From Candidatus Magasanikiibacteriota bacterium (lineage in GTDB: Bacteria; Patescibacteriota; Patescibacteriia; Magasanikbacterales; UBA922), in assembly GCA_041675185.1 (NCBI GenBank), contig JBAYUH010000002.1, positions 1,052-65,051 of the forward strand: a stretch of DNA of 64,000 bases, given 5' to 3'. A model generated the notes under the pieces. It made no database searches. It was not told the origin of the DNA and worked only from the letters and a program-made list of their open reading frames with translations. The translations under genes were made by a program, and so were the position numbers. Positions within the stretch are counted from its first letter, which is position 1, and every line of letters begins with the position of its first letter. Below are positions 1-64,000 of this stretch, piece by piece.

Positions 1-601
1 TCCCGAAATAACCGAAAAAATACAAGATGCACCACCAAGAGTAAAAACCGCCAAAAAATACAAAGAGGACAATTTACTAGTCTTTATTAGAAAGTCTGGA
101 AATCTTTATTCCAGAAGTATTAATAATGAAAATAACAAAATTATTGAACATGCAAATTTTGCTGACGTTTTGGAAATGATCAAATGTAAATACGAAGAAA
201 AAAGACAAGATTTATCCGAAACATTTTGGGAGCAATATGTGCAAATTCGTGATCACAATGACAAAGCTAATATACCAACCGGTGAAAATAGTATCGAAAG
301 ACAATCTCTAAATGTTTTACAAGGTTTTGATAGTAATCCACCAGCTAATTTCAATCGGTATCGAAAATTTTTATCTACTCTTTTGGAAGATGCGGCAGAT
401 TATCAAACTCTATCTAAATATACAATGCGTAGAATTGCCAACCTAGATTTTTCTACTAAAAAAGATAAAGAAATAGAAGCAACTAAAAAAGAACTAGATA
501 ATATGATGTTTGAACTTGGTGGAGATAATTATTTAGATGAAATAAAGAAAAAAGGTGATCCACAAAAAGAAGTAATTATTGCGATTGAAAACATAAAATA
601 A
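1..601 (+). CDS. 3' part of a hypothetical protein. The ORF is open to the window's left edge and its stop abuts the start of the downstream methyltransferase
   Basis: Frame 2 is open from position 2 with no stop until 599-601 (TAA). The next gene's ATG is at 603, which implies translational coupling. No recognisable motif. Confidence 0.45.
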   Translation, partial: PEITEKIQDAPPRVKTAKKYKEDNLLVFIRKSGNLYSRSINNENNKIIEHANFADVLEMIKCKYEEKRQDLSETFWEQYVQIRDHNDKANIPTGENSIERQSLNVLQGFDSNPPANFNRYRKFLSTLLEDAADYQTLSKYTMRRIANLDFSTKKDKEIEATKKELDNMMFELGGDNYLDEIKKKGDPQKEVIIAIENIK

Positions 602-602
602 T

Positions 603-3600
603 ATGCCAAAACAGATATTGCAAGACATTATAAACGATTTTTCCTTAGAAAAATTTAATTCTTTTTTTCGTGAAAAATCTGATAAATATAGAGATTTAGA
701 TGAAAGACTATCCAAATATGACAAGGATATTTTTTCTAATTCTACCCGTCTAGGTGTCATAGATTTTGGCGGTCGTACCAAAGATGTGGCTGTAATAGCT
801 GTACAAGTAGCAAAAGATTTAACTGAAAGAACTAGTAAAAAAGCCCAATATGATTTTGCCAAAAATTTATTAAAGCAAGAAGATAAATATGAAGCCGGCA
901 TATTTATTTTTTATGACACAACTGGTAATTTTCGTTTTTCGTTAATTTATCCACAATACCAAGGTAAAAATAGAGTTTGGAATAATTTTAAAAGATTTAC
1001 TCATTTTGTAAGCAAAAAATTGACCAATAAAACTTTTATTACACAGATTGGTAATGGTAATTTTGAAAACATAAATACATTGAAAGAATCATTTAGTGTA
1101 GAAAAAGTTACTAAGGAATTTTTTGCAAACTATAAAAAACTATTTGATAATTTAACAGCACATTTAAACAGTGATGCCTATTTCGACAATTTCGCTAGAA
1201 AAAATGGAATAGATTTAAATATTTTTGCCAAGAAAATTTTGGGTCAAATTGTATTTATTTATTTTTTACAAAAAAGAGGTTGGTTGGGTGCTGAAAAAAA
1301 TAAGCCAGTCGATACTGGTACTATTACCTTTTTAAGAGATCTTTATAATAAATGTGAATCTGATAACAAAAATTATTTTAATGATGTTTTAGAATATTTA
1401 TTCTATGATGCTCTAAACAAAAGACCAGAAAAAATAATTGGTTTTTATAGAGAATATTTTGATTGTCAAATTCCATTTTTAAATGGTGGTTTGTTTGAAC
1501 CGATAAATAATTATAATTGGAAACAAGAATTTTTAAATATTCCAAATAAAATTTTTTCTAACAAGCAAGAAAATGGAATTTTGGATATTTTTGACCAGTA
1601 CAACTTTACTATAGATGAAAATGACAACAGTGATCAAGAAGTGTCTGTTGACCCTGAGATGCTTGGAAAAGTATTTGAAAATTTATTACCAGAAAATATT
1701 CGTAAAGGTCAAGGCGCTTTTTATACACCACGAGAAATAGTTCATTACATGTGTAAAGAAAGTCTTATAAACTATCTTACTAATGAACTTGGTGCAAATG
1801 AAAAGACTGTACGTGATTTTTATGAATGGGATACCTCACCCTTAGACCATTCTGATTTAGAAAATGATGAAAAGGCACAGAAAAAAGTGTTTACATATTG
1901 GGTTTCTGAATTTGATGAATTAATGCCAAAAATGAAGACAGCGTTGCAAAATATAAAGATTGTGGACCCAGCTTGTGGTTCCGGTGCTTTTCTTATTGGC
2001 ATGTTGCAAGAAATTTTAATGTTAAGACATAAAATAAGCATGATATTAGATGAAAAATTTTCAGGCTATGAAGTAAAAAAAGACACAATTCAGAATTGTA
2101 TTTATGGCGTGGATATTGATCCTGGCGCAGTAGATATTGCTAAACTAAGATTATGGCTATCTATTGTGGTAGAACATGATATATCTGAAATAGAACCGCT
2201 ACCAAATTTAGATTATAAAATAATGCAAGGTAATAGTTTGTTAGAAAATTTGATTATTGGTGATAGTGTTATTTCTCTAAATCTTGATGGTAACAAAAAA
2301 ATAGATGGCAGGACAAAGGAGATGAAAAATCTTTTTGACACAAACGATCAAAGTAGAATGACTTTATTTACAGATGAAAAAGCAGTTGCATCTTCCGTAG
2401 ATCAATTAGAAAAACTTCATTCAGTTTTTTTTACTGAGAGCGATCCAGATAAAAAGAAAATTTTAAAAACAAAAATAGACAGCAAAGAAATTGAATTGGT
2501 AGAAAATGCTTGTAAAAATGAAATCACCATATTAGACAATAGAATAAAAAAAGATTTTGAAGATAAAAAGAAATTGCAAAAATATACTGAACAAATTTTG
2601 AATATTAAAAAAGTTTTAAATCAGTTAAAGAAAGATGGGGTTAGACCTTTTTTTCCATGGCATTTACATTTTAGCGATGTTTTCAAAGAAAAAGGTGGGT
2701 TTGATGTGGTAATTGGAAATCCACCATATGGATTTAGGGATGTTTTAACGAATGAAGAGAAAATATATTTTAGAAAAATTGAAAATATCGAATTTAGTAG
2801 TGGTGATGTCGCAGAGCTTTTTTGCAAAAAATCCTTTGATAATTTAGTTGTTAAAAGTGGTATTCTATCATTTATAATCCCCAAAAAATGTACCTATGGT
2901 GATTCATGGGATGGTTGGCGTGTTAATTATTTCCAAAAATATGATCTTCACTTTATTTTAGATTCTGGCAAAGCATTCGATCGAGTTTTACTAGAACAAA
3001 CCGCCTTTGGTCTTGCCAAAAGAAACCAAAGTGGCGATATTCAACTGTGTTTTTTAGATAACAAAATGGACAAAATACATTTATTTGCAAGATCATTAAA
3101 AGAAAAAATATTTAAATCAAACAATACTATACAAATTTATCTTGAATATTTTCCTCGAAGTATATTTGAAAAAATAGTCGCTAAATCAACACCTGAAACT
3201 TTAGTTACTGGAGATTTGGGATTAGGAATTGGTACAGAATTTTTTTCAGATGAAAAAACTGAATATAAATTATTAAAAGGAATAGATATTAGCAGGTGGC
3301 AAGTTCGAAGCCATCGCTTCCTAAAAAATAAAGAGAAACTAAATTGGAATAATGCTAAAAGATTTTTGAGAGCGAAAGTGTTGTGCCAAAGACTGATAGC
3401 TCACATCGAAAATCCAATCCCCCACATAAAAGTGACTGCTTGCTTCGATTCTGAAGGTATAATCATTACTAACACACTAACTGCTTTCAAACTTGATGCT
3501 TCAATAAATGAAAAATTTTGGCTAGGTTATTTAAACTCAAGTTTAGTGAACTGGTTTATATATAATTTTATTTATGGACGCGCAATAAGAGGGATGGATT

Positions 3601-3827
3601 TTTATAGTTTTTATATCGAACAAATTCCTATACCCAAAATTTCTAAAGACCAACAAACGAGTTTTATTGAAATTGTCGATAAAATTCTCACTATTACCTC
3701 AGCCACTAATTATGATCCTAAGAATACACCAATAAAACAAAAAGAATTGGAAAAACAAATTGATGAGCTAGTTTATAAACTCTACAACTTAACAGAAGAA
3801 GAAATAAAAACAATTGAAACGTGTTAA
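603..3827 (+). CDS. Eco57I/MmeI-family (Type IIG-like) restriction-modification enzyme / gamma-class N6-adenine DNA methyltransferase, 1074 aa
   Basis: Carries GQGAFYTPREIV, AdoMet motif I VDPACGSGAFLIGML, and motif IV FDVVIGNPPYG, in the order typical of gamma-class MTases. There is a ~330-aa N-terminal region and a ~370-aa C-terminal region that is a putative target-recognition domain. A coiled-coil insert lies between motifs I and IV. Confidence 0.8.
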   Translation: MPKQILQDIINDFSLEKFNSFFREKSDKYRDLDERLSKYDKDIFSNSTRLGVIDFGGRTKDVAVIAVQVAKDLTERTSKKAQYDFAKNLLKQEDKYEAGIFIFYDTTGNFRFSLIYPQYQGKNRVWNNFKRFTHFVSKKLTNKTFITQIGNGNFENINTLKESFSVEKVTKEFFANYKKLFDNLTAHLNSDAYFDNFARKNGIDLNIFAKKILGQIVFIYFLQKRGWLGAEKNKPVDTGTITFLRDLYNKCESDNKNYFNDVLEYLFYDALNKRPEKIIGFYREYFDCQIPFLNGGLFEPINNYNWKQEFLNIPNKIFSNKQENGILDIFDQYNFTIDENDNSDQEVSVDPEMLGKVFENLLPENIRKGQGAFYTPREIVHYMCKESLINYLTNELGANEKTVRDFYEWDTSPLDHSDLENDEKAQKKVFTYWVSEFDELMPKMKTALQNIKIVDPACGSGAFLIGMLQEILMLRHKISMILDEKFSGYEVKKDTIQNCIYGVDIDPGAVDIAKLRLWLSIVVEHDISEIEPLPNLDYKIMQGNSLLENLIIGDSVISLNLDGNKKIDGRTKEMKNLFDTNDQSRMTLFTDEKAVASSVDQLEKLHSVFFTESDPDKKKILKTKIDSKEIELVENACKNEITILDNRIKKDFEDKKKLQKYTEQILNIKKVLNQLKKDGVRPFFPWHLHFSDVFKEKGGFDVVIGNPPYGFRDVLTNEEKIYFRKIENIEFSSGDVAELFCKKSFDNLVVKSGILSFIIPKKCTYGDSWDGWRVNYFQKYDLHFILDSGKAFDRVLLEQTAFGLAKRNQSGDIQLCFLDNKMDKIHLFARSLKEKIFKSNNTIQIYLEYFPRSIFEKIVAKSTPETLVTGDLGLGIGTEFFSDEKTEYKLLKGIDISRWQVRSHRFLKNKEKLNWNNAKRFLRAKVLCQRLIAHIENPIPHIKVTACFDSEGIIITNTLTAFKLDASINEKFWLGYLNSSLVNWFIYNFIYGRAIRGMDFYSFYIEQIPIPKISKDQQTSFIEIVDKILTITSATNYDPKNTPIKQKELEKQIDELVYKLYNLTEEEIKTIETC

Positions 3828-3834
3828 TAATTTT

Positions 3835-4104
3835 ATGAGTAATTTTTCACCAAAACTTGAAGACGCAACAGACGAGAAATTGATGTACATGATTAACGAA
3901 TTAGATTTTCGGGTTGTTCCACTTGCTTCTGATGAGTTGACGAGGCGCCATTTGGGAAAATTAAGAGAAAATATTGAAAAATTTAACGAACAATCATCAA
4001 AACAGACAAATAAAATGATTCGATTGACCTGGGTAATTGTTTTGTTAACTGTTGTAATGGTTTTTGGCTTAGGTCTACAAATATATTTAGCAATTTATGA
4101 TTAA
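3835..4104 (+). CDS. Small hypothetical protein with a C-terminal transmembrane helix
   Basis: The ORF track start at 3814 is TTG, which sits inside the MTase gene's terminal codons, so the ATG at 3835 is more plausible. The hydrophobic C-terminus reads WVIVLLTVVMVFGLGLQIYLAIY. Confidence 0.4.
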   Translation: MSNFSPKLEDATDEKLMYMINELDFRVVPLASDELTRRHLGKLRENIEKFNEQSSKQTNKMIRLTWVIVLLTVVMVFGLGLQIYLAIYD

Positions 4105-4115
4105 CAAAATATACT

Positions 4116-4400
4116 ATGCCTAAAAAAGAAGATAATAAAACAATTGGTATTAGAATAAGATTTTGGACTAATGATTTACCCGGTAAAGTTGGGAAAGATC
4201 ACAAACAAACTCCATGCTGGAGTTGTGGTGTGGTTATTATAGAAGCTAATAGAACAAAAGGTATTTCATCAGATAGTGAGGTATTCCATTATGTTGATGA
4301 CATTCCAAGAGCTGTTAAAGAAGTAATGAAAAGAGCGAAAATTGCTGTAGTGGAAAATGTGGCTAGTACTGACAGAGCAAAAAAGAGGATAGGAAAATAA
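4116..4400 (+). CDS. Hypothetical 94-aa protein
   Basis: Clean ORF 11 nt after the previous gene. Contains a CWSCG pair and no known motif. Confidence 0.4.
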   Translation: MPKKEDNKTIGIRIRFWTNDLPGKVGKDHKQTPCWSCGVVIIEANRTKGISSDSEVFHYVDDIPRAVKEVMKRAKIAVVENVASTDRAKKRIGK

Positions 4401-4467
4401 TAAATACCTCAGTGGATGTCATTAGTGTTTATGAGTTTTTAAAAAAATATAATTTTATTTTTATATT

Positions 4468-5298
4468 ATGCAAAAACAATTTTTAGTAGGTAGATACTAT
4501 TTCGACACGCTTTTTCGGGATGAAGCTAATAAGTCATTTATTTCTGATTTAACAAAGAAGCCTACTTTTGAAGAAGGTAATATTGGATATGCTTTAGCAA
4601 ATACATCTTTCGAGAAGGTGGGTGAAAGTAAGGAAAGCTTTTTGAGAGGAACATTCGCTAAATTTAAAATTAAGGATTATTACAAAAAATATCTCAAAAA
4701 AGAAAATGGCTTTCAAGAATCCATAACGGATAACAAAGTTGAATCTCAAATTGAATTTTTTCTCCACCATCCGTCCCATCTTATTTTTATTGAAAAATCT
4801 TCACAAATAAGAGAAAATATTTTTAAAAATAAATTCATTAAAATTTACGAAAAAAATACCTCAGTCACCAAGCCAAATATGGGTCTTGATTTTTTATTTG
4901 ATGAAAAAGATGTATATGAAGAAATAAAAAGTTGGGATAGAATAGTTAAAGCTAAATTTAATGATTTACGACCATCTAACCCGCGAATGGATCCACACTT
5001 TGAAAAAATTGAGGAATTATTAAAGGAAACAAAAAGTGATCGTTCTAAATTAGAATTTAAAATTGATGATCCAGATAGCACTAATTCCCTCGATTCAGAA
5101 AGTGTACTTATTAAACAAGCTCTCGCTTTGTCATCATATGGATATGGGAATGCAAATTTTGATGGGTTTAAAGGTAAAAATACAACTAATATCAAAACAA
5201 AAAAGTTTGTTAAATCAGTAAAACTTGATTTTGATTCAGAAACTCCCTTTAGTGTTGTAATAGATTTTATTGAAAAAGACGAAAAAGGAGAAATGTGA
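4468..5298 (+). CDS. Hypothetical 276-aa protein
   Basis: Long ORF in AT-rich context, same strand and operon-like spacing. No recognisable motif. Confidence 0.5.
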   Translation: MQKQFLVGRYYFDTLFRDEANKSFISDLTKKPTFEEGNIGYALANTSFEKVGESKESFLRGTFAKFKIKDYYKKYLKKENGFQESITDNKVESQIEFFLHHPSHLIFIEKSSQIRENIFKNKFIKIYEKNTSVTKPNMGLDFLFDEKDVYEEIKSWDRIVKAKFNDLRPSNPRMDPHFEKIEELLKETKSDRSKLEFKIDDPDSTNSLDSESVLIKQALALSSYGYGNANFDGFKGKNTTNIKTKKFVKSVKLDFDSETPFSVVIDFIEKDEKGEM

Positions 5299-5311
5299 TA
5301 TAATACTAGAT

Positions 5312-5842
5312 ATGAGTACTAATCTTGAAAAAAAATTTGGGTTTTTCTCAAAGATGTTCCAATTTGGTATTGGTAATATTTTTATTTCCCTTGATTTTTT
5401 TGTTGCTTTTTTAGTACTAATACTTTTATTTATTGATAATCACTTTAATTTAAAAATTTTTATTTCGATTGCAGAGGAAAGAAATGCCTATGTTCAGGTT
5501 ATTTTAAGTGCTTCTTCGATTCTTTTTGCACTCATTACCACTGCATTATCTATTATTTTATCTTTCTCAACTAGTAACTTTATCAAATTTTTAAAGAAAA
5601 AAGACATGCTAGATAGCGTACTTTTCCCTTTTTGGTTAGGAAATGCAATTTATCTTTTTACTATAATACTTTCCATTGTATATCTTCTACTAGAGCCGGC
5701 GACATGGATAAAAATAATACCATTTTTATTCATGTTTATAATTTTTTTGTTTATATATGCTATTGGTATTACTTTTTCCTTATTACGAACCATAATTCGT
5801 ATTGGTGAATGGATAGCTCAAAATGATGAAGATTTGGCGTAA
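5312..5842 (+). CDS. Hypothetical polytopic membrane protein (~176 aa)
   Basis: ATG at 5312 (the track start at 5270 is TTG and overlaps the previous gene). At least four hydrophobic helices. Confidence 0.45.
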   Translation: MSTNLEKKFGFFSKMFQFGIGNIFISLDFFVAFLVLILLFIDNHFNLKIFISIAEERNAYVQVILSASSILFALITTALSIILSFSTSNFIKFLKKKDMLDSVLFPFWLGNAIYLFTIILSIVYLLLEPATWIKIIPFLFMFIIFLFIYAIGITFSLLRTIIRIGEWIAQNDEDLA

Positions 5843-5934
5843 CGTCTTATTCAGTTCGAACAAAACGATATGGCTACAGGGGACATTCTCCCCTTTAATT
5901 CCCCTCTGTCCCCTTCCGCTATATTGACGAACGC

Positions 5935-5944
5935 CCCCCCCCCC
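5935..5944. repeat. C10 homopolymer tract inside a C-rich non-coding spacer
   Basis: The sequence gaacgccccccccccttcccc is seen directly and is unusual in this AT-rich genome. Confidence 0.9.
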
Positions 5945-6200
5945 TTCCCCTCTTTAATAAAATGGTAAAAACAAAAGACGAAAAAATAATTTACATCTGA
6001 TAACAGCCGATATATGATTACGCTCCCCACTAACGTGCGGTCGCTCCATCCATATCCCGTATTCTCGGGACATCATATATCGGCGTACGTTAGCTGAAAT
6101 AAAATTTTTACACTTTTTGTTTTTTGTGATTGAGTGATTGGCGAGGGCGAGGCTTTTATCTCTTTTATTCCTATCTTCCCTACCAAAAAAGCACTTTCCT

Positions 6201-6230
6201 TTGCGCGTATCTTGCGCGTATCTTGCGCGA
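6201..6230 (+). repeat. 11-bp direct repeat ttgcgcgtatc x2.7 overlapping the -35 of the fic promoter (candidate operator)
   Basis: ttgcgcgtatc ttgcgcgtatc ttgcgcga, seen directly. Confidence 0.8.
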
Positions 6231-6251
6231 ACCGCTGTTTTGTGATATAAT
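6223..6251 (+). promoter_or_regulatory. Sigma70-like promoter for fic: -35 ttgcgc, 17-bp spacer, extended -10 tgtgatataat
   Basis: Consensus-like hexamers with a TG extension 28 nt upstream of the ATG at 6279. Confidence 0.55.
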
Positions 6252-6278
6252 ACTGGTGTAACTTAAAAAACATATAAT

Positions 6279-7334
6279 ATGTTTAATCCTAAATACAAGC
6301 ACACTAATAAAATTTTACTCGACCTCACTGCTATCGCCGAGGCCAAGGGCATTATTGACCGTGCCAAAATTTTACCACAACAAGAAATAAAACTACGTCG
6401 ACAAGCCATTATCCGTATGACCCACCACTCTACCGAGATTGAAGGCAATAAATTAAATATGGGGCAGGTGGAAGCACTTTATGCTAAGAAAAAAGTAGAT
6501 GCGCCAGACAGGGATATTTACGAAGTAAAAAATTATCTCAACGCTTTAAAATTTATTGAAAAAGTTGTAATTGAACATAAACCAATAACTAAAAAAATAA
6601 TTTTAAAAATACATAAATTAGTCGCTGATAAAACTTTGGCACCGCAATATTGTGGGCATTTCCGCCCAGGACCAATTTATGTGGTTCGTCGACGTTTGGG
6701 CATGCCACAAGAAACTCTATACACCGGACCAGAAGCCAAGCGCGTGCCACAGCTTATAACCGAATTTATCGCATGGCTTAAAGAAAGCGAAAAACAAGAA
6801 ATAAGTCCAGTACTTGTAGCTGCTATTGCTCACATGGAAATCGCCGCTATTCACCCTTTTAACGACGGCAACGGTCGTACAGCTCGCGCTTTAGCCACTT
6901 TGATTCTTTACCAGCGTGGATACGATTTTCGTCGATTATTTGCATTGGAAGATTTTTATAATACTGACCGACCATCATATTACAAGGCCATCAACTTGGG
7001 TAAAACTTATGATGAACGACGTACAGACATTACATCGTGGTTAGAATATTTCGTAAAAGGATTTAAGAAAGAAATTGATGAGGTAAAAAACAAAGTCTTG
7101 CCATTATCTACTCGCAATGTTGACGGGAAAATTAAATCACAAATTTATCTCACTCCAGAACAATTAAAAATTATTGACTTCTTAGATCAAGTTGGAAGAA
7201 TTGTTGTAAAAGATGTCGAGGACATTTTATCTTGTCCACGCCGATCTGCACAGTTACAATTACAAAAATTAAAGAAAATTAAAATGATTAAAGCGATGGG
7301 TAAAGGAAAAACCACCGCCTACATTGCCAACTAA
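6279..7334 (+). CDS. fic: Fic-family protein (AMPylase/adenylyltransferase), class II autoinhibited, with C-terminal winged-helix domain (SoFic-like)
   Basis: Canonical Fic motif HPFNDGNGRTARAL (HxFx[DE]GNGRxxR). The N-terminal inhibitory motif STEIEGN matches [ST]xxxE[GN]. Length is 351 aa, and GC is noticeably higher than in neighbouring genes. Confidence 0.85.
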   Translation: MFNPKYKHTNKILLDLTAIAEAKGIIDRAKILPQQEIKLRRQAIIRMTHHSTEIEGNKLNMGQVEALYAKKKVDAPDRDIYEVKNYLNALKFIEKVVIEHKPITKKIILKIHKLVADKTLAPQYCGHFRPGPIYVVRRRLGMPQETLYTGPEAKRVPQLITEFIAWLKESEKQEISPVLVAAIAHMEIAAIHPFNDGNGRTARALATLILYQRGYDFRRLFALEDFYNTDRPSYYKAINLGKTYDERRTDITSWLEYFVKGFKKEIDEVKNKVLPLSTRNVDGKIKSQIYLTPEQLKIIDFLDQVGRIVVKDVEDILSCPRRSAQLQLQKLKKIKMIKAMGKGKTTAYIAN

Positions 7335-7353
7335 TAAAGCAATACAGCTACAT

Positions 7354-7818
7354 ATGAACTACAAACACACTCAAATTGGTTACCTGATGCTGGTTGTTAC
7401 GCTGGCCGTGCTGGTGATTTTCGTAAGATCTCATATCATGTCCGCCTCCGAGGTCCCTTCGGTTGATTCAGGCACAAATTTTGCAGTTACTTCCATAATG
7501 ACATTAATTCTATTTATTCTTACTTCCTTTGGGTCGCTTCAAGTAATTATTGACGAAAAATATTTACGAATCAAATTTGGCTATGGTATTTATCATAAAA
7601 AGTTTTCACTTGATGATATAATGTCTGCCAAAACCGTAAAGAATCATTGGTATTATGGATGGGGAATAAGAAGATGGTTGTGGCCAAAGATGTGGATTTA
7701 CAATGTTTCTGGTTTTGATGCGGTAGAAATAAAACTGAAAAATGGTAAAACGTACAGGATAGGCACCGATGAACCAAAAAAATTAGAACAAACAATTATT
7801 CATTCAATTAAATTATGA
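7354..7818 (+). CDS. Hypothetical membrane protein (two TM helices plus a soluble C-terminal domain)
   Basis: ATG at 7354 (the track start at 7324 is TTG overlapping the fic stop). Hydrophobic segments. Confidence 0.4.
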   Translation: MNYKHTQIGYLMLVVTLAVLVIFVRSHIMSASEVPSVDSGTNFAVTSIMTLILFILTSFGSLQVIIDEKYLRIKFGYGIYHKKFSLDDIMSAKTVKNHWYYGWGIRRWLWPKMWIYNVSGFDAVEIKLKNGKTYRIGTDEPKKLEQTIIHSIKL

Positions 7819-8081
7819 AAATTTTTATCGCTTCATTCATCACTATTTTTTTGGCAGAACTTGGTGACAAAACACAAATTGCCACATTATTATTTGCAGC
7901 AAACAAAGATCATTCCAAGCTAATAATCTTCCTTGGTGCAGCTTCAGCATTAGTCTTGACCAGTGCGATTGGTGTGCTGCTTGGAAGTACTTTATCTAAC
8001 TTTATAGATGAAAAAACACTAAAAATTATTGGCGGTGTAGGATTTCTTATTGTAGGTGTCTGGACAATTCTTTCGAAATAA
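7815..8081 (+). CDS. UPF0016/GDT1(TMEM165)-family half-size cation transporter subunit (88 aa)
   Basis: Signature E-x-G-D-K-T ([11 protein letters not shown]) plus three TM helices. Confidence 0.6.
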
Positions 8082-8119
8082 ATAAAAACATAATTTATAT
8101 AATCAATAACTACAGATAT

Positions 8120-8509
8120 ATGTTCAAAGAATTCAAAGAATTTGCAATAAAAGGCAACATGATCGACATGGCTGTCGGTATCATTATAGGATCTGCTTTT
8201 GGAAAAATCGTAAGCTCTCTCGTGAAAGACATTATTATGCCACCAATTGGAGTATTGTTGGGTGGTATAGACTTCTCCAACTTAGTCGTAACACTCAAAC
8301 AAGCTACCGAAACAACTGAAGCCGTAACTCTAAACTACGGAATGTTTGTCAACACAATAATTGATTTTTTGATAATTGCTTTTACTATATTTATAGTAGT
8401 CAAACAAATTAATAAATTAAAAAAGAAGAAAGAAGAAAAAAAGACAGACAAGACAACCGAAGAAGTACTACTTCTCAGAGAAATTAGAGATCAACTAAAA
8501 ACAAAATAA
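8120..8509 (+). CDS. mscL: Large-conductance mechanosensitive channel MscL
   Basis: The N-terminus [35 protein letters not shown] is the classic MscL sequence. Confidence 0.85.
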
Positions 8510-8763
8510 AATCACAACAGCTAAATAGCTCAAATCTGTTGGTTCAAGATTGTTCAAAGGCAGATATTCATCCATATTTTGCGTTACTACCTACATACCA
8601 ACAAACACTTCACAAAACAACAGACACACAAATAAAATAAAAATAAATTATTATATTTTTGTTTTTTATAATTGAGCAATCAAAACGATTTGCTATTGCT
8701 AAATTGTCAAAATAGGAATAATATACCTATAGTTAAAGACCTTAATTAACTTAATACGATTAT

Positions 8764-9531
8764 ATGAAAACACGAACAAGCATTTTATTATTTTCTTTTG
8801 TAGCAGGTATTACTTTATTAGGTGCTGGTTGTACCAACAACACTGATATTGTCATCCCTCCAGAAACAGCAACACAACCAACTGCTATTCAAAACAACCC
8901 AACACCACAACCAATAGTTAAACCATACATAAAAGTAATCTACCCAAATGGCAACGAAATATTTAACCCAGGACAAATCGTTACCATAAAATGGGATTCA
9001 GATGGCGTTGACAAAATCTATTTAAGTATGGTAAACGGAGGGAAAGAATTTGGACAAATCGCAGAAAACAGTATTGATGCCAGTCTCAAAGAATATACCT
9101 GGACAGTACCTGACAATTTCGCAGGAGTAGAGTCTGGATACAAAATATTTATTAGTAATAACTCTGTAAACGAAGATATTCGTGATTCTTCTAACGGAAC
9201 ATTTAGTATTAAATCTGCTCCAGTTGCTGTCCAACCATTCTTAAAATTAACAGCACCGACAGGCGATCAACAATTTAAAATTGGTCAGAAAGTAACTATC
9301 AGTTGGACATCCAGTGGTGTAAACAAAGTTTATCTTAGTCTTGTCAACGGCGGGAAAGAATTTGGACAGATCACAGAAAACGGTATTGATGCCTCACTTG
9401 GCAAATATGAATGGACTGTCCCAGACATGTCGGACTTGGGCACAACTGGTTACAAAATTTTCATAACCAACAATGAAGCAGTCAATGAATTACGCGACTC
9501 ATCTTCTGTATCATTTTCGATTGTTAAATAA
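8764..9531 (+). CDS. Secreted lipoprotein with two tandem ~108-aa Ser/Thr-rich 'GPI-anchored/Kre9_KNH-like' (PF10342-type) domains
   Basis: Signal peptide plus lipobox LGAGC. There are two internal repeats, each beginning KIYLSMVNGGKEFGQI / KVYLSLVNGGKEFGQI and about 60% identical. Confidence 0.55.
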   Translation: MKTRTSILLFSFVAGITLLGAGCTNNTDIVIPPETATQPTAIQNNPTPQPIVKPYIKVIYPNGNEIFNPGQIVTIKWDSDGVDKIYLSMVNGGKEFGQIAENSIDASLKEYTWTVPDNFAGVESGYKIFISNNSVNEDIRDSSNGTFSIKSAPVAVQPFLKLTAPTGDQQFKIGQKVTISWTSSGVNKVYLSLVNGGKEFGQITENGIDASLGKYEWTVPDMSDLGTTGYKIFITNNEAVNELRDSSSVSFSIVK

Positions 9532-9577
9532 TACAATTGTATATTCATAAATCACCAATTCATAAACATAAAAATAT

Positions 9578-10204
9578 ATGAAAAAAATAATTTCACTGGC
9601 ATCACTATCATTATTTCTCTTACTTGGTTTTGGATGTCAAACTCAAAAACAAGAACAAAATACTACTCTACCACCCGCAGTCGAGGAATTACAAACTCAA
9701 ACAGTTTCTGAAAATAAAAAACAAAATACTAGTGAAACTACTAATAATCCAACAAAAGTTGGAGTCACTCTTTACAAAGGTTTATGGTTTGATATTCAAT
9801 ATCCACAAAATTTCAATGCAACACCAACAACACAAACTGATGAAGCATATTTCTTGTCTCCAGAAGGAAATGTAGAATTTTTTGTCTATTCTCCACTCTG
9901 GTCTGGAACTCCAAAAAATTATTTGACAATGGCTTCAAACGAAGAGTTGGTAAGTGAAAAAATTGAAGAAACAAAAGCAAGTCAACAACCTAGACAATAT
10001 GGCGACAAAATCACTCGTTGGGTTACTATCAAAGCCAAAGATGGTTCATACTATCGTTCATTTGTATCTATCAAAGAACAAGTCGATACAGGAAGTGAAT
10101 TACATCATGTATTTGGTATTAAGTACAAGGACAATACTTCTTATCAAAAATACAGAGATGATTATATTACTTTCAAAGAATCTCTACATCAATATTCTGA
10201 TTAG
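9578..10204 (+). CDS. Hypothetical lipoprotein
   Basis: Signal peptide with lipobox GFGC. No known motif. Confidence 0.45.
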   Translation: MKKIISLASLSLFLLLGFGCQTQKQEQNTTLPPAVEELQTQTVSENKKQNTSETTNNPTKVGVTLYKGLWFDIQYPQNFNATPTTQTDEAYFLSPEGNVEFFVYSPLWSGTPKNYLTMASNEELVSEKIEETKASQQPRQYGDKITRWVTIKAKDGSYYRSFVSIKEQVDTGSELHHVFGIKYKDNTSYQKYRDDYITFKESLHQYSD

Positions 10205-10276
10205 TAATATTAGACAAATCAAAAAAGCAACTACTAAGTTGCTTTTTTATTTTCAAATTTTATTGACTTAATGGGT

Positions 10277-11092
10277 TTAATGTTTAAACACTTTGACAAA
10301 CATCTTCCCCAAATATCCTACTACAAACAAACTAGTACCTGTCAAAATAATCATCGCACCAGATGGTAAATCAAGATAATAAGAAGCTATAAGACCAACA
10401 ATGACAATACTAATAGAAAACAAAATAGTCAAAAAAGTAAATATTTTGAAATTTCTAGCAAACATCTTGGCAATCGCACTTGGTGTGACAAGCAAAGCAC
10501 TGACCATAATAATACCTACGAGCTTGATACTAAGTACAATAGCAATAGCTGTAGATATATAAAGCAACAAATCATAAATCCAAGGATTAAGACCAGAGAG
10601 GTAGGCTCCACTTGGATCAAAAGTTACAAACAACATCTTGCGATAAAAAAAACTCAAAATGAAAAGAATGAAAATTCCTATAATCAATATAGACCACAAA
10701 TCCAAAGTATTGACTGTCAAAATATTTCCAAACAAATAACTAATAAGCTCTGGTTGATAACCTTGATAAAAATGAAGCAAGATAATACCAATAGCAATCC
10801 CTGTCGTAAACATAATAGCAATAGCCATGTCACTAGAAATATTTGTTTTCTTCTCAAGAAAATAAATTATAATAGCAATGACAACTGCCAAAACTACAGC
10901 TGTAGGAATTGGCGCCCAACCCAAAAGAACAGCAAGAGCAATTCCAGCCAAAGAAGCATGAGCGACACCATCACCAATGAAACTCATTTTTCTTGTTACT
11001 ACAAAAGTACCCAACCAGCCCAAAAGTACTGAAACAAAAGTACCAGCGAGTAAGGCTCTGATCATAAATGGATATTGTAAAAATTCTAGCAT
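10277..11092 (-). CDS. Metal (Zn/Mn) ABC transporter permease, ABC-3 family (ZnuB/MntB-like)
   Basis: A polytopic 271-aa protein with ABC-3 permease character, sitting in an operon with the ATPase, the substrate-binding protein and the Fur-family regulator. Confidence 0.7.
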   Translation of the reverse strand: MLEFLQYPFMIRALLAGTFVSVLLGWLGTFVVTRKMSFIGDGVAHASLAGIALAVLLGWAPIPTAVVLAVVIAIIIYFLEKKTNISSDMAIAIMFTTGIAIGIILLHFYQGYQPELISYLFGNILTVNTLDLWSILIIGIFILFILSFFYRKMLFVTFDPSGAYLSGLNPWIYDLLLYISTAIAIVLSIKLVGIIMVSALLVTPSAIAKMFARNFKIFTFLTILFSISIVIVGLIASYYLDLPSGAMIILTGTSLFVVGYLGKMFVKVFKH

Positions 11093-11103
11093 AGTTTGTT
11101 CAC

Positions 11104-11269
11104 AATCCCGAATCGAGAATACGACGAGGGATCTTTCTTAAAATAAAATTTACTTAATTAACAAAACTTATAAAATTCTTGAAAGACGTTTCCAACGTAC
11201 ACACAATCTTTCTCAAAAAAATATTCTTTTTAAGAAAGATCCCTCCCTGTCTTTCAGCAGTTCGGGATT
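11104..11269. repeat. Large imperfect inverted repeat (outer 9-bp arm aatcccgaa/ttcgggatt, inner 18-bp perfect arm gagggatctttcttaaaa/ttttaagaaagatccctc) flanking an ~84-bp AT-rich loop, between the ABC ATPase and permease genes
   Basis: Seen directly. It lies between the stop of 11276..11995 and the start of 10277..11092. Confidence 0.8.
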
Positions 11270-11275
11270 ACGAAA

Positions 11276-11995
11276 TTAATGAATATGTTCATGTGTATGA
11301 AACAAACCAGTTTGACTTCCATACAACTTTTGTAAAACTTCTGGTGTAATTACTACTTCTGGTGCACCAAAACACACCATTTCTTTGTTTAGACAAATTA
11401 CTGACTTGGTATATTTGTTGACAATATTTAATTCGTGCGAAACTATGACACAAGTCGTACCTCTAGTTTCATTTATTTTTTTTATCAAATCATAAATAGT
11501 TTTTTCACCAACAATATCTATACCTGTAGAAGGCTCATCAAAAATTAGAATTTCTTTTTCATGTAACAAAGCACGTGCAATCATTACGCGTTGAAATTGT
11601 CCACCAGACAAATAACCCAATTGTTTTTGTTCAATATCTTCTAATCCCACTTCTAGCAAAACTTCTATAATATTTTTTTCATCATGACCTTTTTTGCCAC
11701 ACTTTTCTAGACTCATAAATTCATGCACACTAATAGGAATAGTCCTATCAAATTCAAACTTCTGTGGTACATAACCAATTTTTTGTCTGACATCTTTTGG
11801 TTTTTTGCCATCTATAGTAATACTACCTTTTGTTGGACTAAGCACTCCAATAATATTTTGGAGTAAAGTAGTTTTACCACTGCCATTTGGTCCAATGATA
11901 GCTACAATATCACCTTTGGCAATTTCAAAAGAAACATTTTGCAGAGCTACAAAATCATTGAATTTATAAGTCAGATTTTCGACTTTGATTAGCAT
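11276..11995 (-). CDS. Metal ABC transporter ATP-binding protein (ZnuC/MntA-like)
   Basis: Walker A GPNGSGKTT, ABC signature LSGGQFQRV, and Walker B ILIFDEPSTGID. Confidence 0.8.
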   Translation of the reverse strand: MLIKVENLTYKFNDFVALQNVSFEIAKGDIVAIIGPNGSGKTTLLQNIIGVLSPTKGSITIDGKKPKDVRQKIGYVPQKFEFDRTIPISVHEFMSLEKCGKKGHDEKNIIEVLLEVGLEDIEQKQLGYLSGGQFQRVMIARALLHEKEILIFDEPSTGIDIVGEKTIYDLIKKINETRGTTCVIVSHELNIVNKYTKSVICLNKEMVCFGAPEVVITPEVLQKLYGSQTGLFHTHEHIH

Positions 11996-12057
11996 AATTT
12001 AGTTAAAAGTTTGTAAAATTATAAAGTTACTTATTCTGCCTATTCTGCTTAATTTGC

Positions 12058-13002
12058 TTATTCTGCTTTCAACAATTCATAAATATTGTTTACATTGAAA
12101 TCCATCATCTCAATATAGCTCATTCTACCATCTACTCCTCCCAAAGGATCCAAAGTTTTTATCTGTACACCCAAATCACTAGCCAAAGTTTTGATAGAAT
12201 CTTGTGATAATTGTGGTTCAACAAATAATGTTTTAATATTATCATCTTTTACAGTTTTTTGTAATTCTTTCAAATACTGGGCCGTTGGTTCTTGTCCAGG
12301 AAATGGTTCAAAAGTACCAACAATTTTCAAATCAAAATGGTCAGCAAAATATCCCCAAGCGTCATGAAATACTACAATGTTTTTATTAGTCAAACTACTC
12401 AATTTGTTTTTCCATTCCACATCTTTGGTTTGCAATTTTTCGATGAAATCTTGCGTATTAATATTATAGTAACCTTTGTTTTGTGGATTAAACTCGGATA
12501 ATTTGTTGCTAACAGCTTGTGCTATCAAAATGGCGTTGTCGAGATTAAGCCAATAGTGTGGGTCATAAGATGTAGTGTCAACTTGGTCTGGATCAGGAAT
12601 ATGATTAGGATCACTTTCATCCAGTCTTTGCAATGTAACATTTTGACTCAAATCATAAGTCTCTGCACCTGGAACTGAATCAGTAATGTCTTTTACCCAA
12701 TTATCAAGCGATTGCCCATTCACAAAAAATATTTTTGTACCTTGCAAACTTTTTATTTGAGAAGTCGAAACTTCAAAAGTGTGTGGACTGGCTCCTGGTG
12801 GCAAAATTACATTGACATCTACTTTGTCACCGCCAATTTCTTTTACCAAATCGTAAAGTGGAAAAATACTAGCAACTATTTTTAATTTTTGACTGTCTAC
12901 TTTATTTTGTGCAGATTCATTGGTCTGTATAACACTACAGCCAGACAAAAAGAAAGTTAGAGACAAAAATAAAATTATTATCAAAACTATTTTTTTATAC
13001 AT
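12058..13002 (-). CDS. Metal-binding periplasmic substrate-binding lipoprotein, TroA/ZnuA-like (cluster 9 SBP)
   Basis: Signal peptide with LSGC lipobox. Metal-ligand motifs SPHTFE and DPHYWL. Confidence 0.75.
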   Translation of the reverse strand: MYKKIVLIIILFLSLTFFLSGCSVIQTNESAQNKVDSQKLKIVASIFPLYDLVKEIGGDKVDVNVILPPGASPHTFEVSTSQIKSLQGTKIFFVNGQSLDNWVKDITDSVPGAETYDLSQNVTLQRLDESDPNHIPDPDQVDTTSYDPHYWLNLDNAILIAQAVSNKLSEFNPQNKGYYNINTQDFIEKLQTKDVEWKNKLSSLTNKNIVVFHDAWGYFADHFDLKIVGTFEPFPGQEPTAQYLKELQKTVKDDNIKTLFVEPQLSQDSIKTLASDLGVQIKTLDPLGGVDGRMSYIEMMDFNVNNIYELLKAE

Positions 13003-13006
13003 AAAT

Positions 13007-13384
13007 TTATTTACTACATTTCTTACAAAGTCCAGTTAATGTCAATTGATGATGGACATTAGTGAAATTTTTAAATTCATCAAACGAATAATTACAAGCG
13101 ACCTCTTCACTATAACCACACTTTTTACAAATCACATGGTGATGTGGTTCTTTGACCAAACAATACAATTTTTCATTATTCATATTTTCGATATTTACCA
13201 ATCCCAATTCTTCCAATAAATTCAAAACACGGTAAACAGAAACTTTGTCTACAGTTTTTATTTTTTGATGAATATCTTGAGCAGAAATAGCCTGATGGTT
13301 AGATGACAAAACTCCCAAAACTTTTTCTCGCGGTTTGGTCAATTTGTAACCATGTTGCTTAAGTTGTAGTAATATTTCTTTCAT
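13007..13384 (-). CDS. Fur-family metal-responsive transcriptional regulator (Zur/Fur-like)
   Basis: The 125-aa size fits, with a C-terminal HHHVICKKCG...C..C metal site, and it sits directly upstream of the metal ABC operon. Confidence 0.75.
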   Translation of the reverse strand: MKEILLQLKQHGYKLTKPREKVLGVLSSNHQAISAQDIHQKIKTVDKVSVYRVLNLLEELGLVNIENMNNEKLYCLVKEPHHHVICKKCGYSEEVACNYSFDEFKNFTNVHHQLTLTGLCKKCSK

Positions 13385-13482
13385 AAGAAACCTACTATAC
13401 CACTATTGCAAACCATTTGCAATAGCATATTATCCACAAGTATGTTATAATAAAAAATACTTTTAATTTTTATGCAAAAACT

Positions 13483-14745
13483 ATGAAAACAAAATCAATT
13501 TTTCTTTCTATACTATTTATCATTGCGTCACTTATGTTGCCACTAAAAAGTCTGGCAATCACGAGTGACTACGACTTAGTCACACCACCTCCTCCTGACT
13601 ATGGTCCCGATTCTTATGATCTCACTCTTGGTCAAGAAAATAATACTTCTACCAAAACAGAATTAAGCCCTGATGAAATTCCTCAAGCTGAATATAGTAC
13701 AGCCATAATACTTAGTATTGATACCAAAGGTAGTCACAAAATAGCTGGCAATTATACTGAAGATTATCAGACTTACACTGTCAAAATTTTGTCTGGCAAA
13801 GAAAAAAACAAAGAAGTGACTATAAAAAATTCTGGTGTACAAACAATCGACAAACTTGAAAATAGAAAAGTTGGTGAAAAAATAGTTGTTGTCAAAACTT
13901 ACTCTGTAGACGGTACTGTTACTTATGATTATGCTGACAATTATCGTATCCCAGCATTACTACTAATTCTAGGTATTTTTATTTTTTTCGTTTTATTACT
14001 TGGACGTCTAAAAGGATTTGGCTCTTTATTGGGTCTAATTTTTAGTATTTTAGTTTTGGGATTTTTTATTGTACCTCAGATTGCTCATGGTAAAAATCCT
14101 TTGACTGTTACAATTATCGGATCATTATTTATTGTTTGTATTTCTCTATACCTAGCTCACGGTTTCAACAAAAGAACAAATCTATCACTACTCAGTACTA
14201 TAATTACTTTAGTAATATCTATTATAATGGCCCAGATTTTTGTGCGCATGGCTAGTCTATTTGGTATGGGTTCAGAAGAAGCCTTCTTCTTACAAACTAC
14301 TCAATTTGGTGATATCAATTTACAAGGCTTATTGCTTGCTGGAATTATCATTGGTACACTAGGCGTCCTTGATGATATTACCACTGCTCAGACTGCTGTA
14401 GTTGGTGAACTTCGTTTTGCCAATCCAAATCTAAATAAAAATGAATTAAACAAGAGAGCTTTGGTAGTTGGCAAAGAACATATTTCTTCCCTCGTAAATA
14501 CTCTGGTCTTGGCTTACGCTGGTGCTTCCTTACCGCTGTTCCTCTTATTTTCTGCTTCACAAAATTCACCTATTTGGTACACAATCAATAGTCAATTTAT
14601 CTCTGAAGAATTAGTACGTACACTAGTTGGCAGTCTATCTCTTATTTTAGCTGTGCCCATCTCTACTTATATTGCTGCCCATTTTTTGAGCAAACAAGAC
14701 GTTACAAAAATGCATGAAGCAAATTATCATGGACACCACCATTAA
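13483..14745 (+). CDS. YibE/F-family integral membrane protein with N-terminal extracytoplasmic domain and His-rich C-terminus
   Basis: Signal/anchor, a ~150-aa soluble region, then multiple TM helices. Ends ...HEANYHGHHH. Confidence 0.5.
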   Translation: MKTKSIFLSILFIIASLMLPLKSLAITSDYDLVTPPPPDYGPDSYDLTLGQENNTSTKTELSPDEIPQAEYSTAIILSIDTKGSHKIAGNYTEDYQTYTVKILSGKEKNKEVTIKNSGVQTIDKLENRKVGEKIVVVKTYSVDGTVTYDYADNYRIPALLLILGIFIFFVLLLGRLKGFGSLLGLIFSILVLGFFIVPQIAHGKNPLTVTIIGSLFIVCISLYLAHGFNKRTNLSLLSTIITLVISIIMAQIFVRMASLFGMGSEEAFFLQTTQFGDINLQGLLLAGIIIGTLGVLDDITTAQTAVVGELRFANPNLNKNELNKRALVVGKEHISSLVNTLVLAYAGASLPLFLLFSASQNSPIWYTINSQFISEELVRTLVGSLSLILAVPISTYIAAHFLSKQDVTKMHEANYHGHHH

Positions 14746-14810
14746 AAAGATTTACAAAAAATAAAACCAACAGCTTCCAAACTGATGGTTTTAAAATCAA
14801 AAATTTACTT

Positions 14811-15956
14811 TTAAAACGTTGCTTGCGGTAACGACAAATCACTAAGTTGTGTATAGTTAGACACTAATATTTTTTTGCTTATTAATGTGTTTGGTTCATC
14901 ACCCAAAGCTTGTGTAGACCCATGATCAAGATAATTTACTACCAATTTATTATCTGTGAATTGTATTGATTGTACTCTTACTCTATCACCAAGTAAAATA
15001 TCATTACTACCCACATAACCTTGTGGCGAACTAAGATAGGCATACAAAGAATAAAAACTACCACTTCCACCATCATTTTCTGTGGCAATAAAAGCTATAT
15101 CTTCTAGACCATCATTATTAAAATCCCCTTTCAAATCATAACCTAAATATTTTATCACCATTTTTTCAGCAGAACCTGGAAATAATTTTTTTTCAAAAAC
15201 ACCATTTACAAAAGTAAAAGTATTATTATACGTAGCATTCATATATTCATCATCTACTTTGGCACTATTTACAATTGAGTCAACAATATTATCTACGTCT
15301 GTATAAAATTTGGATTCTTCATCACTACACTGTTGTTGTTGTGGATTATCATAATTCATACATTGTGGCAATTGAGCTACAAAACTTACATCCAACAATT
15401 TCCCATTTCGCTCAGTAGTATATTTATAAGTATTATAAATTGAACCAGCAGCTCCTTCACTAGAAAGACTTACACAATATACTCTATTATTTATACTTTT
15501 TTGTACTTGTTTATTTTGAGCATCTGCACCAACTGTTTCGCACGAAAAAGTACCACTAACCAAAGTAACCTCTGGTGGCCAATTCATAATTTTGACAAAA
15601 TTATAAGTAGACAAACTTGCTAAAGTCTGGAAACTAAGATTACCAGCATCATTTTTGTATAAATGAAAATCCAAAGAAGTATCTTTTGGAACTACTACTG
15701 AAGTTGTAGTTATTTTATTTTCAGGACAAACAGCAAATTCACAATTTGGACCACTCCTCGCCACATAAGAACCATCAGAACAAAGCTTAGCTTCCGTAGT
15801 ACAAGCAGTTTGTCCACCACTACTTTTGTTTGTATTTACAAAAGGTAAAAATTGTTTAGCAAAAAATACAAAAACAATTATTGAAGATACTACACACAAA
15901 ATTAAAAAAGATAACAATACTACTATGGTTTTTTTTGTAATCATACAATTCGTCAA
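14811..15956 (-). CDS. Hypothetical membrane-anchored exported protein with FG-GAP-like Ca-binding repeat
   Basis: N-terminal TM anchor; DLKGDFNNDGLEDIAFIA resembles an FG-GAP repeat; several Cys residues. Confidence 0.4.
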   Translation of the reverse strand: MTNCMITKKTIVVLLSFLILCVVSSIIVFVFFAKQFLPFVNTNKSSGGQTACTTEAKLCSDGSYVARSGPNCEFAVCPENKITTTSVVVPKDTSLDFHLYKNDAGNLSFQTLASLSTYNFVKIMNWPPEVTLVSGTFSCETVGADAQNKQVQKSINNRVYCVSLSSEGAAGSIYNTYKYTTERNGKLLDVSFVAQLPQCMNYDNPQQQQCSDEESKFYTDVDNIVDSIVNSAKVDDEYMNATYNNTFTFVNGVFEKKLFPGSAEKMVIKYLGYDLKGDFNNDGLEDIAFIATENDGGSGSFYSLYAYLSSPQGYVGSNDILLGDRVRVQSIQFTDNKLVVNYLDHGSTQALGDEPNTLISKKILVSNYTQLSDLSLPQATF

Positions 15957-16009
15957 GATTAAAAATTATCGATAATAATTTCAATGTAAATAATATTTCA
16001 AAAAAATAT

Positions 16010-17239
16010 TTACAGTTTAGTATTTACATTATACGAATTATTCGAAATTTCTGCTTTCAAAAAATCTTCACCCTTTGAAGCCCAATCATTCAAACCAAGA
16101 TATTTCATCTCCAAAATATAATCAGTAATAATTTGCTGTTTTTCTGTTTCATCAGTCAAGCTAGTCAAATATTTTGTAATAACCATATAATGTTGTTCCT
16201 CTCTTAGTATAGCATCTTCTATCTGCAACCACAATTGATTATCAAAAGCCCACTTAACAAATTTTGCATCATCTTCTTTTAACGCTTCCAAAATTCTTTG
16301 GTCAGCTTCTTCTACTGTAACCCCAGTATAACTTTTACTAGATAAATAATTTTTGACAGGTGCGATCATTTTTTGGACATACTCTCCTACTGTATTTGGA
16401 TCATAAGCTATATCTTGCACATTGTAGCTTGGACGCATAAACAAAGATATACGTTCAGGGTGATTAGGTAAATCCATAGTTATCAAAACGTCTAGAATCT
16501 TTTCACTTTCATCAAAAGTCAAATCTGTTTTTATAATTTTGTATAAAATATAGTGAAAAGCAATATCCAATTTTGATTTCTTTTCTGGCAAAAATTTAGT
16601 AAGCAATTCTTTGATAAATGTTGAATGATTACGTGCTCTTTGAGGCTCACCAATACTATACACATGACGTTGGCGCAACCACTGCAAAGTCTCAGTTGTT
16701 GGCAATTTCAAATTACGCAAAATTCCCAAAGTCTCAGAAAATCCTACCATCACTAGATAATCTGCTTTTTTACCTAAGATTTTTTCTATTTTATCTATTC
16801 CATACTCAAGTCCAGCCAGACCACAAGCATTGGATACATAATAATCTGTAGAAGTTGTTGCTTTGCCAGGTGGCAGAGGTGAATAAGTGCCTCGAGGTAC
16901 AGCTGTAATACTTACAGTATTATTGTTTTTGTTTATCTCAAGCATCTGAATCACATCACAATGACCAGCTGTCTGTCCAGCTCGACTATCCAAACCAAGC
17001 ACCAAAATACGTACAATCCCATCTTCTCCAAAAGGATCAGCGTTAGTATCAATATTAATTTCTTGAGTTTGTCTATCTTTTATTATTTGTTCCATCTCCA
17101 AAGTTTGTCTGTCTACTATTTCTTCGCCAATTTGTTCTTCTGGAGTTTGTTTGTGATGAAAAATAAAATATAGAGCGAAAGCCAAAATCGCCACACTACT
17201 AATACCAATTATAATAAATTTTATTATTTTGTGTTTCAT
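16010..17239 (-). CDS. LytR-CpsA-Psr (LCP) family cell-envelope phosphotransferase
   Basis: N-terminal TM anchor followed by an LCP-like core ILVLGLDSRAG...CDVIQMLEI...VSITAVPRGTY. Confidence 0.6.
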   Translation of the reverse strand: MKHKIIKFIIIGISSVAILAFALYFIFHHKQTPEEQIGEEIVDRQTLEMEQIIKDRQTQEINIDTNADPFGEDGIVRILVLGLDSRAGQTAGHCDVIQMLEINKNNNTVSITAVPRGTYSPLPPGKATTSTDYYVSNACGLAGLEYGIDKIEKILGKKADYLVMVGFSETLGILRNLKLPTTETLQWLRQRHVYSIGEPQRARNHSTFIKELLTKFLPEKKSKLDIAFHYILYKIIKTDLTFDESEKILDVLITMDLPNHPERISLFMRPSYNVQDIAYDPNTVGEYVQKMIAPVKNYLSSKSYTGVTVEEADQRILEALKEDDAKFVKWAFDNQLWLQIEDAILREEQHYMVITKYLTSLTDETEKQQIITDYILEMKYLGLNDWASKGEDFLKAEISNNSYNVNTKL

Positions 17240-17558
17240 ACTTTTATTTTACTATATTTTACAAAAAATTAAAATGGATTTTGATAAATTTTTACTCCAA
17301 CAAAAAACAGCTAGAAAATGCTGTCTTATAGTAGGTACAAAAACCTATTTTGTCAAATGTTTTTTTCATCTTCCAAAATTTCTTTCCTCTATAAAAAATA
17401 ATCAAAATATACGATAAAGATGTCTACTGAAAATCATCTACATGATTTGCAATAGACAACTGGGTTCCTGTGTAAACACTGGAACCCATGTATGCCCTCC
17501 GATGATCACAGACAAGTCGACGTGAGTCGACCGGTATATAAATCACCCACAAAAAACG

Positions 17559-18311
17559 TCAGCGAACAATGAGCTGTTTCAACTCCTTCTTGGAGTTGCA
17601 TACTACTACATTACTCAGACCACGTCCTTTGTTGTTCACTGCCTCAACATTGTCGAGGCTGATATCAAACCTACTCATCTTTGTTTCGGGAAAGTCAAAC
17701 CATCCGACTAACGCAAAAATGTGTCCAGTGTCTGGAATACTAATATGTACCTGGGCATCACTAACTGCCGGCTGGGGCAGATAGACAACACCCCCGACAC
17801 CTTGAGTGAGTGGTTGGACAAAACCACCGCTGACAAAAGGATGATTACCATCCATTGTGTCGTTGTCCAGAATTTCAAATGCGATAATGTTCGCATTATC
17901 ATCATCTTTGTGGAAAAAGCTATAGACCATATCCTCGTCATGATTCCCCTGAGGAACCTCGACGCGGACAGACACACTCTCCACAAATGTTTGTTGATGA
18001 TCGCAGGGTGTTACCATGAACTTCAGCAGAACAGCCTGCTCATCAATCAACACATTGTCGTTCTCTCGAGGGATAATACTAACCACAAAATCCTTACCAG
18101 TACTCTGACAGAGGTGTTTTACCTCCTCATAAGAAACTGGACAATTGATGGTGTTAACGATTTCAACAGAATGTTGCGGGACAGTCTGTTGATGATTGGT
18201 TGAAGTGGTGTTTCCATCATCCTCGCATCCAAGGGCGAAGAAAGAAACAAGAAAAGCGGCAAAAAAACGTGACAACATAAAGCACTCTTTTCCTCTTGAA
18301 GTGACTTTCAA
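17559..18311 (-). CDS. Hypothetical lipoprotein encoded in a GC-rich, compositionally atypical segment
   Basis: Signal peptide plus lipobox FALGC. GC content and codon usage (GAC, CTC, GGC codons) differ from the surrounding genes. Both strands are open here, as expected for higher-GC DNA. Confidence 0.5.
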   Translation of the reverse strand: MKVTSRGKECFMLSRFFAAFLVSFFALGCEDDGNTTSTNHQQTVPQHSVEIVNTINCPVSYEEVKHLCQSTGKDFVVSIIPRENDNVLIDEQAVLLKFMVTPCDHQQTFVESVSVRVEVPQGNHDEDMVYSFFHKDDDNANIIAFEILDNDTMDGNHPFVSGGFVQPLTQGVGGVVYLPQPAVSDAQVHISIPDTGHIFALVGWFDFPETKMSRFDISLDNVEAVNNKGRGLSNVVVCNSKKELKQLIVR

Positions 18312-18471
18312 ACAACGAAGTTACCCAAAACATTGTTAGTGTCTTAGATAACGCAAAATTATAGAATAAAATTGTCATTTTGTCAATATGTAAAATTAGT
18401 TAAACATGTGTACAAAAAAGACTCCCAATAGGAGCCATATTCTTGTATATTATTCAATTATCCAAAATTTA

Positions 18472-19350
18472 TCAAACAAAAAACAACTCCCCATGAAAAT
18501 CTTTGGAAACATCTACATTATTATCAGCATACAAAATTACATATTGAAAACTATATACTTCCAACAAAATTTCTTTGTCCACCATATATAGACAAGTTGC
18601 CAAAGCATCAGCCAACATCGCACTATCAGCTATTACCCACGTTGCCAAAACATCTTTTGAAGATTCCAAAGTTTTTGGATTTATTATGTGATTGAATTTC
18701 CCCCATTTACGACGACTACCAGAAGAAGCGCAGATACTTTGATTACAAATCTCAGCCACACCAATCACTTGTGAAAAATCATTAGGATTTTCCAAACCCA
18801 CACGCATTTTTTCTTGTCCATTATTTTGATAAAAAATATCTCCACCAGCATCCACACAAAAATAATTTATATTAGAATCAATCAACATCTGACTCACAAT
18901 ATCTATTATATATCCTTTACCACAAGCACCAAAATCCAAAACTGTTTTCTGTTTTACAGTCAAATTTGGAAAATCATAATCCAACACATCTTCCCAAGGT
19001 AGTGGCTTTGTTATAATTTCTTTTTGTTTTAGAGAATATTTAGCATCATAACCAGCGTCCACCAAAGTCTTACCAATAAGTGGTGTGAAGACACCTTGAG
19101 TCAAGGCATACAAATCATAGTACAAATCAAACAACGGCTTGGCATCATCTGACAAAACATAATTTCCAGGTTTACTAACCATTTTTGAAAGCCAAGAATC
19201 TTCACGAAAACGAGAATAAGTTTGTTCAAATTTTTCTATTCTATTTTTTATTTTCGTAAAAAAATTCGTCTGATCCAAGACAGACGAATCCAAAATGTCA
19301 ATTTGCCAATGAGTACCAATGGCTTCAAATTGAATACTATTTTTAGTCAT
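18472..19350 (-). CDS. apbE: ApbE-family FAD:protein FMN transferase (flavin transferase)
   Basis: ApbE-like motifs FEAIGTHWQIDI, DFGACGKGY and ADALAT. No N-terminal signal peptide is apparent. Confidence 0.7.
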   Translation of the reverse strand: MTKNSIQFEAIGTHWQIDILDSSVLDQTNFFTKIKNRIEKFEQTYSRFREDSWLSKMVSKPGNYVLSDDAKPLFDLYYDLYALTQGVFTPLIGKTLVDAGYDAKYSLKQKEIITKPLPWEDVLDYDFPNLTVKQKTVLDFGACGKGYIIDIVSQMLIDSNINYFCVDAGGDIFYQNNGQEKMRVGLENPNDFSQVIGVAEICNQSICASSGSRRKWGKFNHIINPKTLESSKDVLATWVIADSAMLADALATCLYMVDKEILLEVYSFQYVILYADNNVDVSKDFHGELFFV

Positions 19351-19355
19351 ATATA

Positions 19356-19931
19356 TTATAAAGAAGCTTGTGATTTTATTATAGAAACAGCATTATTGAA
19401 ACCTTGAGTAGTCAAAGAAGCTCCAGCAACTCTATTTAAATTTAGAGAACTGATGTCTTTACCCACAACTTGTGATTTTAAATTATCAGAAAACATATTT
19501 TGATAAGCAAGGGCAGTTCTGTTATTAGACATAGTCTGAACATTAACATCTGTAACAATATCATTTTGCAATGTAAGACTTATTCCTATAGTTTCTTGAC
19601 CACTAGGAGCACGGTATTGCCCTGTAGTAGAATAACTTCCATCTTTATATTGATTCATCATACTACCATTACCACCCATCATACCAGAACCAGAAGTACC
19701 TGCACTATTATTTGAAACAGTGGTAGGCGCTACTTGTTCACTAGTATTAGAATTTCCCATCACACTAGGATCAATATTTTGAGTAATTGGAATTTGTGAG
19801 ACACTATTATTTGAATCAATAGGTGTCTGATTAGTGGTACTAGTAACTCCACAACCACTAGCCAAAAAAGCCAAAGTAAGTACAGCAACTAATACTAACA
19901 AATTTGGTAAATTACTTATCTGTTTTTTCAT
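19356..19931 (-). CDS. FMN-binding-domain lipoprotein (probable ApbE flavinylation substrate)
   Basis: Lipobox LASGC and a low-complexity S/T/N/G linker. The C-terminal ~90 aa (YKDGSYSTTGQY...VTDVNVQ...RVAGASLTTQGFNNAV) fit the FMN_bind consensus, with S in place of the usual flavinylated T. Confidence 0.5.
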   Translation of the reverse strand: MKKQISNLPNLLVLVAVLTLAFLASGCGVTSTTNQTPIDSNNSVSQIPITQNIDPSVMGNSNTSEQVAPTTVSNNSAGTSGSGMMGGNGSMMNQYKDGSYSTTGQYRAPSGQETIGISLTLQNDIVTDVNVQTMSNNRTALAYQNMFSDNLKSQVVGKDISSLNLNRVAGASLTTQGFNNAVSIIKSQASL

Positions 19932-20135
19932 ATAAAAAAATTAAAATTAAGACCGAACTATTATAACATACTTCGACATAACAGCCTATACTGCAATATG
20001 AACATTAAATTAAATAGTATACTAATTCTATATAATATACTACGCAAATAATAAAACTTTTATTTCAAACAAAGCTTTTTGGCTTAATCTAAAACAAAAA
20101 AACAGAACCTTCCAGCTCTGTCTTTGATAATTTTA

Positions 20136-21431
20136 TTATCTTTCTCCTCTAGTTTGACTACGTCCATATTGACGTTCACGACGGAAGTTACGGTGACGAT
20201 TTTGATTTTGTCCTTGACCTCCACGCTGACGATTGGCAAAATTTTGTCTTGCTGGTGCCGGATTATTTCGTACTGGCAAATAGTCACTTACAGGTTCATG
20301 AGGCATAATTGGCAAATCTAAAATAGGCAAAGATTTGCGAATCAATTTTTCTATTTTTCTAATATCAGATTTTTCTGGTGGAGTTACAAAAGAAATTGCT
20401 TTACCAAATTTACCAGCACGACCAGTACGTCCAATACGATGCACATAATCTTCTGAATTGTCTGGCAAATCAAAATTGATAACAAGAGAAATTTGTTTGA
20501 CATCTATTCCTCTAGCAGCAATATCTGTAGCAACCATAATACGAAATCTACCTTTACTAAATCCATCAAGTGCAGTTTTACGTTGAGCTTGAGTACGGTT
20601 GGAATGAATTTCAGTTACAGTATGATTGGCAATACGAATATCACGAGTAATACGTTTGGCACCATGTTTGGTACGAGAAAAAATAAGTATTGTATCTTGT
20701 TTATAAGTATTCAAAAGAGAATAAAGCAAACGCATTTTGTCCAATTTACTTACAATAAAAACTTCTTGCTCTACATTTTCAGCAGAAGTACCTTGTGGAG
20801 CAATTTCAATTCTAAGTGGCATTTTCATAAAAGCACTAGCCAAACTAGAAATTGAAGGTGGCATAGTTGCTGAAAAAAGCATTGTTTGTTTTTCTTTTGG
20901 AGCTTTTTGCAAAATACGTCTTATTTGTGGCAAAAATCCCACATCAAGCATTCTGTCTGCTTCATCCAAGATCAACACTTTTACATTGTCTAATCGAAAA
21001 TATCTTTGTTCCATCAAATCATCAAGACGGCCAGGAGTAGCAATCACAATATGAGGGTTAGCTTTCAAATCCTTGATTTGAGGACGAGAAGATACACCAC
21101 CAATAATTACAGCTGAACGCATACCAAGAGGTCCACCAATTTGTTTCAGAGCATCAGCTACTTGCTGAGCCAATTCACGAGTTGGAACCAAAATCAGACC
21201 TTGTCCTCTACTGGTCGCTAGACGCTGAAGAAGAGGGATACCATAAGCTAGAGTTTTGCCTGTACCAGTCTGTGCAATACCTACAACATCTTTTCCTTCT
21301 AGAGCACCAGGAATTACCTGATGTTGGATAGGTGTAGGAGTAAAAAATCCTTTTTGTTTAAGAATTTCCAAGAAATTCTTACTTATACCAAGATCGTCGA
21401 AACGACCAGTATTTGATTGTTTTTCTGTCAT
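20136..21431 (-). CDS. DEAD-box ATP-dependent RNA helicase with RG-rich C-terminal tail
   Basis: Motifs AQTGTGKT, PTRELA, DEAD (LDEADRML), SAT and HRIGRTGRAG. The ATG at 21431 is preferred over the track start at 21461. Confidence 0.85.
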   Translation of the reverse strand: MTEKQSNTGRFDDLGISKNFLEILKQKGFFTPTPIQHQVIPGALEGKDVVGIAQTGTGKTLAYGIPLLQRLATSRGQGLILVPTRELAQQVADALKQIGGPLGMRSAVIIGGVSSRPQIKDLKANPHIVIATPGRLDDLMEQRYFRLDNVKVLILDEADRMLDVGFLPQIRRILQKAPKEKQTMLFSATMPPSISSLASAFMKMPLRIEIAPQGTSAENVEQEVFIVSKLDKMRLLYSLLNTYKQDTILIFSRTKHGAKRITRDIRIANHTVTEIHSNRTQAQRKTALDGFSKGRFRIMVATDIAARGIDVKQISLVINFDLPDNSEDYVHRIGRTGRAGKFGKAISFVTPPEKSDIRKIEKLIRKSLPILDLPIMPHEPVSDYLPVRNNPAPARQNFANRQRGGQGQNQNRHRNFRRERQYGRSQTRGER

Positions 21432-21632
21432 AAAAAAAATTGTGTGACCCAATATTTCCAAGAGTCACACATTTATCCGCCTTTGGCGGATTGACACAAA
21501 AAAAATCGAGTCGCAGGGCTGTAATCAGCCGTGCATATAAATTAAGACGTCAGTATAGCAAAGAAACACTATCCTGTCAAGAGCCAAAACAAAAAAATCA
21601 TTATAATTAAGCCAAAAAAACACACAGCTACC

Positions 21633-21661
21633 TTGACAAAAAACATCTTATATGCTATACT
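21633..21661 (+). promoter_or_regulatory. Sigma70-like promoter for the cold-shock gene: -35 ttgaca, 17-bp spacer, -10 tatact, followed by a ~95-nt 5' UTR
   Basis: Consensus hexamers seen directly. Confidence 0.5.
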
Positions 21662-21758
21662 ATTTTTCGTAGCTTAGGTTACAAAATATTCAAAGAGTAG
21701 AGATAAAGTCGAATTTCTGCATCTTGGTATTTAATTCACATTATCTTTACATACATAT

Positions 21759-21953
21759 ATGCAAGGAACAATCAAAAAATTGACAGACAAAAACTTTGGT
21801 TTTATCTCTCAAGATGGCGGCGACGATTTATTTTTTCACGCCAACAGTTTAGCAGGTGTTGACTTCTCTGAATTAAGAGAAGGCGATGCTGTTACTTTTG
21901 AAGTAGAAAATACTCCAAAAGGAAAAGCTGCTACAAACGTACAAAAAGCTTAA
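21759..21953 (+). CDS. Cold-shock protein (CspA family, cold-shock domain)
   Basis: MQGTIKKLTDKNFGFISQDGGDDLFFHANSL shows the RNP1/RNP2-type CSD motifs; 64 aa. Confidence 0.85.
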   Translation: MQGTIKKLTDKNFGFISQDGGDDLFFHANSLAGVDFSELREGDAVTFEVENTPKGKAATNVQKA

Positions 21954-21973
21954 TAACTTTTATACTAAAAAAT

Positions 21974-22000
21974 AGTCCCGATAAAATCGGGACTATTTTT
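21974..22000. terminator. Bidirectional rho-independent terminator between csp and the convergent small gene
   Basis: Hairpin agtcccgat-aaa-atcgggact with a T-run on one side and an A-run on the other. Confidence 0.7.
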
Positions 22001-22012
22001 ATTTGTAAAAAT

Positions 22013-22207
22013 TTATTTAGCTTTAGATGGCTTGGCTAATCTATTACCCATACTACGCTGTCTCTCTGCACCAGCTTGGCTATTTTCTTTGGCATGGAAA
22101 CCATCTTGACGAGACACTTGTTTCTTATATTTACCAAAAGAGATAGTCAAATCTTGACCTTTTTTGTGCTCTATTTTTTTCAAATTTTTGAGAACTTTAC
22201 TTAACAT
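22013..22207 (-). CDS. Hypothetical small basic protein (64 aa)
   Basis: The ORF is bounded by terminators. It is K/R-rich with no recognisable family. Confidence 0.3.
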   Translation of the reverse strand: MLSKVLKNLKKIEHKKGQDLTISFGKYKKQVSRQDGFHAKENSQAGAERQRSMGNRLAKPSKAK

Positions 22208-22307
22208 ATATGTTTATTTTAAAAAAATAAATATACTATATAATACTTACTTAGTATAACCTATTTTCAAAGATAAGAAAAGAGAGAAACTTTATCTGTG
22301 TATTTAG

Positions 22308-22379
22308 CTCCCAGAGCAGGATTCGAACCTACGACATCCACGTTAACAGCGTGGCGTTCTACCACTGAACTATCCGGGA
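22308..22379 (-). tRNA. tRNA-Asn (anticodon GTT)
   Basis: The reverse complement folds as a cloverleaf: acceptor TCCCGGA/TCTGGGA, anticodon stem CCACG/CGTGG, loop CTGTTAA, and T-arm GTAGGTTCGAATCCTGC. Confidence 0.85.
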
Positions 22380-22390
22380 ATATTTAGAAT

Positions 22391-22422
22391 AAAAATCCCG
22401 CTTTTTAGCGGGTTATTTTTTG
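22391..22422 (-). terminator. Rho-independent terminator downstream of the rhodanese gene
   Basis: Hairpin cccgc-ttttta-gcggg flanked by A- and T-runs. Confidence 0.6.
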
Positions 22423-22537
22423 TTCAGAAAAATGACACCCACTATTGGCTGATATTATTATTCAAATTATTGTTATTTGATAGTTGTATCATAACTATAA
22501 TATATTACTATATTTACTTTGAATTGTCAAATATTTT

Positions 22538-22852
22538 TTAATCATTCTCAAACATATTGTATACCATAAAACCACCTACCAGATTATAGACATTTGTATA
22601 ACCTTGGCTTTCCAAAAAATTAGTAGCCAGAGCACTACGTGTGCCAGAGTGACAAACACAAACAATAGTTTCTGATTTGTCTGTTAACTTATTCAGAAAC
22701 TCTTTTTCAAGAATATCCAATGGTACAAGCAATGAACCAGGTATATGACCTTCTTCATATTCTGATTTACTGCGTACATCGAGTATAATAAATTTTTTGG
22801 CCTGTTTTTGCCATTCTTTCAATTCTAGAGTATTAACTGTTTTCATATACAC
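22538..22852 (-). CDS. Single-domain rhodanese-like sulfurtransferase
   Basis: Active-site loop CVCHSGTRS; 104 aa. Confidence 0.75.
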   Translation of the reverse strand: MYMKTVNTLELKEWQKQAKKFIILDVRSKSEYEEGHIPGSLLVPLDILEKEFLNKLTDKSETIVCVCHSGTRSALATNFLESQGYTNVYNLVGGFMVYNMFEND

Positions 22853-22964
22853 TACTTATATAAATTAAAATATTACAATCTATACTACAAAATTCATAAC
22901 AAACCGTCAAGAAACAAAAAGCTGCCCACAAGCATGTGGCAGCTTTTTTTGAAAAAGACAATCA

Positions 22965-23192
22965 TTATACTGTCTTTCCTGTTGTACATTCTTTACAATC
23001 TTTTTTGTGAGTAAACAATACTACTAAACCAGACAAACCTACAAGTATGTAGATAACTCTAGATAAAACAGCTGTTTGACCACCAAAAAGTTGACCAACA
23101 TCCCAACCAAATAAACCTAATAATAACCAATTCAAAGCTCCTACCACAACTAGCAAGAAAGCTATCATATGTAATCCTTTCATATACTTCAC
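22965..23192 (-). CDS. DUF378-family small membrane protein
   Basis: IAFLLVVVGALNWLLLGLFGWDVGQLFGG is the characteristic DUF378 motif. Confidence 0.6.
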   Translation of the reverse strand: MKYMKGLHMIAFLLVVVGALNWLLLGLFGWDVGQLFGGQTAVLSRVIYILVGLSGLVVLFTHKKDCKECTTGKTV

Positions 23193-23223
23193 CCCCTTTC
23201 TAAAATATTAGTTGAATAATACT

Positions 23224-24207
23224 TTATCTAATACCAATAAGATTTCTTATTTCTTTCATTGTGACTCTCGCAATCTTGGAAGCTTTCTCTTCACCTTCAG
23301 AAAGTACTGTAGCCAAAAAACTTCTATCTTCCAAAAATTGTGTACGGTCATTGCGAAACTCTTCAAAATATTCACTTATTGATTGTGCCAATTTTTCTTT
23401 CAACTCTCCGTATTTAATAGTACCATTTTTTTGTGCTTCAGCAAATTTATTATACACAGCTTTACCGGCAAAGTTTTTTAGTAATAAAAATAAATTTTCT
23501 ACACCCGGAGATTTTTCTCCTGATTCAGTAGCAGTGACAGCTTTTTTTAATTTTGCAAAAATTACTTCTGGTTCATCAGCCAATTCTAATACACTATTCA
23601 TACCATAACTCTTGCTCATTTTTTTTGTTGGTTCCACTAGACTCATTATTTTTGGTGTTTCTGTTAGTAACACTTTTGTTTCTGGAAAATATTTTCCATA
23701 ACGATTATTAAACCAACGTGCAATATCACGAGTAATTTCTACATGTTGTACTTGATCCTGTCCGACAGGAACTAAATTTCCATGATACATCAAAATATCA
23801 GCTGCCTGCAAAATTGGATAAGTCAAAAGACCAGTATTAATATTTTTGGCTTGTTTTTGAGATTTATCTTTGTATTGAGTCATTCTTTCCAATTCAGCAA
23901 TAGGAGTAATTGTATTGAAAATCCAAGCCAACTCAGTATGCTCTTGTACATGAGATTGAACAAAAAATGTTGATTTCTTAGGATCAATACCTAGAGCTAG
24001 AAGTTCAGCACCCATAAGAATAATCTGTTCACGTCTATCTTGGGCAGTTTTGTCTCCAGTCATAGCATGATAATCTGCTATACAAAAATAACAATCATAG
24101 TCAGGATTTTTCTGTAATTCTACCCAATTTTTCAAAGCTCCCAGATAATTACCTACATGCAAATTGCCAGTCGGCTGGATAGCGGAAAAAACGATTTTTT
24201 TACTCAT
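23224..24207 (-). CDS. trpS: Tryptophan--tRNA ligase
   Basis: Class I motifs QPTGNLHVGNYLGA (HIGH-like) and KMSKS; 327 aa. Confidence 0.85.
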   Translation of the reverse strand: MSKKIVFSAIQPTGNLHVGNYLGALKNWVELQKNPDYDCYFCIADYHAMTGDKTAQDRREQIILMGAELLALGIDPKKSTFFVQSHVQEHTELAWIFNTITPIAELERMTQYKDKSQKQAKNINTGLLTYPILQAADILMYHGNLVPVGQDQVQHVEITRDIARWFNNRYGKYFPETKVLLTETPKIMSLVEPTKKMSKSYGMNSVLELADEPEVIFAKLKKAVTATESGEKSPGVENLFLLLKNFAGKAVYNKFAEAQKNGTIKYGELKEKLAQSISEYFEEFRNDRTQFLEDRSFLATVLSEGEEKASKIARVTMKEIRNLIGIR

Positions 24208-24298
24208 ACAAATTATTTACTTAGCTAAAATATAATTATACTTTATCATAAAAATAGAATAATACAAGTGTCTTTCATAAAAATATAAAAACAAACTA

Positions 24299-24559
24299 CT
24301 ATTTTTGTCTTATTTTAGATTCTTGTAAAATTAATTGAAGAAAATTATATACAAATTTTTTGTCCAAATTTAATTTTTCTGAAAGTTCATTATATTTTTT
24401 TAAAATTTCTACTTCTCTGTTTTTATCTTCAACAGTCATGTTTTCTAATTTCTTAATTTTTCCAATTTTATCAGTCAAAGCAAAACGTCTGGACAATAAT
24501 TCCAAAATATTTTTGTCAACGCAATCTATTTTTTTACGTAAACATTTTATTTTTTTCAT
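24299..24559 (-). CDS. Chorismate mutase, AroQ class (CM type II), 86 aa
   Basis: Pattern R..ID..D..I..LL..R......IG..K with conserved R/K/E positions; all-helical size. Confidence 0.5.
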   Translation of the reverse strand: MKKIKCLRKKIDCVDKNILELLSRRFALTDKIGKIKKLENMTVEDKNREVEILKKYNELSEKLNLDKKFVYNFLQLILQESKIRQK

Positions 24560-24577
24560 AGAAACTAAATCAAATTA

Positions 24578-24610
24578 CATTCCCCATTCCCCGTTCCCCA
24601 TTCCTCACTC
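24578..24610 (-). repeat. G-rich motif (mRNA sense GGAGTGAGGAATGGGGAACGGGGAATGGGGAATG) immediately 3' of the pgk stop and ~20 nt upstream of the chorismate mutase start. It is copy A of a two-copy element
   Basis: Seen directly. A 13-nt core cgttccccattcc is identical to the copy at 25973..26001. Confidence 0.8.
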
Positions 24611-24612
24611 CA

Positions 24613-25815
24613 CTATAATATCTTCACACCAGGTAATTTTTTTCCAGACAAAAATTCCAACATTGCTCCGCCACCAGTAGAGATATGATCTATATATTCA
24701 GACATTTTGACAGCCTCAAGACTGAGCAAAGTTTCTCCACCACCCACCACACCAAAAGCTTTACCTTTTGACCTACTAGCGACAAGACGCGCAATACTAT
24801 AAGTCCCATGATGATAAGGTCTTTGTTCAAAATAACCCATGGCTCCATTCCAGACAATAGTCTTAGCTTTTTTGATATATTTGGAAAATTCAAAAATTGT
24901 TTTTGGACCAATATCATAAATTGCCAAATTCTTGTCAGTAATTTTGAAATTTTTGTTGATATCCATTACAAAATATTTTTTACCTTTGCTATCACCTACT
25001 ACAACATCCAATGGTTTGATGACTTTTTTGTTTTGGCAATATTTTAGAATTTCTTTTGTCATTTTTTTATCAATAATAGATGAACCAATTTTGAATCCCT
25101 TAGCATAAAGATAAGTATTGACTATTCCGCCACCAATCAGAATCTGATTACTTTTTTTCAAAAGATTTTTTATGACAGGAATTTTTGTTTCTGATTTTAT
25201 TCCACCAACAATTACTACAAATGGTTTTTTTGGATTTTTCAAAACTTTTGACAAACTCTTGACTTCTTCTTCTAGTAATAAACCAGCATAGCTTGGCAAA
25301 TATTTTGCTACACCAACCACAGAAGCATCAGCTCGATGAGAAACAGCAAAACCATCTAGTACAAAAATATCAGCCAAATTGGCTAACTCTTGAGCTAATT
25401 TTCCCTTATTACCTTCCTCATCTGAAGAAAAACGAATATTTTCAAGCATAGCGATTTGACCTGGTAACATCGCATCAATACTAGTCCACAAATCCAATCT
25501 AATTTCCATAGCTTTTTGTTCATCTTTTGGCCAATCTTTACTATCCAATTTGATTATCTTTTGTCCTAATAATTTTCCAAGATGTGAAGCCAATGGATCC
25601 ACTTTCAAAGATGGTATTATTTTACCCTCTGGACGACCAAGATGAGTAACCAAAATAATTTTTGCTTTCTTGTTTTGCAGAGCTTGAATAGTTGGCAAGG
25701 ATTTCACAATTTTTTCATCATCCAAAATTTTGCCTTTTTCAAAAGGAACGTTGTAATCGACTCGTAAAAGTACAATTTTATTTGTTAAATTTTTTAGCTT
25801 ATTAATTGTCTTCAT
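24613..25815 (-). CDS. pgk: Phosphoglycerate kinase
   Basis: RVDYNVP, ILVTHLGRPEGK and a C-terminal GGGAMLEF; 400 aa. Confidence 0.9.
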   Translation of the reverse strand: MKTINKLKNLTNKIVLLRVDYNVPFEKGKILDDEKIVKSLPTIQALQNKKAKIILVTHLGRPEGKIIPSLKVDPLASHLGKLLGQKIIKLDSKDWPKDEQKAMEIRLDLWTSIDAMLPGQIAMLENIRFSSDEEGNKGKLAQELANLADIFVLDGFAVSHRADASVVGVAKYLPSYAGLLLEEEVKSLSKVLKNPKKPFVVIVGGIKSETKIPVIKNLLKKSNQILIGGGIVNTYLYAKGFKIGSSIIDKKMTKEILKYCQNKKVIKPLDVVVGDSKGKKYFVMDINKNFKITDKNLAIYDIGPKTIFEFSKYIKKAKTIVWNGAMGYFEQRPYHHGTYSIARLVASRSKGKAFGVVGGGETLLSLEAVKMSEYIDHISTGGGAMLEFLSGKKLPGVKIL

Positions 25816-25833
25816 AAAAAAAATTTATGAATT

Positions 25834-25927
25834 CCCCTCCTATTAGGAGGGGCTAGGGGAGGTCTTTTGCAAGATAAAACGTCTTGCTCAAAGATGGACC
25901 CCCTCTAACTCCCCCTACTATGGGGAG
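25834..25927 (-). promoter_or_regulatory. Cluster of three GC-rich hairpins in the gap-pgk intergenic region / pgk 5' UTR
   Basis: cccctcct-atta-ggagggg (8-bp stem), gcaaga-taaaacg-tcttgc, and ctcccc-ctactat-ggggag, all seen directly. Confidence 0.6.
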
Positions 25928-25972
25928 AACCCTTTTTTCATAATTTTGTAAATTTCGTATTTAGAATTTTTC

Positions 25973-26001
25973 ATTCCATATTCCTCGTTCCCCATTCCAC
26001 A
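25973..26001 (-). repeat. Copy B of the G-rich motif (mRNA sense TGTGGAATGGGGAACGAGGAATATGGAATG) immediately 3' of the gap stop codon
   Basis: Shares the 13-nt core cgttccccattcc with copy A. Confidence 0.8.
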
Positions 26002-27012
26002 TTAATTCTTTCCTACAATCTCCACCATTTCCACCAACCTATTGGCATAACCCCACTCATTGTCATACCAAGAAATAATCTTGACCATGTTACCAGCTAC
26101 AACTTTAGTAAGACTAAGATCAGCGATAGAAGAATGAGCATTGCCAATAATATCTGATGAGACAATCTCTTCAGTAGTAGTTTCCAAAATTCCTTTTAGA
26201 TAAGTTTTGCTAGCTTTTATCAAAGCTTTGTTTATTTGATCCACAGTAACATCTTTTTTCAAAAGCAAAGTAAAGTCTGTCAGAGATCCAGTAATAGTAG
26301 GCACACGTATAGCCAAACCATCAAATTTGTTTTGGAGTTCTGGTACTACTCTTGTGGTAGCAATAGCAGCGCCTGTAGAAGTTGGAACAATATTTTGAGC
26401 AGCAGCTCTCGCACGACGCAAATCATGATTTGGACCATCTTGAAGATTTTGATCAGCTGTATAAGAGTGAATTGTAGTCAACATGGCTTTTTCAATACCA
26501 AATTCCATTTCCATAACACGCATAATTGGAGCTGTACAATTGGTAGTACAAGAAGCATTGTCAATAATTTTTTCTTTTTTATTTTTGTAAGTACCACAAT
26601 TGACACCACGGACATAAGTGTGGATATCTTCGCCTTTGCCAGGAGCTGACAATACGACTTTCTTGGCACCAGCTTGCAAATGCAATCCTGCTAATTCTAA
26701 AGTACGAAATACACCAGTACATTCAATCACCACATCTACTTTCAATTTTTTCCATGGTAATTCTTTTGGATCACGCATCGCAAAACTTGGAATTTTTTTA
26801 CCATTAACAATAATATTTTTTTCATCAAAACCAATTTTCAATTTCCTATCTGGATAGGCTGTGTCATATTTGAGCAAATGAGCCAAAGTCTTAGTATCAG
26901 TAAGATCATTGATAGCTACAACTTCGACATTTTTTTTTGCTTGAGCTACCTTGAAAGCATGACGTCCGATTCTACCAAAACCATTGATAGCGATTCTTAT
27001 TTTTTGAGACAT
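26002..27012 (-). CDS. gap: Glyceraldehyde-3-phosphate dehydrogenase (type I)
   Basis: N-terminus INGFGRIGR and active site ASCTTNCTAP; 336 aa. Confidence 0.9.
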   Translation of the reverse strand: MSQKIRIAINGFGRIGRHAFKVAQAKKNVEVVAINDLTDTKTLAHLLKYDTAYPDRKLKIGFDEKNIIVNGKKIPSFAMRDPKELPWKKLKVDVVIECTGVFRTLELAGLHLQAGAKKVVLSAPGKGEDIHTYVRGVNCGTYKNKKEKIIDNASCTTNCTAPIMRVMEMEFGIEKAMLTTIHSYTADQNLQDGPNHDLRRARAAAQNIVPTSTGAAIATTRVVPELQNKFDGLAIRVPTITGSLTDFTLLLKKDVTVDQINKALIKASKTYLKGILETTTEEIVSSDIIGNAHSSIADLSLTKVVAGNMVKIISWYDNEWGYANRLVEMVEIVGKN

Positions 27013-27028
27013 AAAATATAGTGTGATT

Positions 27029-27123
27029 AACCCGCAAAAACTTACGGGTTTGAGAAAAAACTTTCTTATAGAAATTCTACAATGAATTGAATTTTCTTGT
27101 CCCCCTTCTCGTGAGAGGGGGGA
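27029..27123 (-). promoter_or_regulatory. Two hairpins in the gap 5' leader: aacccg-caaaaacttac-gggtt 16 nt upstream of the ATG, and GC-rich cccccttctc-gtga-gagggggg
   Basis: Seen directly. Function unknown. Confidence 0.5.
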
Positions 27124-27237
27124 GTTAAATTTATAACATATCTATTTTACCAAAATTCAAAACTAAATACTAGACTGATATTGCCAAAAAAAGTGATAAG
27201 TGATAAAATAGCATCATAATTAATTTAATTATTTTCT

Positions 27238-27699
27238 ATGGAAAATACAGTACCTTCAACAGGTTCTAATTCAGAACTACCAAAAACAGTAGTTACTGAA
27301 AGCACAGAAAAAAAATATGCTGGTTTCTGGATCAGATTTCTGGCTATAATAATAGATAGTGTTTTATTGAGTTTCATTGGTAGTTTGTTTGGAGCTACTA
27401 CCTATAGTGGTTTATCTGTAAGTGTAAGTTATACAGGATGGAAAGCACTAATACCTCTAGCATATGTACTAATTTTTTGGATATGGAAAGGTGCCACTCC
27501 TGGAAAAATGGTCTTGGGTTTAAAAATTATAGAAGAGGATGGCAAAAAATTAACTTGGCAAAAAGCCGTCGTACGTTATTTATCTATGTTCCTTAGTGGC
27601 ATCGCTTTCTGTCTTGGTTTTTTCTGGATTGGTTTCAATCCAAAAAAACAAGGTTGGCATGATTTGCTGGCTAAGACTTATGTAATAAAAACTAAATAA
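27238..27699 (+). CDS. RDD-family membrane protein
   Basis: WIRFLAIIIDSVLL motif with three TM helices; 153 aa. Confidence 0.55.
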   Translation: MENTVPSTGSNSELPKTVVTESTEKKYAGFWIRFLAIIIDSVLLSFIGSLFGATTYSGLSVSVSYTGWKALIPLAYVLIFWIWKGATPGKMVLGLKIIEEDGKKLTWQKAVVRYLSMFLSGIAFCLGFFWIGFNPKKQGWHDLLAKTYVIKTK

Positions 27700-27965
27700 T
27701 TTTTTACAAATAAAAAACACTAGCTCAATCATTCATGCTAGTGTTTTTTTGTTTTCTAAATAAAAAAGAAAGCTTAATAGACAAAAAGAAGATTAAAAAC
27801 AAAGAAACACCCTCGGGAGGTGTCTCTTTGATGAAATACTTAACCCACTTATAATATAAAACAAATATTATACTTTGTCAATTTTATGTATGTGAATAAC
27901 TAGAAAAAATAAAATAAAAAATCAAAAAATATAAGCAATCTCACATTTATTTACAGGTCCTTAAT

Positions 27966-28466
27966 CTACATCTTGAGCATTTTCAATCCTGTACTACATG
28001 TCAACGCCACTGCCAAAGCATCGGCTGCATCATCTGGGGTAATTGGTTTTTTGACTCCAAGCATCATCTTGACCATGCGTTGCAACTGTCCTTTTTCTGC
28101 ACGACCATAACCTGTAATACTTTGTTTGACTTGCAAAGGTGTAAATTCATAAACTATGACATTTTGTTGTTTCAATGTCAGAAGAATTACCCCCCTAGCT
28201 TGCCCAACTTTGATAGCTGTTGTGACATTGGTATAAAAAAATAATTCTTCAACAGCACTAAACTCAGGTTTGTATTTCTTGATTATTTCAGTCAGATTCA
28301 GACTAATTTCTTCTAGTCTACTCACAAAATCTTTTTTTTTATCAGTCTCAATACAGCCATAAGCTACACCAACCCATTTACCTTGCTTATTTTCAATCAC
28401 TCCCCAACCTATACGCCCAAAGCCAGGATCTATACCAAGTATACGTTGATTTTTTTGCGTAGGCAT
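27966..28466 (-). CDS. ruvC: Crossover junction endodeoxyribonuclease RuvC
   Basis: ILGIDPGFGRIGWGVIE at the true N-terminus. The track's 41-codon 5' extension reads through an AT-rich repeat, and the ATG at 28466 gives a typical 167 aa. Confidence 0.8.
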   Translation of the reverse strand: MPTQKNQRILGIDPGFGRIGWGVIENKQGKWVGVAYGCIETDKKKDFVSRLEEISLNLTEIIKKYKPEFSAVEELFFYTNVTTAIKVGQARGVILLTLKQQNVIVYEFTPLQVKQSITGYGRAEKGQLQRMVKMMLGVKKPITPDDAADALAVALTCSTGLKMLKM

Positions 28467-28551
28467 ATAGATTAATTTAGAAATTTTGAATTTTAAATTT
28501 CGAAACAATTTTAAATTTCTGAATTTTGAAAATAATTTGTATATGGTTAAT

Positions 28552-29280
28552 TTAAAATTCGTTTGTATAAACGTCTTCAATATCATCAAGATCTTCCAAA
28601 GCCTCGACTAATTTTGCCAATGATTCAGACTTATCAGTAGAAAGCTCAATAGTTTCTTTGGCAAGCCACTCCAAACCAGATGTTTCAACTTCTATACCAA
28701 ATTTTTCGACTGTCTCCATGATAGACTGAAACTTTTCTTTAGCACCAATTAATTCAACACCTTCTTCACTTTCACGGATATCGTTTACTCCAGCGTCCAT
28801 CAATTCCAATTGAGATTCTTCCCAATTTGAAATTTTTGATTTCTTTTCAGTGGTGATACGTACCATTGCAACATTTTCAAATTGCCATTGTACTGAACCT
28901 TTCGCACCAAGAGATGCATTGAATTTATTGAAAATTCCTTTTAATTCTGAAATAGTACGATTGATATTGTCAGTAACAGTCTTGATAAGTAGTGCCACAC
29001 CACCAGGTCCATAACCTTCATAGACTACTTCTTGCAAAACTCCACCATCAAGCTCGCCAGTACCACGTTTGATAGCACGATCAATATTGTCTTTTGGCAT
29101 ATTACCAACTTTGGCTTTGTCTATAGCTAGACGTAAAGAAAAATTCATTTCAGGATCACTACCACCAAGCTGAGCTGCCACAGTGATTGTCTTGGCTAAT
29201 TTGGTAAACAAATTACCACGAGCTTTGTCAGCTTTGCCTTTTTTACCTTGTATGTTATGCCATTTTGAGTGTCCAGACAT
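28552..29280 (-). CDS. YebC/PmpR-family (TACO1) probable transcriptional regulatory protein
   Basis: MSGHSKWHNIQGKKGKADKARGNLFTKLAKTITVAA. The arrangement immediately upstream of ruvC is classic. Confidence 0.8.
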   Translation of the reverse strand: MSGHSKWHNIQGKKGKADKARGNLFTKLAKTITVAAQLGGSDPEMNFSLRLAIDKAKVGNMPKDNIDRAIKRGTGELDGGVLQEVVYEGYGPGGVALLIKTVTDNINRTISELKGIFNKFNASLGAKGSVQWQFENVAMVRITTEKKSKISNWEESQLELMDAGVNDIRESEEGVELIGAKEKFQSIMETVEKFGIEVETSGLEWLAKETIELSTDKSESLAKLVEALEDLDDIEDVYTNEF

Positions 29281-29477
29281 AAGTTTAAAATTAATTTTTT
29301 AATTTATGTTTATTTATCTATAATTTATCATATCTTAAGAAGAAAATCAAGAAAATTTTATATAACTTATAACACCTATCCTATACCAATTTGTTATGAG
29401 TTATGTGATACGAGGTGTATAACAATTACCAAAAACTCCCCGCTTTCACGAGGAGTTTTATTTTACAAAACTTTGAT

Positions 29478-32400
29478 TTATTTTGTAGCAACAGTTTCTT
29501 CTTCAACTTTATTAGCATGCTTTTCTTCCAATTCTGGAATACCAGAAATACCAGTCCCAGCAGATATTAGACGACCGATAATCACATTTTCTTTTAGACC
29601 TTCTAGATAATCTATTTTACCAGTGATAGCGGCTGAAACAAGTACACGAGATGTTTCTTGGAAAGAAGCAGCTGATAAGAAACTTTGAGTGGTAAGAGAA
29701 ATTTTACTAATACCCATAAGCATCTCACGAGCTTTGGCCAATTTGACACCATCTTTTTTGGCTTGTCTGTTGGCAATAATAAGTTGTGATTTTTCTACAA
29801 TTTCGCCAGGAAGCAAATCTGTGTCTCCTGGATCTTCTACGAAGACACGACTAAACATTTGTTTGATAATGATTTCAATATGTTTATCATTCAATCTTTG
29901 ACCTTGTGAAGCATAGATTTCTTGAATTTCAGCAAGTACATATCTCTTGACAGCATCTTGACCTTTTAATTCAAATAATTCTTTTAGATCAATAGCGCCT
30001 TCAGTAAGTTGGTCACCTTTTTCTACTTGTTCACTGTCAGTAACCCACAATTTATAACCTACAGGGATGACATATTCTTTAGTAGTCTTACCATCATAGA
30101 TAAGAACCAAATTATCACCATCTACACGGATAACACCAGGATAAAGAGCTTTCATTTCTTCTCCTGAACCACCACGGATGACGATTTTATCACCTTTTTT
30201 AATTTTTTGACCATCGGCCACTTTGACATCATCTTCTTTGTTGATTTCAAAAATCATTTCTTCTGTACCTTCATGATGTACTTTGACAATTTTTTGTCCA
30301 CGACGTCCTTCAAATATTTTTCTACCAGTTGCACTAGTAATAATTTTACCATCAGCATCTTCAATTTCTATTTTACCAGCGACTTCAGACAAAATAGCTT
30401 TACGTTTTGGATTGCGAGCTTCAAACAATTCTTCTACACGAGGCAAACCTTGTGTAATATCTCCACCACCAGCCACACCACCCAAATGGAAAGTACGCAT
30501 AGTGAGCTGAGTACCAGGTTCACCAATGGATTGGGCAGCAATCACACCAACAGCAGTACCAGTCTTTACAGGTTTACGATTACTAAGATCAAAACCATAA
30601 CATTTGGTACAAACACCCTTTGGCAATTGGCATTGTAAAATAGAACGAACATGAATATTGTCTACTTCTTCTTTTTCAATAGCACGACCTGCTTGTGCAT
30701 CCACCACTTCACCAGCTTTGACAATTATTTTGTTACCTTTTTTGACATCAACCAAGACATAACGACCAAGTACACGTTCTGATAATTTTTCTCCCATTTG
30801 TTTGGATTGTTCTAGAGTAAACAATTCACCTACGGTATCACCACAATCTTCTTCTTTGACTACTACTTCTTGAGCAACATCCACTAGACGACGAGTAAGA
30901 TAACCAGCATTAGCAGTACGAAGCGCCATATCTGACAAACCTTTTCTAGTACCATGAGATGAGATAAAGAATTCCAAAACTCCGAAGCCTTCTTTGAAAT
31001 TTCCTTTTACTGGCAACTCAATAACATCTCCAGAAGGAGAAGCTACAAGACCTTTCATAGCAATAACTTGTCCCAACTGACCCCAACTACCACGAGCACC
31101 AGAATCAATCATAGCAAAGACTGATTTGCCTTGATCCATTACTTCTCTACCCATAGAAACCAATTGTTCTTTGGTTTCAGTCCAAATTTCTAGTACTTTT
31201 CCATGACGTTCAGAATCAGTCAACAAACCTTCAGCATATTGCTCTTCTACCAACACAACTTTCTTGTCAGCTTCAAGCAATATTTCTTTTTTAGCAGGAA
31301 TAGATGGGAAATCACTTTTACCAAGTGAATAACCTGATTTAGTTACATATTTATAACCAAGATCTTTTATTTTATCCAAATGTTCAGCAGTAATTTCTTG
31401 TCCATAAAATTCCAACAAAAGTTGAATGATATTACTCAAATCTTTTTTAGTTACAGTTTGATTATAGTAAGCGATTTTATCTGGAAAAATTTCATTGAAC
31501 AAAATTCTACCAAAACTAGTCGCAACAATCTTTGAAGTGCCTTCTTCAAATTTATTTAAATCATCAAATCTAACTTTGACATTTTCACGAAGACCAATCA
31601 CACCAGTCTTATAAGCATATCTAGCTTCAGTAATACTAGAAAATACTTTAAGTTTTGTTTGATCAGCATCTTCATTTTCTATTTTTGTCATGTAATAACA
31701 ACCAAGAGCAATATCTTGTTGAGGAGTAGTCACTGGAGCACCAGTAGCTGGTTTCAAAAGATTCTTTTCTGAGGCTAACAAATTTTCAGCTTCCCATTTT
31801 GCTTGTTCAGAAAGTGGCAAATGAACAGCCATTTGATCTCCATCAAAGTCAGCATTGAAAGCCGCACAAACAAGAGGGTGAAGACGAATAGCTTTACCTT
31901 CTACCAAAGTAGGACGAAAAGCTTGAATACCAAGTCTGTGCAAAGTAGGAGCACGATTTAGAAGTACACGAGTTTTTTTGGTCAATTCTTCCAAAATATC
32001 CCAAACTTCAGAAGCATTACTTTCGATAAACCTAGAAGCACTACGAACATTGTGTGCAAATTCACGTTTGATAATTTCAGACATAACAAACGGTTTGAAA
32101 AGTTCAAGAGCAATCATTTTTGGCAAGCCACACTCACTAATTTTTAAATTAGGTCCAACTACGATGACAGAACGACCAGAATAGTCAACACGTTTACCAA
32201 GCAAATTTTGACGAAAACGACCCTGTTTACCTTTCAAAATATCAGCTAGAGAACGTAATTGTCGTTTTTGTCCAGTTGAGGCACGAACAGTCTTGGTAGC
32301 ACGAGCATTGTTGTCAATAAGAGCGTCAACTGCTTCTTGTAACATGCGTTTTTCATTACGACAAATGACTTCTGGAGCATTGAGATCAAGAAGACGACGT

Positions 32401-33401
32401 AGACGATTGTTTCTATTGATAACACGACGATACAAATCATTCAAATCAGAAGTAGCAAAACGTCCTCCATCAAGAGCAACCATCGGACGTAAATCTGGTG
32501 GAACTACAGGAAGATTGGTCAAAATCATCCATTCTGGACGAATAGCATTTTTTTGCAAACTCTTCAACAATTTGATACGACGCATGAGACGTTCACGCTT
32601 AGCACCTTTACTTTTTTTGAGCTCAGTCTCTAATCTTTTGCCAGTTTCTTCAAAATCCAATCTTTCTAGCAAACCTCGAATAGCCCCAGCACCAATACCA
32701 GCCTCAAACAAATGACCATAACGCAAAGACAAATTTTGATAACGTGATTCTGAAATAATATTAAGCATTGTAATATCTTTCAATTCTTCTTCAGCATCTG
32801 TGAAATCTTCTTCCAAAGATTCTATTTTTCTATCACGTTCTGTTTCTAATTCGGTAATAACTAGAGGAGTAGCTCCAGCTGATTTGCGAGTAAATTCAGA
32901 TTCAATTTCTTTTTTCTTTGTTTTGTATTCTTTTTTTAGAGAGTCGCCTACTATTTTCTTTTCATTTTCATCAACATGAGTAATGATGAAAGAAGCAAAA
33001 TAAATAACTCTTTCCAAAGCTTGGATAGACAAATCAAGCACTAGACCAACACGTGAAGGAATAGTACGCAAAAACCAAATATGAGAGACAGGTGAAGCCA
33101 GTTCAATGTGACCCATACGTTCACGACGAACAAGTGAATGAGTAACTTCTACTCCACATTTATCGCAAACAATTCCTTTGTAACGAATTTTTTTGTATTT
33201 TCCACAATAACATTCCCAATCTTTAGTTGGTCCAAAAATTTCTTCAGCAAACAGACCACCTTTTTCAGGTTTCTGAGTACGATAGTTGATAGTTTCAGGT
33301 TTGTAAACTTCTCCAAAAGACCAATTACGAATAGTCTCCGGTGAAGCGACTTTGAGACGCAAGGCGTCAAAGTTCATAGAATGAAAGGTATCGCGTGACA
33401 T
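29478..33401 (-). CDS. rpoC: DNA-directed RNA polymerase subunit beta'
   Basis: NADFDGDQMAVH catalytic motif, zinc-finger Cys cluster CGKYKKIRYKGIVCDKCG, and trigger loop/bridge helix; 1307 aa. Confidence 0.95.
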   Translation of the reverse strand: MSRDTFHSMNFDALRLKVASPETIRNWSFGEVYKPETINYRTQKPEKGGLFAEEIFGPTKDWECYCGKYKKIRYKGIVCDKCGVEVTHSLVRRERMGHIELASPVSHIWFLRTIPSRVGLVLDLSIQALERVIYFASFIITHVDENEKKIVGDSLKKEYKTKKKEIESEFTRKSAGATPLVITELETERDRKIESLEEDFTDAEEELKDITMLNIISESRYQNLSLRYGHLFEAGIGAGAIRGLLERLDFEETGKRLETELKKSKGAKRERLMRRIKLLKSLQKNAIRPEWMILTNLPVVPPDLRPMVALDGGRFATSDLNDLYRRVINRNNRLRRLLDLNAPEVICRNEKRMLQEAVDALIDNNARATKTVRASTGQKRQLRSLADILKGKQGRFRQNLLGKRVDYSGRSVIVVGPNLKISECGLPKMIALELFKPFVMSEIIKREFAHNVRSASRFIESNASEVWDILEELTKKTRVLLNRAPTLHRLGIQAFRPTLVEGKAIRLHPLVCAAFNADFDGDQMAVHLPLSEQAKWEAENLLASEKNLLKPATGAPVTTPQQDIALGCYYMTKIENEDADQTKLKVFSSITEARYAYKTGVIGLRENVKVRFDDLNKFEEGTSKIVATSFGRILFNEIFPDKIAYYNQTVTKKDLSNIIQLLLEFYGQEITAEHLDKIKDLGYKYVTKSGYSLGKSDFPSIPAKKEILLEADKKVVLVEEQYAEGLLTDSERHGKVLEIWTETKEQLVSMGREVMDQGKSVFAMIDSGARGSWGQLGQVIAMKGLVASPSGDVIELPVKGNFKEGFGVLEFFISSHGTRKGLSDMALRTANAGYLTRRLVDVAQEVVVKEEDCGDTVGELFTLEQSKQMGEKLSERVLGRYVLVDVKKGNKIIVKAGEVVDAQAGRAIEKEEVDNIHVRSILQCQLPKGVCTKCYGFDLSNRKPVKTGTAVGVIAAQSIGEPGTQLTMRTFHLGGVAGGGDITQGLPRVEELFEARNPKRKAILSEVAGKIEIEDADGKIITSATGRKIFEGRRGQKIVKVHHEGTEEMIFEINKEDDVKVADGQKIKKGDKIVIRGGSGEEMKALYPGVIRVDGDNLVLIYDGKTTKEYVIPVGYKLWVTDSEQVEKGDQLTEGAIDLKELFELKGQDAVKRYVLAEIQEIYASQGQRLNDKHIEIIIKQMFSRVFVEDPGDTDLLPGEIVEKSQLIIANRQAKKDGVKLAKAREMLMGISKISLTTQSFLSAASFQETSRVLVSAAITGKIDYLEGLKENVIIGRLISAGTGISGIPELEEKHANKVEEETVATK

Positions 33402-33448
33402 AAAATTTTGTTAGATTTAAGTTTTTTAAGTTAAAAAAGATTATTATT

Positions 33449-36400
33449 TTATTCTGTATCTCTTTCTCTTCCTACCATATTATTATTTATATCAGCAAAT
33501 TTGTATTCTTTTTCTTTTTTGTTTGTTTCTTGCACTTCTATATATTCATCATTGTCATTTTTCTTTAATAACTCTACATCCAAACACAAACCTTTCATTT
33601 CACGTACCAAAACATTGAATGATTCTGGCAAGTTTACTTTGGTAATAGGTTCACCTTTGATAATAGCTTCATAAGCTTTTGATCTACCAGGGACATCATC
33701 AGATTTGATAGTCAAAATTTCTTGCAAACTATAAGCAGCGCCATAAGCTTGCAAAGCCCAAACTTCCATTTCTCCAAAACGTTGTCCACCGAATTGTGCT
33801 TTACCTCCCAATGGTTGTTGGGTGATGAGACTATAAGGACCAATAGAACGTTGGTGAATTTTATCTTCGACCATGTGGTTCAATTTGAGCATGTAGTTGT
33901 AACCAACAGTAGTCTTATTATCATAAGGTTCACCAGTACGACCATCGTAAAGTTGTAATTGTCCATCTAGTGGGAAACCAGCTTCAGTAAGTTCATCTTC
34001 AATTTGTTTTTCTGTAATACCATTCAACACTGGAGTAGCAACTTTGTGACCAAGAGCATTGGCAGCAAGACCAAGATGAGTTTCTAACAATTGTCCTAAA
34101 TTCATACGAGAAACCACACCAAGTGGAGACAAAATAATATCTACAGGAGTACCATCTTCCAAGAAAGGCATATCACCTGCTGGCACCACACGAGAGATAA
34201 CACCTTTGTTACCATGACGACCAGCCATTTTATCACCGACTTGAATTTTTCTCATATCAGCAACAGTGATTTGTACTTGTTTGATAACACCAGGTTGTAG
34301 TTTGTCACCTTGTTCTGTAGAAAATATTTTGACATCAATTACTTTTCCTTGTTCACCATGTTCTAGATAAAGTGAAGAATCACGAACATCACGAGCTTTT
34401 TCACCAAAGATAGCACGAAGCAATCTTTCTTCTGGGGTAAGTTCTGTTTCACCTTTTGGAGTAATTTTGCCAACAAGAATATCACCTGAACGAACTTCAG
34501 CGCCAATACGTACGATACCTTCAGAATCTAAATGGCGTAACTTCTCTTCACTAACATTTGGAATATCTGAGGTAATTACTTCTTCACCAAGTTTTGTCTC
34601 ACGAACATTGATAGTATAATCTTCAATATGAATAGAAGTATAACGATCATCACGAACCAATCTTTCAGAAACAATAATAGCATCTTCATAGTTGAAACCT
34701 TCCCAAACCATATAAGCTACCAACACATTTTGTCCCAAAGAAAGTTCAGCATCTTTGATAGCTGGACCATCAGACATTGGATCACCTTTTTTCAATTTTT
34801 GACCAAGGCTAACTGTTGGACGTTGATTAATACTACTTGAAGCATTTGATCTAATATATTTTGACAAACTGTAAGTAGTCACTTTTCCTTTGGTATCAGT
34901 AAATTCAATTTTACCACCATCTACAAAAGTCACTTCACCATTGGCTGGAGCAGTAAAAACATAACCACTATTTAGAGCAGCAATACGTTCAACACCTGTA
35001 CCAACCAAAGGAGGCTCTGGCTTGATACAAGGTACAGCTTGACGTTGCATGTTGGTACCCATAAGAGCACGAGTAGCATCATCATGTTCCAAAAATGGAA
35101 TAAGACTAGTAGCTACTGACAAAATTTGATTTGAAGCTACATCAATATAAGCAACTTTGTCTGAATCAATAAGTTGAGGTTCACCATTTACACGAGAAGA
35201 AATTCTATCTTCAAGGAAATATCCATCTTTATCCATTGGAGTAGTGGCACTAGAAGTAATTGTTCTTTCTTCTTGAAAAGAATTGAGGTAGACAACTTCA
35301 CTAGAAACACGAGGTTTTACTTTTATTTCTGTAAGACCTTTTTCTTTTTCCAATTTCTTAGCAATAGTACTGTCAATTTTTTCACCAACTTTGACAATAC
35401 CTTTCACTTCCATATTAGAAATTTCACCTTCAGTAAAACTGGCTTCATTTTTGACAACACTAATAACTTTTTTGTAAGGAGTTTCCAAGAAACCAAATTT
35501 ATTTATTTTTGCAAAAGTGGACAAATGTCCGACTAGACCAATGTTTGGTCCTTCAGGAGTAGCAATCGGACAAATACGACCATAATGAGTTCTATGCACA
35601 TCACGAACTTCGAAACCAGCTCGATCACGAGACAAACCACCAGGTCCAAGAGCAGAAATACGACGTTTGTGTTCAAGTTCTGCAAGAGGATTGATCTGAT
35701 CCATGAATTGAGAAAGCTGTGAACTCATAAAAAATTCACGAATGACAGAAATGACAGGACGAGCATTGATCAATTTGTTTGGTACAATAGTGTCAATATC
35801 CATAGTACTCATACGATCACGAATAATACGTTCCATACGAGCAAGACCAATACGAAAACGATTTTGGACAAGTTCACCAACACCACGAACACGACGATTT
35901 CCTAAATGATCAATATCATCAGCTTCTTCTTGGGTCACATTTAGACGAATAATTTCACGCAAAACTTTTACCAATTTATCTTTTGACAAAACTCTTTTTT
36001 CTTTGTCATCATAATCTTCTTTGGTAAGACCCAAATTGAATTTTATATCAAATTTGTAAACACCAACTTTGCCAAGATCATAGCGATCAAAGTTGAAAAA
36101 CATAGCGTGAATAAGACTCTTTGCATTGTCAGCAGTAGCCAAATCACCTGGACGAATACGTCTGTATACTTCTATCAAACCTTCATCTTCATTGGTAGCA
36201 GCATCTTTTTTCAAAGTGTTTTCAATGTAATCAATATTTGGGTGATTATTTACATCAGTAAATAATTCTTTTATTTCTTCATCAGTAGAAAACCCAAAAG
36301 CACGCAAAAGTGAAGTTGCAGCTACTTTACGTTTTCTGTCTACTTTGATCCAAAGTACGTTATTTTGATCAGTTTCAATTTCTACCCAAGCACCACGATT

Positions 36401-36895
36401 TGGGATAATTTTTGCTCCATAAAAACGACGACCACGACTCAATTCAGCTGTAAAAAAAGCACCAGCACTACGAATAAGTTGAGTAACCACTACTCTTTCA
36501 ATACCATTGACAATAAAAGTGCCTCTATCAGTCATGAGTGGCATGTCACCTAGATAAATTTCTTGTTTTTCAGTTTTATTTGTACGTTTGTTGGTTAGAC
36601 GAACATTGACACGAAGTGGTGCCTCAAAAGTAATATTCTTTTTGATACAAGTCACTTGGTCAAATTTTGGTTCATCAATATAATAATCTTCAAAATAAAT
36701 TTCCAAATCACGACCAGTGAAGTCAGTAATTGGTGATAATTCATCAAAAAGTTCTCTTAAACCTTCTTCAAAAAACCAATTGTAAGAAGATTTTTGGATT
36801 TCTATCAAATCCGGTGCTTCGACCGCATCGCGAAGGGATGTAAAGAACTTGCGTTCCAAGGTCTTAAGCGGTTGACGTTTGTATAATGGAGCCAT
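33449..36895 (-). CDS. rpoB: DNA-directed RNA polymerase subunit beta
   Basis: Conserved beta regions, e.g. rifampicin-cluster-like GSSQLSQFMDQINPLAELEHKRRISALGPGGL and the C-terminal GGQRFGEMEVWALQAYGAAY; 1148 aa. Confidence 0.95.
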   Translation of the reverse strand: MAPLYKRQPLKTLERKFFTSLRDAVEAPDLIEIQKSSYNWFFEEGLRELFDELSPITDFTGRDLEIYFEDYYIDEPKFDQVTCIKKNITFEAPLRVNVRLTNKRTNKTEKQEIYLGDMPLMTDRGTFIVNGIERVVVTQLIRSAGAFFTAELSRGRRFYGAKIIPNRGAWVEIETDQNNVLWIKVDRKRKVAATSLLRAFGFSTDEEIKELFTDVNNHPNIDYIENTLKKDAATNEDEGLIEVYRRIRPGDLATADNAKSLIHAMFFNFDRYDLGKVGVYKFDIKFNLGLTKEDYDDKEKRVLSKDKLVKVLREIIRLNVTQEEADDIDHLGNRRVRGVGELVQNRFRIGLARMERIIRDRMSTMDIDTIVPNKLINARPVISVIREFFMSSQLSQFMDQINPLAELEHKRRISALGPGGLSRDRAGFEVRDVHRTHYGRICPIATPEGPNIGLVGHLSTFAKINKFGFLETPYKKVISVVKNEASFTEGEISNMEVKGIVKVGEKIDSTIAKKLEKEKGLTEIKVKPRVSSEVVYLNSFQEERTITSSATTPMDKDGYFLEDRISSRVNGEPQLIDSDKVAYIDVASNQILSVATSLIPFLEHDDATRALMGTNMQRQAVPCIKPEPPLVGTGVERIAALNSGYVFTAPANGEVTFVDGGKIEFTDTKGKVTTYSLSKYIRSNASSSINQRPTVSLGQKLKKGDPMSDGPAIKDAELSLGQNVLVAYMVWEGFNYEDAIIVSERLVRDDRYTSIHIEDYTINVRETKLGEEVITSDIPNVSEEKLRHLDSEGIVRIGAEVRSGDILVGKITPKGETELTPEERLLRAIFGEKARDVRDSSLYLEHGEQGKVIDVKIFSTEQGDKLQPGVIKQVQITVADMRKIQVGDKMAGRHGNKGVISRVVPAGDMPFLEDGTPVDIILSPLGVVSRMNLGQLLETHLGLAANALGHKVATPVLNGITEKQIEDELTEAGFPLDGQLQLYDGRTGEPYDNKTTVGYNYMLKLNHMVEDKIHQRSIGPYSLITQQPLGGKAQFGGQRFGEMEVWALQAYGAAYSLQEILTIKSDDVPGRSKAYEAIIKGEPITKVNLPESFNVLVREMKGLCLDVELLKKNDNDEYIEVQETNKKEKEYKFADINNNMVGRERDTE

Positions 36896-37570
36896 AAATA
36901 TTTTTATTTATGTAAATAACTTCAAGTTGTTAAACTACCCGCTATTTCCTACAAAAGATTAGTCACAATCTTCCAATAGTTTGTCACGTCTAGTTTATTA
37001 ACTAATTTTAGTAATCAAATTTTGATTATTTAATTAGTCAACAAAGCTAAATTATAAATAAAATTTTATTTTTTAAAATAAATAATTTTATGGCTCACTA
37101 CAGCAACAAAAAAATTCCTTTATTTGAAAAAGGGATTAATTTTTTGATTATTTGTGACAGAAAGCTTGTTGAGCCATGTTGATCCGGATAGTCCGTCCCC
37201 TGCGTGGACGCTAATATAGGGGCGATAATACCAGAATTTGGGCTAAATATAGCAAATTTTGCGCAAATTCAACGAAGTTTTGATAATGTGTTTAGAATAC
37301 ATCAAAAATGAACTCTTGTCAAACAGAGAACAGGTGGATAAGTATTTGTCAAGAAAAGGCTTTTTTGGCTTATACTAGCAAAAATATAAAATTAACCTCA
37401 AAAAGTACTATAAGTTAACCACAGATTTATCCACAAAATAATACCTTAAATAAAGCAAGAACAAGTAAATTTGTCAAGAAGTAAAAACAGGCAATAAACC
37501 TAGATAAAATACAATAAACAATCATATTGTGTGAAATTTGTTTATTAATTATTCAAAAATAACTTCAGAC

Positions 37571-37600
37571 TTCGACTTCATTACAAAACTGTGCTATAAT
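37571..37600 (+). promoter_or_regulatory. Candidate promoter for ftsK (-35 ttcgac, 18-bp spacer, extended -10 tgctataat). It would give a near-leaderless transcript, with the ATG 13 nt downstream of the -10
   Basis: Hexamers seen directly. Confidence 0.4.
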
Positions 37601-37612
37601 GTTTGCACAAGT

Positions 37613-40084
37613 ATGGACAAAAGAAAAAAGAAAAAACATTCTCGTCTAGACCCTACATTATCACGCGGTATTATAGCCGTGCTTTTGACTGTGTTTGCGA
37701 TTATTATTATCCTTAGTTTTTTTAATAAAGCAGGTTTTGTAGGTATTATGCTCAACGATTATATCTTGAGTTTTCTTTTTGGTTCTATTAGATATTTTAC
37801 ACCAATTATAATATTGATACTTTCTTGGTTTTTGATAAGAGATATTAAATACAATTATCGACCAACCCATTTGATTGGTTCTCTTATCTTTTTCTTATCA
37901 CTATCAAGTATCATGCATCTCAATTTCACTACCTCTGATATGTGGCAAGAAGCTCTTAGTGGACATGGTGGTGGAATATTTGGGATGTTGGCTTGGCCAA
38001 TGAAACAATATTTAGGTATTATTGCTAGCTATGTTATCTTAGTTGGTGTGGTAATTATTTCTGTTTTCTTAATTTTCAATACCACTCTTACATCCTTTGT
38101 TATTATCCACCAAAAAATATTTGAAGGTTTAGGTTGGATTGGTAGAAGTGTTTTATTTATTATCAAAAAATTATTTGTACCAAATCCAAACAAATCAAAT
38201 GTAAAAATCAAAGGCGATTATGAAGAAGAAGAAAATTATACTGATACTGATGATGACAATGTATTAGAAGATGATGAAGAAGAAACAGAAAAACATGGCC
38301 GTCGTTTCCTCAGTAAAAAAATTCAAATACAAGAAGAAGATCTAGCCGAAGAAAAAGATAAAAAAGAAATTCCAAAATTTAAAGAAAAGGAAGAAAAGAA
38401 AAAAGATGATGTCTGGTCAAAACGTGTCATTATCAAAAATCTACCACCCCTAGAATTATTAACAACCAAAAAAGGCAAGCCAACAAGTGGCGATATCAAA
38501 TCCAATGCTGAAATAATTCGTAGCACTCTCAATGAATTCAATGTTGGTGTAGCCATGGGAGAAGTACGTGTCGGACCAACAGTCACTCAATATTCTCTAA
38601 AACCTGACAAAGGAGTCAAGCTTACCAAAATTACTACCCTATCCAATGACTTGGCTTTGGCTCTAGCTGCTCACCCAATTCGTATTGAAGCACCCATACC
38701 AGGACAATCTCTAGTAGGTATTGAAGTGCCAAACCAAAAAACTGCCATTGTCTCTCTGCGAGAATTATTAGAATCAAAAGAATTCACCACACGTAATCAC
38801 AACCTAATGATTGCTCTTGGCAAAGATGTTGGTGGCAAAGTTTGGTTTGCGGATTTACCAAAAATGCCTCATTTATTGATTGCTGGTGCTACTGGCAGTG
38901 GAAAGACTGTTTGTATGAATACTATTATCATGAGTTTGCTTTATCAAAACACTGCAGAAACTCTACGTATGATAATGGTCGATCCAAAAAGAGTAGAGCT
39001 CACACTTTACAACGGCATTCCCCATCTTTTGACACCAGTCATCACCAATACCCAACAAACTGTCAATGCTCTCAAATGGTGTATTGGTGAAATGGATAGA
39101 AGATTTGAGATGTTATCAAAAGTTGGCAACCGTGATATTACTTCCTACAACGAAGCTTTCAAAGCCAACAAAATGCCTCACATTGTTTTCATTATTGATG
39201 AACTTGCCGACCTGATGGCAACTGCAGCTGGTGAAGTAGAAGCTGGAATTATCCGCCTAGCCCAAATGGCTCGTGCTGTAGGTATTCATCTAATAGTTGC
39301 AACTCAAAGACCAAGTGTGGATGTCATTACTGGTCTGATGAAAGCCAATATTCCAGCTCGTATTGCTTTTTCAGTAGCTTCACTTGTTGACTCCAGAACT
39401 ATTCTGGATTGCAGTGGTGCTGAAAAACTTATTGGTCGTGGTGACATGCTTTTTCAAACAGCTGAATTAGGAAAACCTGTTCGTATTCAAGGTTCTTATA
39501 TTTCTGAATCTGAAATGAAAAGTGTAGTCAAGTATCTCAAAGGAGATGATGAACCAGAATATGATAACTCTATTGTTGAAAGCAAAAAAAATAATGGAGG
39601 TACTGTAAATATGTTTGGTGGAGTTTCTGATGATCAAGATCCGCTCTTCGAAGAATGTAAAGATCTAATAATAAAATATGAAAAAGCTAGTGCTTCCTTT
39701 CTCCAACGTCGCCTCAAAATTGGTTATGCCAGAGCTGCTAGAATTCTTGATGAATTAGAAGAGGCTGGAATTATTGGCCCTTCCAATGGTGCCAAAGCTC
39801 GTGAAATCTTAGCCACAGCCGAGACAGCTGGTCGTACGATGAATGCTGGTGGCGAACACAATGTTTTTTCTGAACCAGAAAAAGATGAGTCCTCCTTCGC
39901 TGAAGCTTCGGTGGATGAAGAAGAAATAGAAACACCTGAAGAGACAGAAGATCAATATGCTAATGTAGATATGGATGAAGAGGAAGAAAGTACTGATGAC
40001 GAAGAAGAATATGACGAAACAAAAACTGAAGATGAAATAGACGATGACCATACACATGACAAACGATCAAATTTTGAGTATTAG
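37613..40084 (+). CDS. ftsK: DNA translocase FtsK/SpoIIIE with N-terminal membrane domain, motor domain, gamma (winged-helix) domain and an unusual acidic C-terminal extension
   Basis: Walker A GATGSGKT, Walker B IIDELADLM, and ATQRPSVDVITGLMKANIPARIAFSVAS. The gamma domain reads LQRRLKIGYARAARILDELEEAGIIGP. The ATG at 37613 is preferred over the TTG at 37538. Confidence 0.85.
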   Translation: MDKRKKKKHSRLDPTLSRGIIAVLLTVFAIIIILSFFNKAGFVGIMLNDYILSFLFGSIRYFTPIIILILSWFLIRDIKYNYRPTHLIGSLIFFLSLSSIMHLNFTTSDMWQEALSGHGGGIFGMLAWPMKQYLGIIASYVILVGVVIISVFLIFNTTLTSFVIIHQKIFEGLGWIGRSVLFIIKKLFVPNPNKSNVKIKGDYEEEENYTDTDDDNVLEDDEEETEKHGRRFLSKKIQIQEEDLAEEKDKKEIPKFKEKEEKKKDDVWSKRVIIKNLPPLELLTTKKGKPTSGDIKSNAEIIRSTLNEFNVGVAMGEVRVGPTVTQYSLKPDKGVKLTKITTLSNDLALALAAHPIRIEAPIPGQSLVGIEVPNQKTAIVSLRELLESKEFTTRNHNLMIALGKDVGGKVWFADLPKMPHLLIAGATGSGKTVCMNTIIMSLLYQNTAETLRMIMVDPKRVELTLYNGIPHLLTPVITNTQQTVNALKWCIGEMDRRFEMLSKVGNRDITSYNEAFKANKMPHIVFIIDELADLMATAAGEVEAGIIRLAQMARAVGIHLIVATQRPSVDVITGLMKANIPARIAFSVASLVDSRTILDCSGAEKLIGRGDMLFQTAELGKPVRIQGSYISESEMKSVVKYLKGDDEPEYDNSIVESKKNNGGTVNMFGGVSDDQDPLFEECKDLIIKYEKASASFLQRRLKIGYARAARILDELEEAGIIGPSNGAKAREILATAETAGRTMNAGGEHNVFSEPEKDESSFAEASVDEEEIETPEETEDQYANVDMDEEEESTDDEEEYDETKTEDEIDDDHTHDKRSNFEY

Positions 40085-40241
40085 AGTTTGTGAAATTTCT
40101 AATATGGCAATAATTTGTTTTCATAAATTATTTGTGATTACACGTTAACAAAATTGTATCATTGCACCACATCACACATACGTGAACGTTATACGCCATT
40201 GAGTTTTGGTGTATATTTAATCTAAGTTTTAACCAATTAAT

Positions 40242-40694
40242 ATGGAAACAAGTAAATCAAAAATTTTCGCTCAATTTGTTGCAGGCATTTTCGGTGGCAC
40301 AATTTTGGGCATCACAGGACTTCTAACTATGATGAACTATGGCGGGAATCATGGCTGTTGGGCATTTATTGATTATCTCTTCGGTACAGCAGGATATGAA
40401 TCCTGTGGATCATTTGGATCAATTGCTGGAATTATCATCGGCACAATTCTTGGTATAACAGTCATCAGCAAGGTAAAAATTTCAAATTATTCTAAGGTCG
40501 CTATTTACTTACTCTTCGGTGCATTCATTCTACCATTTATATACGGAGTCATTATGTTTTGGCCACCATTTGAGGATGGCGATCTTCTCATTGTACCACC
40601 TGCAATTCTTGGATTTATAATCGCTTCAATAATTCCGTCAGTGATTATTACTGGGGCAATAAATTGGCGAAAATTTTTAGGAAGGAATAAATAA
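40242..40694 (+). CDS. Hypothetical polytopic membrane protein
   Basis: Four to five hydrophobic helices. No family recognised. Confidence 0.4.
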   Translation: METSKSKIFAQFVAGIFGGTILGITGLLTMMNYGGNHGCWAFIDYLFGTAGYESCGSFGSIAGIIIGTILGITVISKVKISNYSKVAIYLLFGAFILPFIYGVIMFWPPFEDGDLLIVPPAILGFIIASIIPSVIITGAINWRKFLGRNK

Positions 40695-40800
40695 CAACGA
40701 CACCAAAACTCAACAAAACATATAGCATGGGATATACGGTTCGCAATCTAAATAGCAAATATTTTTTCTCTATTTAATTTCAAACACTTTTTTATTTTTT

Positions 40801-41643
40801 ATGAATCCTGAAATGAAATCACAAAATCCTTCCAATAATCACAAAGGACTCGAAATGTATTTTTCGCCAGAAATCACTGAAAAATTTGCTGAACATGAAC
40901 AGAACGAAAAAAATTTCAAAGTTGCTCAAATTGTTGATACCATACTTCTTCAAGAGTCTACTGATTTGAAAACTCCAATTTATTCTGCGGAGTTAGGTGG
41001 TGGCGCCCATCCTGATAGATACGACGAGTTTTTCAACAAATTAGCAAACGAACATGGACACATGGATTGGGTTGATGTAGCACCTCTTATGCTCGAACTG
41101 GCAAAAAAATACATTTCGAACGAAAAATATCAAAACCGAAAGGACGTTATCACCTTCGTAAAGAGTGAAATATTAGAATATCTGCGTGGGCTTGAAAATG
41201 AAAAACTTGACCTTACTATCATGAAGTATACGATTGACCATATTGATAATCTTGGTATGTTATTTGAGCTACTCTCTGAAAAATTGACGCAAAGCGGAAA
41301 ACTTATCGCCACAATTGGAAGTACAAGTCCAGAATTAAAAAGTTATTCAACTAATGCGCGGTATTTATATAATGGTGAGCAATTCCCTGATAATGAAACT
41401 CGTACATTAAAAGACGGTGATAATTTTACAGTCAAGTTTTTCAAAGTATCAGGTAATCCAAATGCTGGCTATATTGAAGGTGCTGAAACACTGAAGTATT
41501 TTCATTCAGCTGAAAAAATCAAGCAACTTGCTGAGTCCTACGGTTTTGATTTTTTTCTCGGAGATTGGAAGGATTTTGTTTCGCAAGAGAATCAAAAAGG
41601 TGAAACGATGAATCAAGATGTGTTAGTGCTAACAAAAAAATAG
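40801..41643 (+). CDS. Hypothetical protein, possibly a class I SAM-dependent methyltransferase
   Basis: Possible motif I YSAELGGGAHP and post-I acidic WVDVAP. This is a weak assignment. Confidence 0.3.
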   Translation: MNPEMKSQNPSNNHKGLEMYFSPEITEKFAEHEQNEKNFKVAQIVDTILLQESTDLKTPIYSAELGGGAHPDRYDEFFNKLANEHGHMDWVDVAPLMLELAKKYISNEKYQNRKDVITFVKSEILEYLRGLENEKLDLTIMKYTIDHIDNLGMLFELLSEKLTQSGKLIATIGSTSPELKSYSTNARYLYNGEQFPDNETRTLKDGDNFTVKFFKVSGNPNAGYIEGAETLKYFHSAEKIKQLAESYGFDFFLGDWKDFVSQENQKGETMNQDVLVLTKK

Positions 41644-41768
41644 CATTTTATAACAACTAAAACTCAATTATCACACACGAACGTCAATTGAAATGGGGGC
41701 TATCTATTATCTGTGATTAAGTGTAAGCTTCTAATGATCAACGCCTATTCATTAACCAAAAAAAATCT

Positions 41769-42341
41769 ATGGAACAAACAAAATCCAATGTGGGATCAAT
41801 AGTCCTCACCATCATTATCACTGCTATTGTGGTAGGAGGTGGAATTTATTACTTCCAAAAAAGTAAAGTTGTTACCCCAAATGAACAACAAACTGGACAG
41901 TCACAAACCGAGACAACTAGCAAACCTATAAAATCAGATGAACAGATAGCTCAATCAAAAATGACCGTGACTGATGAAGGTACTGAGTACACAAACTTCA
42001 TCTATCATTTCTCAGTGATTTTGCCAAAAAGTTGGGGAAAAATTGTAGAGAGCAAAGATGCTATCCTAAGTGAAGTAAAAATTTATGACAACATCCGTTT
42101 AGTTTCAGAAAATGATTCTATGCAACGCTACATTCAATTTCAAATTGTAGAAACCAAAGATAAAAACGATTCATTGATTTCTGATTATCCCCAGACATTG
42201 ATTACAGGTAATCCAACTTATACATTTTATTATTCTGGTAGCCAAGATCTTTCAGGATATGGTGGTATAGAGGAAAGTGTGGATTCAGCAAAAATCCAAG
42301 CTGAAATTTTACAAATCAAAGAAAGTTTTAAACTTTTTTAG
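41769..42341 (+). CDS. Hypothetical membrane-anchored protein
   Basis: Single N-terminal TM VGSIVLTIIITAIVVGGGIYYF followed by a soluble domain. Confidence 0.4.
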   Translation: MEQTKSNVGSIVLTIIITAIVVGGGIYYFQKSKVVTPNEQQTGQSQTETTSKPIKSDEQIAQSKMTVTDEGTEYTNFIYHFSVILPKSWGKIVESKDAILSEVKIYDNIRLVSENDSMQRYIQFQIVETKDKNDSLISDYPQTLITGNPTYTFYYSGSQDLSGYGGIEESVDSAKIQAEILQIKESFKLF

Positions 42342-42477
42342 TAATCAAACCAAACAATATTGTATAAACTATTTGCCTATAAACTTATATAAGTGATGAT
42401 GTTAACTTAAATAAAAAAACAGACTTCTCCAAAGTCTGTTTTTATATTTTAATAATTTAATATTTTTATACTAAAAA

Positions 42478-43533
42478 TTATTCTTCCACACTCTCATCTT
42501 CCCCTACTTTGCCTTTTTCTTCATCTGGAGCTTCGCCAAGTTTTACTGCTTCCCAAACTTTTGTTTTTATTTCCACCATCAACTTTGGATTTTCACGCAA
42601 AAATTGTTTAGCTTTTTCACGACCAACACCAAGTTTTTCCTCACCAAAAGTATAACTGTTACCAGATTTGTGAATGACTTTGTAAGTAACACCAGTATCT
42701 ATCATATCTCCAGAAACTGAAATACCTTCATTGTACATGATATCAAATTCTGTGGTACGGAAAGGTGCAGCAACTTTGTTCTTCACAATTTTTACTTTTA
42801 CTCTGTTGCCAATAATCTTGTCACCTTGTTTGATTTGAGCACTACGACGAACTTCGATACGAACTGAGGAATAAAATTTGAGAGCAGTACCACCAGTAGT
42901 AGTCTCAGGGTTACCAAAAAATACACCAATTTTTTGTCTAGTCTGGTTGATAAAGATAACTACAGTTCTAGTCTTACTTACAATACCTGTCAATTTGCGC
43001 AAAGCTTGAGACATTAGTCTAGCTTGTAAACCCATATGACTAGCACCCATTTCACCTTCAATTTCAGCTTTTGGCACAAGAGCAGCGACAGAGTCGACCA
43101 CTACAACATCTACAGCATTGGAACGAACAAGAGTTTCCAAAATTTCTAGAGCTTGTTCACCTGTATCTGGCTGAGAAATATACAAAGCATTGATATCTAC
43201 ACCAATTTTCTTGGCATATTCTGGATCTAGTGCATGTTCTGCATCCACAAAAGCTGCAATACCACCAAGTTTCTGGACTTCGGAGATGATATGTTGAGCC
43301 AAAGTAGTCTTACCACTGGCTTCTGGTCCAAAAATTTCTATAATACGTCCACGAGGTACACCACCAACACCAAGAGCAATATCTAAAGATACTGAGCCTG
43401 TAGAGACTGCATCCACTTCCATAGTTTTGGCTTCACCAAAACGCATAATAGAGTTGTCTCCATACTTTTGTTTAATTTGATCAATAGCTGTCTTAGCAGC
43501 TTCCATTTTTGGACTTTCTTTCTTGATAGCCAT
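42478..43533 (-). CDS. recA: Recombinase RecA
   Basis: Walker [14 protein letters not shown], plus L1/L2 loop regions, and an acidic C-terminus; 351 aa. Confidence 0.95.
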
Positions 43534-43713
43534 AATACTTACTTTAGTTGAGTTAAATTTGATAAAAAGACAGGCTTATTTTTGGAATAAAAAAGAGGGA
43601 AATTCTCTCCTTTGTGCTTAATTTTACTACGTGATAGATATTGTGTCAAACAGCATACGTGTTTATTTCTTGAGATAGAGATGTTATAATAATACACAGT
43701 TTTAATACCAAAT

Positions 43714-44055
43714 ATGCAAAAATATACAGAAGAAAGACCTTGGGGAAAATTCAAACAATTTTGTCACAATGAACAAGTGACTGTCAAAATAATTTCAGTG
43801 AAACCACACTCTAAATTAAGTCTTCAATACCACCACAAAAGAGATGAATTCTGGAGAGTAGTGAGTGGTAAGGGACAAATTATTATTGGTGAAGAGATTA
43901 TTGATGTACAAATTGGTGATGAACATTTCATACCCAAGACTACCAAACACAGGATGATGACAAAAAATGATGAATTAGAAATTATGGAAATATCTTTTGG
44001 AGAATTTGATGAAAACGATATTATACGATTGGAAGATAATTATAATAGAAAATAA
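43714..44055 (+). CDS. Cupin-domain protein (mannose-6-phosphate-isomerase-like cupin_2)
   Basis: Two His-containing beta-barrel motifs LQYHHKRDEFWRVVSGKG and HFIPKTTKHRMM. Confidence 0.45.
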   Translation: MQKYTEERPWGKFKQFCHNEQVTVKIISVKPHSKLSLQYHHKRDEFWRVVSGKGQIIIGEEIIDVQIGDEHFIPKTTKHRMMTKNDELEIMEISFGEFDENDIIRLEDNYNRK

Positions 44056-44095
44056 AAAAACGACCTACGTCGTTTTTTTGTATATTTAAATAAAT

Positions 44096-44788
44096 TTACC
44101 TCAAAGAAATACCACTATTATTTTTGTAAATTACGTTCCTAACCTCTTCAGTAGTTTTACCATGTTTGTTCTTGGCTTCTATTACAAAAGTATTGATACC
44201 TGGTAGAAGATTTATACTCTGGCTGAAGTTTCCATTTTCATCATTTTTTACCAATTCATCATTGATAGTGATTTGAATTTCTGGATCAGTTTTACCATTG
44301 ACGTCTACAAAATTGCTATTACTAATAAAACCATTTTCTGGAGATATTACTAATAGAATTGGTGGCGTCAAAACATTTTTGACATGAAAACCAAGAAAAA
44401 GAAGAAGTAAAAACACAAATATACCAAAAAATGAAAACCGTAAAATATTTGGTATATTACTAAAATGGTATTTTCTGTATTTTAAATTTGGCGTATTATC
44501 TTTTGGTGTTTCGTATGTCAATTCTTCGTTGACAAATTGCTCTACAAAACACATCGCATCCTCTCCCAAAGCTTGGACATACTTTTTTACAAAATTCTTT
44601 TTGTACAAAGAAGATTGTGGCAAATCCGAAAAACGACATTCTTCGATTGCTCTTAAATATTCTTTGTTTATTTTGGTTTTTGATTCTAATTCTAACAAAG
44701 AAATATGTTTTTCTTCACGCAAAGCTTTGAGACGAACACAAATTCTTGTGGTAGGTAACAAACATTTCTTTTTGAAAGATACTTCCAT
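44096..44788 (-). CDS. RodZ-like protein: N-terminal Xre-type HTH, single TM segment, C-terminal domain
   Basis: HTH LKALREEKHISLLELESKTKINKEYLRAIE, then TM FGIFVFLLLLFLGF. The architecture matches RodZ. Confidence 0.45.
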   Translation of the reverse strand: MEVSFKKKCLLPTTRICVRLKALREEKHISLLELESKTKINKEYLRAIEECRFSDLPQSSLYKKNFVKKYVQALGEDAMCFVEQFVNEELTYETPKDNTPNLKYRKYHFSNIPNILRFSFFGIFVFLLLLFLGFHVKNVLTPPILLVISPENGFISNSNFVDVNGKTDPEIQITINDELVKNDENGNFSQSINLLPGINTFVIEAKNKHGKTTEEVRNVIYKNNSGISLR

Positions 44789-44791
44789 AAA

Positions 44792-46672
44792 TTATTGGTA
44801 AATCAAATTTATATTTATACCAGTATAATAATATTGTAATATTTCTCGCCAATTTTTACCACCTTCATCAGCCATATAGGCAGCATCACGAGCACTCATA
44901 CCTACGCCATGACCAAACAAAGATTTGTGATCTCTCTGATCATAAGTAGCTGGGACTGATACAAGCCAAGGCTTGATGGCTCCACCCCAAACTTCTGTCC
45001 AACTTCTCGTACGACCATCACTATTACCATAGTATGGTGTAATGACTATATTATTGTCATAAGTAATCATATATCCCCTAGTAGCTTTTTGGGCAGCGAC
45101 TACATTTGGCATGAGTAATTCACTAGCTACACCTAGATAAAGTTGGTCACCAGTATTGGCAACTACATCAAAATTACGAGAATCATGTTTGTTGGTATAT
45201 TCTTTGATATAATAACCATAAGTACGAGCAGCTACTAACAAAGCTTTGACATATTCTGTCGGACCAATATTGGAAGTTTCAGCAATACCAGCTATATAAT
45301 CTTCTATCAAAACTTCTTCAATCACATACACGTCTGCCCCACTATTTGTTTTTCGTAATTCCATTATACCACGATATTTGTTGAAGTTTACAGGCCCTTT
45401 CCAAGTCACTGCCCTGTTGTAATTTACTAGAGAAAAAATAGCATGCATATCATTTTGTGGCACAAGACGAATGAATTGATTGGTAGAAAAATCTAATCCA
45501 AAAGAATTGAAATAATAAATACCATCTAGATAATACATTGTAGCAAGAGTATTTCTACTCAAAATACCTTGCTGTATATCGCCAGCAAAAACAAGATAAT
45601 TGTCATCAGCTGATTGGAATTTGACTTTATCTTCTGGATTTTGCCAAACCCCTACTCTAATAGTAGGCTCTTGTGTAAGGCGTGGTACTTCTTGATTGAT
45701 GATTGGTGAATCAGAATAATTGGCAGCATTAGCAGTCACATTTACTGGAATATTTATTTCCATGTTATTTATTTCTTTGTCGTCAGCTTTTAATTTTAAG
45801 GTCAAAGTATAAGCTCCAGCTTTGCCAGGTGTCACAAAATTGAACTGATCTCTTGTGGTACCCCATTGAGTTATTTCTTGAATTTTTTCCAAAATAGTAT
45901 TGCTATCTTTCCAGTCAGAATCAGCAAAAGTAAGATTTGAAACTGAATCACTTGCCAATGACACAGGGCTGTTGGCGACAATAGAATATTTTTGCCAAGT
46001 AGCTGTACCTAAATTTTGCAAACCTAAAATAATTTTTACTTTTTTACCACCTTGAGCTGTTACACTTTTGGTATTTAGGATAAATTGTTTGGCCTGATAG
46101 TCACTAGAAGCGACTTTGTCTGTAGTAGTACTGTTTAATGTAGTGTTTGTAGAACTATTATTTGATGTAGAAACTATAGTTTTTGGTACGACATTTAAAA
46201 TAAAATAAAAATAACCACCCTTAACCCAAGAATAGTTTTGTGCAGCTAACCAAAATTTCTCAGTATATGTCCCAACTTTTTCAGGAGCTTTTATTTGGAT
46301 ACTAATCGTACCTGTTTCACCAGGTTTTATTTTGCCAGCAATTTTGGCTGTTTGTTCTTTGTCCAACCAGTTGGCTCCAGCAAAATCAGAATTATGATAA
46401 CGTGGTTCCATAGTAAAAGCAGAAATAAAATTTTTGCCATTACCATCCCAAGTTGCTGTGCCGATATTTTTGAACTTGAAATCTACAGTAATCGTAGCTC
46501 CAGCTTCAATTTTGATAGGATCATTGACACTTTGACTAATATACTTGGCAGCAAAACCAGAATCACGTACTGTTACTACTGGCAAAGTAGCTGATCTAGT
46601 AATAGAAGGTGCAAAAATACTACTTATAATAAGTAAACCTATAAAATATAAAGAAACTTTTTTGGAAATCAT
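44792..46672 (-). CDS. SpoIID/LytB-domain protein (peptidoglycan lytic transglycosylase/amidase-enhancer family) with N-terminal repeated beta-rich domains
   Basis: C-terminal region ALLVAARTYGYYI...GDQLYLG fits the SpoIID signature. Has a signal peptide; 626 aa. Confidence 0.5.
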   Translation of the reverse strand: MISKKVSLYFIGLLIISSIFAPSITRSATLPVVTVRDSGFAAKYISQSVNDPIKIEAGATITVDFKFKNIGTATWDGNGKNFISAFTMEPRYHNSDFAGANWLDKEQTAKIAGKIKPGETGTISIQIKAPEKVGTYTEKFWLAAQNYSWVKGGYFYFILNVVPKTIVSTSNNSSTNTTLNSTTTDKVASSDYQAKQFILNTKSVTAQGGKKVKIILGLQNLGTATWQKYSIVANSPVSLASDSVSNLTFADSDWKDSNTILEKIQEITQWGTTRDQFNFVTPGKAGAYTLTLKLKADDKEINNMEINIPVNVTANAANYSDSPIINQEVPRLTQEPTIRVGVWQNPEDKVKFQSADDNYLVFAGDIQQGILSRNTLATMYYLDGIYYFNSFGLDFSTNQFIRLVPQNDMHAIFSLVNYNRAVTWKGPVNFNKYRGIMELRKTNSGADVYVIEEVLIEDYIAGIAETSNIGPTEYVKALLVAARTYGYYIKEYTNKHDSRNFDVVANTGDQLYLGVASELLMPNVVAAQKATRGYMITYDNNIVITPYYGNSDGRTRSWTEVWGGAIKPWLVSVPATYDQRDHKSLFGHGVGMSARDAAYMADEGGKNWREILQYYYTGININLIYQ

Positions 46673-46904
46673 AAAATACAGGTTATAAAGCAGATAAATT
46701 AGTTTTAATTATTATAACACATTCTGCTACTTTTCTCCAACAGCCCTATTGGCCAAGTAGATATTGCTAAATTAAGCAAAATTTGTTAAAATGGGCATAA
46801 GTTTTTATAGTTGAAATTGTTCTAAATGTTGTATCATTTTATTTGTTATAATTGATTAGTCATCTACAACATTTTAGAACACCTAAAACATTTACCACAA
46901 TTTT

Positions 46905-48326
46905 ATGTCAGTCACCAAACAAGTCGCTCACAATACTTTTTTTCAAATGCTAGGTAAAATTATCTCGACTTTTTTTGGTTTGGCAGCTGTTGCTATGATG
47001 ACACGTTATTTGGGCCAAGAAAAATTTGGTTGGTACATTACCACTATTTCCTTTTTGGGCGTGATAGGAATATTTATAGATTTTGGTATGACACCAGTCA
47101 CTGCCCAAATACTTGGCGAAAATAAATTTGATAAAACAAAAATATTCAATAATCTTGTCACTTTTAGATTTTTGTCTGCTATTTTTTTCTTGAGTTTAGC
47201 TCCACTCATTGCCTTGTTCTTCCCTTATCCAAATACTGTCAAAATTGCTATTAGTTTTACAGCTATATCTTTTGTGGCAATTTCTCTAAACCAAGTTTTT
47301 ATTGGGTTTTTACAAGAAAAACTCCAAATGCACATTCAAGCTATTGGAGAAATAATTGGTAGATTTGTCTTAGTCATTGGTCTTCTGATAGCCATATACA
47401 ACCAAGCTCAATTTCTGACTATCATGCTAGTAATAATTTTGGCTAGTATTGCTTACACTACCACACTCTATTTATTTATACGCAAAAAAACCAAACTAAA
47501 TTTCAGTTTTGACAAAAATATTTGGCGAGAAATTATCATAAAAATGTGGCCAATAGCTGTAGCTATAATTTTCAATGTAGTTTATTTGAGAGGAGATTTA
47601 TTGTTATTAAGTTTTTTTGGTTCACAAACTGATGTTGGGATTTATGGTGCAGCTTACCGAGTCATAGATATTGTGGTCCAGACTGCCATGATGATCATGG
47701 GGGTGATGTTGCCACTACTAGCCACTTCTTGGGTACAAAAAAACAAAGAAGAATTCAAACAAAGATACCAAGTAGCATTTGACGCTATGATGATACTAGC
47801 TATCCCGATGTTTACTGGTTTGTTTTTGTTATCTCACAAAATAATGGTTCTAGTAGCTGGACAAGATTTTTTTATTTCTGGTAATGCTTTACAAATTTTG
47901 TCTTTGGCGATTTTGGGTGTTTTTTGGGCAGGAATTTTTGGACATCTAGTCGTAGCTGTCAATCTCCAAAAAGAAGTCTTATGGGTTTATATCAGTAATG
48001 CTATTATTACTTTCACTGGTTATATGATTTTTATCCCAAAATATGGTATGTATGGAGCAGCTTGGATGACAGTATTTTCTGAATGGTATACAGCTGTTAT
48101 GGTCACTTTGGTAGCCAGAAAAAATGTCAAAGAAAAAATAAACTATAAATTTCTCACAAAAGTAATATTCTCAAGTATAATCATGGGAGTCTTCATAATT
48201 CTACTAAACAAAATACAAATTCTAATTTTGATAACAATTAGTATAGCTATCTATACTTTGATGCTATTTGCAACCAGAGCTGTTTCCAAAGGACAAATGA
48301 AAGATATTTTAAGTCTAAAGAGCTAA
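46905..48326 (+). CDS. Polysaccharide/oligosaccharide flippase, MOP superfamily (Wzx/MurJ-like)
   Basis: A 473-aa protein with ~12-14 TM helices and Polysacc_synt-like topology. Confidence 0.55.
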   Translation: MSVTKQVAHNTFFQMLGKIISTFFGLAAVAMMTRYLGQEKFGWYITTISFLGVIGIFIDFGMTPVTAQILGENKFDKTKIFNNLVTFRFLSAIFFLSLAPLIALFFPYPNTVKIAISFTAISFVAISLNQVFIGFLQEKLQMHIQAIGEIIGRFVLVIGLLIAIYNQAQFLTIMLVIILASIAYTTTLYLFIRKKTKLNFSFDKNIWREIIIKMWPIAVAIIFNVVYLRGDLLLLSFFGSQTDVGIYGAAYRVIDIVVQTAMMIMGVMLPLLATSWVQKNKEEFKQRYQVAFDAMMILAIPMFTGLFLLSHKIMVLVAGQDFFISGNALQILSLAILGVFWAGIFGHLVVAVNLQKEVLWVYISNAIITFTGYMIFIPKYGMYGAAWMTVFSEWYTAVMVTLVARKNVKEKINYKFLTKVIFSSIIMGVFIILLNKIQILILITISIAIYTLMLFATRAVSKGQMKDILSLKS

Positions 48327-48330
48327 CAAC

Positions 48331-49629
48331 ATGGCTATAAGCATTTTGACAATTATTTTTCTAGTGTTATTTTCTATTTTAGCTTGGCGAAATTTTGCTT
48401 ATGCTTTGTTTTTATTTTTTGTTTTGTTACCAAGCTATGTCTTGAGATTTCAAATAGGTCCCTTACCTGCTACTTTGTTAGAATTACAATTTGCGATTAT
48501 TTTTATTTTTGGAATTTACAAATTTCACAAACAAATTTCTACGCAACTGAAATTTTATTTCAAAAAATATCCTTACTTCTTTTTTTTCTTACTACTTTTT
48601 GTATTAGCTTCTATTATTTCCATTTTTACCAGTGCAGATATAAGAAAAGCTCTTGGTGAATGGAAAGCTTTTTATATCGAGCCTATTTTATTTTTCTTAA
48701 TATTGCTTGGTTTGGATAAAAAATATAGCCAAAATTTGACTACAGCAATTTTGCTTTGTGGACTTGTTACTTCTCTACTAGCAATTTTCCAACACTTTAC
48801 TGGCTTTCTAGTGCCTCATGCTTTTTGGGAAAATCAAAATACTTATAGAGTTACGGCTTGGTATGGTTTCCCAAATGGTGTTGGATTATTTTTAGCTCCG
48901 CTTTTTGCCTTAGCTTTTTACAATATTTTCAAATACAAAAAAATAAATTGGCAGACTATCATTGCCATCTTGTTTATTCCCACAAATATTCTAGCAATAT
49001 TCTTTGCCAAATCTACTGGCGCTCTAATTGCTATAGCTGGAACAATTTTCCTCTTATTATTTTTTTACAAAAAAACTAGATTATTAATAACTATTTTTAC
49101 AATTACCGGATTTGTTTTGTTATTTTCTTTATCACAATTAGCTAGTATCAAAACAGAAATCACTATGCAAGACAGATCCGGACAAATCCGTCTTGGTATT
49201 TGGCGTGATACAGCAAATTTTCTCAAAGATCACCCTCTTACTGGCTCAGGTATAGCTTCTTATAATTTACGCATTGTACCATATCACCAAAAAGTAAATG
49301 GTGAAAAAATTGAAATCTTTCACCATCCTCACAATATATTCCTAACTATCTGGATCAATACAGGAATACTAGGACTAATAGCATTCTTAGGAATTTTGTT
49401 CAATATTTTTTATCTAAATATTTTTGAAAAAAAGTTGACTACACAAAATTATATTGTTTTAGTTAGTCTAATAAGTTTATTAATCACTGGTTTGGTGGAT
49501 TCACCTATTATAAAAAATGATTTAGCAATAGTATTTTGGTTTATTGTATTTTTGAATATTATACCTAATCAAAATGGAGAGATGTCTGAGTTGGTTGAAG
49601 GTGCCGCTCTCGAAAAGCGGTGTATCTGA
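48331..49629 (+). CDS. O-antigen ligase/polymerase-like (Wzy_C) membrane protein. The annotated 3' end runs 54 nt into the tRNA-Ser gene
   Basis: Polytopic 432-aa protein with a Wzy_C-like loop region. The stop codon TGA lies inside the tRNA. Confidence 0.45.
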   Translation: MAISILTIIFLVLFSILAWRNFAYALFLFFVLLPSYVLRFQIGPLPATLLELQFAIIFIFGIYKFHKQISTQLKFYFKKYPYFFFFLLLFVLASIISIFTSADIRKALGEWKAFYIEPILFFLILLGLDKKYSQNLTTAILLCGLVTSLLAIFQHFTGFLVPHAFWENQNTYRVTAWYGFPNGVGLFLAPLFALAFYNIFKYKKINWQTIIAILFIPTNILAIFFAKSTGALIAIAGTIFLLLFFYKKTRLLITIFTITGFVLLFSLSQLASIKTEITMQDRSGQIRLGIWRDTANFLKDHPLTGSGIASYNLRIVPYHQKVNGEKIEIFHHPHNIFLTIWINTGILGLIAFLGILFNIFYLNIFEKKLTTQNYIVLVSLISLLITGLVDSPIIKNDLAIVFWFIVFLNIIPNQNGEMSELVEGAALEKRCI

Positions 49630-49666
49630 AAGGGTACCGAGGGTTCGAATCCCTCTCTCTCCGCCA
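49576..49666 (+). tRNA. tRNA-Ser (anticodon CGA), CCA encoded
   Basis: Acceptor GGAGAGA/TCTCTCC, anticodon stem CCGCT/AGCGG with loop CTCGAAA, a long variable arm, T-arm GAGGGTTCGAATCCCTC, and a terminal GCCA. Confidence 0.9.
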
Positions 49667-49961
49667 ATTTTCAAACAAACGTCAATTTGGGAAATAAGGC
49701 TATATATTTTGTGAGTTGTTTCTGGATTGAATGAAAACCTTTTAATAAATTTATACATATTTTTATCTTATATATTAATTATATTTGATTGTATGCGATT
49801 ATATTGGTTTTATTAAATGTACATAGATAAATATGCAATAATTTATCTTAACCTGAATTGAGTCATTTATTTTCTAACTTTGCGTGTTTAAATTTCGGTT
49901 GACTGGTGGGCTAAAACGGCCTATACTAAACTACAGCGTTTACCCATTTTTTAATAAAATT

Positions 49962-50858
49962 ATGGACAAAAAGATTTTGGAACATTACCTAAAATTTAGT
50001 ACTTTCACTAACCCAGGTTGTTATAAAGATTTTTTGAAAAAATTACCTGATGACGTTAAAGAACTTGGTAATTTGATAAGCCACCAAATTATTCATCGCA
50101 TAACATTAAAAGACGGGAATACAAATACCAACAGTGATAAGAAATATGGAGACATGAAAAAATTCCCATGGTATAGATTGAGATGTGAGGACGGGGTTTT
50201 AACAAATACGGTAGCTATGATTGCTGAACTACTAAGGCTGGACGATAAAGGCTTCCTATCAGATAGAAAAGTTGAAAATAAGATTGTTGTAACTTGTAGG
50301 TATGTGGCCATACTAATGGCCTCGATTTTAAAATCAAAAGGCATTCCTTGTCGTGTTCGTTCTGGTTTTGCACCATATTTTTTTAAAGGTAGTCATGATC
50401 ATTGGATAAACCAATATTGGAACAAAAATAAAGAAAAATGGGTTACTTTTGATGCCGACGGATTCTTTGAAGGCTTCTTAAAATTTGACCAGTATGACAT
50501 ACCAACAGAAAAATTTGATTGGTCTGCTAATACTTGGCTTGGAATACGAAACGGTCAACTCAAAGCAGATAATTTTATCAACGCCGGCGGTTTTAATGGC
50601 CTAATGCCTGTAATGTGGGAATTATTTTATGATTTCCATTGTCTAATGAACAACGAAATCACCTATACTCAAATGCCGAGCTATGTACATTCAAAATTTG
50701 ATAAACTAACAGAAATTGATTTCAAAAAACTCGACGAATTGGCAGAATTAATGTTAGACCCTGATAAGAATTTTAACAAACTCTTTAAAGTCTGGAACAC
50801 AAAAAAGAAATTCAGAATTTTGAACGATACGCTTATTGGAGATGTTGATCATATATAA
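49962..50858 (+). CDS. Transglutaminase-like cysteine-protease-fold domain protein
   Basis: Core motif TCRYVAILMASILKSKGIPCRVRSGF (G-C-x2-fA...R..GIPaR.V.G) followed by HDHWINQYW...WVTFDAD, giving a Cys/His/Asp triad. The ATG at 49962 is preferred over the GTG at 49884. Confidence 0.55.
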   Translation: MDKKILEHYLKFSTFTNPGCYKDFLKKLPDDVKELGNLISHQIIHRITLKDGNTNTNSDKKYGDMKKFPWYRLRCEDGVLTNTVAMIAELLRLDDKGFLSDRKVENKIVVTCRYVAILMASILKSKGIPCRVRSGFAPYFFKGSHDHWINQYWNKNKEKWVTFDADGFFEGFLKFDQYDIPTEKFDWSANTWLGIRNGQLKADNFINAGGFNGLMPVMWELFYDFHCLMNNEITYTQMPSYVHSKFDKLTEIDFKKLDELAELMLDPDKNFNKLFKVWNTKKKFRILNDTLIGDVDHI

Positions 50859-50866
50859 AATTTGTC

Positions 50867-51406
50867 ATGCTTACCAAAGAACAACAAAAATGGCTTGATC
50901 ATCTAAGCGATATCAAAAAGATAGCCATTGTTCCGTATAATCCAAAAACAAAAGAAGTGTTTAAAATAATCAAAGCAGAGTTAACAAAAATACTGGGTAA
51001 GGTAAGAATATCGCACCGAGGCTCAACAGCCATGAGAATATCAGGGCAAGGCGAAATTGATCTTTATATTCCTGTTTGCAAAAAAGATTTTAATGATACT
51101 GTTGCCAAATTGGTAAAATATTTAGGTGAAGCAGGTAGTTTATACGAATATAAACGAGCAAGATTTATAAAATACATAGATGGTATTAAGATTGAGATAT
51201 TTGTTATTAACAAAAATGATAGTAGTTGGAAAACTAGTATAAAATTTGAGAAATACTTAAAAGGCAATTCTAAAGCTTTGGCCGAATATGAAAGATTAAA
51301 AAACAGAGCGAATGGTCAATCTATAAGAAAATATTACACTTTAAAAACAATCTTTATAAACAAAATTTTACAAAAAATTGATTATGAAAATCCGTCTAGC
51401 TCGTGA
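50867..51406 (+). CDS. GrpB/UPF0157-family nucleotidyltransferase-fold protein
   Basis: ISHRGSTAMRISGQGEIDLYIPV and IEIFVINKNDSSWKTSIKFEKYLKGNSKALAEYERLK match the GrpB pattern (hIGSTaVpG...IDi...). Confidence 0.55.
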   Translation: MLTKEQQKWLDHLSDIKKIAIVPYNPKTKEVFKIIKAELTKILGKVRISHRGSTAMRISGQGEIDLYIPVCKKDFNDTVAKLVKYLGEAGSLYEYKRARFIKYIDGIKIEIFVINKNDSSWKTSIKFEKYLKGNSKALAEYERLKNRANGQSIRKYYTLKTIFINKILQKIDYENPSSS

Positions 51407-51848
51407 TGAAGACTATGTTGTTATAGCACGACTACATCGTCAAACAATTCGCCAAGTAAATAAAAAAGATTATAATAAAGAACAAATCAGAGTTTGGTCT
51501 GGTCGTACCAGCACAAAACGTTTTCGTGAAAGCGCCCACATGTGCAAAAGATGGGTAGCTCTTGATACTGAAAAAGTTATTGGTTTCGCCGATCACCCTT
51601 TGGACAAATGCGTTTTATGGGGTTTATTTGTTCACAAAGATTACATTGGGAAAAGTGTGGGAAGTAAGTTGATAAAAAAAGTCGAAGCTTCACTACTCAA
51701 ACAAGGTTGTAAAAATATAAAAATAGAATCAACAATTACTGCCAAAGAATTTTATAAAAAACAAGGTTATAAAGTTAGAAAAAAAAGTTTTCATCAATTT
51801 GAAAATCAAAAAGTGGAAACTTATATTTTATCAAAAAAAATAAAATAA
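51384..51848 (+). CDS. GNAT-family N-acetyltransferase
   Basis: Acetyl-CoA motif A region VIGFADHPL...LWGLFVHKDYIGKSVGSKLIKKVE and C-terminal FYKKQGYKV. Overlaps the previous gene by 23 nt. Confidence 0.7.
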   Translation: MKIRLARDEDYVVIARLHRQTIRQVNKKDYNKEQIRVWSGRTSTKRFRESAHMCKRWVALDTEKVIGFADHPLDKCVLWGLFVHKDYIGKSVGSKLIKKVEASLLKQGCKNIKIESTITAKEFYKKQGYKVRKKSFHQFENQKVETYILSKKIK

Positions 51849-51871
51849 CCATTATTTATAACCACAACAAA

Positions 51872-51905
51872 AAGGCAACTGTTTAGAGCAGTTGCCTTTT
51901 AAGTT
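51872..51905. terminator. Bidirectional rho-independent terminator between the GNAT gene and convergent rpsA
   Basis: Hairpin aaggcaactg-tttagag-cagttgcctt followed by a T-run. Confidence 0.7.
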
Positions 51906-51916
51906 TTTCGAGCCTT

Positions 51917-53155
51917 TTATTTTTTAGTTTCTTCTACCTTTTTTTCAGCTTTCTTTTCTTTTTTTTCTTCTACTTTTTCTTCGTCTATCGAAGCCTTAGC
52001 GGAGGAGGATTTTTCCTCTTCTACTTTTTCTTCAACTTTCTTTTCTTTCTTATCTTCTACTTTATCTTCTTTTTTACCAACACCTTCTAATTTCAAACCT
52101 AGACGATGTTCAGCTGGTTCTATAGAGATAATTTCAAAGTTGTATTTTTTACTAACTTCAAATTTGGAAAGAAGCATCTTAGTATCTGAAACACGTTTAT
52201 CACTAAGATCAGAGATATGAGCTAGACCATGAATTTCATTGTCTAGTTTTACCATTAGACCAAAAGGTTCAATTTTGTGTACTTCAGCATTGACAATTTG
52301 TCCAACTTTGTAAGTATCTTTTACTTTTTTCCAAGGATCAATAATAAGCCTCTTGATAGATAAATAAATTTTTGATTTGTTCAAATCAATAATTTGAGCT
52401 TTGATTTTGTCACCAACTTTCAATATTTCACGAGGATGACTAATTCTTTGCCAAACAATTTCAGAAATATGAACAAGACCTTCCAAATTGGTACCAAATT
52501 TTATAAAAGCACCAAATGAAGTAAGAGCACTCACTTCTCCTTCTACAATGTCACCAACACTATAAGAATCAAGTACGTTTTTTTGTTCTTCTTCCCAAAC
52601 TTCTTTTTCAGAGAAAATAAGTTTTTCATCATCCATGTCAGCTGTAATAACTTTTACTTTGATAGTCTCACCAATAAATTTTCTCAAATGTTCCAAAATT
52701 CTATTTTTGTCACCACCTTGTACACGTGGGTAATTATTTGGATTCAATTGTGATACTGGCATGAAACCTACCAAGGCATCAGATTGAAGCATAAGACCAC
52801 CTTTGTTGGCAGCCAAAATTTTTGCTTTGACAATGTCACCTGTTTTGACATGTTCAGCCATTCTACTCCAAACCAATTTGTTTCCAGCAACACGGAAAGA
52901 TAATTCCATTTCACCGTTTTCATTTTCATCATCTATAACAGTAGCTTCTACTTCAGTACCTACTTTTATATCTGTAAATTCTTTTGATTCAGAAAATAAT
53001 TCTGGACCACGGACAACACCAACAATAAGTCCGCTAACGTCAACACGAACTTCGCCTTTATCTATAGCGATAATTTTACCTTTTACCAAATCTCCAACTT
53101 TTGGAATGTTGGCAAAGTAGTCTTTTAAAAGTTCTTCAAAACTTTGACTAGACAT
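51917..53155 (-). CDS. rpsA: 30S ribosomal protein S1-like (four S1 domains) with Lys/Glu-rich repetitive C-terminal tail
   Basis: Four recognisable S1 OB-fold repeats, e.g. GDIVKAKILAANKGGLML and GDIVEGEVSALTSFGAFIKF. The tail is KKVEEKVEEEK-type. Confidence 0.6.
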   Translation of the reverse strand: MSSQSFEELLKDYFANIPKVGDLVKGKIIAIDKGEVRVDVSGLIVGVVRGPELFSESKEFTDIKVGTEVEATVIDDENENGEMELSFRVAGNKLVWSRMAEHVKTGDIVKAKILAANKGGLMLQSDALVGFMPVSQLNPNNYPRVQGGDKNRILEHLRKFIGETIKVKVITADMDDEKLIFSEKEVWEEEQKNVLDSYSVGDIVEGEVSALTSFGAFIKFGTNLEGLVHISEIVWQRISHPREILKVGDKIKAQIIDLNKSKIYLSIKRLIIDPWKKVKDTYKVGQIVNAEVHKIEPFGLMVKLDNEIHGLAHISDLSDKRVSDTKMLLSKFEVSKKYNFEIISIEPAEHRLGLKLEGVGKKEDKVEDKKEKKVEEKVEEEKSSSAKASIDEEKVEEKKEKKAEKKVEETKK

Positions 53156-53402
53156 AAATTAATAATTTAACCCGCTTTTGCGAGCCCTCAAATATTGAGG
53201 TTTAATAAAAAGCCTTTTTGTACCTAATTTAGACAAAATTTAAGGCTCGAATACTATAACAAATGATGTAATTTTTGTCAAGAATGAAGCAATACAACAC
53301 CCAAACACTAACACCTTGGTACTTAAACAAAAACACCCACAAATTATTAGTAGGGTGTTTTTATGTTTTAATGTTTTTATGATTTAATATTTTAATGAAA
53401 AA

Positions 53403-55910
53403 TTACACAAAAGCAATCGCAGCAATCTTATCATTTGGATCTTTGAAACGCATAATACGTACTCCCTGAGTAGCTCTACCCAAAGTAGAAATACTTTTCA
53501 AAGATGTACGAATTACCTGTCCTTTGACAGAAACAATCATAATATCTTTTTCTTCTGTAATATTGACTATCTGACTACTTATGATTTTACCTGTTTTGGT
53601 TGTAATAGCCATAGTCTTGATACCACTACCACCACGACCTTGGACTTTGTATTCATTGATTTTGGTCTTCTTACCCATACCATTTTCAGATACTACTAAT
53701 AATTCCAATACTTTCATTTTGACTAGACTGTTGTCAATAATACTCATACCCACGACTTCATCAGTGGATTTCAATTTGATAGCTCTCACACCAGAAGCAG
53801 TACGGCCCATAGCTCGGACATCTTTTTCTTTGAACCTGATAGATTGACCCAAGGATGTCGTAATCATAATATCATTGTTGCCAGCAGTTGGCTGAACCCA
53901 TTCAAGCATATCATTTTCTTTCAATTTCAAAGCAATGAGTCCTGATTTACGAACATTTTTGAAATCTTCAATTTTTGTTTTCTTGATATTTCCTTTACTT
54001 GTCACCATGATCAAAGATTCATAACTACTAAGATTTTCTAATGACAAAAATATAGAAACTTTTTCATTTGGTGCTAGTTGTAAGAAATTGACCAAAGCCT
54101 GACCTTTGGAGGTACGAGTAGCTTGTGGAATATCATAAGCACTAAGTTGGAAAACGCGTCCACGAGTAGTGAAGAAAAGAATATTGTCATGAGTGTTGGT
54201 AGAAATTATTTTATCTACCACGTCTTCTTCTTTGGTAGTCAAACCAATCACACCTTTTCCACCACGACTTTGTTGCTTGAAAGTGTCTGGTGGCAAACGT
54301 TTGATATAACCATCACGACTAGAGATAATAAGTGTTGGCTCATTTGGTACCAAATCTTCAATATTGAATTCTTTGACACCATGAGAAATAATTTGAGTAC
54401 GTCTTTCATTACTATAAGACATCTTAATAGAAGTGATTTCTTCTTTGATAAGATTCAAAATTTTCTTTTCACTCTTGAGCAAAGCTTCTAAATCAGCAAT
54501 AATTTTTTGTTTTTCTTTTAGTTCGTCTTCTATTTTCTTGCGCTCAAGATTTGCTAGTTGTTGTAATTTCATTTCAAGAATAGCTGTAGTTTGTCTTTCA
54601 CTAAAACTAAATTTACTCATCAAATTTACTTTGGCCTCTTCTTTGTCTTTTGATTTGCGGATCAAAGAAATAATTAGATCAATTTTGTCCAATGCTTTTT
54701 TGAGACCTTCCAAAATATGAGCCCGATCCAATGCTTTGTCCAATTCGAATTGAGTACGACGACGAATAACTATTTGACGATGTTTCAAATATTCTTCCAA
54801 AACTGTTTTCAAATTCAAAACTCTAGGTTGAATACCATCTACCAGCGCCAACATATTGACATGAAAAGTAGTTTGTAATTGAGTGAGTTTGAAAAGTCTA
54901 TTCAAAATCTTTTTTGGATAAGCATCTTTTTTTATTTCAATTACAATACGTACACCATCTCTATTGGATTCATCACGCAAATCTTTGATACCTTCCAACT
55001 TTTTCTCTTGTACCAACATAGCTATCTTTTCTATCAAGGTAGCTTTGTTTACTTGGTAAGGAACTTCTGTAATAATAATATTTGTTCTATCCCCTTTGTC
55101 AGTTTCTTGAATATCTGTCTTAGCACGCATCACAATACCACCACGACCAGTAGCATAAGCAGCTGCTATGTCTTTTTTATTATAAATAATTCCCCCAGTT
55201 GGAAAATCTGGACCTTTGATATATTCAGTCAATTCTTCAATACTTAATTTTGGATTTTCAATCAAGGCCATTATGCCATCACAAAGCTCAGACAAATTGT
55301 GAGGAGGAATATTTGTCGCCATACCCACAGCAATACCCATACTACCATTCAAAAGCAAATTTGGTAATTTGGCTGGCAACACTCTTGGTTCTTTGTAAGA
55401 ACCATCATAAGTTGGCACAAAATCAACTGTATTTTTGTCAATATCTACAATCAATTCTTCGGCAATAGCTCGCAATTTGGCTTCAGTATAACGCATAGCA
55501 GCTGCACTGTCTCCATCCATAGAACCAAAATTACCCTGACCATGGACAAGCATCTCACGCATGTTGAAATCCTGAGCCATACGTACCAAAGAATCATAAA
55601 TAGCACTGTCACCATGTGGATGGAATTTGGCCATCACCTCACCAACTACGTGAGCTGATTTCTTGGACTTGGCAGTATGTTTTAGACCCAAACCCCACAT
55701 CGCATAGAGAATACGACGATGTACTGGTTTTAGACCATCACGAACATCTGGCAAAGCACGAGAAACAATCACACTCATAGCATAGTCCAGATAAGATGTT
55801 TCCATTTCTTGTACCAAATTTATTGGTTCAATTTTTTCGACAATTTCCCCCTCTACAACACTTTCATCTGTATTATTTTTAGATTTTTGAATACTTTTCA
55901 AACGTGGCAT
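53403..55910 (-). CDS. gyrA: DNA gyrase subunit A
   Basis: YAMSVIVSRALPDVRDGLKPVHRRILYAM, an active-site Tyr in AAMRYTEAKL, and a GyrA-box QQSRGGKGV in the CTD; 835 aa. Confidence 0.9.
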   Translation of the reverse strand: MPRLKSIQKSKNNTDESVVEGEIVEKIEPINLVQEMETSYLDYAMSVIVSRALPDVRDGLKPVHRRILYAMWGLGLKHTAKSKKSAHVVGEVMAKFHPHGDSAIYDSLVRMAQDFNMREMLVHGQGNFGSMDGDSAAAMRYTEAKLRAIAEELIVDIDKNTVDFVPTYDGSYKEPRVLPAKLPNLLLNGSMGIAVGMATNIPPHNLSELCDGIMALIENPKLSIEELTEYIKGPDFPTGGIIYNKKDIAAAYATGRGGIVMRAKTDIQETDKGDRTNIIITEVPYQVNKATLIEKIAMLVQEKKLEGIKDLRDESNRDGVRIVIEIKKDAYPKKILNRLFKLTQLQTTFHVNMLALVDGIQPRVLNLKTVLEEYLKHRQIVIRRRTQFELDKALDRAHILEGLKKALDKIDLIISLIRKSKDKEEAKVNLMSKFSFSERQTTAILEMKLQQLANLERKKIEDELKEKQKIIADLEALLKSEKKILNLIKEEITSIKMSYSNERRTQIISHGVKEFNIEDLVPNEPTLIISSRDGYIKRLPPDTFKQQSRGGKGVIGLTTKEEDVVDKIISTNTHDNILFFTTRGRVFQLSAYDIPQATRTSKGQALVNFLQLAPNEKVSIFLSLENLSSYESLIMVTSKGNIKKTKIEDFKNVRKSGLIALKLKENDMLEWVQPTAGNNDIMITTSLGQSIRFKEKDVRAMGRTASGVRAIKLKSTDEVVGMSIIDNSLVKMKVLELLVVSENGMGKKTKINEYKVQGRGGSGIKTMAITTKTGKIISSQIVNITEEKDIMIVSVKGQVIRTSLKSISTLGRATQGVRIMRFKDPNDKIAAIAFV

Positions 55911-55923
55911 AGATTTTAAATTA

Positions 55924-56520
55924 TTAATTTTTGGTTGTGGTGCTTACAAACAAACTATTTAAAGCATCTTGTAATTTTTGAAAATTATCAGTACTTGTAG
56001 TATTGGTTTCTACAGTACTACTAGTAGTCAAATTTTTCAAGTTTTCTGTTTTTTTATTTTGCCCATCATCAAAATTTTTGAAAATATTTTGCAATTCTCC
56101 TTTGCTATCTTGCAAAGAATCAAGTGGTCCGTTGGAATTACCTTTGTTGTCAAAAAATAAGTTGCCAATACTTAGTATCCATAAACCAAAAATGACAATG
56201 GTAAAGATTATTACTGCTGACCAAAGCCAGACTTTACTGTTTTTTGGTGAACTATAAATCTGAGCAGTTGTTTTCTTGATAGGTATAGAAATCTCTCTGG
56301 ATACAGGCACTTTTATACTTTCTTTCTCTTCTTTTTCTTCATTTACTTCATTTTGCTTATACATTTCTTGCATTATAGCAGATGGTAAATCTTTGACAGC
56401 TTTTTTGATATCTTGATTATTTTTTTTGGCTGTATTTTTACTCACCTGTTTTTTGGTTTTTCCAAATTTCTTATTTTTCTTTCCATCAAGACTGCTTTTT
56501 TTATTTTTTTTGACAGACAT
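55924..56520 (-). CDS. Hypothetical Lys-rich membrane protein
   Basis: Basic N-terminal ~60 aa, then a single TM VWLWSAVIIFTIVIFGLWIL. Confidence 0.4.
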   Translation of the reverse strand: MSVKKNKKSSLDGKKNKKFGKTKKQVSKNTAKKNNQDIKKAVKDLPSAIMQEMYKQNEVNEEKEEKESIKVPVSREISIPIKKTTAQIYSSPKNSKVWLWSAVIIFTIVIFGLWILSIGNLFFDNKGNSNGPLDSLQDSKGELQNIFKNFDDGQNKKTENLKNLTTSSTVETNTTSTDNFQKLQDALNSLFVSTTTKN

Positions 56521-56664
56521 ATATAAATTAATTTCAAATTTTTAATTTTCAATTTTAAAACAATTTTCAATTTTAAAAATTTTCAAATAATACCACAATA
56601 CTATTTACATTTAAAAAAATTTGTACTTTCGACTTTACGAACTTTATGGACTTTATGGATTTGT

Positions 56665-57279
56665 CTATTCCTTTTCCAAAACAACCACCATAGTATCTTC
56701 TTCTGGTAAATCTTTTTCTTTGATGATAACTTTCTTTTCTGGTGTACTATTTTTACTGCCAATTTCTTTGAGAAATGTATCTATGGCTTTGGCATCTGGA
56801 TCATTGTCAGAATTAAACGCATAAGGAATTACAATTTTTGGCTCAATTTCATTGATTAGCTTTATAGCATTTTCTGCATCAAAAGAATCTGGATGACCTA
56901 CAGGCAAACACAAAATATCAATATTAGAAAGAACTTCCAATTGTCTAGCAGTGAGTTGTTTTTTGATAATACCGACATGAGCCAAAGTCATATTTTCACT
57001 ATCAATACGCAACATGATTTGTCCAGCTTCGTGACCATCTACAGCAGTAATAAGTACACCTTTTGTGTCCACTTCGCCAGGTGTAGAAAAAACAAAAGGA
57101 TCACCTGACAAGGTAATAATATCTTTTTCACCACGAGTATAAAGAGCGATGTCTGGAGTCAGACTACGTGGACAAGCACCTTTTGTCTGTTTGTAAGCAT
57201 CTATAACTATAGTTACATCTTTTTCAAAAGGTTTTGTCTGAATTTTTATGGCACTATTGCCAAGCCAAGAAATATGCAT
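56665..57279 (-). CDS. Metallo-beta-lactamase-fold hydrolase-like protein (UPF0173-like, degenerate metal motifs)
   Basis: N-terminus MHISWLGNSAIKIQT..VTIVIDAY resembles MBL-fold UPF0173 proteins, but a clear HxHxDH is absent. Confidence 0.4.
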   Translation of the reverse strand: MHISWLGNSAIKIQTKPFEKDVTIVIDAYKQTKGACPRSLTPDIALYTRGEKDIITLSGDPFVFSTPGEVDTKGVLITAVDGHEAGQIMLRIDSENMTLAHVGIIKKQLTARQLEVLSNIDILCLPVGHPDSFDAENAIKLINEIEPKIVIPYAFNSDNDPDAKAIDTFLKEIGSKNSTPEKKVIIKEKDLPEEDTMVVVLEKE

Positions 57280-57444
57280 AAATTGATGTTTATTAAAGCT
57301 AAAAAGACCAAAAAGTCTGTAATTTAATCTTTATTTTTGTTTAAATACAGAGATATTATATATGATTTTAATCAATAAGACAAGACCTTATAACAGACCT
57401 TGTAACAATATAAAAAAAAATATATAATAAAGCTAAACAAACTT

Positions 57445-58158
57445 ATGTCTTATTACAAAATCATTTCCGAACTAAAAAATCTAGCCAACCCTACCAAAGC
57501 CAAACTTCTCTCTGGTTTTTTCAAAACTGGCAAAAATCAATATGGTGAAGGCGACAAATTTATTGGCATTACTGTCCCTGAACAAAGAAAAATTGCCAAA
57601 AAATATTATGAAAAAATAAGTTTTGGAGACTTGCAAAAAATACTAGAAAACAAAATTCATGAATATCGCCTAACAGCTCTCATAATTTTGTGTTACAAAT
57701 ATGAAAAAACCAAAGATGAAAATCTCAAAAAAGAAATCTACAATTTTTATATCAAAAATTTGCAATTTGTAAACAATTGGGATCTAGTAGATGTCACCAC
57801 TCCCAATATAGTTGGGAATTATTTATTTTATAATCAAAATAAAAAAAATATTATCTATAAATTAGTGAAATCAAAAAATCTTTGGGAAAGACGCGTAGCT
57901 ATTTTAGCTACATTCAAATTTATTAGAGAAAAACAATTTGAAGACAGTCTAAAAATCTCCGAAATACTACTTTTTGACAACCATGATCTAATTCACAAAG
58001 CAGTTGGCTGGATGCTACGAGAAATTGGCAAGAGAGATACGAAAGTTTTGATAAAATTTCTAAATCAACACACTACAAAAATGCCTCGCACCATGCTAAG
58101 ATACGCGATTGAAAAATTCCCAGAGGAAATAAGAAAAAATTATTTAAATAAAAAATAA
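57445..58158 (+). CDS. DNA alkylation repair protein (AlkD/AlkC-like HEAT-repeat glycosylase family)
   Basis: FFKTGKNQYGEGDKFIGITVPEQRKIAKKY matches the PF08713 N-terminal signature; 237 aa. Confidence 0.65.
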   Translation: MSYYKIISELKNLANPTKAKLLSGFFKTGKNQYGEGDKFIGITVPEQRKIAKKYYEKISFGDLQKILENKIHEYRLTALIILCYKYEKTKDENLKKEIYNFYIKNLQFVNNWDLVDVTTPNIVGNYLFYNQNKKNIIYKLVKSKNLWERRVAILATFKFIREKQFEDSLKISEILLFDNHDLIHKAVGWMLREIGKRDTKVLIKFLNQHTTKMPRTMLRYAIEKFPEEIRKNYLNKK

Positions 58159-58196
58159 TTCAATTACAACACTTTCAACATTTACAACATTCAACT

Positions 58197-58976
58197 ATGA
58201 AAATAATTTCTTGGAATATAAACGGCATTAGAGCTGTAATAAAAAAAGGCTTCACAGATTTTTTGCAAACTACAAAACCAGACATATTAGGTTTACAAGA
58301 AGTAAAAATTGGCGATTCACATCGTGAAAAAGAAATTTTCAATTTTGCCAATTATATTGAAAATTGGAATTCAGCCAAACGTCCTGGTTACTCTGGTACC
58401 ATGACACTTATCAAAGATAAATCTGAAGTACAAAAAACATTTATTAAACACACCACAGGACTTGGTGTAGAAAAATTTGATGATGAAGGACGTGCCCAAA
58501 CTTTAGAATTTGCAAATTTCTATTTTGTAAATTGTTATTTCCCAAATACGCGCGATGATTTGTCCAGACTTGATTTTAAAGAAGAATTCAATGATGCATT
58601 TTTGAAATACATAAAAAAACTTGATAAGAAAAAACCAGTCATTGCTGTCGGTGACTACAATGTTGCTCACGAACCAATCGACCTAGCTAGACCAGAACCA
58701 AATGAAGGTAAAGCTGGTTATACCAATGAAGAAAGAAAATGGATGACCAAATTTACTGAAGCTAATTTTGTAGATACTTTTAGAAATTTTAATCCAAAAA
58801 AAGTTCAATACAGTTGGTGGAGTTTTCGTGCTGCAGCTCGCACTAGAAATATTGGTTGGCGTATTGATTATGTGTTGGTTAGTAAAAGATTTGTAAAGAA
58901 AATAAAAAAAGCTTTTATTTTGGATGAGGTAAATGGCTCTGACCATTGTCCTGTTGGTATAGAAATTGATTTATAA
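58197..58976 (+). CDS. xth: Exodeoxyribonuclease III (AP endonuclease, Xth family)
   Basis: MKIISWNINGIRA, LGLQEVK, GDYNVAH, WWSFR, RIDYVLVS and SDHCPV. Confidence 0.85.
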   Translation: MKIISWNINGIRAVIKKGFTDFLQTTKPDILGLQEVKIGDSHREKEIFNFANYIENWNSAKRPGYSGTMTLIKDKSEVQKTFIKHTTGLGVEKFDDEGRAQTLEFANFYFVNCYFPNTRDDLSRLDFKEEFNDAFLKYIKKLDKKKPVIAVGDYNVAHEPIDLARPEPNEGKAGYTNEERKWMTKFTEANFVDTFRNFNPKKVQYSWWSFRAAARTRNIGWRIDYVLVSKRFVKKIKKAFILDEVNGSDHCPVGIEIDL

Positions 58977-59276
58977 ACAACACCACTTATTGACAAAACA
59001 ACCAAAATAGTCTACAATAATACAGCTTTTGATTGAAATAACAAAAGCTGTGTCAAAGCTCTGGTATCCTTCAGCGCGAATAAGTAGGAATATAAAAATT
59101 TATATCTCTACTCTTTCGCTCAGAAGGTCTGAGCAAACTCGAGTAAACCAAAAACTGTCAGAGAAAAAGATGAAAAATCTAAACTTTGTGCTCACCGCCT
59201 GGACATTGTGTCTGGCAATATTCCCCATCGTAACGGTGATTGTTATTGGATTTAACCACTAGACACACCTCTCGCC

Positions 59277-59396
59277 CAAAACCTTCCCGACCCGCGTCGG
59301 GAAGGTTTGGACGAGAATAAAAATAAATATATCAAATCGCCTTAAGGGCGTTTTTTGTTATAAAAAACAATCCAGATTGAATCGGGATTGTTTTTC
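59277..59396. terminator. Cluster of three consecutive hairpins (ccttcccgac-ccgc-gtcgggaagg; cgccc-ttaa-gggcg+T6; caatcc...ggattg+T5) between convergent xth and VIT-family genes
   Basis: Seen directly. Each is followed or preceded by T/A runs. Confidence 0.65.
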
Positions 59397-59415
59397 AAAT
59401 AAACAAAATAAAAAA

Positions 59416-60135
59416 TTACTTCAAAAATCCATCTACTAATTGCCCCACAAAATAACCAATCAAAGCAGCTAATGAAGCAAGAGCTGTCATCTCTAATCCA
59501 GCTTTCCACCATTTTCTCTTGGTAAATCTTGTGGTGAAAATACCCAAAACAAACAAACCAATCAAAGTAAAAACAATGGAAATAGGAACAGCATCATGAA
59601 TAGGAAAAAGGACATAAGGTATAAGAGGTATTGATCCACCAACCACATAAGAAGCAAACATTACCCAACCTTTTTTTATCGGATTATCAGTATTGTCTGT
59701 AATAATATCCAATTCACGATAAGCCATTTCTTTTAGAAAAAGATGTTTGTCTTTGGAGGCTATCAAAGCCATATCTTTGGCCATTTTTTTTGGCCAACCA
59801 TCACCTACATACATTTCAAACAATTCTTCTTTTTCATCTTCTGGATACTTTTGTAGTTCTTCTCTTTCTTCGTAGAGTTTTCTATCATCAGTGTCTTTTT
59901 CAGATTTGTTGGATAAATAAGAACCTACTGCCATTGATATTGATTCAACAGAAATAACCACAAAACCTGAAAGCAAAGTAGTAAATTGACTATTGGTCGC
60001 TGTTGCAATACCAGTCACAGCTCCAAGGGTAGAGACCATACCATCTTCCAAACCAAAAACTATTTCTCGCAAAAGTGAAGGAGAAATTTTACTTTGGATA
60101 TGATGAATATATTCGTTGTTGTGAGGAATTGTCAT
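59416..60135 (-). CDS. VIT1/CCC1-family Fe/Mn transporter
   Basis: N-terminal helical domain with an E-rich metal-binding region, LREIVFGLEDGMVSTLGAVTGIA matching the VIT family, and a C-terminal TM bundle. Confidence 0.65.
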   Translation of the reverse strand: MTIPHNNEYIHHIQSKISPSLLREIVFGLEDGMVSTLGAVTGIATATNSQFTTLLSGFVVISVESISMAVGSYLSNKSEKDTDDRKLYEEREELQKYPEDEKEELFEMYVGDGWPKKMAKDMALIASKDKHLFLKEMAYRELDIITDNTDNPIKKGWVMFASYVVGGSIPLIPYVLFPIHDAVPISIVFTLIGLFVLGIFTTRFTKRKWWKAGLEMTALASLAALIGYFVGQLVDGFLK

Positions 60136-60291
60136 AATAAAAGTCTAAAAGTTTATAAAGTCAAAAGTCCATAAAGTCTAAATACCACAAGACTTTTTAC
60201 TTTCTTGTCCACCTTTGATGGAATGGACTTTATAGACTTTATTCTAACATAAATGGACAAAAAACCAAAATTATGCTAAGATAACAACAAT

Positions 60292-61566
60292 ATGAATACT
60301 CTAAAAATAGAAAAATTAGTTTTTGGTGGACAAGGTTTGGCTAGACTAGACAACAAAGTAGTTTTTGTTTGGAATGCCCTACCAGGAGAGGAAGTAGAAT
60401 ACAAGATAATCAAAGATAAAAAAGATTATCTAGAAGCTGTAGCTACAAAAATTATCAAAGTTTCTCCAAAAAGAGTAGAAGCACAAGAAGCAGAATTCCT
60501 ATCCACTTCACCTTGGCAAATAGTTTCTTACGAAACAGAAAACAAATGGAAAAAAGATATAACAGAAGAAACTTACAAAAAACTTGGCGGCGAAATTTTT
60601 GCTGACTTAGATATTCCTCTTGTTTTTGATAAATTAGACAAAAATTATCGCAACAAAATGGAATTTAGTTTTACAGAACTTGAAGACCATTCAAAATCTC
60701 TAGCTTTTTTTGAACGTGGAGGACGCAGGACCTTTGCAGTCCAAGGTTCTATTTTAGCTGAAGAAATTATCAATGAAACAGCGAAATATATTTTGGCATG
60801 GGTAAATGAAAATGAAATATCAATGCGTAGTTTGAAATCTCTAATTATTCGAAGTAATGGGCAAGGACAAGCTATTGCTGCACTTTTTATCAAAGACAGA
60901 TTGAGTTTTGAAAATTATCCAAAACTAAAAACTAATTTACTTGGTTTCCAAGTCTACTATTCCACTCACAAATCCCCTGCTTCTGTACCAACTGCATTAC
61001 TATATACTACAGGACAAGATTATTTATTAAGTGATATTGCTAAAATAAAATTAAAATTTGGTTTACTTAGTTTTTTCCAAATTCATATTCCAGTGTTTAC
61101 AACTTGTCTAGCACAAATAAAAAAACATATCCCAAAAAATTCTTCTGTCTTAGACTTTTATTCTGGAGTAGGATCTATTGGTTTACCATTAGCAAAAATC
61201 TGCAAAGATCTAGTCCTAGTAGACAACAATGAAGAAGCCATTGACTATTCACAAGAAAATATAAAATTAAATAAATTAAAAAATACAGAGGCTTTTTGTA
61301 AACCAGCTGAAAAAATTACTGAGCTTATTACTTCTGACAAAATCCTAATTGTAGATCCACCACGAGCTGGTATGCATGACAAAGTGATTGATAGAATCTT
61401 ACAAGTCACACCACCAAAAATTATTTATCTTTCTTGCAACATCTCTACCCAAGCTCGTGACGTGAAGAAGCTTGCTGAAAAATACAAAATAATTGACGCT
61501 ACTATTTACAATTTCTTCCCAAAGACTCCTCATATAGAGGGTTTGCTTATTTTGGAATTGAAATAA
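60292..61566 (+). CDS. 23S rRNA (uracil-5)-methyltransferase RlmD/RumA-family (TRAM plus class I MTase)
   Basis: TRAM-like N-terminus VFGGQGLARLDNKVVFVWNALPGE, motif I DFYSGVGSIGLPLA, motif IV DPPRAGM, and catalytic Cys region LSCNIST. Confidence 0.7.
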   Translation: MNTLKIEKLVFGGQGLARLDNKVVFVWNALPGEEVEYKIIKDKKDYLEAVATKIIKVSPKRVEAQEAEFLSTSPWQIVSYETENKWKKDITEETYKKLGGEIFADLDIPLVFDKLDKNYRNKMEFSFTELEDHSKSLAFFERGGRRTFAVQGSILAEEIINETAKYILAWVNENEISMRSLKSLIIRSNGQGQAIAALFIKDRLSFENYPKLKTNLLGFQVYYSTHKSPASVPTALLYTTGQDYLLSDIAKIKLKFGLLSFFQIHIPVFTTCLAQIKKHIPKNSSVLDFYSGVGSIGLPLAKICKDLVLVDNNEEAIDYSQENIKLNKLKNTEAFCKPAEKITELITSDKILIVDPPRAGMHDKVIDRILQVTPPKIIYLSCNISTQARDVKKLAEKYKIIDATIYNFFPKTPHIEGLLILELK

Positions 61567-61621
61567 TCTAAGCCCAAATTACAATTTGAAGATACATTTT
61601 TACTCATTTAAAAATACACTT

Positions 61622-62530
61622 ATGTTACTGATTTTAAAAGAAAAGAAAGGTATCAAAAATAATGTAAACAAAACAATACCAATTCTAAAAAAGAAACTCA
61701 TCAAAAAAGGAATTGCTGTAGACACTTCCAATTTTGAAGAAGTAGAATTATTTATTGAAAAAAATAATGTGAGAGCTTTCATCGAAAAAAAGCCTTTGGA
61801 AAAATACAAAGTAATTTTTTCAAGACAAGTCGGAAAAAAAAGAAATCTAGCCTTTATATTATCTGAACTTTGTAAACAAAAAGGAATATTTTATATAGAC
61901 AAAGTCTATAGCTCAATCAATGACGCCACTAAACTAAAACAAACAACACTACTAGCACTAAACAATATTCCTGTACCAAAAACTTATTTTACTTCAATTT
62001 ATAACAAAAAAACATTGACAACTGCTGAAGAATTTATTGGATTTCCCATGGTTATAAAAATTTCTAGTAGTAGAAAAGGGTTGGGAGTATTTTTGGCAAA
62101 AAATAAAATAGAAGCAAAACAAATAATGACCAGAGAAAAATCTACTGAAATTATTATTCAAGAATTCATACCTAACACTTTTGATTATCGTATATTAGTT
62201 CTAGGAAAAACTATTGGTTGTATTATCAAAAGAGAACGACAAATCAATAAAAAAGAATTTAGAAACAATGTCTATCTTGGAGCTAGTGAAACTTTTTTGA
62301 AAATTTCAAGTGTAGATAAAATAATAAAAAAAATAGCTTTGAAATCTGCAAAAATCGCCAACATCCAAGTAGCTGGTGTAGATATTGTAGTCGATGATAA
62401 TGGACAACCTTGCGTTTTTGAAGTCAACAGCTCCCCAGCTTTTACCTTTGATGAAAAGATCTCCAATGAGATTGAATCTTTGTCTGAATATCTATATTTA
62501 TGCCACAAGAAAAAATTTCTTGGTAAATAA
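61622..62530 (+). CDS. ATP-grasp ligase, RimK-like (alpha-L-glutamate ligase family)
   Basis: GFPMVIKISSSRKGLGVF, IIQEFIPNTFDYRILVLG and VAGVDIVVDDNGQPCVFEVNSSPAF. The ATG at 61622 is preferred over the TTG at 61586. Confidence 0.6.
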   Translation: MLLILKEKKGIKNNVNKTIPILKKKLIKKGIAVDTSNFEEVELFIEKNNVRAFIEKKPLEKYKVIFSRQVGKKRNLAFILSELCKQKGIFYIDKVYSSINDATKLKQTTLLALNNIPVPKTYFTSIYNKKTLTTAEEFIGFPMVIKISSSRKGLGVFLAKNKIEAKQIMTREKSTEIIIQEFIPNTFDYRILVLGKTIGCIIKRERQINKKEFRNNVYLGASETFLKISSVDKIIKKIALKSAKIANIQVAGVDIVVDDNGQPCVFEVNSSPAFTFDEKISNEIESLSEYLYLCHKKKFLGK

Positions 62531-62578
62531 CAAAAAATAAAGTATAATAGAGTAATATTTTTTTAAATTAAAACAATT

Positions 62579-63529
62579 ATGTTTCTTACAATTATTATTC
62601 TAATAATTGGTATTGCTATTTTAATTTATGGTGCTGACATTTTGGTCAAAGGCTCAGCCTCAATTGCCAAAAAACTTGGTATTCCATCTATTGTCATTGG
62701 TCTGACAGTAGTAGCTTTTGGGACATCAGCTCCAGAATTAGCTGTCAATTTATTTTCTATAGCCAAAGGCACGACAGATCTAGCTATTGCTCATATTATT
62801 GGTAGTAATATAGCCAATATTTTGCTTATCCTTGGTATCTCAGCTATTATTTTTCCACTAGCAGTCAAAAAAAATACAACCTACAAAGAAATACCTTTTG
62901 CCTTATTGGCAGTCGTAGTTGTGGCAATTTTTAGCAATGATGCTCTAATAAATGGCCATGGTAACAATATCCTAGACCGCACTGAAGGTATTGTTCTTAT
63001 TTTATTTTTTATACTTTTCCTTTATTATATTTTTGGATTAAGTAAGACAAAAGATAAACATGAAAAAATAAAAACTTATTCATTGGGAAAATCTTTCTTA
63101 TTATTTTTCATTGGATTAGTAGCTTTGATAATTGGTGGAAAAATAATTGTGAACAATGCTGTCATATTAGCCAGACTGGCTGGTATGTCTGAGAGATTAA
63201 TTGGTCTTACTGTTATAGCTCTTGGCACATCTTTACCTGAATTGGCCATATCTATAGTAGCAGCAATTCGCAAACAAGCAGACATAGCCATTGGCAATGT
63301 AGTCGGTAGTAATATTTTCAATGTTTTCTGGGTATTAGGTTTGACAGCTATTATCAAACCAATTCCTTTTGATACCAGCATCAATATTGATGTCCTTATG
63401 TCTATTGTCGCCACACTCTTATTATTTTTCTTTATGTTTATCCATGATAAACATAGATTGAATCGTTGGCAAGGTATATTTTTTGTTTTACTTTATGTGG
63501 CTTATATTACGTTTATTATTGTGAAGTAA
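62579..63529 (+). CDS. Ca2+/Na+ (cation) antiporter, CaCA family (YrbG-like)
   Basis: Duplicated alpha-repeats GTSAPELAV / GTSLPELAISI and GSNIANILLILG / GSNIFNVFWVLG. Confidence 0.8.
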   Translation: MFLTIIILIIGIAILIYGADILVKGSASIAKKLGIPSIVIGLTVVAFGTSAPELAVNLFSIAKGTTDLAIAHIIGSNIANILLILGISAIIFPLAVKKNTTYKEIPFALLAVVVVAIFSNDALINGHGNNILDRTEGIVLILFFILFLYYIFGLSKTKDKHEKIKTYSLGKSFLLFFIGLVALIIGGKIIVNNAVILARLAGMSERLIGLTVIALGTSLPELAISIVAAIRKQADIAIGNVVGSNIFNVFWVLGLTAIIKPIPFDTSINIDVLMSIVATLLLFFFMFIHDKHRLNRWQGIFFVLLYVAYITFIIVK

Positions 63530-63543
63530 TAGTCAAAAAAAAT

Positions 63544-63577
63544 ACCCCGCCTCTTGCGAGAGGCGGGGTATTTTTTT
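63544..63577. terminator. Strong bidirectional rho-independent terminator
   Basis: Perfect hairpin accccgcctct-tgcg-agaggcggggt flanked by A8 and T7. Confidence 0.8.
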
Positions 63578-63590
63578 AACTTAAGTAATC

Positions 63591-64000
63591 TCAGTTCTTC
63601 AGACAACGCACAGACAACCCGCTTGCCTTGGTGTTGAAGCTGTCGCGGTTCACTCTCGCCTCACTGGATTGGAAGTAGCGGTTCCATGCGACCGTGGCGG
63701 AATACTGCGAAGCAGACCAGAGGTAACCTTCCGTGCCTAGATTGAAGAACGAGCCATTCGTGGCGCGGAGGCCACCAAGGAGGAAGTTGAAACCGGAAGT
63801 ACCACCAGATTTAAGCTGTGTCCCTTGATTAGTACCACGGTATCCAGTTGCATCAACACATCCCGCCCCTGCTCCTGCACACATACCAAGATAAGATTCA
63901 AGCGTTTTAAACTCAGTATCAGTAGGAATATGCCAACCAGAAGGACAGATTCCTTGAGAGGGAGAAGATGGAGTACAAGAGTTAGTATTACAGGTAGTAG
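63591..64000 (-). CDS. Partial (C-terminal) Fibrobacter-succinogenes-major-paralogous-domain (Fib_succ_major/TIGR02145-like) protein, encoded in a GC-rich segment and continuing beyond the window
   Basis: C-terminus ...GYLWSASQYSATVAWNRYF...ASGLSVRCLKN matches the family's xFWSST...AW.R.L...GFSVRCVKD signature. GC is well above the genome background. Confidence 0.55.
   Translation of the reverse strand, partial: TTCNTNSCTPSSPSQGICPSGWHIPTDTEFKTLESYLGMCAGAGAGCVDATGYRGTNQGTQLKSGGTSGFNFLLGGLRATNGSFFNLGTEGYLWSASQYSATVAWNRYFQSSEARVNRDSFNTKASGLSVRCLKN

Follow-up and report, generated by a model that had tools for sequence, protein, structure and literature searches.

The window, by which we mean the whole 64,000-nucleotide stretch of DNA analyzed here (ca. 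32% G+C; the same sequence as L001, ENA ERZ27247358), carries on its minus strand a zinc-uptake operon with the gene order zur-znuA-znuC-znuB. Judged by its ZnuB homologs, the sequence belongs to Candidatus Magasanikbacteria (Patescibacteria/CPR). The first gene, zur (13007 to 13384), encodes a 125-aa Fur-family regulator (Pfam FUR, 4e-18) and is followed by znuA (12058 to 13002), encoding a 314-aa solute-binding protein (Pfam ZnuA, 2.6e-74), znuC (11276 to 11995), encoding a 239-aa ABC ATPase (Pfam ABC_tran, 9.5e-35), and znuB (10277 to 11092), an intact gene for a 271-aa ABC-3 permease (Pfam ABC-3, 3.1e-74). The znuC stop codon, TAA, lies at 11276 to 11278 and the znuB ATG at 11090 to 11092. 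The 183-bp gap that the original prediction had placed between the ATPase and permease genes of a metal-uptake operon was confirmed by these coordinates (11093 to 11275) and by the Pfam assignments, and it is filled by the palindromic element that is the subject of this report. Because the operon lies on the minus strand, the palindrome appears in its transcript as the reverse complement of the sequence originally quoted. The window's ZnuB and ZnuC have no exact protein record, and the database starts ZnuB later.

In the promoter region of zur, outside the element, lies a second and unrelated palindrome of 23 bp (13403 to 13425), built as 10+3+10 nucleotides (CTATTGCAAA-cca-TTTGCAATAG; in full, CTATTGCAAAccaTTTGCAATAG). 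It overlaps promoter-like hexamers and is kept upstream of zur in five other loci (L003, L004, L008, L010, and L011), and on this basis it is probably the Zur operator; with such a conserved palindrome at the zur promoter, an operator within the operon is no longer needed. A consensus scan of 10900 to 13600 returned no terminator-like sites. A promoter scan returned 15 promoter-like sites against 11.8 ± 2.9 in shuffled sequences, and since this is not above shuffles, an internal promoter in the gap was dropped as a candidate.

Anatomy and predicted folding of the element

The original prediction described a 166-bp imperfect palindrome. The palindrome is real, but the structured region is longer, spanning 178 nt (11098 to 11275, minus strand), and consists of two inverted REP-like units joined by a spacer. 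The arms themselves were found just as described: an inner pair (11126 to 11143 and 11228 to 11245) of 18 nt with 100% complementarity, 84 nt apart, and an outer pair, AATCCCGAA/TTCGGGATT (11104 to 11112 and 11261 to 11269), of 9 nt, also perfect, which extends to 14 nt at 86% complementarity (11099 to 11112 and 11261 to 11274). The loop that these arms flank is the AT-rich spacer of 84 nt (11144 to 11227); a second GAAAGATT block inside it can pair with the 5′ arm (inverted repeat I4). Read in the sense direction, the 5′ arm (11228 to 11274, minus strand) is a REP-like unit of the form TTCGTA-ATCCC-GAA-CTGCT[GAA]AG(A)CAG-GGA-GGGAT-CTTTCTTAAAA, for which an in-arm hairpin is predicted and which scores 56.2 bits (E = 5.5e-15) with R1, a covariance model built from a 14-arm alignment. 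The 3′ arm (11099 to 11143), read on the plus strand, is likewise a REP-like unit, TTCACA-ATCCC-GAA-TCG-A[GAA]T(A)-CGA-CGA-GGGAT-CTTTCTTAAAA, with an R1 score of 53.6 bits (E = 3.5e-14).

As RNA of the minus (sense) strand, the element is predicted to form a nearly fully paired 178-nt hairpin of -59.8 kcal/mol, compared with -37.8 ± 3.6 kcal/mol for shuffled sequences (z = -6.1; none of 200 shuffles equaled it). RNA folding of the transcript thus predicts the stable structure on which the original reading depended. For the plus strand the fold energy is -45.1 kcal/mol (z = -5.0), and with DNA parameters the element folds at -30.6 kcal/mol (z = -5.7) as a four-way junction made up of the outer stem, the inner 18-bp stem, and one small hairpin per arm. 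A palindrome of this quality lies far outside what chance would produce. In the sense direction the predicted stem opens 2 nt past the znuC stop codon and closes 6 nt before the znuB ATG, with GUGAACAAACUAUG coming after the long hairpin.

Within the window the element stands alone, as was originally stated. An arm search over all 64 kb that allowed up to 3 mismatches matched the two arms and nothing else, and the covariance model of the arm, run over the window with filters off, returned the same two (56.2 and 53.6 bits), the next-best score being 13.8 bits (E = 0.11). The element appears to be noncoding: an ORF search of the znuC-znuB gap gave only spurious plus-strand ORFs that overlap the genes, and the sense strand has no ATG-initiated ORF. 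Rfam searches at the gathering threshold found only tRNAs in the window; at E ≤ 10, positions 10900 to 11500 gave sub-threshold noise and no family for the element, and 11 related loci gave nothing except one 5S rRNA. A blastn search of the element produced no match in a plasmid collection and a single chance match of 33 nt, to a Pelagibacter phage, in a phage collection. A full-text literature search for the arm sequences yielded primer coincidences only, and a literature search for papers linking REP or MITE elements with Patescibacteria found none.

A covarying REP-like unit

Alignment of 14 arms gave the unit consensus nnCGTC-ATCCC-GA-[helix 2]-GA-GGGAT-CTTTCTT, whose ends can be written as nnCGTCATCCCGA...GAGGGATCTTTCTT. 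Positions T9, C10, G13, and A14 and the block GATCTTTC are invariant in these arms, as is the CTTTC of the tail (14/14), which is followed by T-rich sequence. As read from the alignment, the unit of ca. 45 nt is therefore laid out as a head, ATCCC, a G-A step, a variable helix capped by a GAA-type triloop and carrying a bulged base, a second G-A step, GGGAT, and CTTTC(Y)T. Read from the sequences, the bulge in helix 2 is a single base on the 3′ side, and the closures take the forms CT[GAA]AG(A) in the 5′ arm of the window copy, A[GAA]T(A) in its 3′ arm, GC[GAA]GC(A) in L004, and CC[GAA]GG(A) in L019. GCGAAGC is a classic, very stable DNA mini-hairpin, of a kind whose stability the nearest-neighbor model misses. 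By nearest-neighbor energy with DNA parameters, the stems of single arms are no better than shuffles (z = -0.3 to -0.6), and the case for the in-arm hairpin is for this reason built on covariation and not on energy.

Across the 14 aligned arms, 96.3% of cells in the proposed stem were paired and six of nine pairs had changed on both sides; none of 500 shuffles equaled this, and slid controls reached 48% at most. In a larger set of 25 distinct arms, which includes arms outside the R1 training set, 96.7% of cells were paired, compensated changes were seen at eight of nine pairs, and helix 1 (ATCCC/GGGAT) was paired throughout (100%). R1 also recovers arms that were absent from its training (L029:935, L018:929 and 1054, L021:6866, L026:1943, L023:371, and L033:450 and 317). 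The two arms of the L019 copy at 7607 to 7772 are instructive: one has ATCCT/AGGAT and the other ATCTC/GAGAT, such that each pairs within itself and mismatches the other. It follows that the hairpin of the individual unit is under selection, as it is in REPs, and that the long palindrome is not the only target. Taken as a whole, the pattern of substitution shows that the units keep their own hairpins by compensatory change.

Related copies, shared spacers, and element-free junctions

Relatives of the element were sought in large sequence collections. When 185,579 species genomes were scanned with a two-arm pattern, 11 stretches matched, of which six (L012 to L014, L016, L020, and L022) were rejected as chance matches in unrelated GC-rich coding sequence; the other five are palindromic and come from Dialister (three), Bdellovibrio (one), and Candidatus Magasanikbacteria CG1_02_32_51 (one, L019). 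A scan of metagenome contigs gave five stretches, comprising a new contig of 48% G+C (L023) with several arms and further Dialister-type copies, and a single-arm scan of viral contigs gave solitary arms in the GC-rich L028 and L029. Related units, both single and paired, thus occur in Dialister, in L023, and in GC-rich contigs of the viral collection. The heads of these relatives read CGTC (Dialister and L023) or TGTC (L018, L026, L028, and L029); those of the window arms read CGTA and CACA, and among 10 Magasanikbacteria arms GTC survives in just 1. Given so few matches in very large collections, the family must be either sparse or fast diverging.

The related genome CG1_02_32_51 (assembly MNVC01) has copies at several loci. 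One copy in L019 (ca. 1988 to 2165) occupies the grpE-hsp20 junction, upstream of dnaK, with the grpE TAA inside the element head and the hsp20 ATG 2 nt past the element end; a second (ca. 7606 to 7777) lies on the minus strand between an unidentified ORF and rnhA, upstream of rnhA. In L007, from the same genome, the znuB-proximal half of a znuC|znuB copy survives, and the other half has been replaced by the end of an insertion sequence (IS). The product of this IS begins with an HTH_38 domain (7.4e-15), which we take to be typical of IS30-family transposases. At least three loci on two contigs therefore carry the element in ca. 14 kb of sequence read, and this distribution shows a family scattered to further intercistronic junctions in a related genome. 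With one copy in the 64-kb window, multicopy status is established for the relative CG1_02_32_51 only.

The spacers of the window and L004 align with a local score of 67, against a null maximum of 30, and are identical at 61 of 84 nt (73%); the other spacers are unrelated to that of the window. The spacer of L032 matches that of the L019 rnhA copy, TTCAGAATCAATTAACGTT, at 19 of 19 nt, even though the two lie at different loci and in opposite orientations to transcription. Similarly, the helix-2 type TCGAGAATACGA is common to the right arms of the window, of L033, and of the L019 rnhA copy (7733 to 7777). Such sharing across loci implies that whole dimers, or parts of them, move or recombine, and that orientation to the transcript is not fixed; it shows an exchange of spacers and arms among loci.

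Orthologous znu operons provide a further comparison, since the znuC|znuB junction is occupied in some and empty in others. The two genes abut as TAA-t-ATG in L008, L010, and L011 (ZnuB 75 to 77% identical to that of the window) and are separated by a 6-nt gap, TAA-ttttat-ATG, in L003 (ZnuB 87% identical). Homologs of the element occupy the same junction in L004, L005, and L027 (ZnuB 80% identical) and in L033 (77% identical), and L032 (87% identical) has a partial element there; in L004 and L033, the znuC stop codon falls inside the element head. In L034 to L036 (ZnuB 78% identical), the znuC|znuB gap is 98 nt long and holds a different palindrome. On this comparison the element is not ancestral to the operon, and the junctions show an insertion, within one Magasanikbacteria sub-lineage, at a point where the znuC stop and the znuB start once abutted. 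Relative to the empty site of L003 (TAA-ttttat-ATG), no target-site duplication is recognizable in flanks that have diverged too far for a verdict either way. The gene identities are mosaic, with zur and ZnuC of the window nearer to L004 and ZnuA and ZnuB nearer to L003; one gain with later recombination or loss would thus explain the distribution as well as repeated gain.

Nature of the element and competing explanations

We think it likely that the element is a noncoding, nonautonomous repeat of the REP-dimer type (REPIN or MITE-like), composed of two inverted units of ca. 45 nt and an 84-nt AT-rich spacer. The original prediction had named a MITE or REP-like insertion among its options, and the element-free orthologous operons, the copies at the L019 loci, and the covarying REP-like hairpins of the arms all speak for it. 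Terminal inverted repeats, a MITE trait, are present in the form of the ca. 45-nt inverted arms.

The closest parallel is with the CGTC-tagged REPs. In the survey by Di Nocera, De Gregorio and Rocco (2013, PMC3733652), these are described as having a CGTC, TGTC, or CCTC tag, an 8- to 9-bp stem starting with A-T, a loop of 4 to 5 nt, and a tail of approximately CCA, as occurring mostly as dimers with 20- to 100-bp spacers between codirectional or convergent genes, as being present in five phyla, and as having no known dedicated transposase; Neisseria dRS3 and Rickettsia RPE-4 and RPE-6 are included in the class. The element resembles them in the A-T start of its stem (columns 8-41 are A-U in 11 and G-U in 3 of 14 arms, and columns 9-40 are U-A in all 14, a stem-start pair that is found in 25 of 25 arms of the larger alignment), in the CGTC/TGTC head of its relatives from GC-richer hosts (Dialister, L023, L028, and L029), and in its arrangement as an inverted dimer whose spacer varies in sequence and, at 84 nt, falls within the 20- to 100-bp range. 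Its units, like theirs, can each fold alone or combine into a single large stem-loop (here at -59.8 kcal/mol), and it too sits between codirectional genes, with no transposase gene flanked by its units. However, its tail is the invariant CTTTC(Y)T and not a 3-nt tail of about CCA; its stem consists of a 5-bp helix, a tandem G-A, and a second helix of 2 to 6 bp with a 3-nt loop (mostly GAA) and a bulge; the head has decayed to CGTA and CACA in the window copy; its host phylum, Patescibacteria, is outside the five phyla of the survey; and the family looks sparse rather than abundant. We have therefore placed the element close to the CGTC class but outside its four defined families, as a new variant that seems to work like a REP dimer.

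REPINs are REP doublets mobilized by the Y1 transposases known as RAYTs (Bertels and Rainey 2011, PMC3116915). The element shares with them the construction of a hairpin from two inverted REP units and a spacer, a nonautonomous and intergenic character, and a presence that varies among relatives. It differs in that none of the arms examined has a GTAG head, no RAYT flanked by units of the element was found in the window or the loci examined, and its copy number appears low (one in the 64-kb window). The ERIC/IRU and Correia (CREE/NEMIS) elements, known from the work of De Gregorio and Di Nocera, are imperfect palindromes of ca. 100 to 150 bp that are cotranscribed within operons. The element is of their size class and is likewise inserted in transcribed intercistronic DNA, although it has no known sequence similarity to them and each of its arms holds a REP-like unit. 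In common with these elements, its RNA hairpin could be cleaved by RNase III or RNase E, or could make the flanking mRNA more or less stable.

As to how such a repeat would spread, we suggest that it moves or recombines as DNA by means of its hairpin-forming units, and that the mover is most plausibly a single-strand transposase (HUH/Y1, RAYT-like) or another trans-acting transposase encoded outside the element. No transposase with matching ends was found in the loci examined; no arms of the element border the IS30-like and IS110-like genes near L006/L007, and tblastn detected no Y1_Tnp homolog in the 64-kb window. The sole Y1_Tnp gene seen is that of L019 (4990 to 5436; PF01797, 5.6e-19), which lies between dnaK and dnaJ and contains an in-frame TAG. 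It is flanked by GTAG-type hairpins, GTAGTCCCAGAGGGAC, which R1 does not detect, and given these differing hairpins, the in-frame TAG, and the lack of a homolog in the window, it was set aside as the mobilizer and kept as a lead only. The element itself may be selfish or near-neutral. Being inside the operon, it must be cotranscribed, and the transcript should carry a very stable hairpin between the znuC stop and the znuB start. Such a fold could incidentally stall terminating ribosomes, with a side effect on ZnuC; its long stem could serve as an RNase III-type substrate; and, with both codons at the base of the stem, the hairpin could replace direct stop-start coupling.

These possible consequences raise the question of whether the element has been domesticated as a cis-acting RNA, for example as an RNase III-type processing site, a partial attenuator, or a coupling device that tunes ATPase and permease synthesis. 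We regard this as unlikely, albeit the most serious of the alternatives. The attenuator or RNase processing site that the original prediction had proposed as setting the ATPase:permease ratio is not required to account for the observations, although some side effect on the mRNA is plausible. Retention of the element at the same junction in operons whose ZnuB proteins are 77 to 80% identical, together with an excess of G·U pairs in the sense strand, would fit RNA-level selection as well; the element is kept in the window, L004, and L033, and partly in L032, over a ZnuB identity of only 77 to 87%. The window and L004 spacers, at 73% identity (61/84), compare with 54 to 70% at third codon positions of the flanking genes, but for an AT-rich spacer the baseline identity is high. 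Folding favors the sense over the antisense strand in both the window (-59.8 versus -45.1 kcal/mol) and L004 (-55.1 versus -46.8 kcal/mol), and in the window copy G·U outnumber A·C oppositions by 12:3. However, the corresponding ratios in other copies are 6:3, 6:3, and 6:9, and the sense strand is skewed locally toward G over C and T over A, which by itself yields a G·U excess; we accordingly discarded this excess as proof of RNA-level selection, and it is not decisive. The stem begins 2 nt past the znuC stop, and for E. coli REPs less than 16 nt away from a stop codon, ribosome stalling with down-regulated translation and reduced expression of the upstream gene has been reported (Liang et al. 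2015, as cited in PMC12306157). Against a dedicated function in this operon, four orthologous operons (L003, L008, L010, and L011) do without the element, their genes abutting or separated by 6 nt; the family also occurs in unrelated operons (grpE|hsp20 and rnhA); one spacer type is found in both orientations to transcription; and a U-tract terminator is absent from the scanned region (10900 to 13600).

That last result bears equally on a weak intrinsic terminator or attenuator, in which a unit hairpin and CUUUCUU would let the 5′ arm end part of the transcripts before znuB. The CTTTC tail, unchanged in all 14 aligned arms and followed by T-rich sequence, and an in-arm RNA hairpin predicted at -9.6 kcal/mol are in keeping with this idea. 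It is nonetheless improbable in our view, because the consensus scan returned zero sites in 10900 to 13600, the in-arm stems are short, interrupted, and energetically no better than shuffles, the in-arm fold has a competitor in the long cross-arm hairpin, and znuB is intact and needed for a working transporter. Still harder to sustain is a binding site for Zur or another regulator within the operon, an option raised in the original prediction for which the sole evidence is the presence of a palindrome inside a metal-regulated operon. For the operator role there is already a fitting candidate in the conserved zur-promoter palindrome, which is unrelated in sequence to the element, and the element is lacking in orthologous operons but occurs at heat shock and rnhA loci; we consider such a site highly improbable. 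Finally, a chance or local inverted duplication without relatives, to which the single-copy status of the element in the window might point, has almost no likelihood in the face of homologous arms at other loci and in other phyla and of fold z-scores of -5 to -6. Four orthologous operons lack the element, yet copies of the family exist elsewhere, and these copies refute a duplication without relatives.

A REP-dimer-like repeat, the reading we prefer, can also be placed in a wider frame. One speculative possibility, which we would hold only as a long shot, is that the CTTTC-tailed, tandem-G-A unit is an undescribed branch of a CGTC-type REP superfamily spread across phyla (Patescibacteria, Dialister, and others), that it survives in the ultra-small genomes of Magasanikbacteria only at stop/start junctions, and that it has been co-opted there as a coupling or processing module since the dimer hairpin joins stop and start. 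A unit conserved across phyla without a linked transposase bears on how CGTC-type REPs move. If the superfamily reading were true, the small number of copies and the one candidate Y1 transposase would make this a tractable system for finding the mobilizer of CGTC-type REPs.

For annotation, the gap is best recorded as a repeat element and not as a missed gene or a regulatory site. Natural with/without pairs for a 180-nt hairpin in a translationally coupled operon are provided by the window, L004, and L033 on one side and L003, L008, L010, and L011 on the other. Elements of this kind are known; what is new is how the unit is built, that it extends across phyla, and that it has survived at stop/start junctions in a streamlined CPR genome. 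REPs, REPINs, and MITEs are well known in large proteobacterial genomes, whereas Patescibacteria have genomes of ca. 1 Mb that are nearly without intergenic space. Here, a REP-dimer-like element sits exactly between the stop and the start of genes that abut in relatives, and some copies supply the stop codon themselves. On the reading we prefer, this is selfish DNA of a familiar sort in a host where it is unusual, and its position shows a way for such repeats to persist when a genome is streamlined.

Putative Zur operator and mosaic relatedness of the operon

A perfect 10+3+10 palindrome, CTATTGCAAAccaTTTGCAATAG (window 13403-13425), lies in the region that separates zur from the divergently oriented yibE/F-like gene. 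It shares positions with promoter-like hexamers of either strand and is kept 5′ of zur both in the orthologous operons that lack the element (L003, L008, L010, and L011) and in L004, a relative that carries it between znuC and znuB. In this clade, the palindrome probably serves as the Zur operator.

When the operon (window 10277-13384) was compared gene by gene with those of L003 and L004, Zur and ZnuC were found to be closer to L004 (84% and 91% amino acid identity, versus 74% and 80% to L003), whereas ZnuA and ZnuB were closer to L003 (70% and 86%, versus 62% and 80% to L004). Because the four genes divide in this way, their identities suggest recombination within the operon, with breakpoints close to the intergenic junctions.

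Palindromes unrelated to the element

The znuA-znuC gap, which spans 62 nt in the window, versus 170 nt in L004 (8116-8285), contains in the latter a hairpin that folds at -37.8 kcal/mol (z = -3.05) and has the arms ttgttccactg and cagtggaacaa. Distinct from the element and unrelated to it, this hairpin represents a second palindromic insertion within the operon. In another lineage (L034, and also L035 and L036), the 98-nt znuC-znuB gap (L034 104-201) holds yet another unrelated palindrome, TGTTATAAATG...CATTTATAACA, whose half-sites are similar to those of the enterobacterial Zur box. Different palindromes seem to have been drawn to the znuC-znuB junction.

Elsewhere in the window, a perfect 19-nt hairpin (AAAAAAATACCCCGCCTCT/AGAGGCGGGGTATTTTTTT; 63536-63577), whose loop is 4 nt long and which is bordered by A/T runs on either side, has the appearance of an ordinary intrinsic terminator that works in both directions.

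Variants of the inner arm

In two other carriers of the element, the inner right arm (AAGAAA[...]AGGATCC) encloses a small G+C-rich hairpin (L033 437-456 and L032 ~256-274), and the differences between the two loci are compensatory (CCTGCC..GGCAGG versus CCCGCC..GGCGGG). The L032 element is partial; 5′ of it, unrelated, G+C-richer sequence (1-180) without a match in Rfam stands in place of znuC. The inner-arm motif also recurs, with the spacer nearly absent, as a short hairpin, GGGATCTTTCTTTCGTAAAAGAAAGATCC, in each unit of a tandem array (period, ~71 nt) on a 56% G+C metagenome contig (L024 12500-12813).

Transposases in Ca. Magasanikbacteria CG1_02_32_51

The znuC-znuB element is intact in L004, a close relative of CG1_02_32_51; in CG1_02_32_51 itself, one end of an insertion sequence interrupts its spacer (L007 1-240 and L006 1-135), and both contigs terminate within that insertion sequence. 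The product of this insertion sequence begins with an HTH_38 domain (7.4e-15) and is IS30-like.

On a further contig of this genome (L019, region 4900-5540), an IS200-like Y1 transposase gene (PF01797, 5.6e-19) lies between dnaK and dnaJ, ~3 kb away from two copies of the element. Its reading frame contains an in-frame TAG (FTW*SGFGAFSVS) where Gln is expected in relatives. Inverted GTAGTCCCAGAGGGAC hairpins lie on both sides of the gene (4964-4976 and, on the other strand, 5455-5467 and 5523-5535). Together with these hairpins, the Y1 gene makes up a REPtron-like unit, here in the genome of a CPR bacterium.

Follow-up and report, generated by a model that had tools for sequence, protein, structure and literature searches.

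Several bacterial mRNAs are stabilised by terminal stem-loops, among them ompA through its 5' untranslated region (UTR), Bacillus aprE and the Lactobacillus S-layer gene slpA through their leaders. At the other end of the message, the Bacillus thuringiensis cry retroregulator is a 3' stem-loop that stabilises mRNA. Lipoproteins are the products of phage morons such as lambda Bor, phi80/N15 Cor and T5 Llp. Morons are autonomous extra genes in prophages, and the criteria for them have been listed after Hendrix and colleagues (PMC2920897). ApbE-dependent extracytosolic flavoproteins comprise FMN_bind, DUF2271 and DUF3570 substrates and PplA/FmnB-type modules, with substrates defined by an [S/T]GA[S/T] motif (PMC8238504). 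Here we compare with these systems a GC-rich island that encodes one predicted extracytoplasmic lipoprotein in a Candidate Phyla Radiation (CPR) genome, together with related loci (L numbers). The window is the whole stretch of DNA analysed, 64,000 nucleotides in length.

The segment 17440-18330 has a GC content of 0.440 (z = 3.5 against all 800-bp windows of the 64 kb, with mean 0.329 and sd 0.031), while the overall GC of the window is 0.330. The top 800-bp GC window (0.4475, start 17451) lies inside this segment. Read from its conserved ATG, the lipoprotein gene has GC 0.443, with GC1 0.567, GC2 0.321 and GC3 0.442; GC3 of the 51 other window ORFs of at least 100 aa is 0.233 +/- 0.042 and nowhere exceeds 0.333, placing the gene about 5 sd out. 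The compositional island claimed by the sequence-only reading is thereby borne out as the most GC-rich stretch of the window. The same bias recurs elsewhere: GC3 of the gene is 0.50 vs 0.24 in L006, its GC is 0.50-0.55 vs about 0.40 in the flanks of L003, L004 and L005, and in every host the gene stands 9-14 GC points above its flanks.

The orphan lipoprotein CDS occupies 17559..18278 on the minus strand (239 aa plus stop; ORF list and family alignments). A 250-aa product had been proposed; the corresponding ORF with a TTG start exists (17559-18311, minus strand), but the likely product is the 239-aa protein starting at the ATG at 18278, since the homologs all begin at the methionine of MLSR. 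Its predicted layout is a signal peptide (residues 1-17), the lipobox Cys18, a disordered linker to about residue 35 and then a beta-sandwich domain. The signal peptide and FALGC lipobox noticed earlier are present: the N-terminus (MLSR-FFAAFLVSFFA in the window) joins a positively charged n-region to a hydrophobic h-region, with equivalents in 6/6 family members, and Gly17 and Cys18 of the lipobox F-A-L-G-C are invariant across the family. Position -3 is A, not L, and the site fits the looser PROSITE form only, not the strict [LVI][ASTVI][GAS]C. The family alignment contains 46 invariant residues at 40-47% protein identity; these include C46, C57, C92 and C227, in which the paired cysteines of the first description are recovered as real and conserved, as well as E115-D116-M117, Y166-L167-P168, W193-F194-D195 and a C-terminal LCNxxxxLKQLxVR. 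As for the His/Asp-rich region of that description, His is not conserved: members contain between 3 and 9 of them, and two members have G in place of the H of 'GNHDED'. The mature protein is acidic (pI 4.6), and the gene has a dN/dS of 0.30 vs L001. From the Sec/lipobox signal, the acidic mature protein and the four conserved Cys we infer that the lipoprotein is exported, lipid-anchored at Cys18 and held by two structural disulfides.

No significant match to the lipoprotein was obtained in Pfam, NCBIfam, PHROGs or PADLOC. Pfam gave none at E <= 0.01 and only DUF5903 (0.035) and HRM (0.19) at E <= 10, with no Cohesin or CBM family even at that threshold, and a PDB sequence and profile search gave nothing below E = 0.39. 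The AlphaFold2 model has a pTM of 0.67 and a mean pLDDT of 66, with only 2/5 models above 57; a single-sequence model (pLDDT 36) was not used. The structural search ranked beta-sandwiches of cohesin, CBM and adhesin type highest, at TM <= 0.37; these are generic matches to a moderate model, and the domain is predicted to be a cohesin/CBM-like beta-sandwich. Compared with cohesin modules, the CBM-like N-terminal domains of GH33 sialidases and the B domains of biofilm adhesins, it shows 5-14% identity and no sequence similarity. Unlike known beta-sandwich binding lipoproteins, it lacks Pfam membership and carries motifs of its own (four Cys, EDM, YLP, WFD and LKQLxVR). The putative role is binding or adhesion at the surface, by a protein that evolves fast and is probably expressed strongly.

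The gene upstream of the island encodes ApbE (18472-19350, minus strand; Pfam E = 4.9e-39), which confirms that the island lies directly downstream of apbE and on the same strand. A predicted intrinsic terminator of apbE (GGCTCCTATTGGGAGTC then TTTTTT; 18420..18436, minus strand; terminator scan) is found just upstream of the island promoter, whose counterpart is missing in L013 and L014, where no such hairpin separates apbE from the gene that follows. The island promoter is of sigma-70 type (TTGACA-17 nt-TATAAT; 18358..18386, minus strand) and matches the consensus at 12/12 positions in the promoter scan; across the 6/6 loci of the alignment, both hexamers and part of the spacer stay unchanged. 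A 13-bp hairpin predicted with RNAalifold begins at about the predicted transcription start (18320..18352, minus strand), with 95.7% of cells paired and compensatory changes in 5/13 pairs; the corresponding figures for slid controls are 35-49% of cells and 0-1 pairs.

Three further minus-strand hairpins follow the gene. Hairpin 1 (GGTCGAC-TCAC-GTCGACT; 17514..17534) has compensatory changes in 5/7 pairs across lineages, and hairpin 2 (GGGTTCC...GGAACCC; 17461..17488; inverted repeat I23) is 80.5% paired with 3 compensatory pairs, both being situated in the 3' UTR. Hairpin 3 with its T-rich tail (17396..17461; inverted repeat I3) is terminator-like and near-invariant in all lineages (TGTCTAnTGnAAATCA ... 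TGrTTTnnAnTAGA); its pairing extends to 98.6% of cells, with no variation at 9/12 pairs. Homology between genomic contexts extends from the -35 box to a few bases past hairpin 3, the right end of the conserved unit. The island appears to be a self-contained transcription unit, its promoter and its terminator both being sequence predictions. We also asked whether the conserved 3' element travels with other genes, as in a general cassette system. A metagenome-wide pattern scan associated it with no other gene; it returned one more Magasanikbacteria copy of the same lipoprotein gene, besides two matches by chance that fall within unrelated coding sequence, and a viral pattern scan found no copy.

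Directly past the island terminator lies a 40-nt relic (17353..17392, minus strand), identified by alignment vs L013 and L014 as the last ~11 codons (..KEILEDEKNI), stop included, of a DNA_binding_1 gene. In L013 and L014 an intact 101-aa gene of this kind (PF01035, MGMT-like) lies between apbE and lytR. The stop codon of the relic overlaps the -35 box of the lytR-family promoter (TTGACA-17 nt-TACTAT; 17328..17356, minus strand; promoter scan, 10/12 matches), and it is at this promoter, common to L006, L013 and L014 in the alignment, that host sequence resumes. The left junction falls somewhere between 18471 and 18387. LytR is 81% identical between the window and L006, with 76-77% for L013, 69-72% for L014 and 59-62% for L015, giving the branching order (window, L006), then L013, then L014, then L015. 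At the apbE-lytR slot the lipoprotein gene occurs only in window/L001 and the L006-L009/L011 group; it is absent there from L013, L014 and L015, the last of which also lacks the PF01035 gene, so that the gene is not conserved in place in all relatives. The intact PF01035 gene in the L013/L014 slot and its 3' relic past the island terminator indicate that the island displaced the DNA_binding_1 gene, and suggest that the PF01035 gene is the ancestral state at this slot. The insertion is older than the divergence of the window lineage from that of L006. The junctions show no mobility gene, and a search there for direct repeats or target duplications gave matches at chance level only.

The unit occurs in three genomic contexts, namely from DEAD/apbE to lytR, upstream of RNase P RNA, and from a tRNA to Smr/23S rRNA; in L003, L004 and L005 the lipoprotein gene adjoins RNase P RNA, tRNA or rRNA genes. 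Horizontal acquisition of a single-gene segment, proposed from composition in the sequence-only reading, is supported by relatives whose slot is empty of the gene, by the relic at 17392-17353 and by at least 3 unrelated contexts. We therefore favour, with a probability of about 0.6, the reading of the island as a self-contained transcription unit of ~1.0-1.1 kb with an orphan lipoprotein, which came in by horizontal transfer, displaced a DNA_binding_1 gene and is independent of ApbE. In such a unit a consensus promoter and a stem-loop at the 5' terminus would precede the single lipoprotein gene, and of the three hairpins at the 3' end the last would serve as terminator. The comparisons support its entry into the apbE-lytR slot in an ancestor shared by two lineages of Candidatus Magasanikbacteria, where the insertion would have overwritten most of a small DNA_binding_1 (MGMT-like, DNA-repair-like) gene. 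A single-gene acquisition would thus be cleanly reconstructed in a CPR genome, with displaced gene, relic and boundaries all visible; such visibility is rare for these reduced, uncultured bacteria.

The lipoprotein family has 6 members among ~15 billion proteins, found only in CPR-like contigs. A first protein-pattern scan of metagenomes found nothing; the exhaustive search also returned P0005, a repeat protein of 601 aa, which was dropped as a spurious low-complexity match. Two other ORFs of L004 that are GC-rich and lack a Pfam hit were examined as possible paralogs and proved unrelated; in the window there are no silent or partial copies or paralogs of the gene and no vls-type gene-conversion array. 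In 0/6 family members does the GC of the surrounding DNA match that of the gene. The lipoproteins of the window and L006 are 41-44% identical, while identity is 81-92% for the flanking proteins; P0006 and P0002 share 66% identity, though P0002 sits in a different genomic context. This pattern points to fast evolution or allele turnover. Silent-site divergence of the gene between the window and L006 is 0.63; later allele replacement is not proven by this value, since YibE_F and ZnuA are nearly as diverged (0.58-0.60). The members form an orphan surface-lipoprotein family that diverges far faster than its neighbours, as expected for a molecule that meets hosts or phages.

The lipoprotein mRNA is unusually folded. 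The whole transcript has a folding z of -6.8 vs shuffles, and the CDS in five lineages gives z values vs synonymous-codon shuffles of -3.4 (-4.0 with 100 shuffles), -6.3, -5.3, -2.8 and -6.7, compared with -0.74 +/- 1.37 in 24 window genes and -2.4 to +0.4 in 7 L006 controls (family vs control CDS: Mann-Whitney p = 5.5e-4, with only five independent family sequences). The window copy falls at the very limit of the control range and does not pass it (control minimum -3.38), and the structure conservation index of the CDS is low (0.22). By analogy with known messages, we infer that heavy base-pairing would stabilise the mRNA, its protected ends acting like known 5' stabilisers and 3' retroregulators. 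The unit resembles stem-loop-stabilised mRNAs in what appear to be an extreme 5' stem-loop and stable 3' hairpins, in its envelope-protein gene and in its consensus promoter; unlike in those mRNAs, the coding region here is also GC-enriched and over-folded, and the host is an AT-rich CPR bacterium.

The architecture of the unit would be that of a phage moron, yet placed in housekeeping DNA, and one alternative to acquisition as described above is a moron that a CPR phage left behind or that was captured from such a phage; its lipoprotein might, for instance, serve in superinfection exclusion or receptor masking. Many known morons encode lipoproteins, and the position of the unit beside stable-RNA genes in L003, L004 and L005 would agree with this origin. 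The unit is a single ORF for an envelope protein, sits between two otherwise adjacent genes, and shows 3/4 of the usual moron criteria, namely its own sigma-70 promoter and terminator, deviant GC and several genomic backgrounds (PMC2920897). Unlike a moron, however, it lies among chromosomal housekeeping genes with no phage genes in the flanks (DEAD helicase, apbE, lytR, yibE/F, fur, znuABC), it replaced a resident gene and did not just add DNA between genes, the hairpins of its UTRs persist from lineage to lineage and its coding RNA shows unusual folding; it has no PHROGs or PADLOC match, and searches of 2.9 million viral contigs, 50,697 phage genomes and plasmid collections gave no homolog. 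A phage origin is therefore unlikely. Distinctly unlikely, too, is a portable cassette bounded by the promoter and the invariant terminal hairpin that relocates among CPR chromosomal sites without a recognisable recombinase. If it were real, its target sites would lie beside stable-RNA genes or over resident genes, its GC-rich, base-paired RNA/DNA ends would be determinants of mobility or allele swapping, and the persistent ~10-GC-point excess in every host would be actively maintained, not a fading donor signature.

An old vertical resident, GC-rich for purely intrinsic (selected) reasons and lost from L013, L014 and L015, would need no horizontal acquisition and would fit the shared slot in two lineages with flank dS of ~0.4-0.8, the GC excess in all hosts, the excess folding of the coding RNA and the lack of mobility genes. 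We consider it quite improbable, given the intact PF01035 gene in the sister slots and its relic in the window, the unrelated contexts of the unit and the rarity of the family. Lower still do we rate a role as extracytoplasmic redox or metal-binding partner of the adjacent ApbE/FMN_bind flavinylation module, a link made in the sequence-only reading. Like ApbE-dependent flavoproteins, the protein is an extracytoplasmic lipoprotein whose gene adjoins apbE, on the same strand, and an FMN_bind-like lipoprotein gene; its Cys are conserved, an acidic EDM motif is present, and L006, which has lost apbE itself, retains an apbE relic showing that apbE adjoined the lipoprotein gene at arrival. Yet the FMN_bind-like neighbour carries AGAS, whereas [S/T]GA[S/T], or even GA[ST], is absent from 6/6 lipoprotein family members, as are CxxC in the family and the ApbE-substrate domains FMN_bind, DUF2271, DUF3570 and NQR2/RnfD/E in the lipoprotein (Pfam, E <= 0.01). 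The gene has a predicted promoter of its own and is separated from apbE by the predicted apbE terminator; it is kept without apbE in L006-L009 and L003-L005, and apbE occurs without it in L013 and L014. With no conserved His, no Pfam, NCBIfam or PADLOC match and a predicted fold resembling binding modules and not redox proteins, neither a redox nor a metal-binding function is upheld, and the lipoprotein is taken not to be a redox partner of ApbE; a tempting guilt-by-association link to extracytoplasmic flavinylation is removed as unsupported. That the functional product is an RNA or an opposite-strand protein is exceedingly improbable. Transcript folding and a 160-aa plus-strand ORF (17721-18203) would speak for it; against it stand the signal peptide, the lipobox, the invariant residues and the dN/dS of the minus-strand protein, the lack of any matching Rfam family and the low structure conservation index of the CDS (0.22). 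Long ORFs on both strands had been noted earlier and do occur; the antisense ORF was rejected as a gene and is a by-product of composition, since the antisense open stretches of homologs (82 to 163 codons) are not conserved.

Under the favoured reading of an acquired, ApbE-independent unit, the GC excess of the gene is not merely a fresh donor signature, because the insertion predates the window/L006 split and all family members are GC-rich relative to their hosts. Part of it can be a foreign signature with incomplete amelioration, and part appears to be maintained, as the lipoprotein mRNA seems to be under selection for heavy base-pairing. Across the family the GC excess goes together with covarying UTR hairpins and the over-folded coding region, which suggests that 'foreign DNA' signals based on composition may partly be kept by mRNA selection, which bears on the interpretation of compositional islands. 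Biased gene conversion via frequent recombination was judged an unlikely cause, since the neighbouring FMN_bind-like gene is more variable between strains than the lipoprotein gene, yet its GC3 of 0.15 is among the lowest in the window.

The window has a GC content of 0.330 (mean 0.329, sd 0.031 in 800-bp windows), compared with 0.440 for the segment at 17440-18330 (z = 3.5), which contains the top-GC 800-bp window of all 64 kb. A sole ORF (17559-18311, minus strand) fills this island. Its GC3 is 0.442, against 0.233 ± 0.042 and a maximum of 0.333 in the remaining 51 ORFs of 100 aa or more; GC1 is also raised (0.567 vs 0.433) and GC2 is ordinary. Translation most likely starts at the ATG at 18278, because the homologs all begin at the methionine of MLSR, giving a product of 239 aa. 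The gene is adjoined upstream by apbE, a flavin-transfer gene (Pfam, E = 4.9e-39), beyond which lies a lipoprotein gene with a sub-threshold Pfam match to FMN_bind, and downstream by a LytR/LCP-family gene. The product of this last gene matches a protein from a Candidatus Magasanikbacteria MAG (CPR/Patescibacteria) at 100% identity. The sequence-only reading had described a GC-rich island holding a single lipoprotein gene directly downstream of apbE, and this description was confirmed. The long ORF on the opposite strand was rejected as a gene, being without conservation.

The island protein had no match in Pfam, NCBIfam, PHROGs, PADLOC or PDB sequences. Relatives were sought by a word-indexed search (5.8 billion clusters), an exhaustive HMMER scan (1.84 billion representatives) and a profile search, which combined returned only five: P0001, 97% identical, from contig L001 of the same species; P0002, P0003 and P0004 from contigs L003, L004 and L005, respectively; and P0006 from another Magasanikbacteria lineage (L006-L009 and L011). 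Excluding P0001, their identity to the window protein is 40-47%. L001 and L003 come from SRR22387838 and SRR22388055. Every member carries a signal peptide whose Gly-Cys lipobox is invariant, four more invariant cysteines (C46, C57, C92 and C227) and the shared motifs EDM, YLP, WFD and a C-terminal LCNxxxxLKQLxVR; by sequence the island protein qualifies as a lipoprotein. A dN/dS of 0.30 (window vs L001) identifies its gene as a real protein-coding gene. The island proteins are a new, tiny orphan family whose arrival was a single-gene acquisition of an ordinary type, with one unusual side feature, a family-wide GC excess coupled to structured mRNA.

Acquisition was assessed at the interval between the helicase gene DEAD and lytR. 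LytR identity joins the window and L006 (81%), followed by L013 (76-77%), L014 (69-72%) and L015 (59-62%). The window and L001 hold the FMN_bind-like gene, apbE and the island gene in this interval; L006-L009 and L011 hold the island gene only, together with a 49-nt apbE relic; L013 and L014 hold the FMN_bind-like gene and apbE followed by a 101-aa DNA_binding_1 (PF01035) gene; L015 has none of these four. The apbE relic (L006 1667-1715, …KINHFCVDAGGDIF*) is 88% identical to window 18879-18831, which shows that this Magasanikbacteria lineage has lost the FMN_bind-like/apbE pair by deletion. Directly after the island terminator, the final 40 nt of the DNA_binding_1 gene survive in the window (17392-17353), reading ..KEILEDEKNI* where L014 has ..KKEILESEKAI*, with its stop codon overlapping the lytR promoter. 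The most parsimonious history would be one insertion with replacement, of a piece of 0.97-1.08 kb, in the ancestor shared by the window and L006 lineages, and we give this acquisition history a probability of about 0.8. The horizontal origin proposed from the sequence alone therefore stands, as the gene is not conserved in place in all relatives (L013, L014 and L015 are without it) and L013 and L014 keep in its place the gene whose relic persists in the window. Elsewhere the unit lies directly upstream of the RNase P RNA (L003, L005) or between a tRNA and Smr/23S rRNA (L004). The junctions are marked by neither an integrase or transposase nor a direct repeat or target duplication, and the collections searched contained no phage, viral-contig or plasmid relatives. 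L005, with its copy beside the RNase P RNA, and L013 both derive from Logan SRR11476867, so the gene may sit at another locus of the L013 Magasanikbacteria genome. An IS30-like transposase (HTH_38 + rve) occupies the ABC-3 permease gene position at L006 9256-10248, is absent there from the otherwise collinear L007 and L008, and lies ~6.5 kb from the L006 island gene, with no evident link to it.

Upstream of the coding sequence, and behind an apbE terminator, is a perfect TTGACA-N17-TATAAT promoter (18386 to 18358). A 13-bp hairpin at the predicted transcript start (18352-18320) recurs in every lineage; 5 of its 13 pairs show compensatory changes, and 95.7% of its cells are paired, against 35-49% in slid controls. 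Three hairpins follow the stop codon; the first covaries in 5 of 7 pairs, and the sequence of the last, which precedes a T-run, hardly varies. Homology across loci of differing genomic context runs from the -35 box to a few bases past the last hairpin, so that what is conserved corresponds exactly to a single transcription unit. This unit has a promoter and a terminator of its own and a deviant GC content, and it occurs in several genomic backgrounds, which are three of the four usual criteria of phage morons (PMC2920897); as it lacks the fourth, a phage context, it is best described as moron-like rather than as a moron.

Between the window and L006, the flanking proteins (DEAD, LytR, Fur, ABC) are 81-92% identical and the island protein 41-44%. 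At four-fold sites in codons for identical amino acids, 63% differ in the island gene, compared with 27% and 39% in its immediate neighbours DEAD and lytR; YibE_F and ZnuA reach 58-60%, so that four-fold divergence alone is no proof of a later allele swap. P0006 is 66% identical to P0002, from a different context, vs 44% to the syntenic window protein, an incongruence that favours later exchange of island-gene alleles. Between the window and L001, dS is 0.30 in the FMN_bind-like gene, 0.13 in apbE and 0.054 in the island gene, with flanks at 0.008-0.014, and this block of raised dS points to a recombination tract. The FMN_bind-like gene (window 19356-19931, minus strand, upstream to about 20030; L001 3349-3909) is hypervariable between these two same-species strains, with 66-69% nucleotide identity, many small in-frame indels, a dN/dS of 0.69 and, near 20025, a 51-nt indel in the spacer upstream; within a few hundred bases the identity rises to about 100%. 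Downstream of lytR, a 381-aa protein (14811-15956, minus strand) weakly matches an XAC2610-related domain. Its counterpart is intact in L007 (4368-5525, 385 aa) and is two ORFs of 155 and 223 aa in L006 (4376-5532), L008 and L009, reflecting either a frameshift/pseudogenisation polymorphism or an assembly error.

The GC content of every family member is about 9-14 points above that of its flanks (0.44 vs 0.33 in the window, 0.47 vs 0.33 in L006, 0.50-0.55 vs about 0.40 in L003, L004 and L005). Since the surrounding DNA does not match the gene in GC at any of the family loci, a donor cannot be named. The insertion is older than the window/L006 split (flank dS about 0.4-0.8); by our rough estimate, amelioration would have left under half of the original excess, so that, barring a later refreshing of alleles or maintenance of the GC, the donor would need to have had a GC3 of at least 0.7. 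The folding energy of the entire transcript is -322.6 kcal/mol, vs -266.9 ± 8.2 for dinucleotide shuffles (z = -6.8). Against synonymous-codon shuffles, the coding sequences of five independent lineages gave z = -3.4 (-4.0 with 100 shuffles), -6.3, -5.3, -2.8 and -6.7, compared with -0.74 ± 1.37 (minimum -3.38) for 24 window genes and -2.4 to +0.4 for 7 L006 genes (Mann-Whitney p = 5.5e-4, with the window's own z at the control edge, only five lineages and modest shuffle numbers). In a codon-aware alignment the structure conservation index is low (0.22) and the consensus energy z is -3.5 vs codon-column shuffles, hence stability is pervasive with few shared stems. This RNA folding is evidence that the GC is maintained. 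Recombination-linked biased gene conversion is an unlikely cause, as the more variable FMN_bind-like gene has a GC3 of only 0.15. Four control genes of ordinary GC likewise fold with clearly greater stability than their synonymous shuffles: 44096-44788 (minus, z = -3.4), 61586-62530 (plus, -3.0), 62579-63529 (plus, -2.6) and 11276-11995 (minus, -2.9). L004 carries two further single ORFs without Pfam matches (1811-2479 and 4276-5037; GC 0.50-0.52 vs about 0.40), scattered among ribosomal-protein and translation genes and related neither to each other nor to the island protein; its genome may carry several single-gene compositional islets.

With a pI of 4.6 the mature island protein is acidic; Val, Asp, Gln, His and Pro are abundant in it, and Lys, Leu and Ile are scarce. 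AlphaFold2 with the six-member alignment (pTM 0.67, mean pLDDT 66) modelled a beta-sandwich that includes one helix, together with a disordered linker at the N-terminus; Foldseek agreed with the sandwich, but with low TM-scores, and viral structure matches were weak and uninformative. The protein did not fall within cohesin or CBM families at the sequence level. It could be a lipid-anchored, disulfide-stabilised surface binding or adhesion module, strongly expressed through its consensus promoter and protected mRNA, and its fast evolution would be that expected of a host- or phage-exposed molecule; we regard both the surface function and the mRNA-stability role as tentative and somewhat doubtful proposals.

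ApbE substrates carry a conserved [S/T]GA[S/T] motif within FMN_bind, DUF2271 or DUF3570 domains (PMC8238504). Neither motif nor domain occurs in any family member, and judged by these features the island protein is not an ApbE substrate. The apbE terminator is followed by a separate promoter for the island gene, and in relatives each of the two genes occurs without the other. A functional link to ApbE, as suggested earlier through the flavinylation module, is not supported, and the site of the insertion accounts for the adjacency. The suggested redox or metal-binding role fared no better, as CxxC is absent from the family and the His count varies from 3 to 9 per member. Extracytosolic flavinylation has been reported as strikingly under-represented in CPR (PMC8238504); despite this, a two-gene module of FMN_bind-like lipoprotein and ApbE is present in several CPR genomes (window 18472-19931; L013 3472-5561; L014 4125-5551; L002 5842-8765). 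The putative ApbE substrate has AGAS (AGSS in L002) at the expected [S/T]GA[S/T] position. The L013 module has an additional flavodoxin gene, and in L002 (Gottesmanbacteria) a 506-aa membrane protein follows the pair.

Follow-up and report, generated by a model that had tools for sequence, protein, structure and literature searches.

ApbE-dependent flavinylation is currently viewed as an extracytosolic process, which needs both an exported enzyme and exported FAD. How, then, does an ApbE protein that carries no signal peptide meet a substrate that is exported? This question is raised by a two-gene unit on the minus strand of a Candidatus Magasanikbacteria genome, in which the gene of an FMN_bind-like lipoprotein is followed by apbE, and the encounter between the two proteins is at present unexplained. 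The features of the locus are listed below, with positions counted from the first letter of the window, i.e., the whole 64-kb stretch of DNA that was analysed.

19356..19931, minus strand: FMN_bind-like lipoprotein gene, 191 aa; NqrC/RnfG-like, membrane-tethered protein, the presumed flavinylation substrate
19851..19931, minus strand: putative signal peptide with lipobox (LASG-C), residues 1-27, Cys27 at 19853..19851, as read from the sequence
19650..19850, minus strand: S/T/N/G-rich low-complexity tether, residues 28-94, with pLDDT <50 at residues 26-88
19359..19649, minus strand: FMN_bind-like globular domain (residues 95-191) with three strands, one helix, the loop that bears the acceptor and a helix at the C-terminus
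19416..19418, minus strand: Ser172 codon; this residue, in the motif N-R-V-A-G-A-S-L-T, is the predicted acceptor of FMN and is aligned with Thr in the VSGATYT of 8p2a, an FMN-binding domain
18472..19350, minus strand: apbE, 292 aa; FAD:protein FMN transferase without signal peptide or membrane segment
18420..18436, minus strand: terminator-like hairpin and T-run just past the apbE stop; 7-bp stem with 4 G-C pairs, TTTTTTGT tail; consensus scan only
20098..20125, minus strand: terminator-like hairpin 3' of the upstream DEAD-box helicase gene; consensus scan only

The gene order and the 5-nt spacing given in the original prediction are exact: the TAA stop of the lipoprotein gene is separated from the ATG of apbE by TATAT. 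The hairpin at 18420..18436 is likely the 3' end of the bicistronic unit, and the one at 20098..20125 likely marks its 5' boundary. Rfam and tRNA scans of the 64-kb window returned two tRNAs only, neither of them near the pair. An adjacent GC-rich lipoprotein gene (17559..18311, 250 aa, GC 0.44) had been suggested to belong to the same module, but it appears to be a separate transcription unit and was rejected as a third component. It is preceded by a promoter-like site of its own, a perfect TTGACA-17-TATAAT, the hairpin after apbE lies between it and the pair, its position is taken by another gene in syntenic relatives, and no homologue was found at any related locus.

The second protein of the unit matches the ApbE profile PF02424 with 134.9 bits, against a cut-off of 25.6, its residues 12-265 covering profile positions 2-254 of 266, and its relatives in the PDB are TM1553 and the ApbE proteins of V. 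cholerae, E. coli and T. pallidum. H221 is aligned with the catalytic His of V. cholerae ApbE (His257, the His of RYSHIID in 6nxi), the Ser/Asp partner positions S209/S210 are conserved, the D248/T252 motif is invariant in the clade, and so is DFGAxGKGY among the 31 clade members compared; the roles of the catalytic His, its Ser/Asp partners and the metal/FAD motifs are taken from PMC12052999. The profile match and the intact catalytic motifs identify the protein as an ApbE. The N-terminal lipoprotein signal that is typical of characterised ApbE proteins, while not defining them, is absent. A misplaced start codon does not account for this absence, since a stop closes the reading frame 15 codons 5' of the ATG and the stretch between them contains none of the start codons ATG, GTG and TTG, so that a signal peptide cannot be added; the longest possible ORFs at 80 related loci likewise lack a hydrophobic N-terminus. 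No such N-terminus was found in the 120 closest homologues, nor among 150 sequences that represent 50%-identity clusters, with identities as low as 32%, and across the approximately 350 ApbE relatives examined there was no export signal, anchor or hydrophobic segment. The missing signal peptide that had been predicted is thus a trait of the whole clade, which at 50% identity divides into no fewer than 296 clusters; at least 561 related genomic stretches were confirmed in the genome scan. It appears most likely that these enzymes are cytoplasmic and use cytoplasmic FAD.

The first protein of the unit looks very different in this respect. Its N-terminus, MKKQISNLPNLLVLVAVLTLAFLASGC, is made of a charged n-region, a 15-residue hydrophobic core and the lipobox-type Cys27, i.e., by pattern match, the signal peptide and lipobox Cys of a bacterial lipoprotein. 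An N-terminal hydrophobic segment is present in 69 of 76 relatives, about 20 of which have a lipobox-like Cys; in most family members it takes the form of a single N-terminal helix instead of a cleavable signal. The flanks of this segment fit an N-in/C-out orientation, with a net charge of +1.1 on the N-terminal side vs -0.6 on the C-terminal side, the N-flank being the more positive in 42 cases vs 12. The tether that follows is weakly conserved and varies in length among relatives, and the homologous domain lies outside in the solved Nqr and Rnf structures (PMC11334425). These observations support a partner that is exported and membrane-tethered, with a predicted topology that places its FMN_bind-type domain outside. 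The topological puzzle pointed out in the original prediction is therefore real, and it concerns the whole system.

The assignment of the C-terminal domain to FMN_bind requires more caution. Against PF04205, a score of 17.0 bits is reached by the full-length protein and one of 19.6 bits by its last 98 residues, both below the Pfam cut-off of 22, so that a strict formal profile search would miss the domain; the predicted match fails at this level and stands on family-level and fold-level evidence. Thirty of 75 relatives match FMN_bind at E<=0.01 (best 4.1e-5), and by these matches the family is a divergent FMN_bind branch. The fold matches of the domain include FMN-binding domains, RnfG and NqrC, and the predicted architecture is that of FMN_bind, a three-stranded sheet with helices, the last of which begins at the acceptor. 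The Foldseek comparison with the PDB is ambiguous, IscU-like folds being ranked beside FMN_bind, and among solved FMN_bind structures the family profile finds only a marginal match (8p2a at E 0.15). The AGASLTT motif is present as predicted, at residues 169-175. Its Ser had been presented as a departure from a canonical Thr, a view that does not hold: the published flavinylation motif is [S/T]GA[S/T] or D-x-x-[S/T]-G-A-[S/T], and experiments have confirmed that Ser can be the acceptor (PMC8238504, PMC12052999). The acceptor Ser is therefore no anomaly; what sets it apart is its invariance, in 75 of 75 family members. The family consensus is VSGSSLT, and the A-G-A-S of the window protein, with its non-canonical Ala in first position, was counted as an instance of [S/T]GA[S/T]. 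Attachment of FMN to Ser172 is proposed on these grounds. In all 68 matches of a motif search the Ser lies 18-23 residues from the C-terminus, and about 19 in the window protein.

The two genes belong together well beyond this genome. Among 80 related species-level genome loci, the FMN_bind-like gene is found directly upstream of apbE, on the same strand, in 76, most often with an overlap or fewer than 20 nt between the genes. A gene encoding an NqrB/RnfD-like domain fused to an NAD-binding domain (NAD_binding_1) lies directly downstream in 33 of the 80 loci, while in 18 others a DoxX membrane protein gene adjoins the pair in its place. The complete 74% GC chromosome CP029049.1 has the fusion directly 3' of the pair and shows the same export mismatch. 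An Nqr/Rnf-like flavinylation system of Actinobacteria and of the candidate phyla radiation (CPR) has already been published (Meheust et al. 2021, eLife, PMC8238504; Huang et al. 2024, mSystems, PMC11334425), in which the gene of an extracytosolic NqrC/RnfG-like subunit likewise stands beside apbE, and the 33 loci with the fusion agree with the published NQR/RNF-like clusters. The minimal extracytosolic flavoprotein module that had been predicted thus holds as a conserved pair, but it is the core of this published system and no free-standing novelty. In these two papers we found no discussion of the missing ApbE export signal, of an acceptor that is always Ser or of DoxX replacing the fusion, and the available part of the Meheust 2021 text yielded no CPR entries with an ApbE signal-peptide column. 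Unlike the full Nqr/Rnf-like system, the window holds the pair only. Neither the NqrB/RnfD fusion (sought in ORFs of 60 aa or more) nor a DoxX homologue was found within its 64 kb, and the best 120 of over 6000 homologues of the fusion included none named Magasanikbacteria; a membrane partner, if any, would lie outside the 64 kb.

Altogether, the best explanation, to which we give a probability of roughly 55% as a whole, is that the lipoprotein gene and apbE form a bicistronic operon for a lipid-anchored FMN carrier and its ApbE, that this operon is the core of an Nqr/Rnf-like system and that the carrier is modified before export. The lipoprotein would serve as an extracytoplasmic NqrC/RnfG-like FMN carrier, onto Ser172 of which ApbE would move FMN from FAD via a phosphoester bond. 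In the full system, the NqrB/RnfD-like membrane domain, fused to its NAD(P)H-binding domain, would hand cytoplasmic electrons to the tethered external flavin. ApbE would act before the acceptor segment crosses the membrane, after which the tail, FMN included, would be exported by Sec. With no more than some 19 residues between it and the C-terminus, the Ser would be in the part of the chain that emerges from the ribosome, and enters the translocon, after all the rest. ApbE reads a seven-residue linear motif and is able to flavinylate Ser (PMC12052999), which makes its action on an unfolded chain feasible. We infer both the side of the membrane on which flavinylation happens and the identity of the electron donor and acceptor. 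In Salmonella, an ApbE retained in the cytoplasm failed to substitute for the periplasmic enzyme (PMC12052999), which indicates that flavinylation before export is not generally workable where the system is built for a periplasmic ApbE. Our literature searches found no account of an FMN-bearing chain passing SecYEG and nothing relevant on flavinylation before export. Export of a folded, pre-flavinylated substrate by Tat was rejected, as was Tat hitch-hiking by ApbE, the twin-arginine motif being absent from all 76 substrate N-termini. It can be suggested, as a tentative generalisation, that in the Nqr/Rnf-like systems of Patescibacteria and Actinobacteria a soluble ApbE flavinylates, in the cytoplasm, a Ser some 19 residues short of the C-terminus, and that the chain then crosses the translocon with its flavin attached.

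Alternatively, ApbE may reach the outside without any N-terminal signal, by leaderless secretion, by co-export with a partner or through lysis in dense episymbiont communities, and flavinylate the folded lipoprotein there. The substrate is clearly exported, and the characterised ApbE proteins that serve exported substrates all act outside the cytoplasm (PMC12052999, PMC9973259). In the Vibrio Na+-NQR/RNF complexes, NqrC/RnfG shares with the window protein its fold class, a near-C-terminal acceptor, an N-terminal anchor, an outward domain and the transferase family, but the acceptor is Thr and ApbE is an exported lipoprotein (PMC12052999), instead of the invariant Ser and signal-less ApbE seen here; the other subunits of Na+-NQR/RNF (A, D, E, F or RnfABCE) are also absent from this locus. 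FmnB/PplA of Listeria monocytogenes offers a further parallel (PMC9973259), with a monoderm-type cell, an FMN_bind lipoprotein, ApbE-type flavinylation and extracytosolic electron transfer. FmnB is, according to the same source, extracytosolic and dependent on an ECF transporter for its flavin, whereas the present ApbE is predicted to be cytoplasmic, and no ECF-type flavin transporter was seen adjoining the pair at related loci. An ApbE acting outside would also require exported FAD, but FAD-export genes were not seen adjoining the pair at these loci either. With neither signal, anchor nor hydrophobic segment in some 350 relatives, and with no twin-arginine substrate that could carry the enzyme along through Tat, such a route appears unlikely.

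Another way around the conflict is that the true substrate of ApbE is cytoplasmic or faces the cytoplasm, the lipoprotein binding flavin non-covalently or being no flavoprotein at all. Cytosolic ApbE proteins with cytosolic substrates are documented: the ApbE of Klebsiella pneumoniae is signal-less, as here, and uses cytoplasmic FAD (PMC12052999), as is predicted for the window enzyme. Its substrate, a soluble fumarate reductase, is also cytoplasmic and poses no conflict, whereas the substrate proposed here is exported. The sub-threshold FMN_bind score speaks for this alternative, but the near-universal, tightly spaced gene pairing and the invariant Ser, which sits at the structurally correct place of a [S/A]G[S/A]S-L-T motif, argue against it. 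Moreover, the NqrB/RnfD-like partner is reported to have no flavinylation site (PMC11334425), and no other recurrent neighbour carrying the motif was found at related loci. A substrate on the cytoplasmic side is, on this evidence, quite improbable.

It is also conceivable, with a still smaller probability, that the window ApbE, instead of being a transferase, provides FMN as an FAD pyrophosphatase (Ftp class) or as a flavin chaperone. Both activities occur in the ApbE/Ftp family, in which an aromatic residue at the Tyr60 position of the E. coli enzyme marks the FAD-binding transferase class and replacement of this Tyr by Asn or Ala yields a hydrolase (PMC4767422). In the window ApbE this position is taken by the clade-invariant F48, which is aligned with the Tyr in the STYR sequence of the V. 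cholerae enzyme; by this residue the window ApbE would fall in the transferase class, with Phe in place of Tyr. The conserved catalytic His and the invariant acceptor Ser of the partner point the same way. Finally, the FMN_bind-like domain could face the cytoplasm and the conflict would vanish, a very improbable arrangement for which one may note that the membrane topology of NqrC was once disputed and that most family members have a single helix without cleavage, but which is opposed by the lipobox-type signals of the window protein and of about 20 relatives, by the positive-inside bias, by a long S/T-rich tether typical of surface proteins and by the external position of the homologous domain in solved structures.

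The locus thus belongs to a large clade of signal-less ApbE enzymes whose genes are nonetheless bound in an operon to that of an exported substrate. In a published survey, flavinylation was found to be "strikingly underrepresented" in CPR, the filters being signal peptides and Pfam-detected FMN_bind domains. The lipoprotein/apbE module fails both filters, which may partly explain this scarcity; if so, the rarity of extracytosolic flavinylation in CPR would be in part a detection artefact, caused by a signal-less enzyme and a substrate below the Pfam cut-off. The question may be accessible to experiment if the strain behind CP029049.1, which has the same architecture, is culturable. Should modification indeed precede export, FAD export would be needless and the result would bear on the cargo range of Sec. 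An ApbE acting before export would then represent a new route for the assembly of extracytosolic flavoproteins in bacteria with small genomes, unlike the paradigm of the periplasmic ApbE.

The window belongs to a Candidatus Magasanikbacteria (CPR/Patescibacteria) metagenome-assembled genome; the 191-aa protein it encodes has an NCBI entry under that name with 100% identity. The two genes of the pair, an FMN_bind-like lipoprotein gene and then apbE, lie exactly where the original prediction had placed them, both on the minus strand and separated by a gap of 5 bases.

19931..19356, minus strand: FMN_bind-like lipoprotein ORF, 191 aa (ORF reading)
19350..18472, minus strand: apbE ORF, 292 aa (ORF reading)

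It is proposed with good confidence that the pair consists of a tethered FMN carrier and a transferase dedicated to it, and that the two form the core of a module for outward electron transfer. The 292-aa ORF is unambiguously ApbE (134.9 bits against PF02424 in a Pfam profile search, cut-off 25.6), its homologues of solved structure being TM1553 and ApbE of V. cholerae, E. coli and T. pallidum. The catalytic equipment is intact: the catalytic His of V. cholerae ApbE has its aligned counterpart in H221, the motifs DFGAxGKGY and D248...T252 are invariant, and the Tyr diagnostic of the FAD-binding transferase class is matched in position by F48. Set beside these residues is a rival explanation in which ApbE acts as a hydrolase or chaperone.

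The lipoprotein begins with a charged n-region, a hydrophobic core and the lipobox LASG|C27, continues with an S/T/N/G-rich stretch and ends in a C-terminal domain of ~100 residues carrying AGASLTT. This domain stays below the PF04205 cut-off of 22 bits (17.0 bits for the whole protein, 19.6 for the C-terminal part), and none of 16 close homologues has a precomputed Pfam domain. PF04205 is matched at E<=0.01 by 30 of 75 family members from related loci (best 4.1e-5), and no other Pfam family recurs among the 75. Family profiles align VAGASLT/VSGSSLT to VSGATYT of 8p2a, at an E of only 0.15, with Ser172 falling on the acceptor Thr; Foldseek alone is ambiguous, ranking IscU-like folds equally. 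We conclude that this is a divergent NqrC/RnfG-type FMN_bind domain. Ser172 is invariant (75/75) and located at the start of the predicted last helix, 18-23 residues from the C-terminus. Ser had been considered a departure from the canonical motif, a view that does not hold, as the published motif is [S/T]GA[S/T] (PMC8238504) or D-x-x-[S/T]-G-A-[S/T], with Ser acceptors experimentally shown (PMC12052999). ApbE prefers Thr, and Ser lowers flavinylation by 10-55% (PMC12052999); this family stands out in that Ser alone has been seen at the acceptor position.

The original prediction also held that apbE has no room for a signal peptide, and this is borne out. In frame, a stop codon precedes the start by 15 codons and the interval holds neither ATG nor GTG nor TTG, so that the gene is unable to encode a signal peptide, and the ApbE domain already begins at residue 12. 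The 120 closest homologues (51-93% identity, 283-311 aa) start 3-25 residues ahead of the conserved FEAIGTHWQIDI strand, and all of them lack a hydrophobic stretch at the N-terminus (the highest Kyte-Doolittle mean over 15 residues is 1.37). No such stretch is found either in the longest possible ORFs of the 80 species-level loci (maximum 1.49), or in the best 150 of the 296 ApbE clusters (down to 32% identity, ~280-330 aa) recovered at E<=1e-30 when the representatives of 50%-identity clusters were searched exhaustively with HMMER. The predicted lack of a signal peptide is thus real and affects the whole clade.

On the substrate side, 69 of 76 lipoprotein relatives carry a strong N-terminal hydrophobic segment, ~20 of these with a lipobox-like Cys and the others with a signal anchor, and no twin-arginine is found in the 76. 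A rival explanation is that the substrate topology is inverted; the helix flanks bear a net charge of +1.1 on the N-side versus -0.6 on the C-side, with K+R richer in the N-flank in 42 cases versus 12, which indicates an N-in/C-out orientation. ApbE is therefore predicted to be intracellular and the substrate domain to lie outside the cell, and the suspected topological puzzle is real.

A scan of the genome collection returned at least 561 stretches encoding a relative, of which the best 80 loci were retained; the many CPR lineages named for these are Magasanik-, Uhr-, Nomura-, Saccharibacteria, Gracilibacteria, Peribacteria, WWE3 and Paceibacterota. Many third-party MAGs with the CPR-type module are labelled 'uncultured Gammaproteobacteria', 'Pseudomonadales', 'Kapaibacterium' or 'Limnocylindrales' (including L011, L012, L015-L017, L021, L046 and L062), and such off-phylum labels may stem from placeholder naming or from errors in binning. 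In 76 of these best 80 loci, the FMN_bind-like gene immediately precedes apbE on the same strand, usually overlapping it or less than 20 nt away; two of the four exceptions are truncated by a contig end. Directly downstream, 33 loci encode a fusion of ~500 aa in which a polytopic, NqrB/RnfD-like N-terminal half is joined to an NAD_binding_1 domain at the C-terminus; the fusion has >6000 homologues, many with PF03116 (NQR2_RnfD_RnfE) plus PF00175. The pair and the fusion together are the "NQR/RNF-like system" reported from Actinobacteria and CPR by Meheust et al. (PMC8238504). In the model of Huang et al. the system is a complex of two subunits, and the one in the membrane is without the NqrB/RnfD flavinylation site (PMC11334425). 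In 18 other loci, the pair adjoins a roughly four-helix DoxX-family membrane protein of 125-160 aa (32-34 bits against PF07681, cut-off 23.6), for example:

L019:4940-5398, DoxX (PF07681) next to the FMN_bind-like/apbE pair
L022:5015-5500, likewise
L068:3375-3800, likewise

DoxX and the fusion never occur at one locus among the 80, and DoxX may be an alternative membrane partner of the pair. The other 29 loci carry the pair alone, amid varied neighbours, and include all four labelled Magasanikbacteria/Magasanikiibacteriota; in one of these four, L010, a weakly DoxX-like ORF lies upstream. The window is pair-only as well, as are its syntenic metagenome loci L006/L007, and no fusion or DoxX homologue was found across the 64 kb of the window.

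The adjacent lipoprotein gene, which had been suggested as a further member, is indeed GC-rich.

17559..18311 (-): predicted lipoprotein gene, 250 aa (ORF), GC 0.44 versus 0.33 for the window
18436..18420, minus strand: terminator-like hairpin after the apbE stop (consensus scan)
18386..18358: perfect TTGACA-17-TATAAT promoter-like site ahead of the 250-aa lipoprotein gene

Its membership is rejected: the hairpin and its own promoter-like site mark a separate unit, syntenic relatives have a DNA_binding_1 (methyltransferase-type) gene in its place, and no homologue was found in the loci fetched, save L001 (a 3.9-kb contig with an identical gene set). Its product falls into no Pfam family, and the gene may have been acquired recently. 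Elsewhere, the window encodes a VIT1-family iron transporter (59416-60135 (-); PF01988, 196 bits); VIT1 genes occur within six NQR/RNF-like clusters (PMC8238504), and the ~40 kb to the pair makes this only a weak hint of an iron link. A putative Fur-regulated metal-uptake unit (Fur-like regulator, ZnuA-type lipoprotein, ABC ATPase, ABC-3 permease) lies beside a YibE/F membrane protein gene (10277-13384 (-) and 13483-14745 (+)); YibE/F is a direct match in the window, the other assignments following from gene order and ORF sizes in L006/L007. Two more predicted lipoproteins with AGC/FGC lipoboxes are encoded at 8764-9531 (+), with Kre9/KNH-like and bacterial Ig domains, and at 9578-10204 (+), without a Pfam match.

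With less confidence, it is proposed that ApbE would flavinylate the acceptor Ser on the cytoplasmic side, before translocation. A seven-residue linear motif suffices for ApbE and Ser is accepted (PMC12052999), the cytoplasm supplies FAD, and no FAD-export genes were seen adjoining the pair in related loci; the acceptor, ~19 residues from the C-terminus, would be in the final chain segment to enter the translocon. However, Salmonella ApbE kept in the cytoplasm fails to complement (PMC12052999), and no literature evidence was found for Sec carrying a flavinylated chain. Rival explanations to cytoplasmic flavinylation are that ApbE is exported by a non-classical route, or that it serves some other, cytoplasmic substrate.

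The arrangement extends to a complete chromosome outside CPR, CP029049.1 (GCA_003074035.1; 3.7-Mb, 74% GC), which holds one representative of the signal-less clade in a three-gene cluster.

L088:4439-7719, gene order as in Nqr/Rnf-like loci: FMN_bind-like lipoprotein (LAAC lipobox, VAGSSLT motif, family-profile E 2.7e-34), 328-aa ApbE whose N-terminus is not hydrophobic, 573-aa NqrB/RnfD-FNR fusion

The pairing of a cytoplasmic ApbE with an exported substrate thus seems to characterise the Nqr/Rnf-like system in general, and the organism could be used for experiments, provided that the strain is obtainable.

This kind of system is already known. No mention was found in PMC8238504, PMC11334425 and PMC12052999 of the clade-wide absence of an ApbE export signal, of the invariant Ser acceptor or of the pair-only and DoxX-linked architectures. 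Meheust et al., who described flavinylation as strikingly underrepresented in CPR, excluded proteins without predicted signal peptides and depended on Pfam-detected FMN_bind domains (PMC8238504). Because the pair fails both filters, we suggest that part of the scarcity of flavinylation in CPR may be a detection effect.
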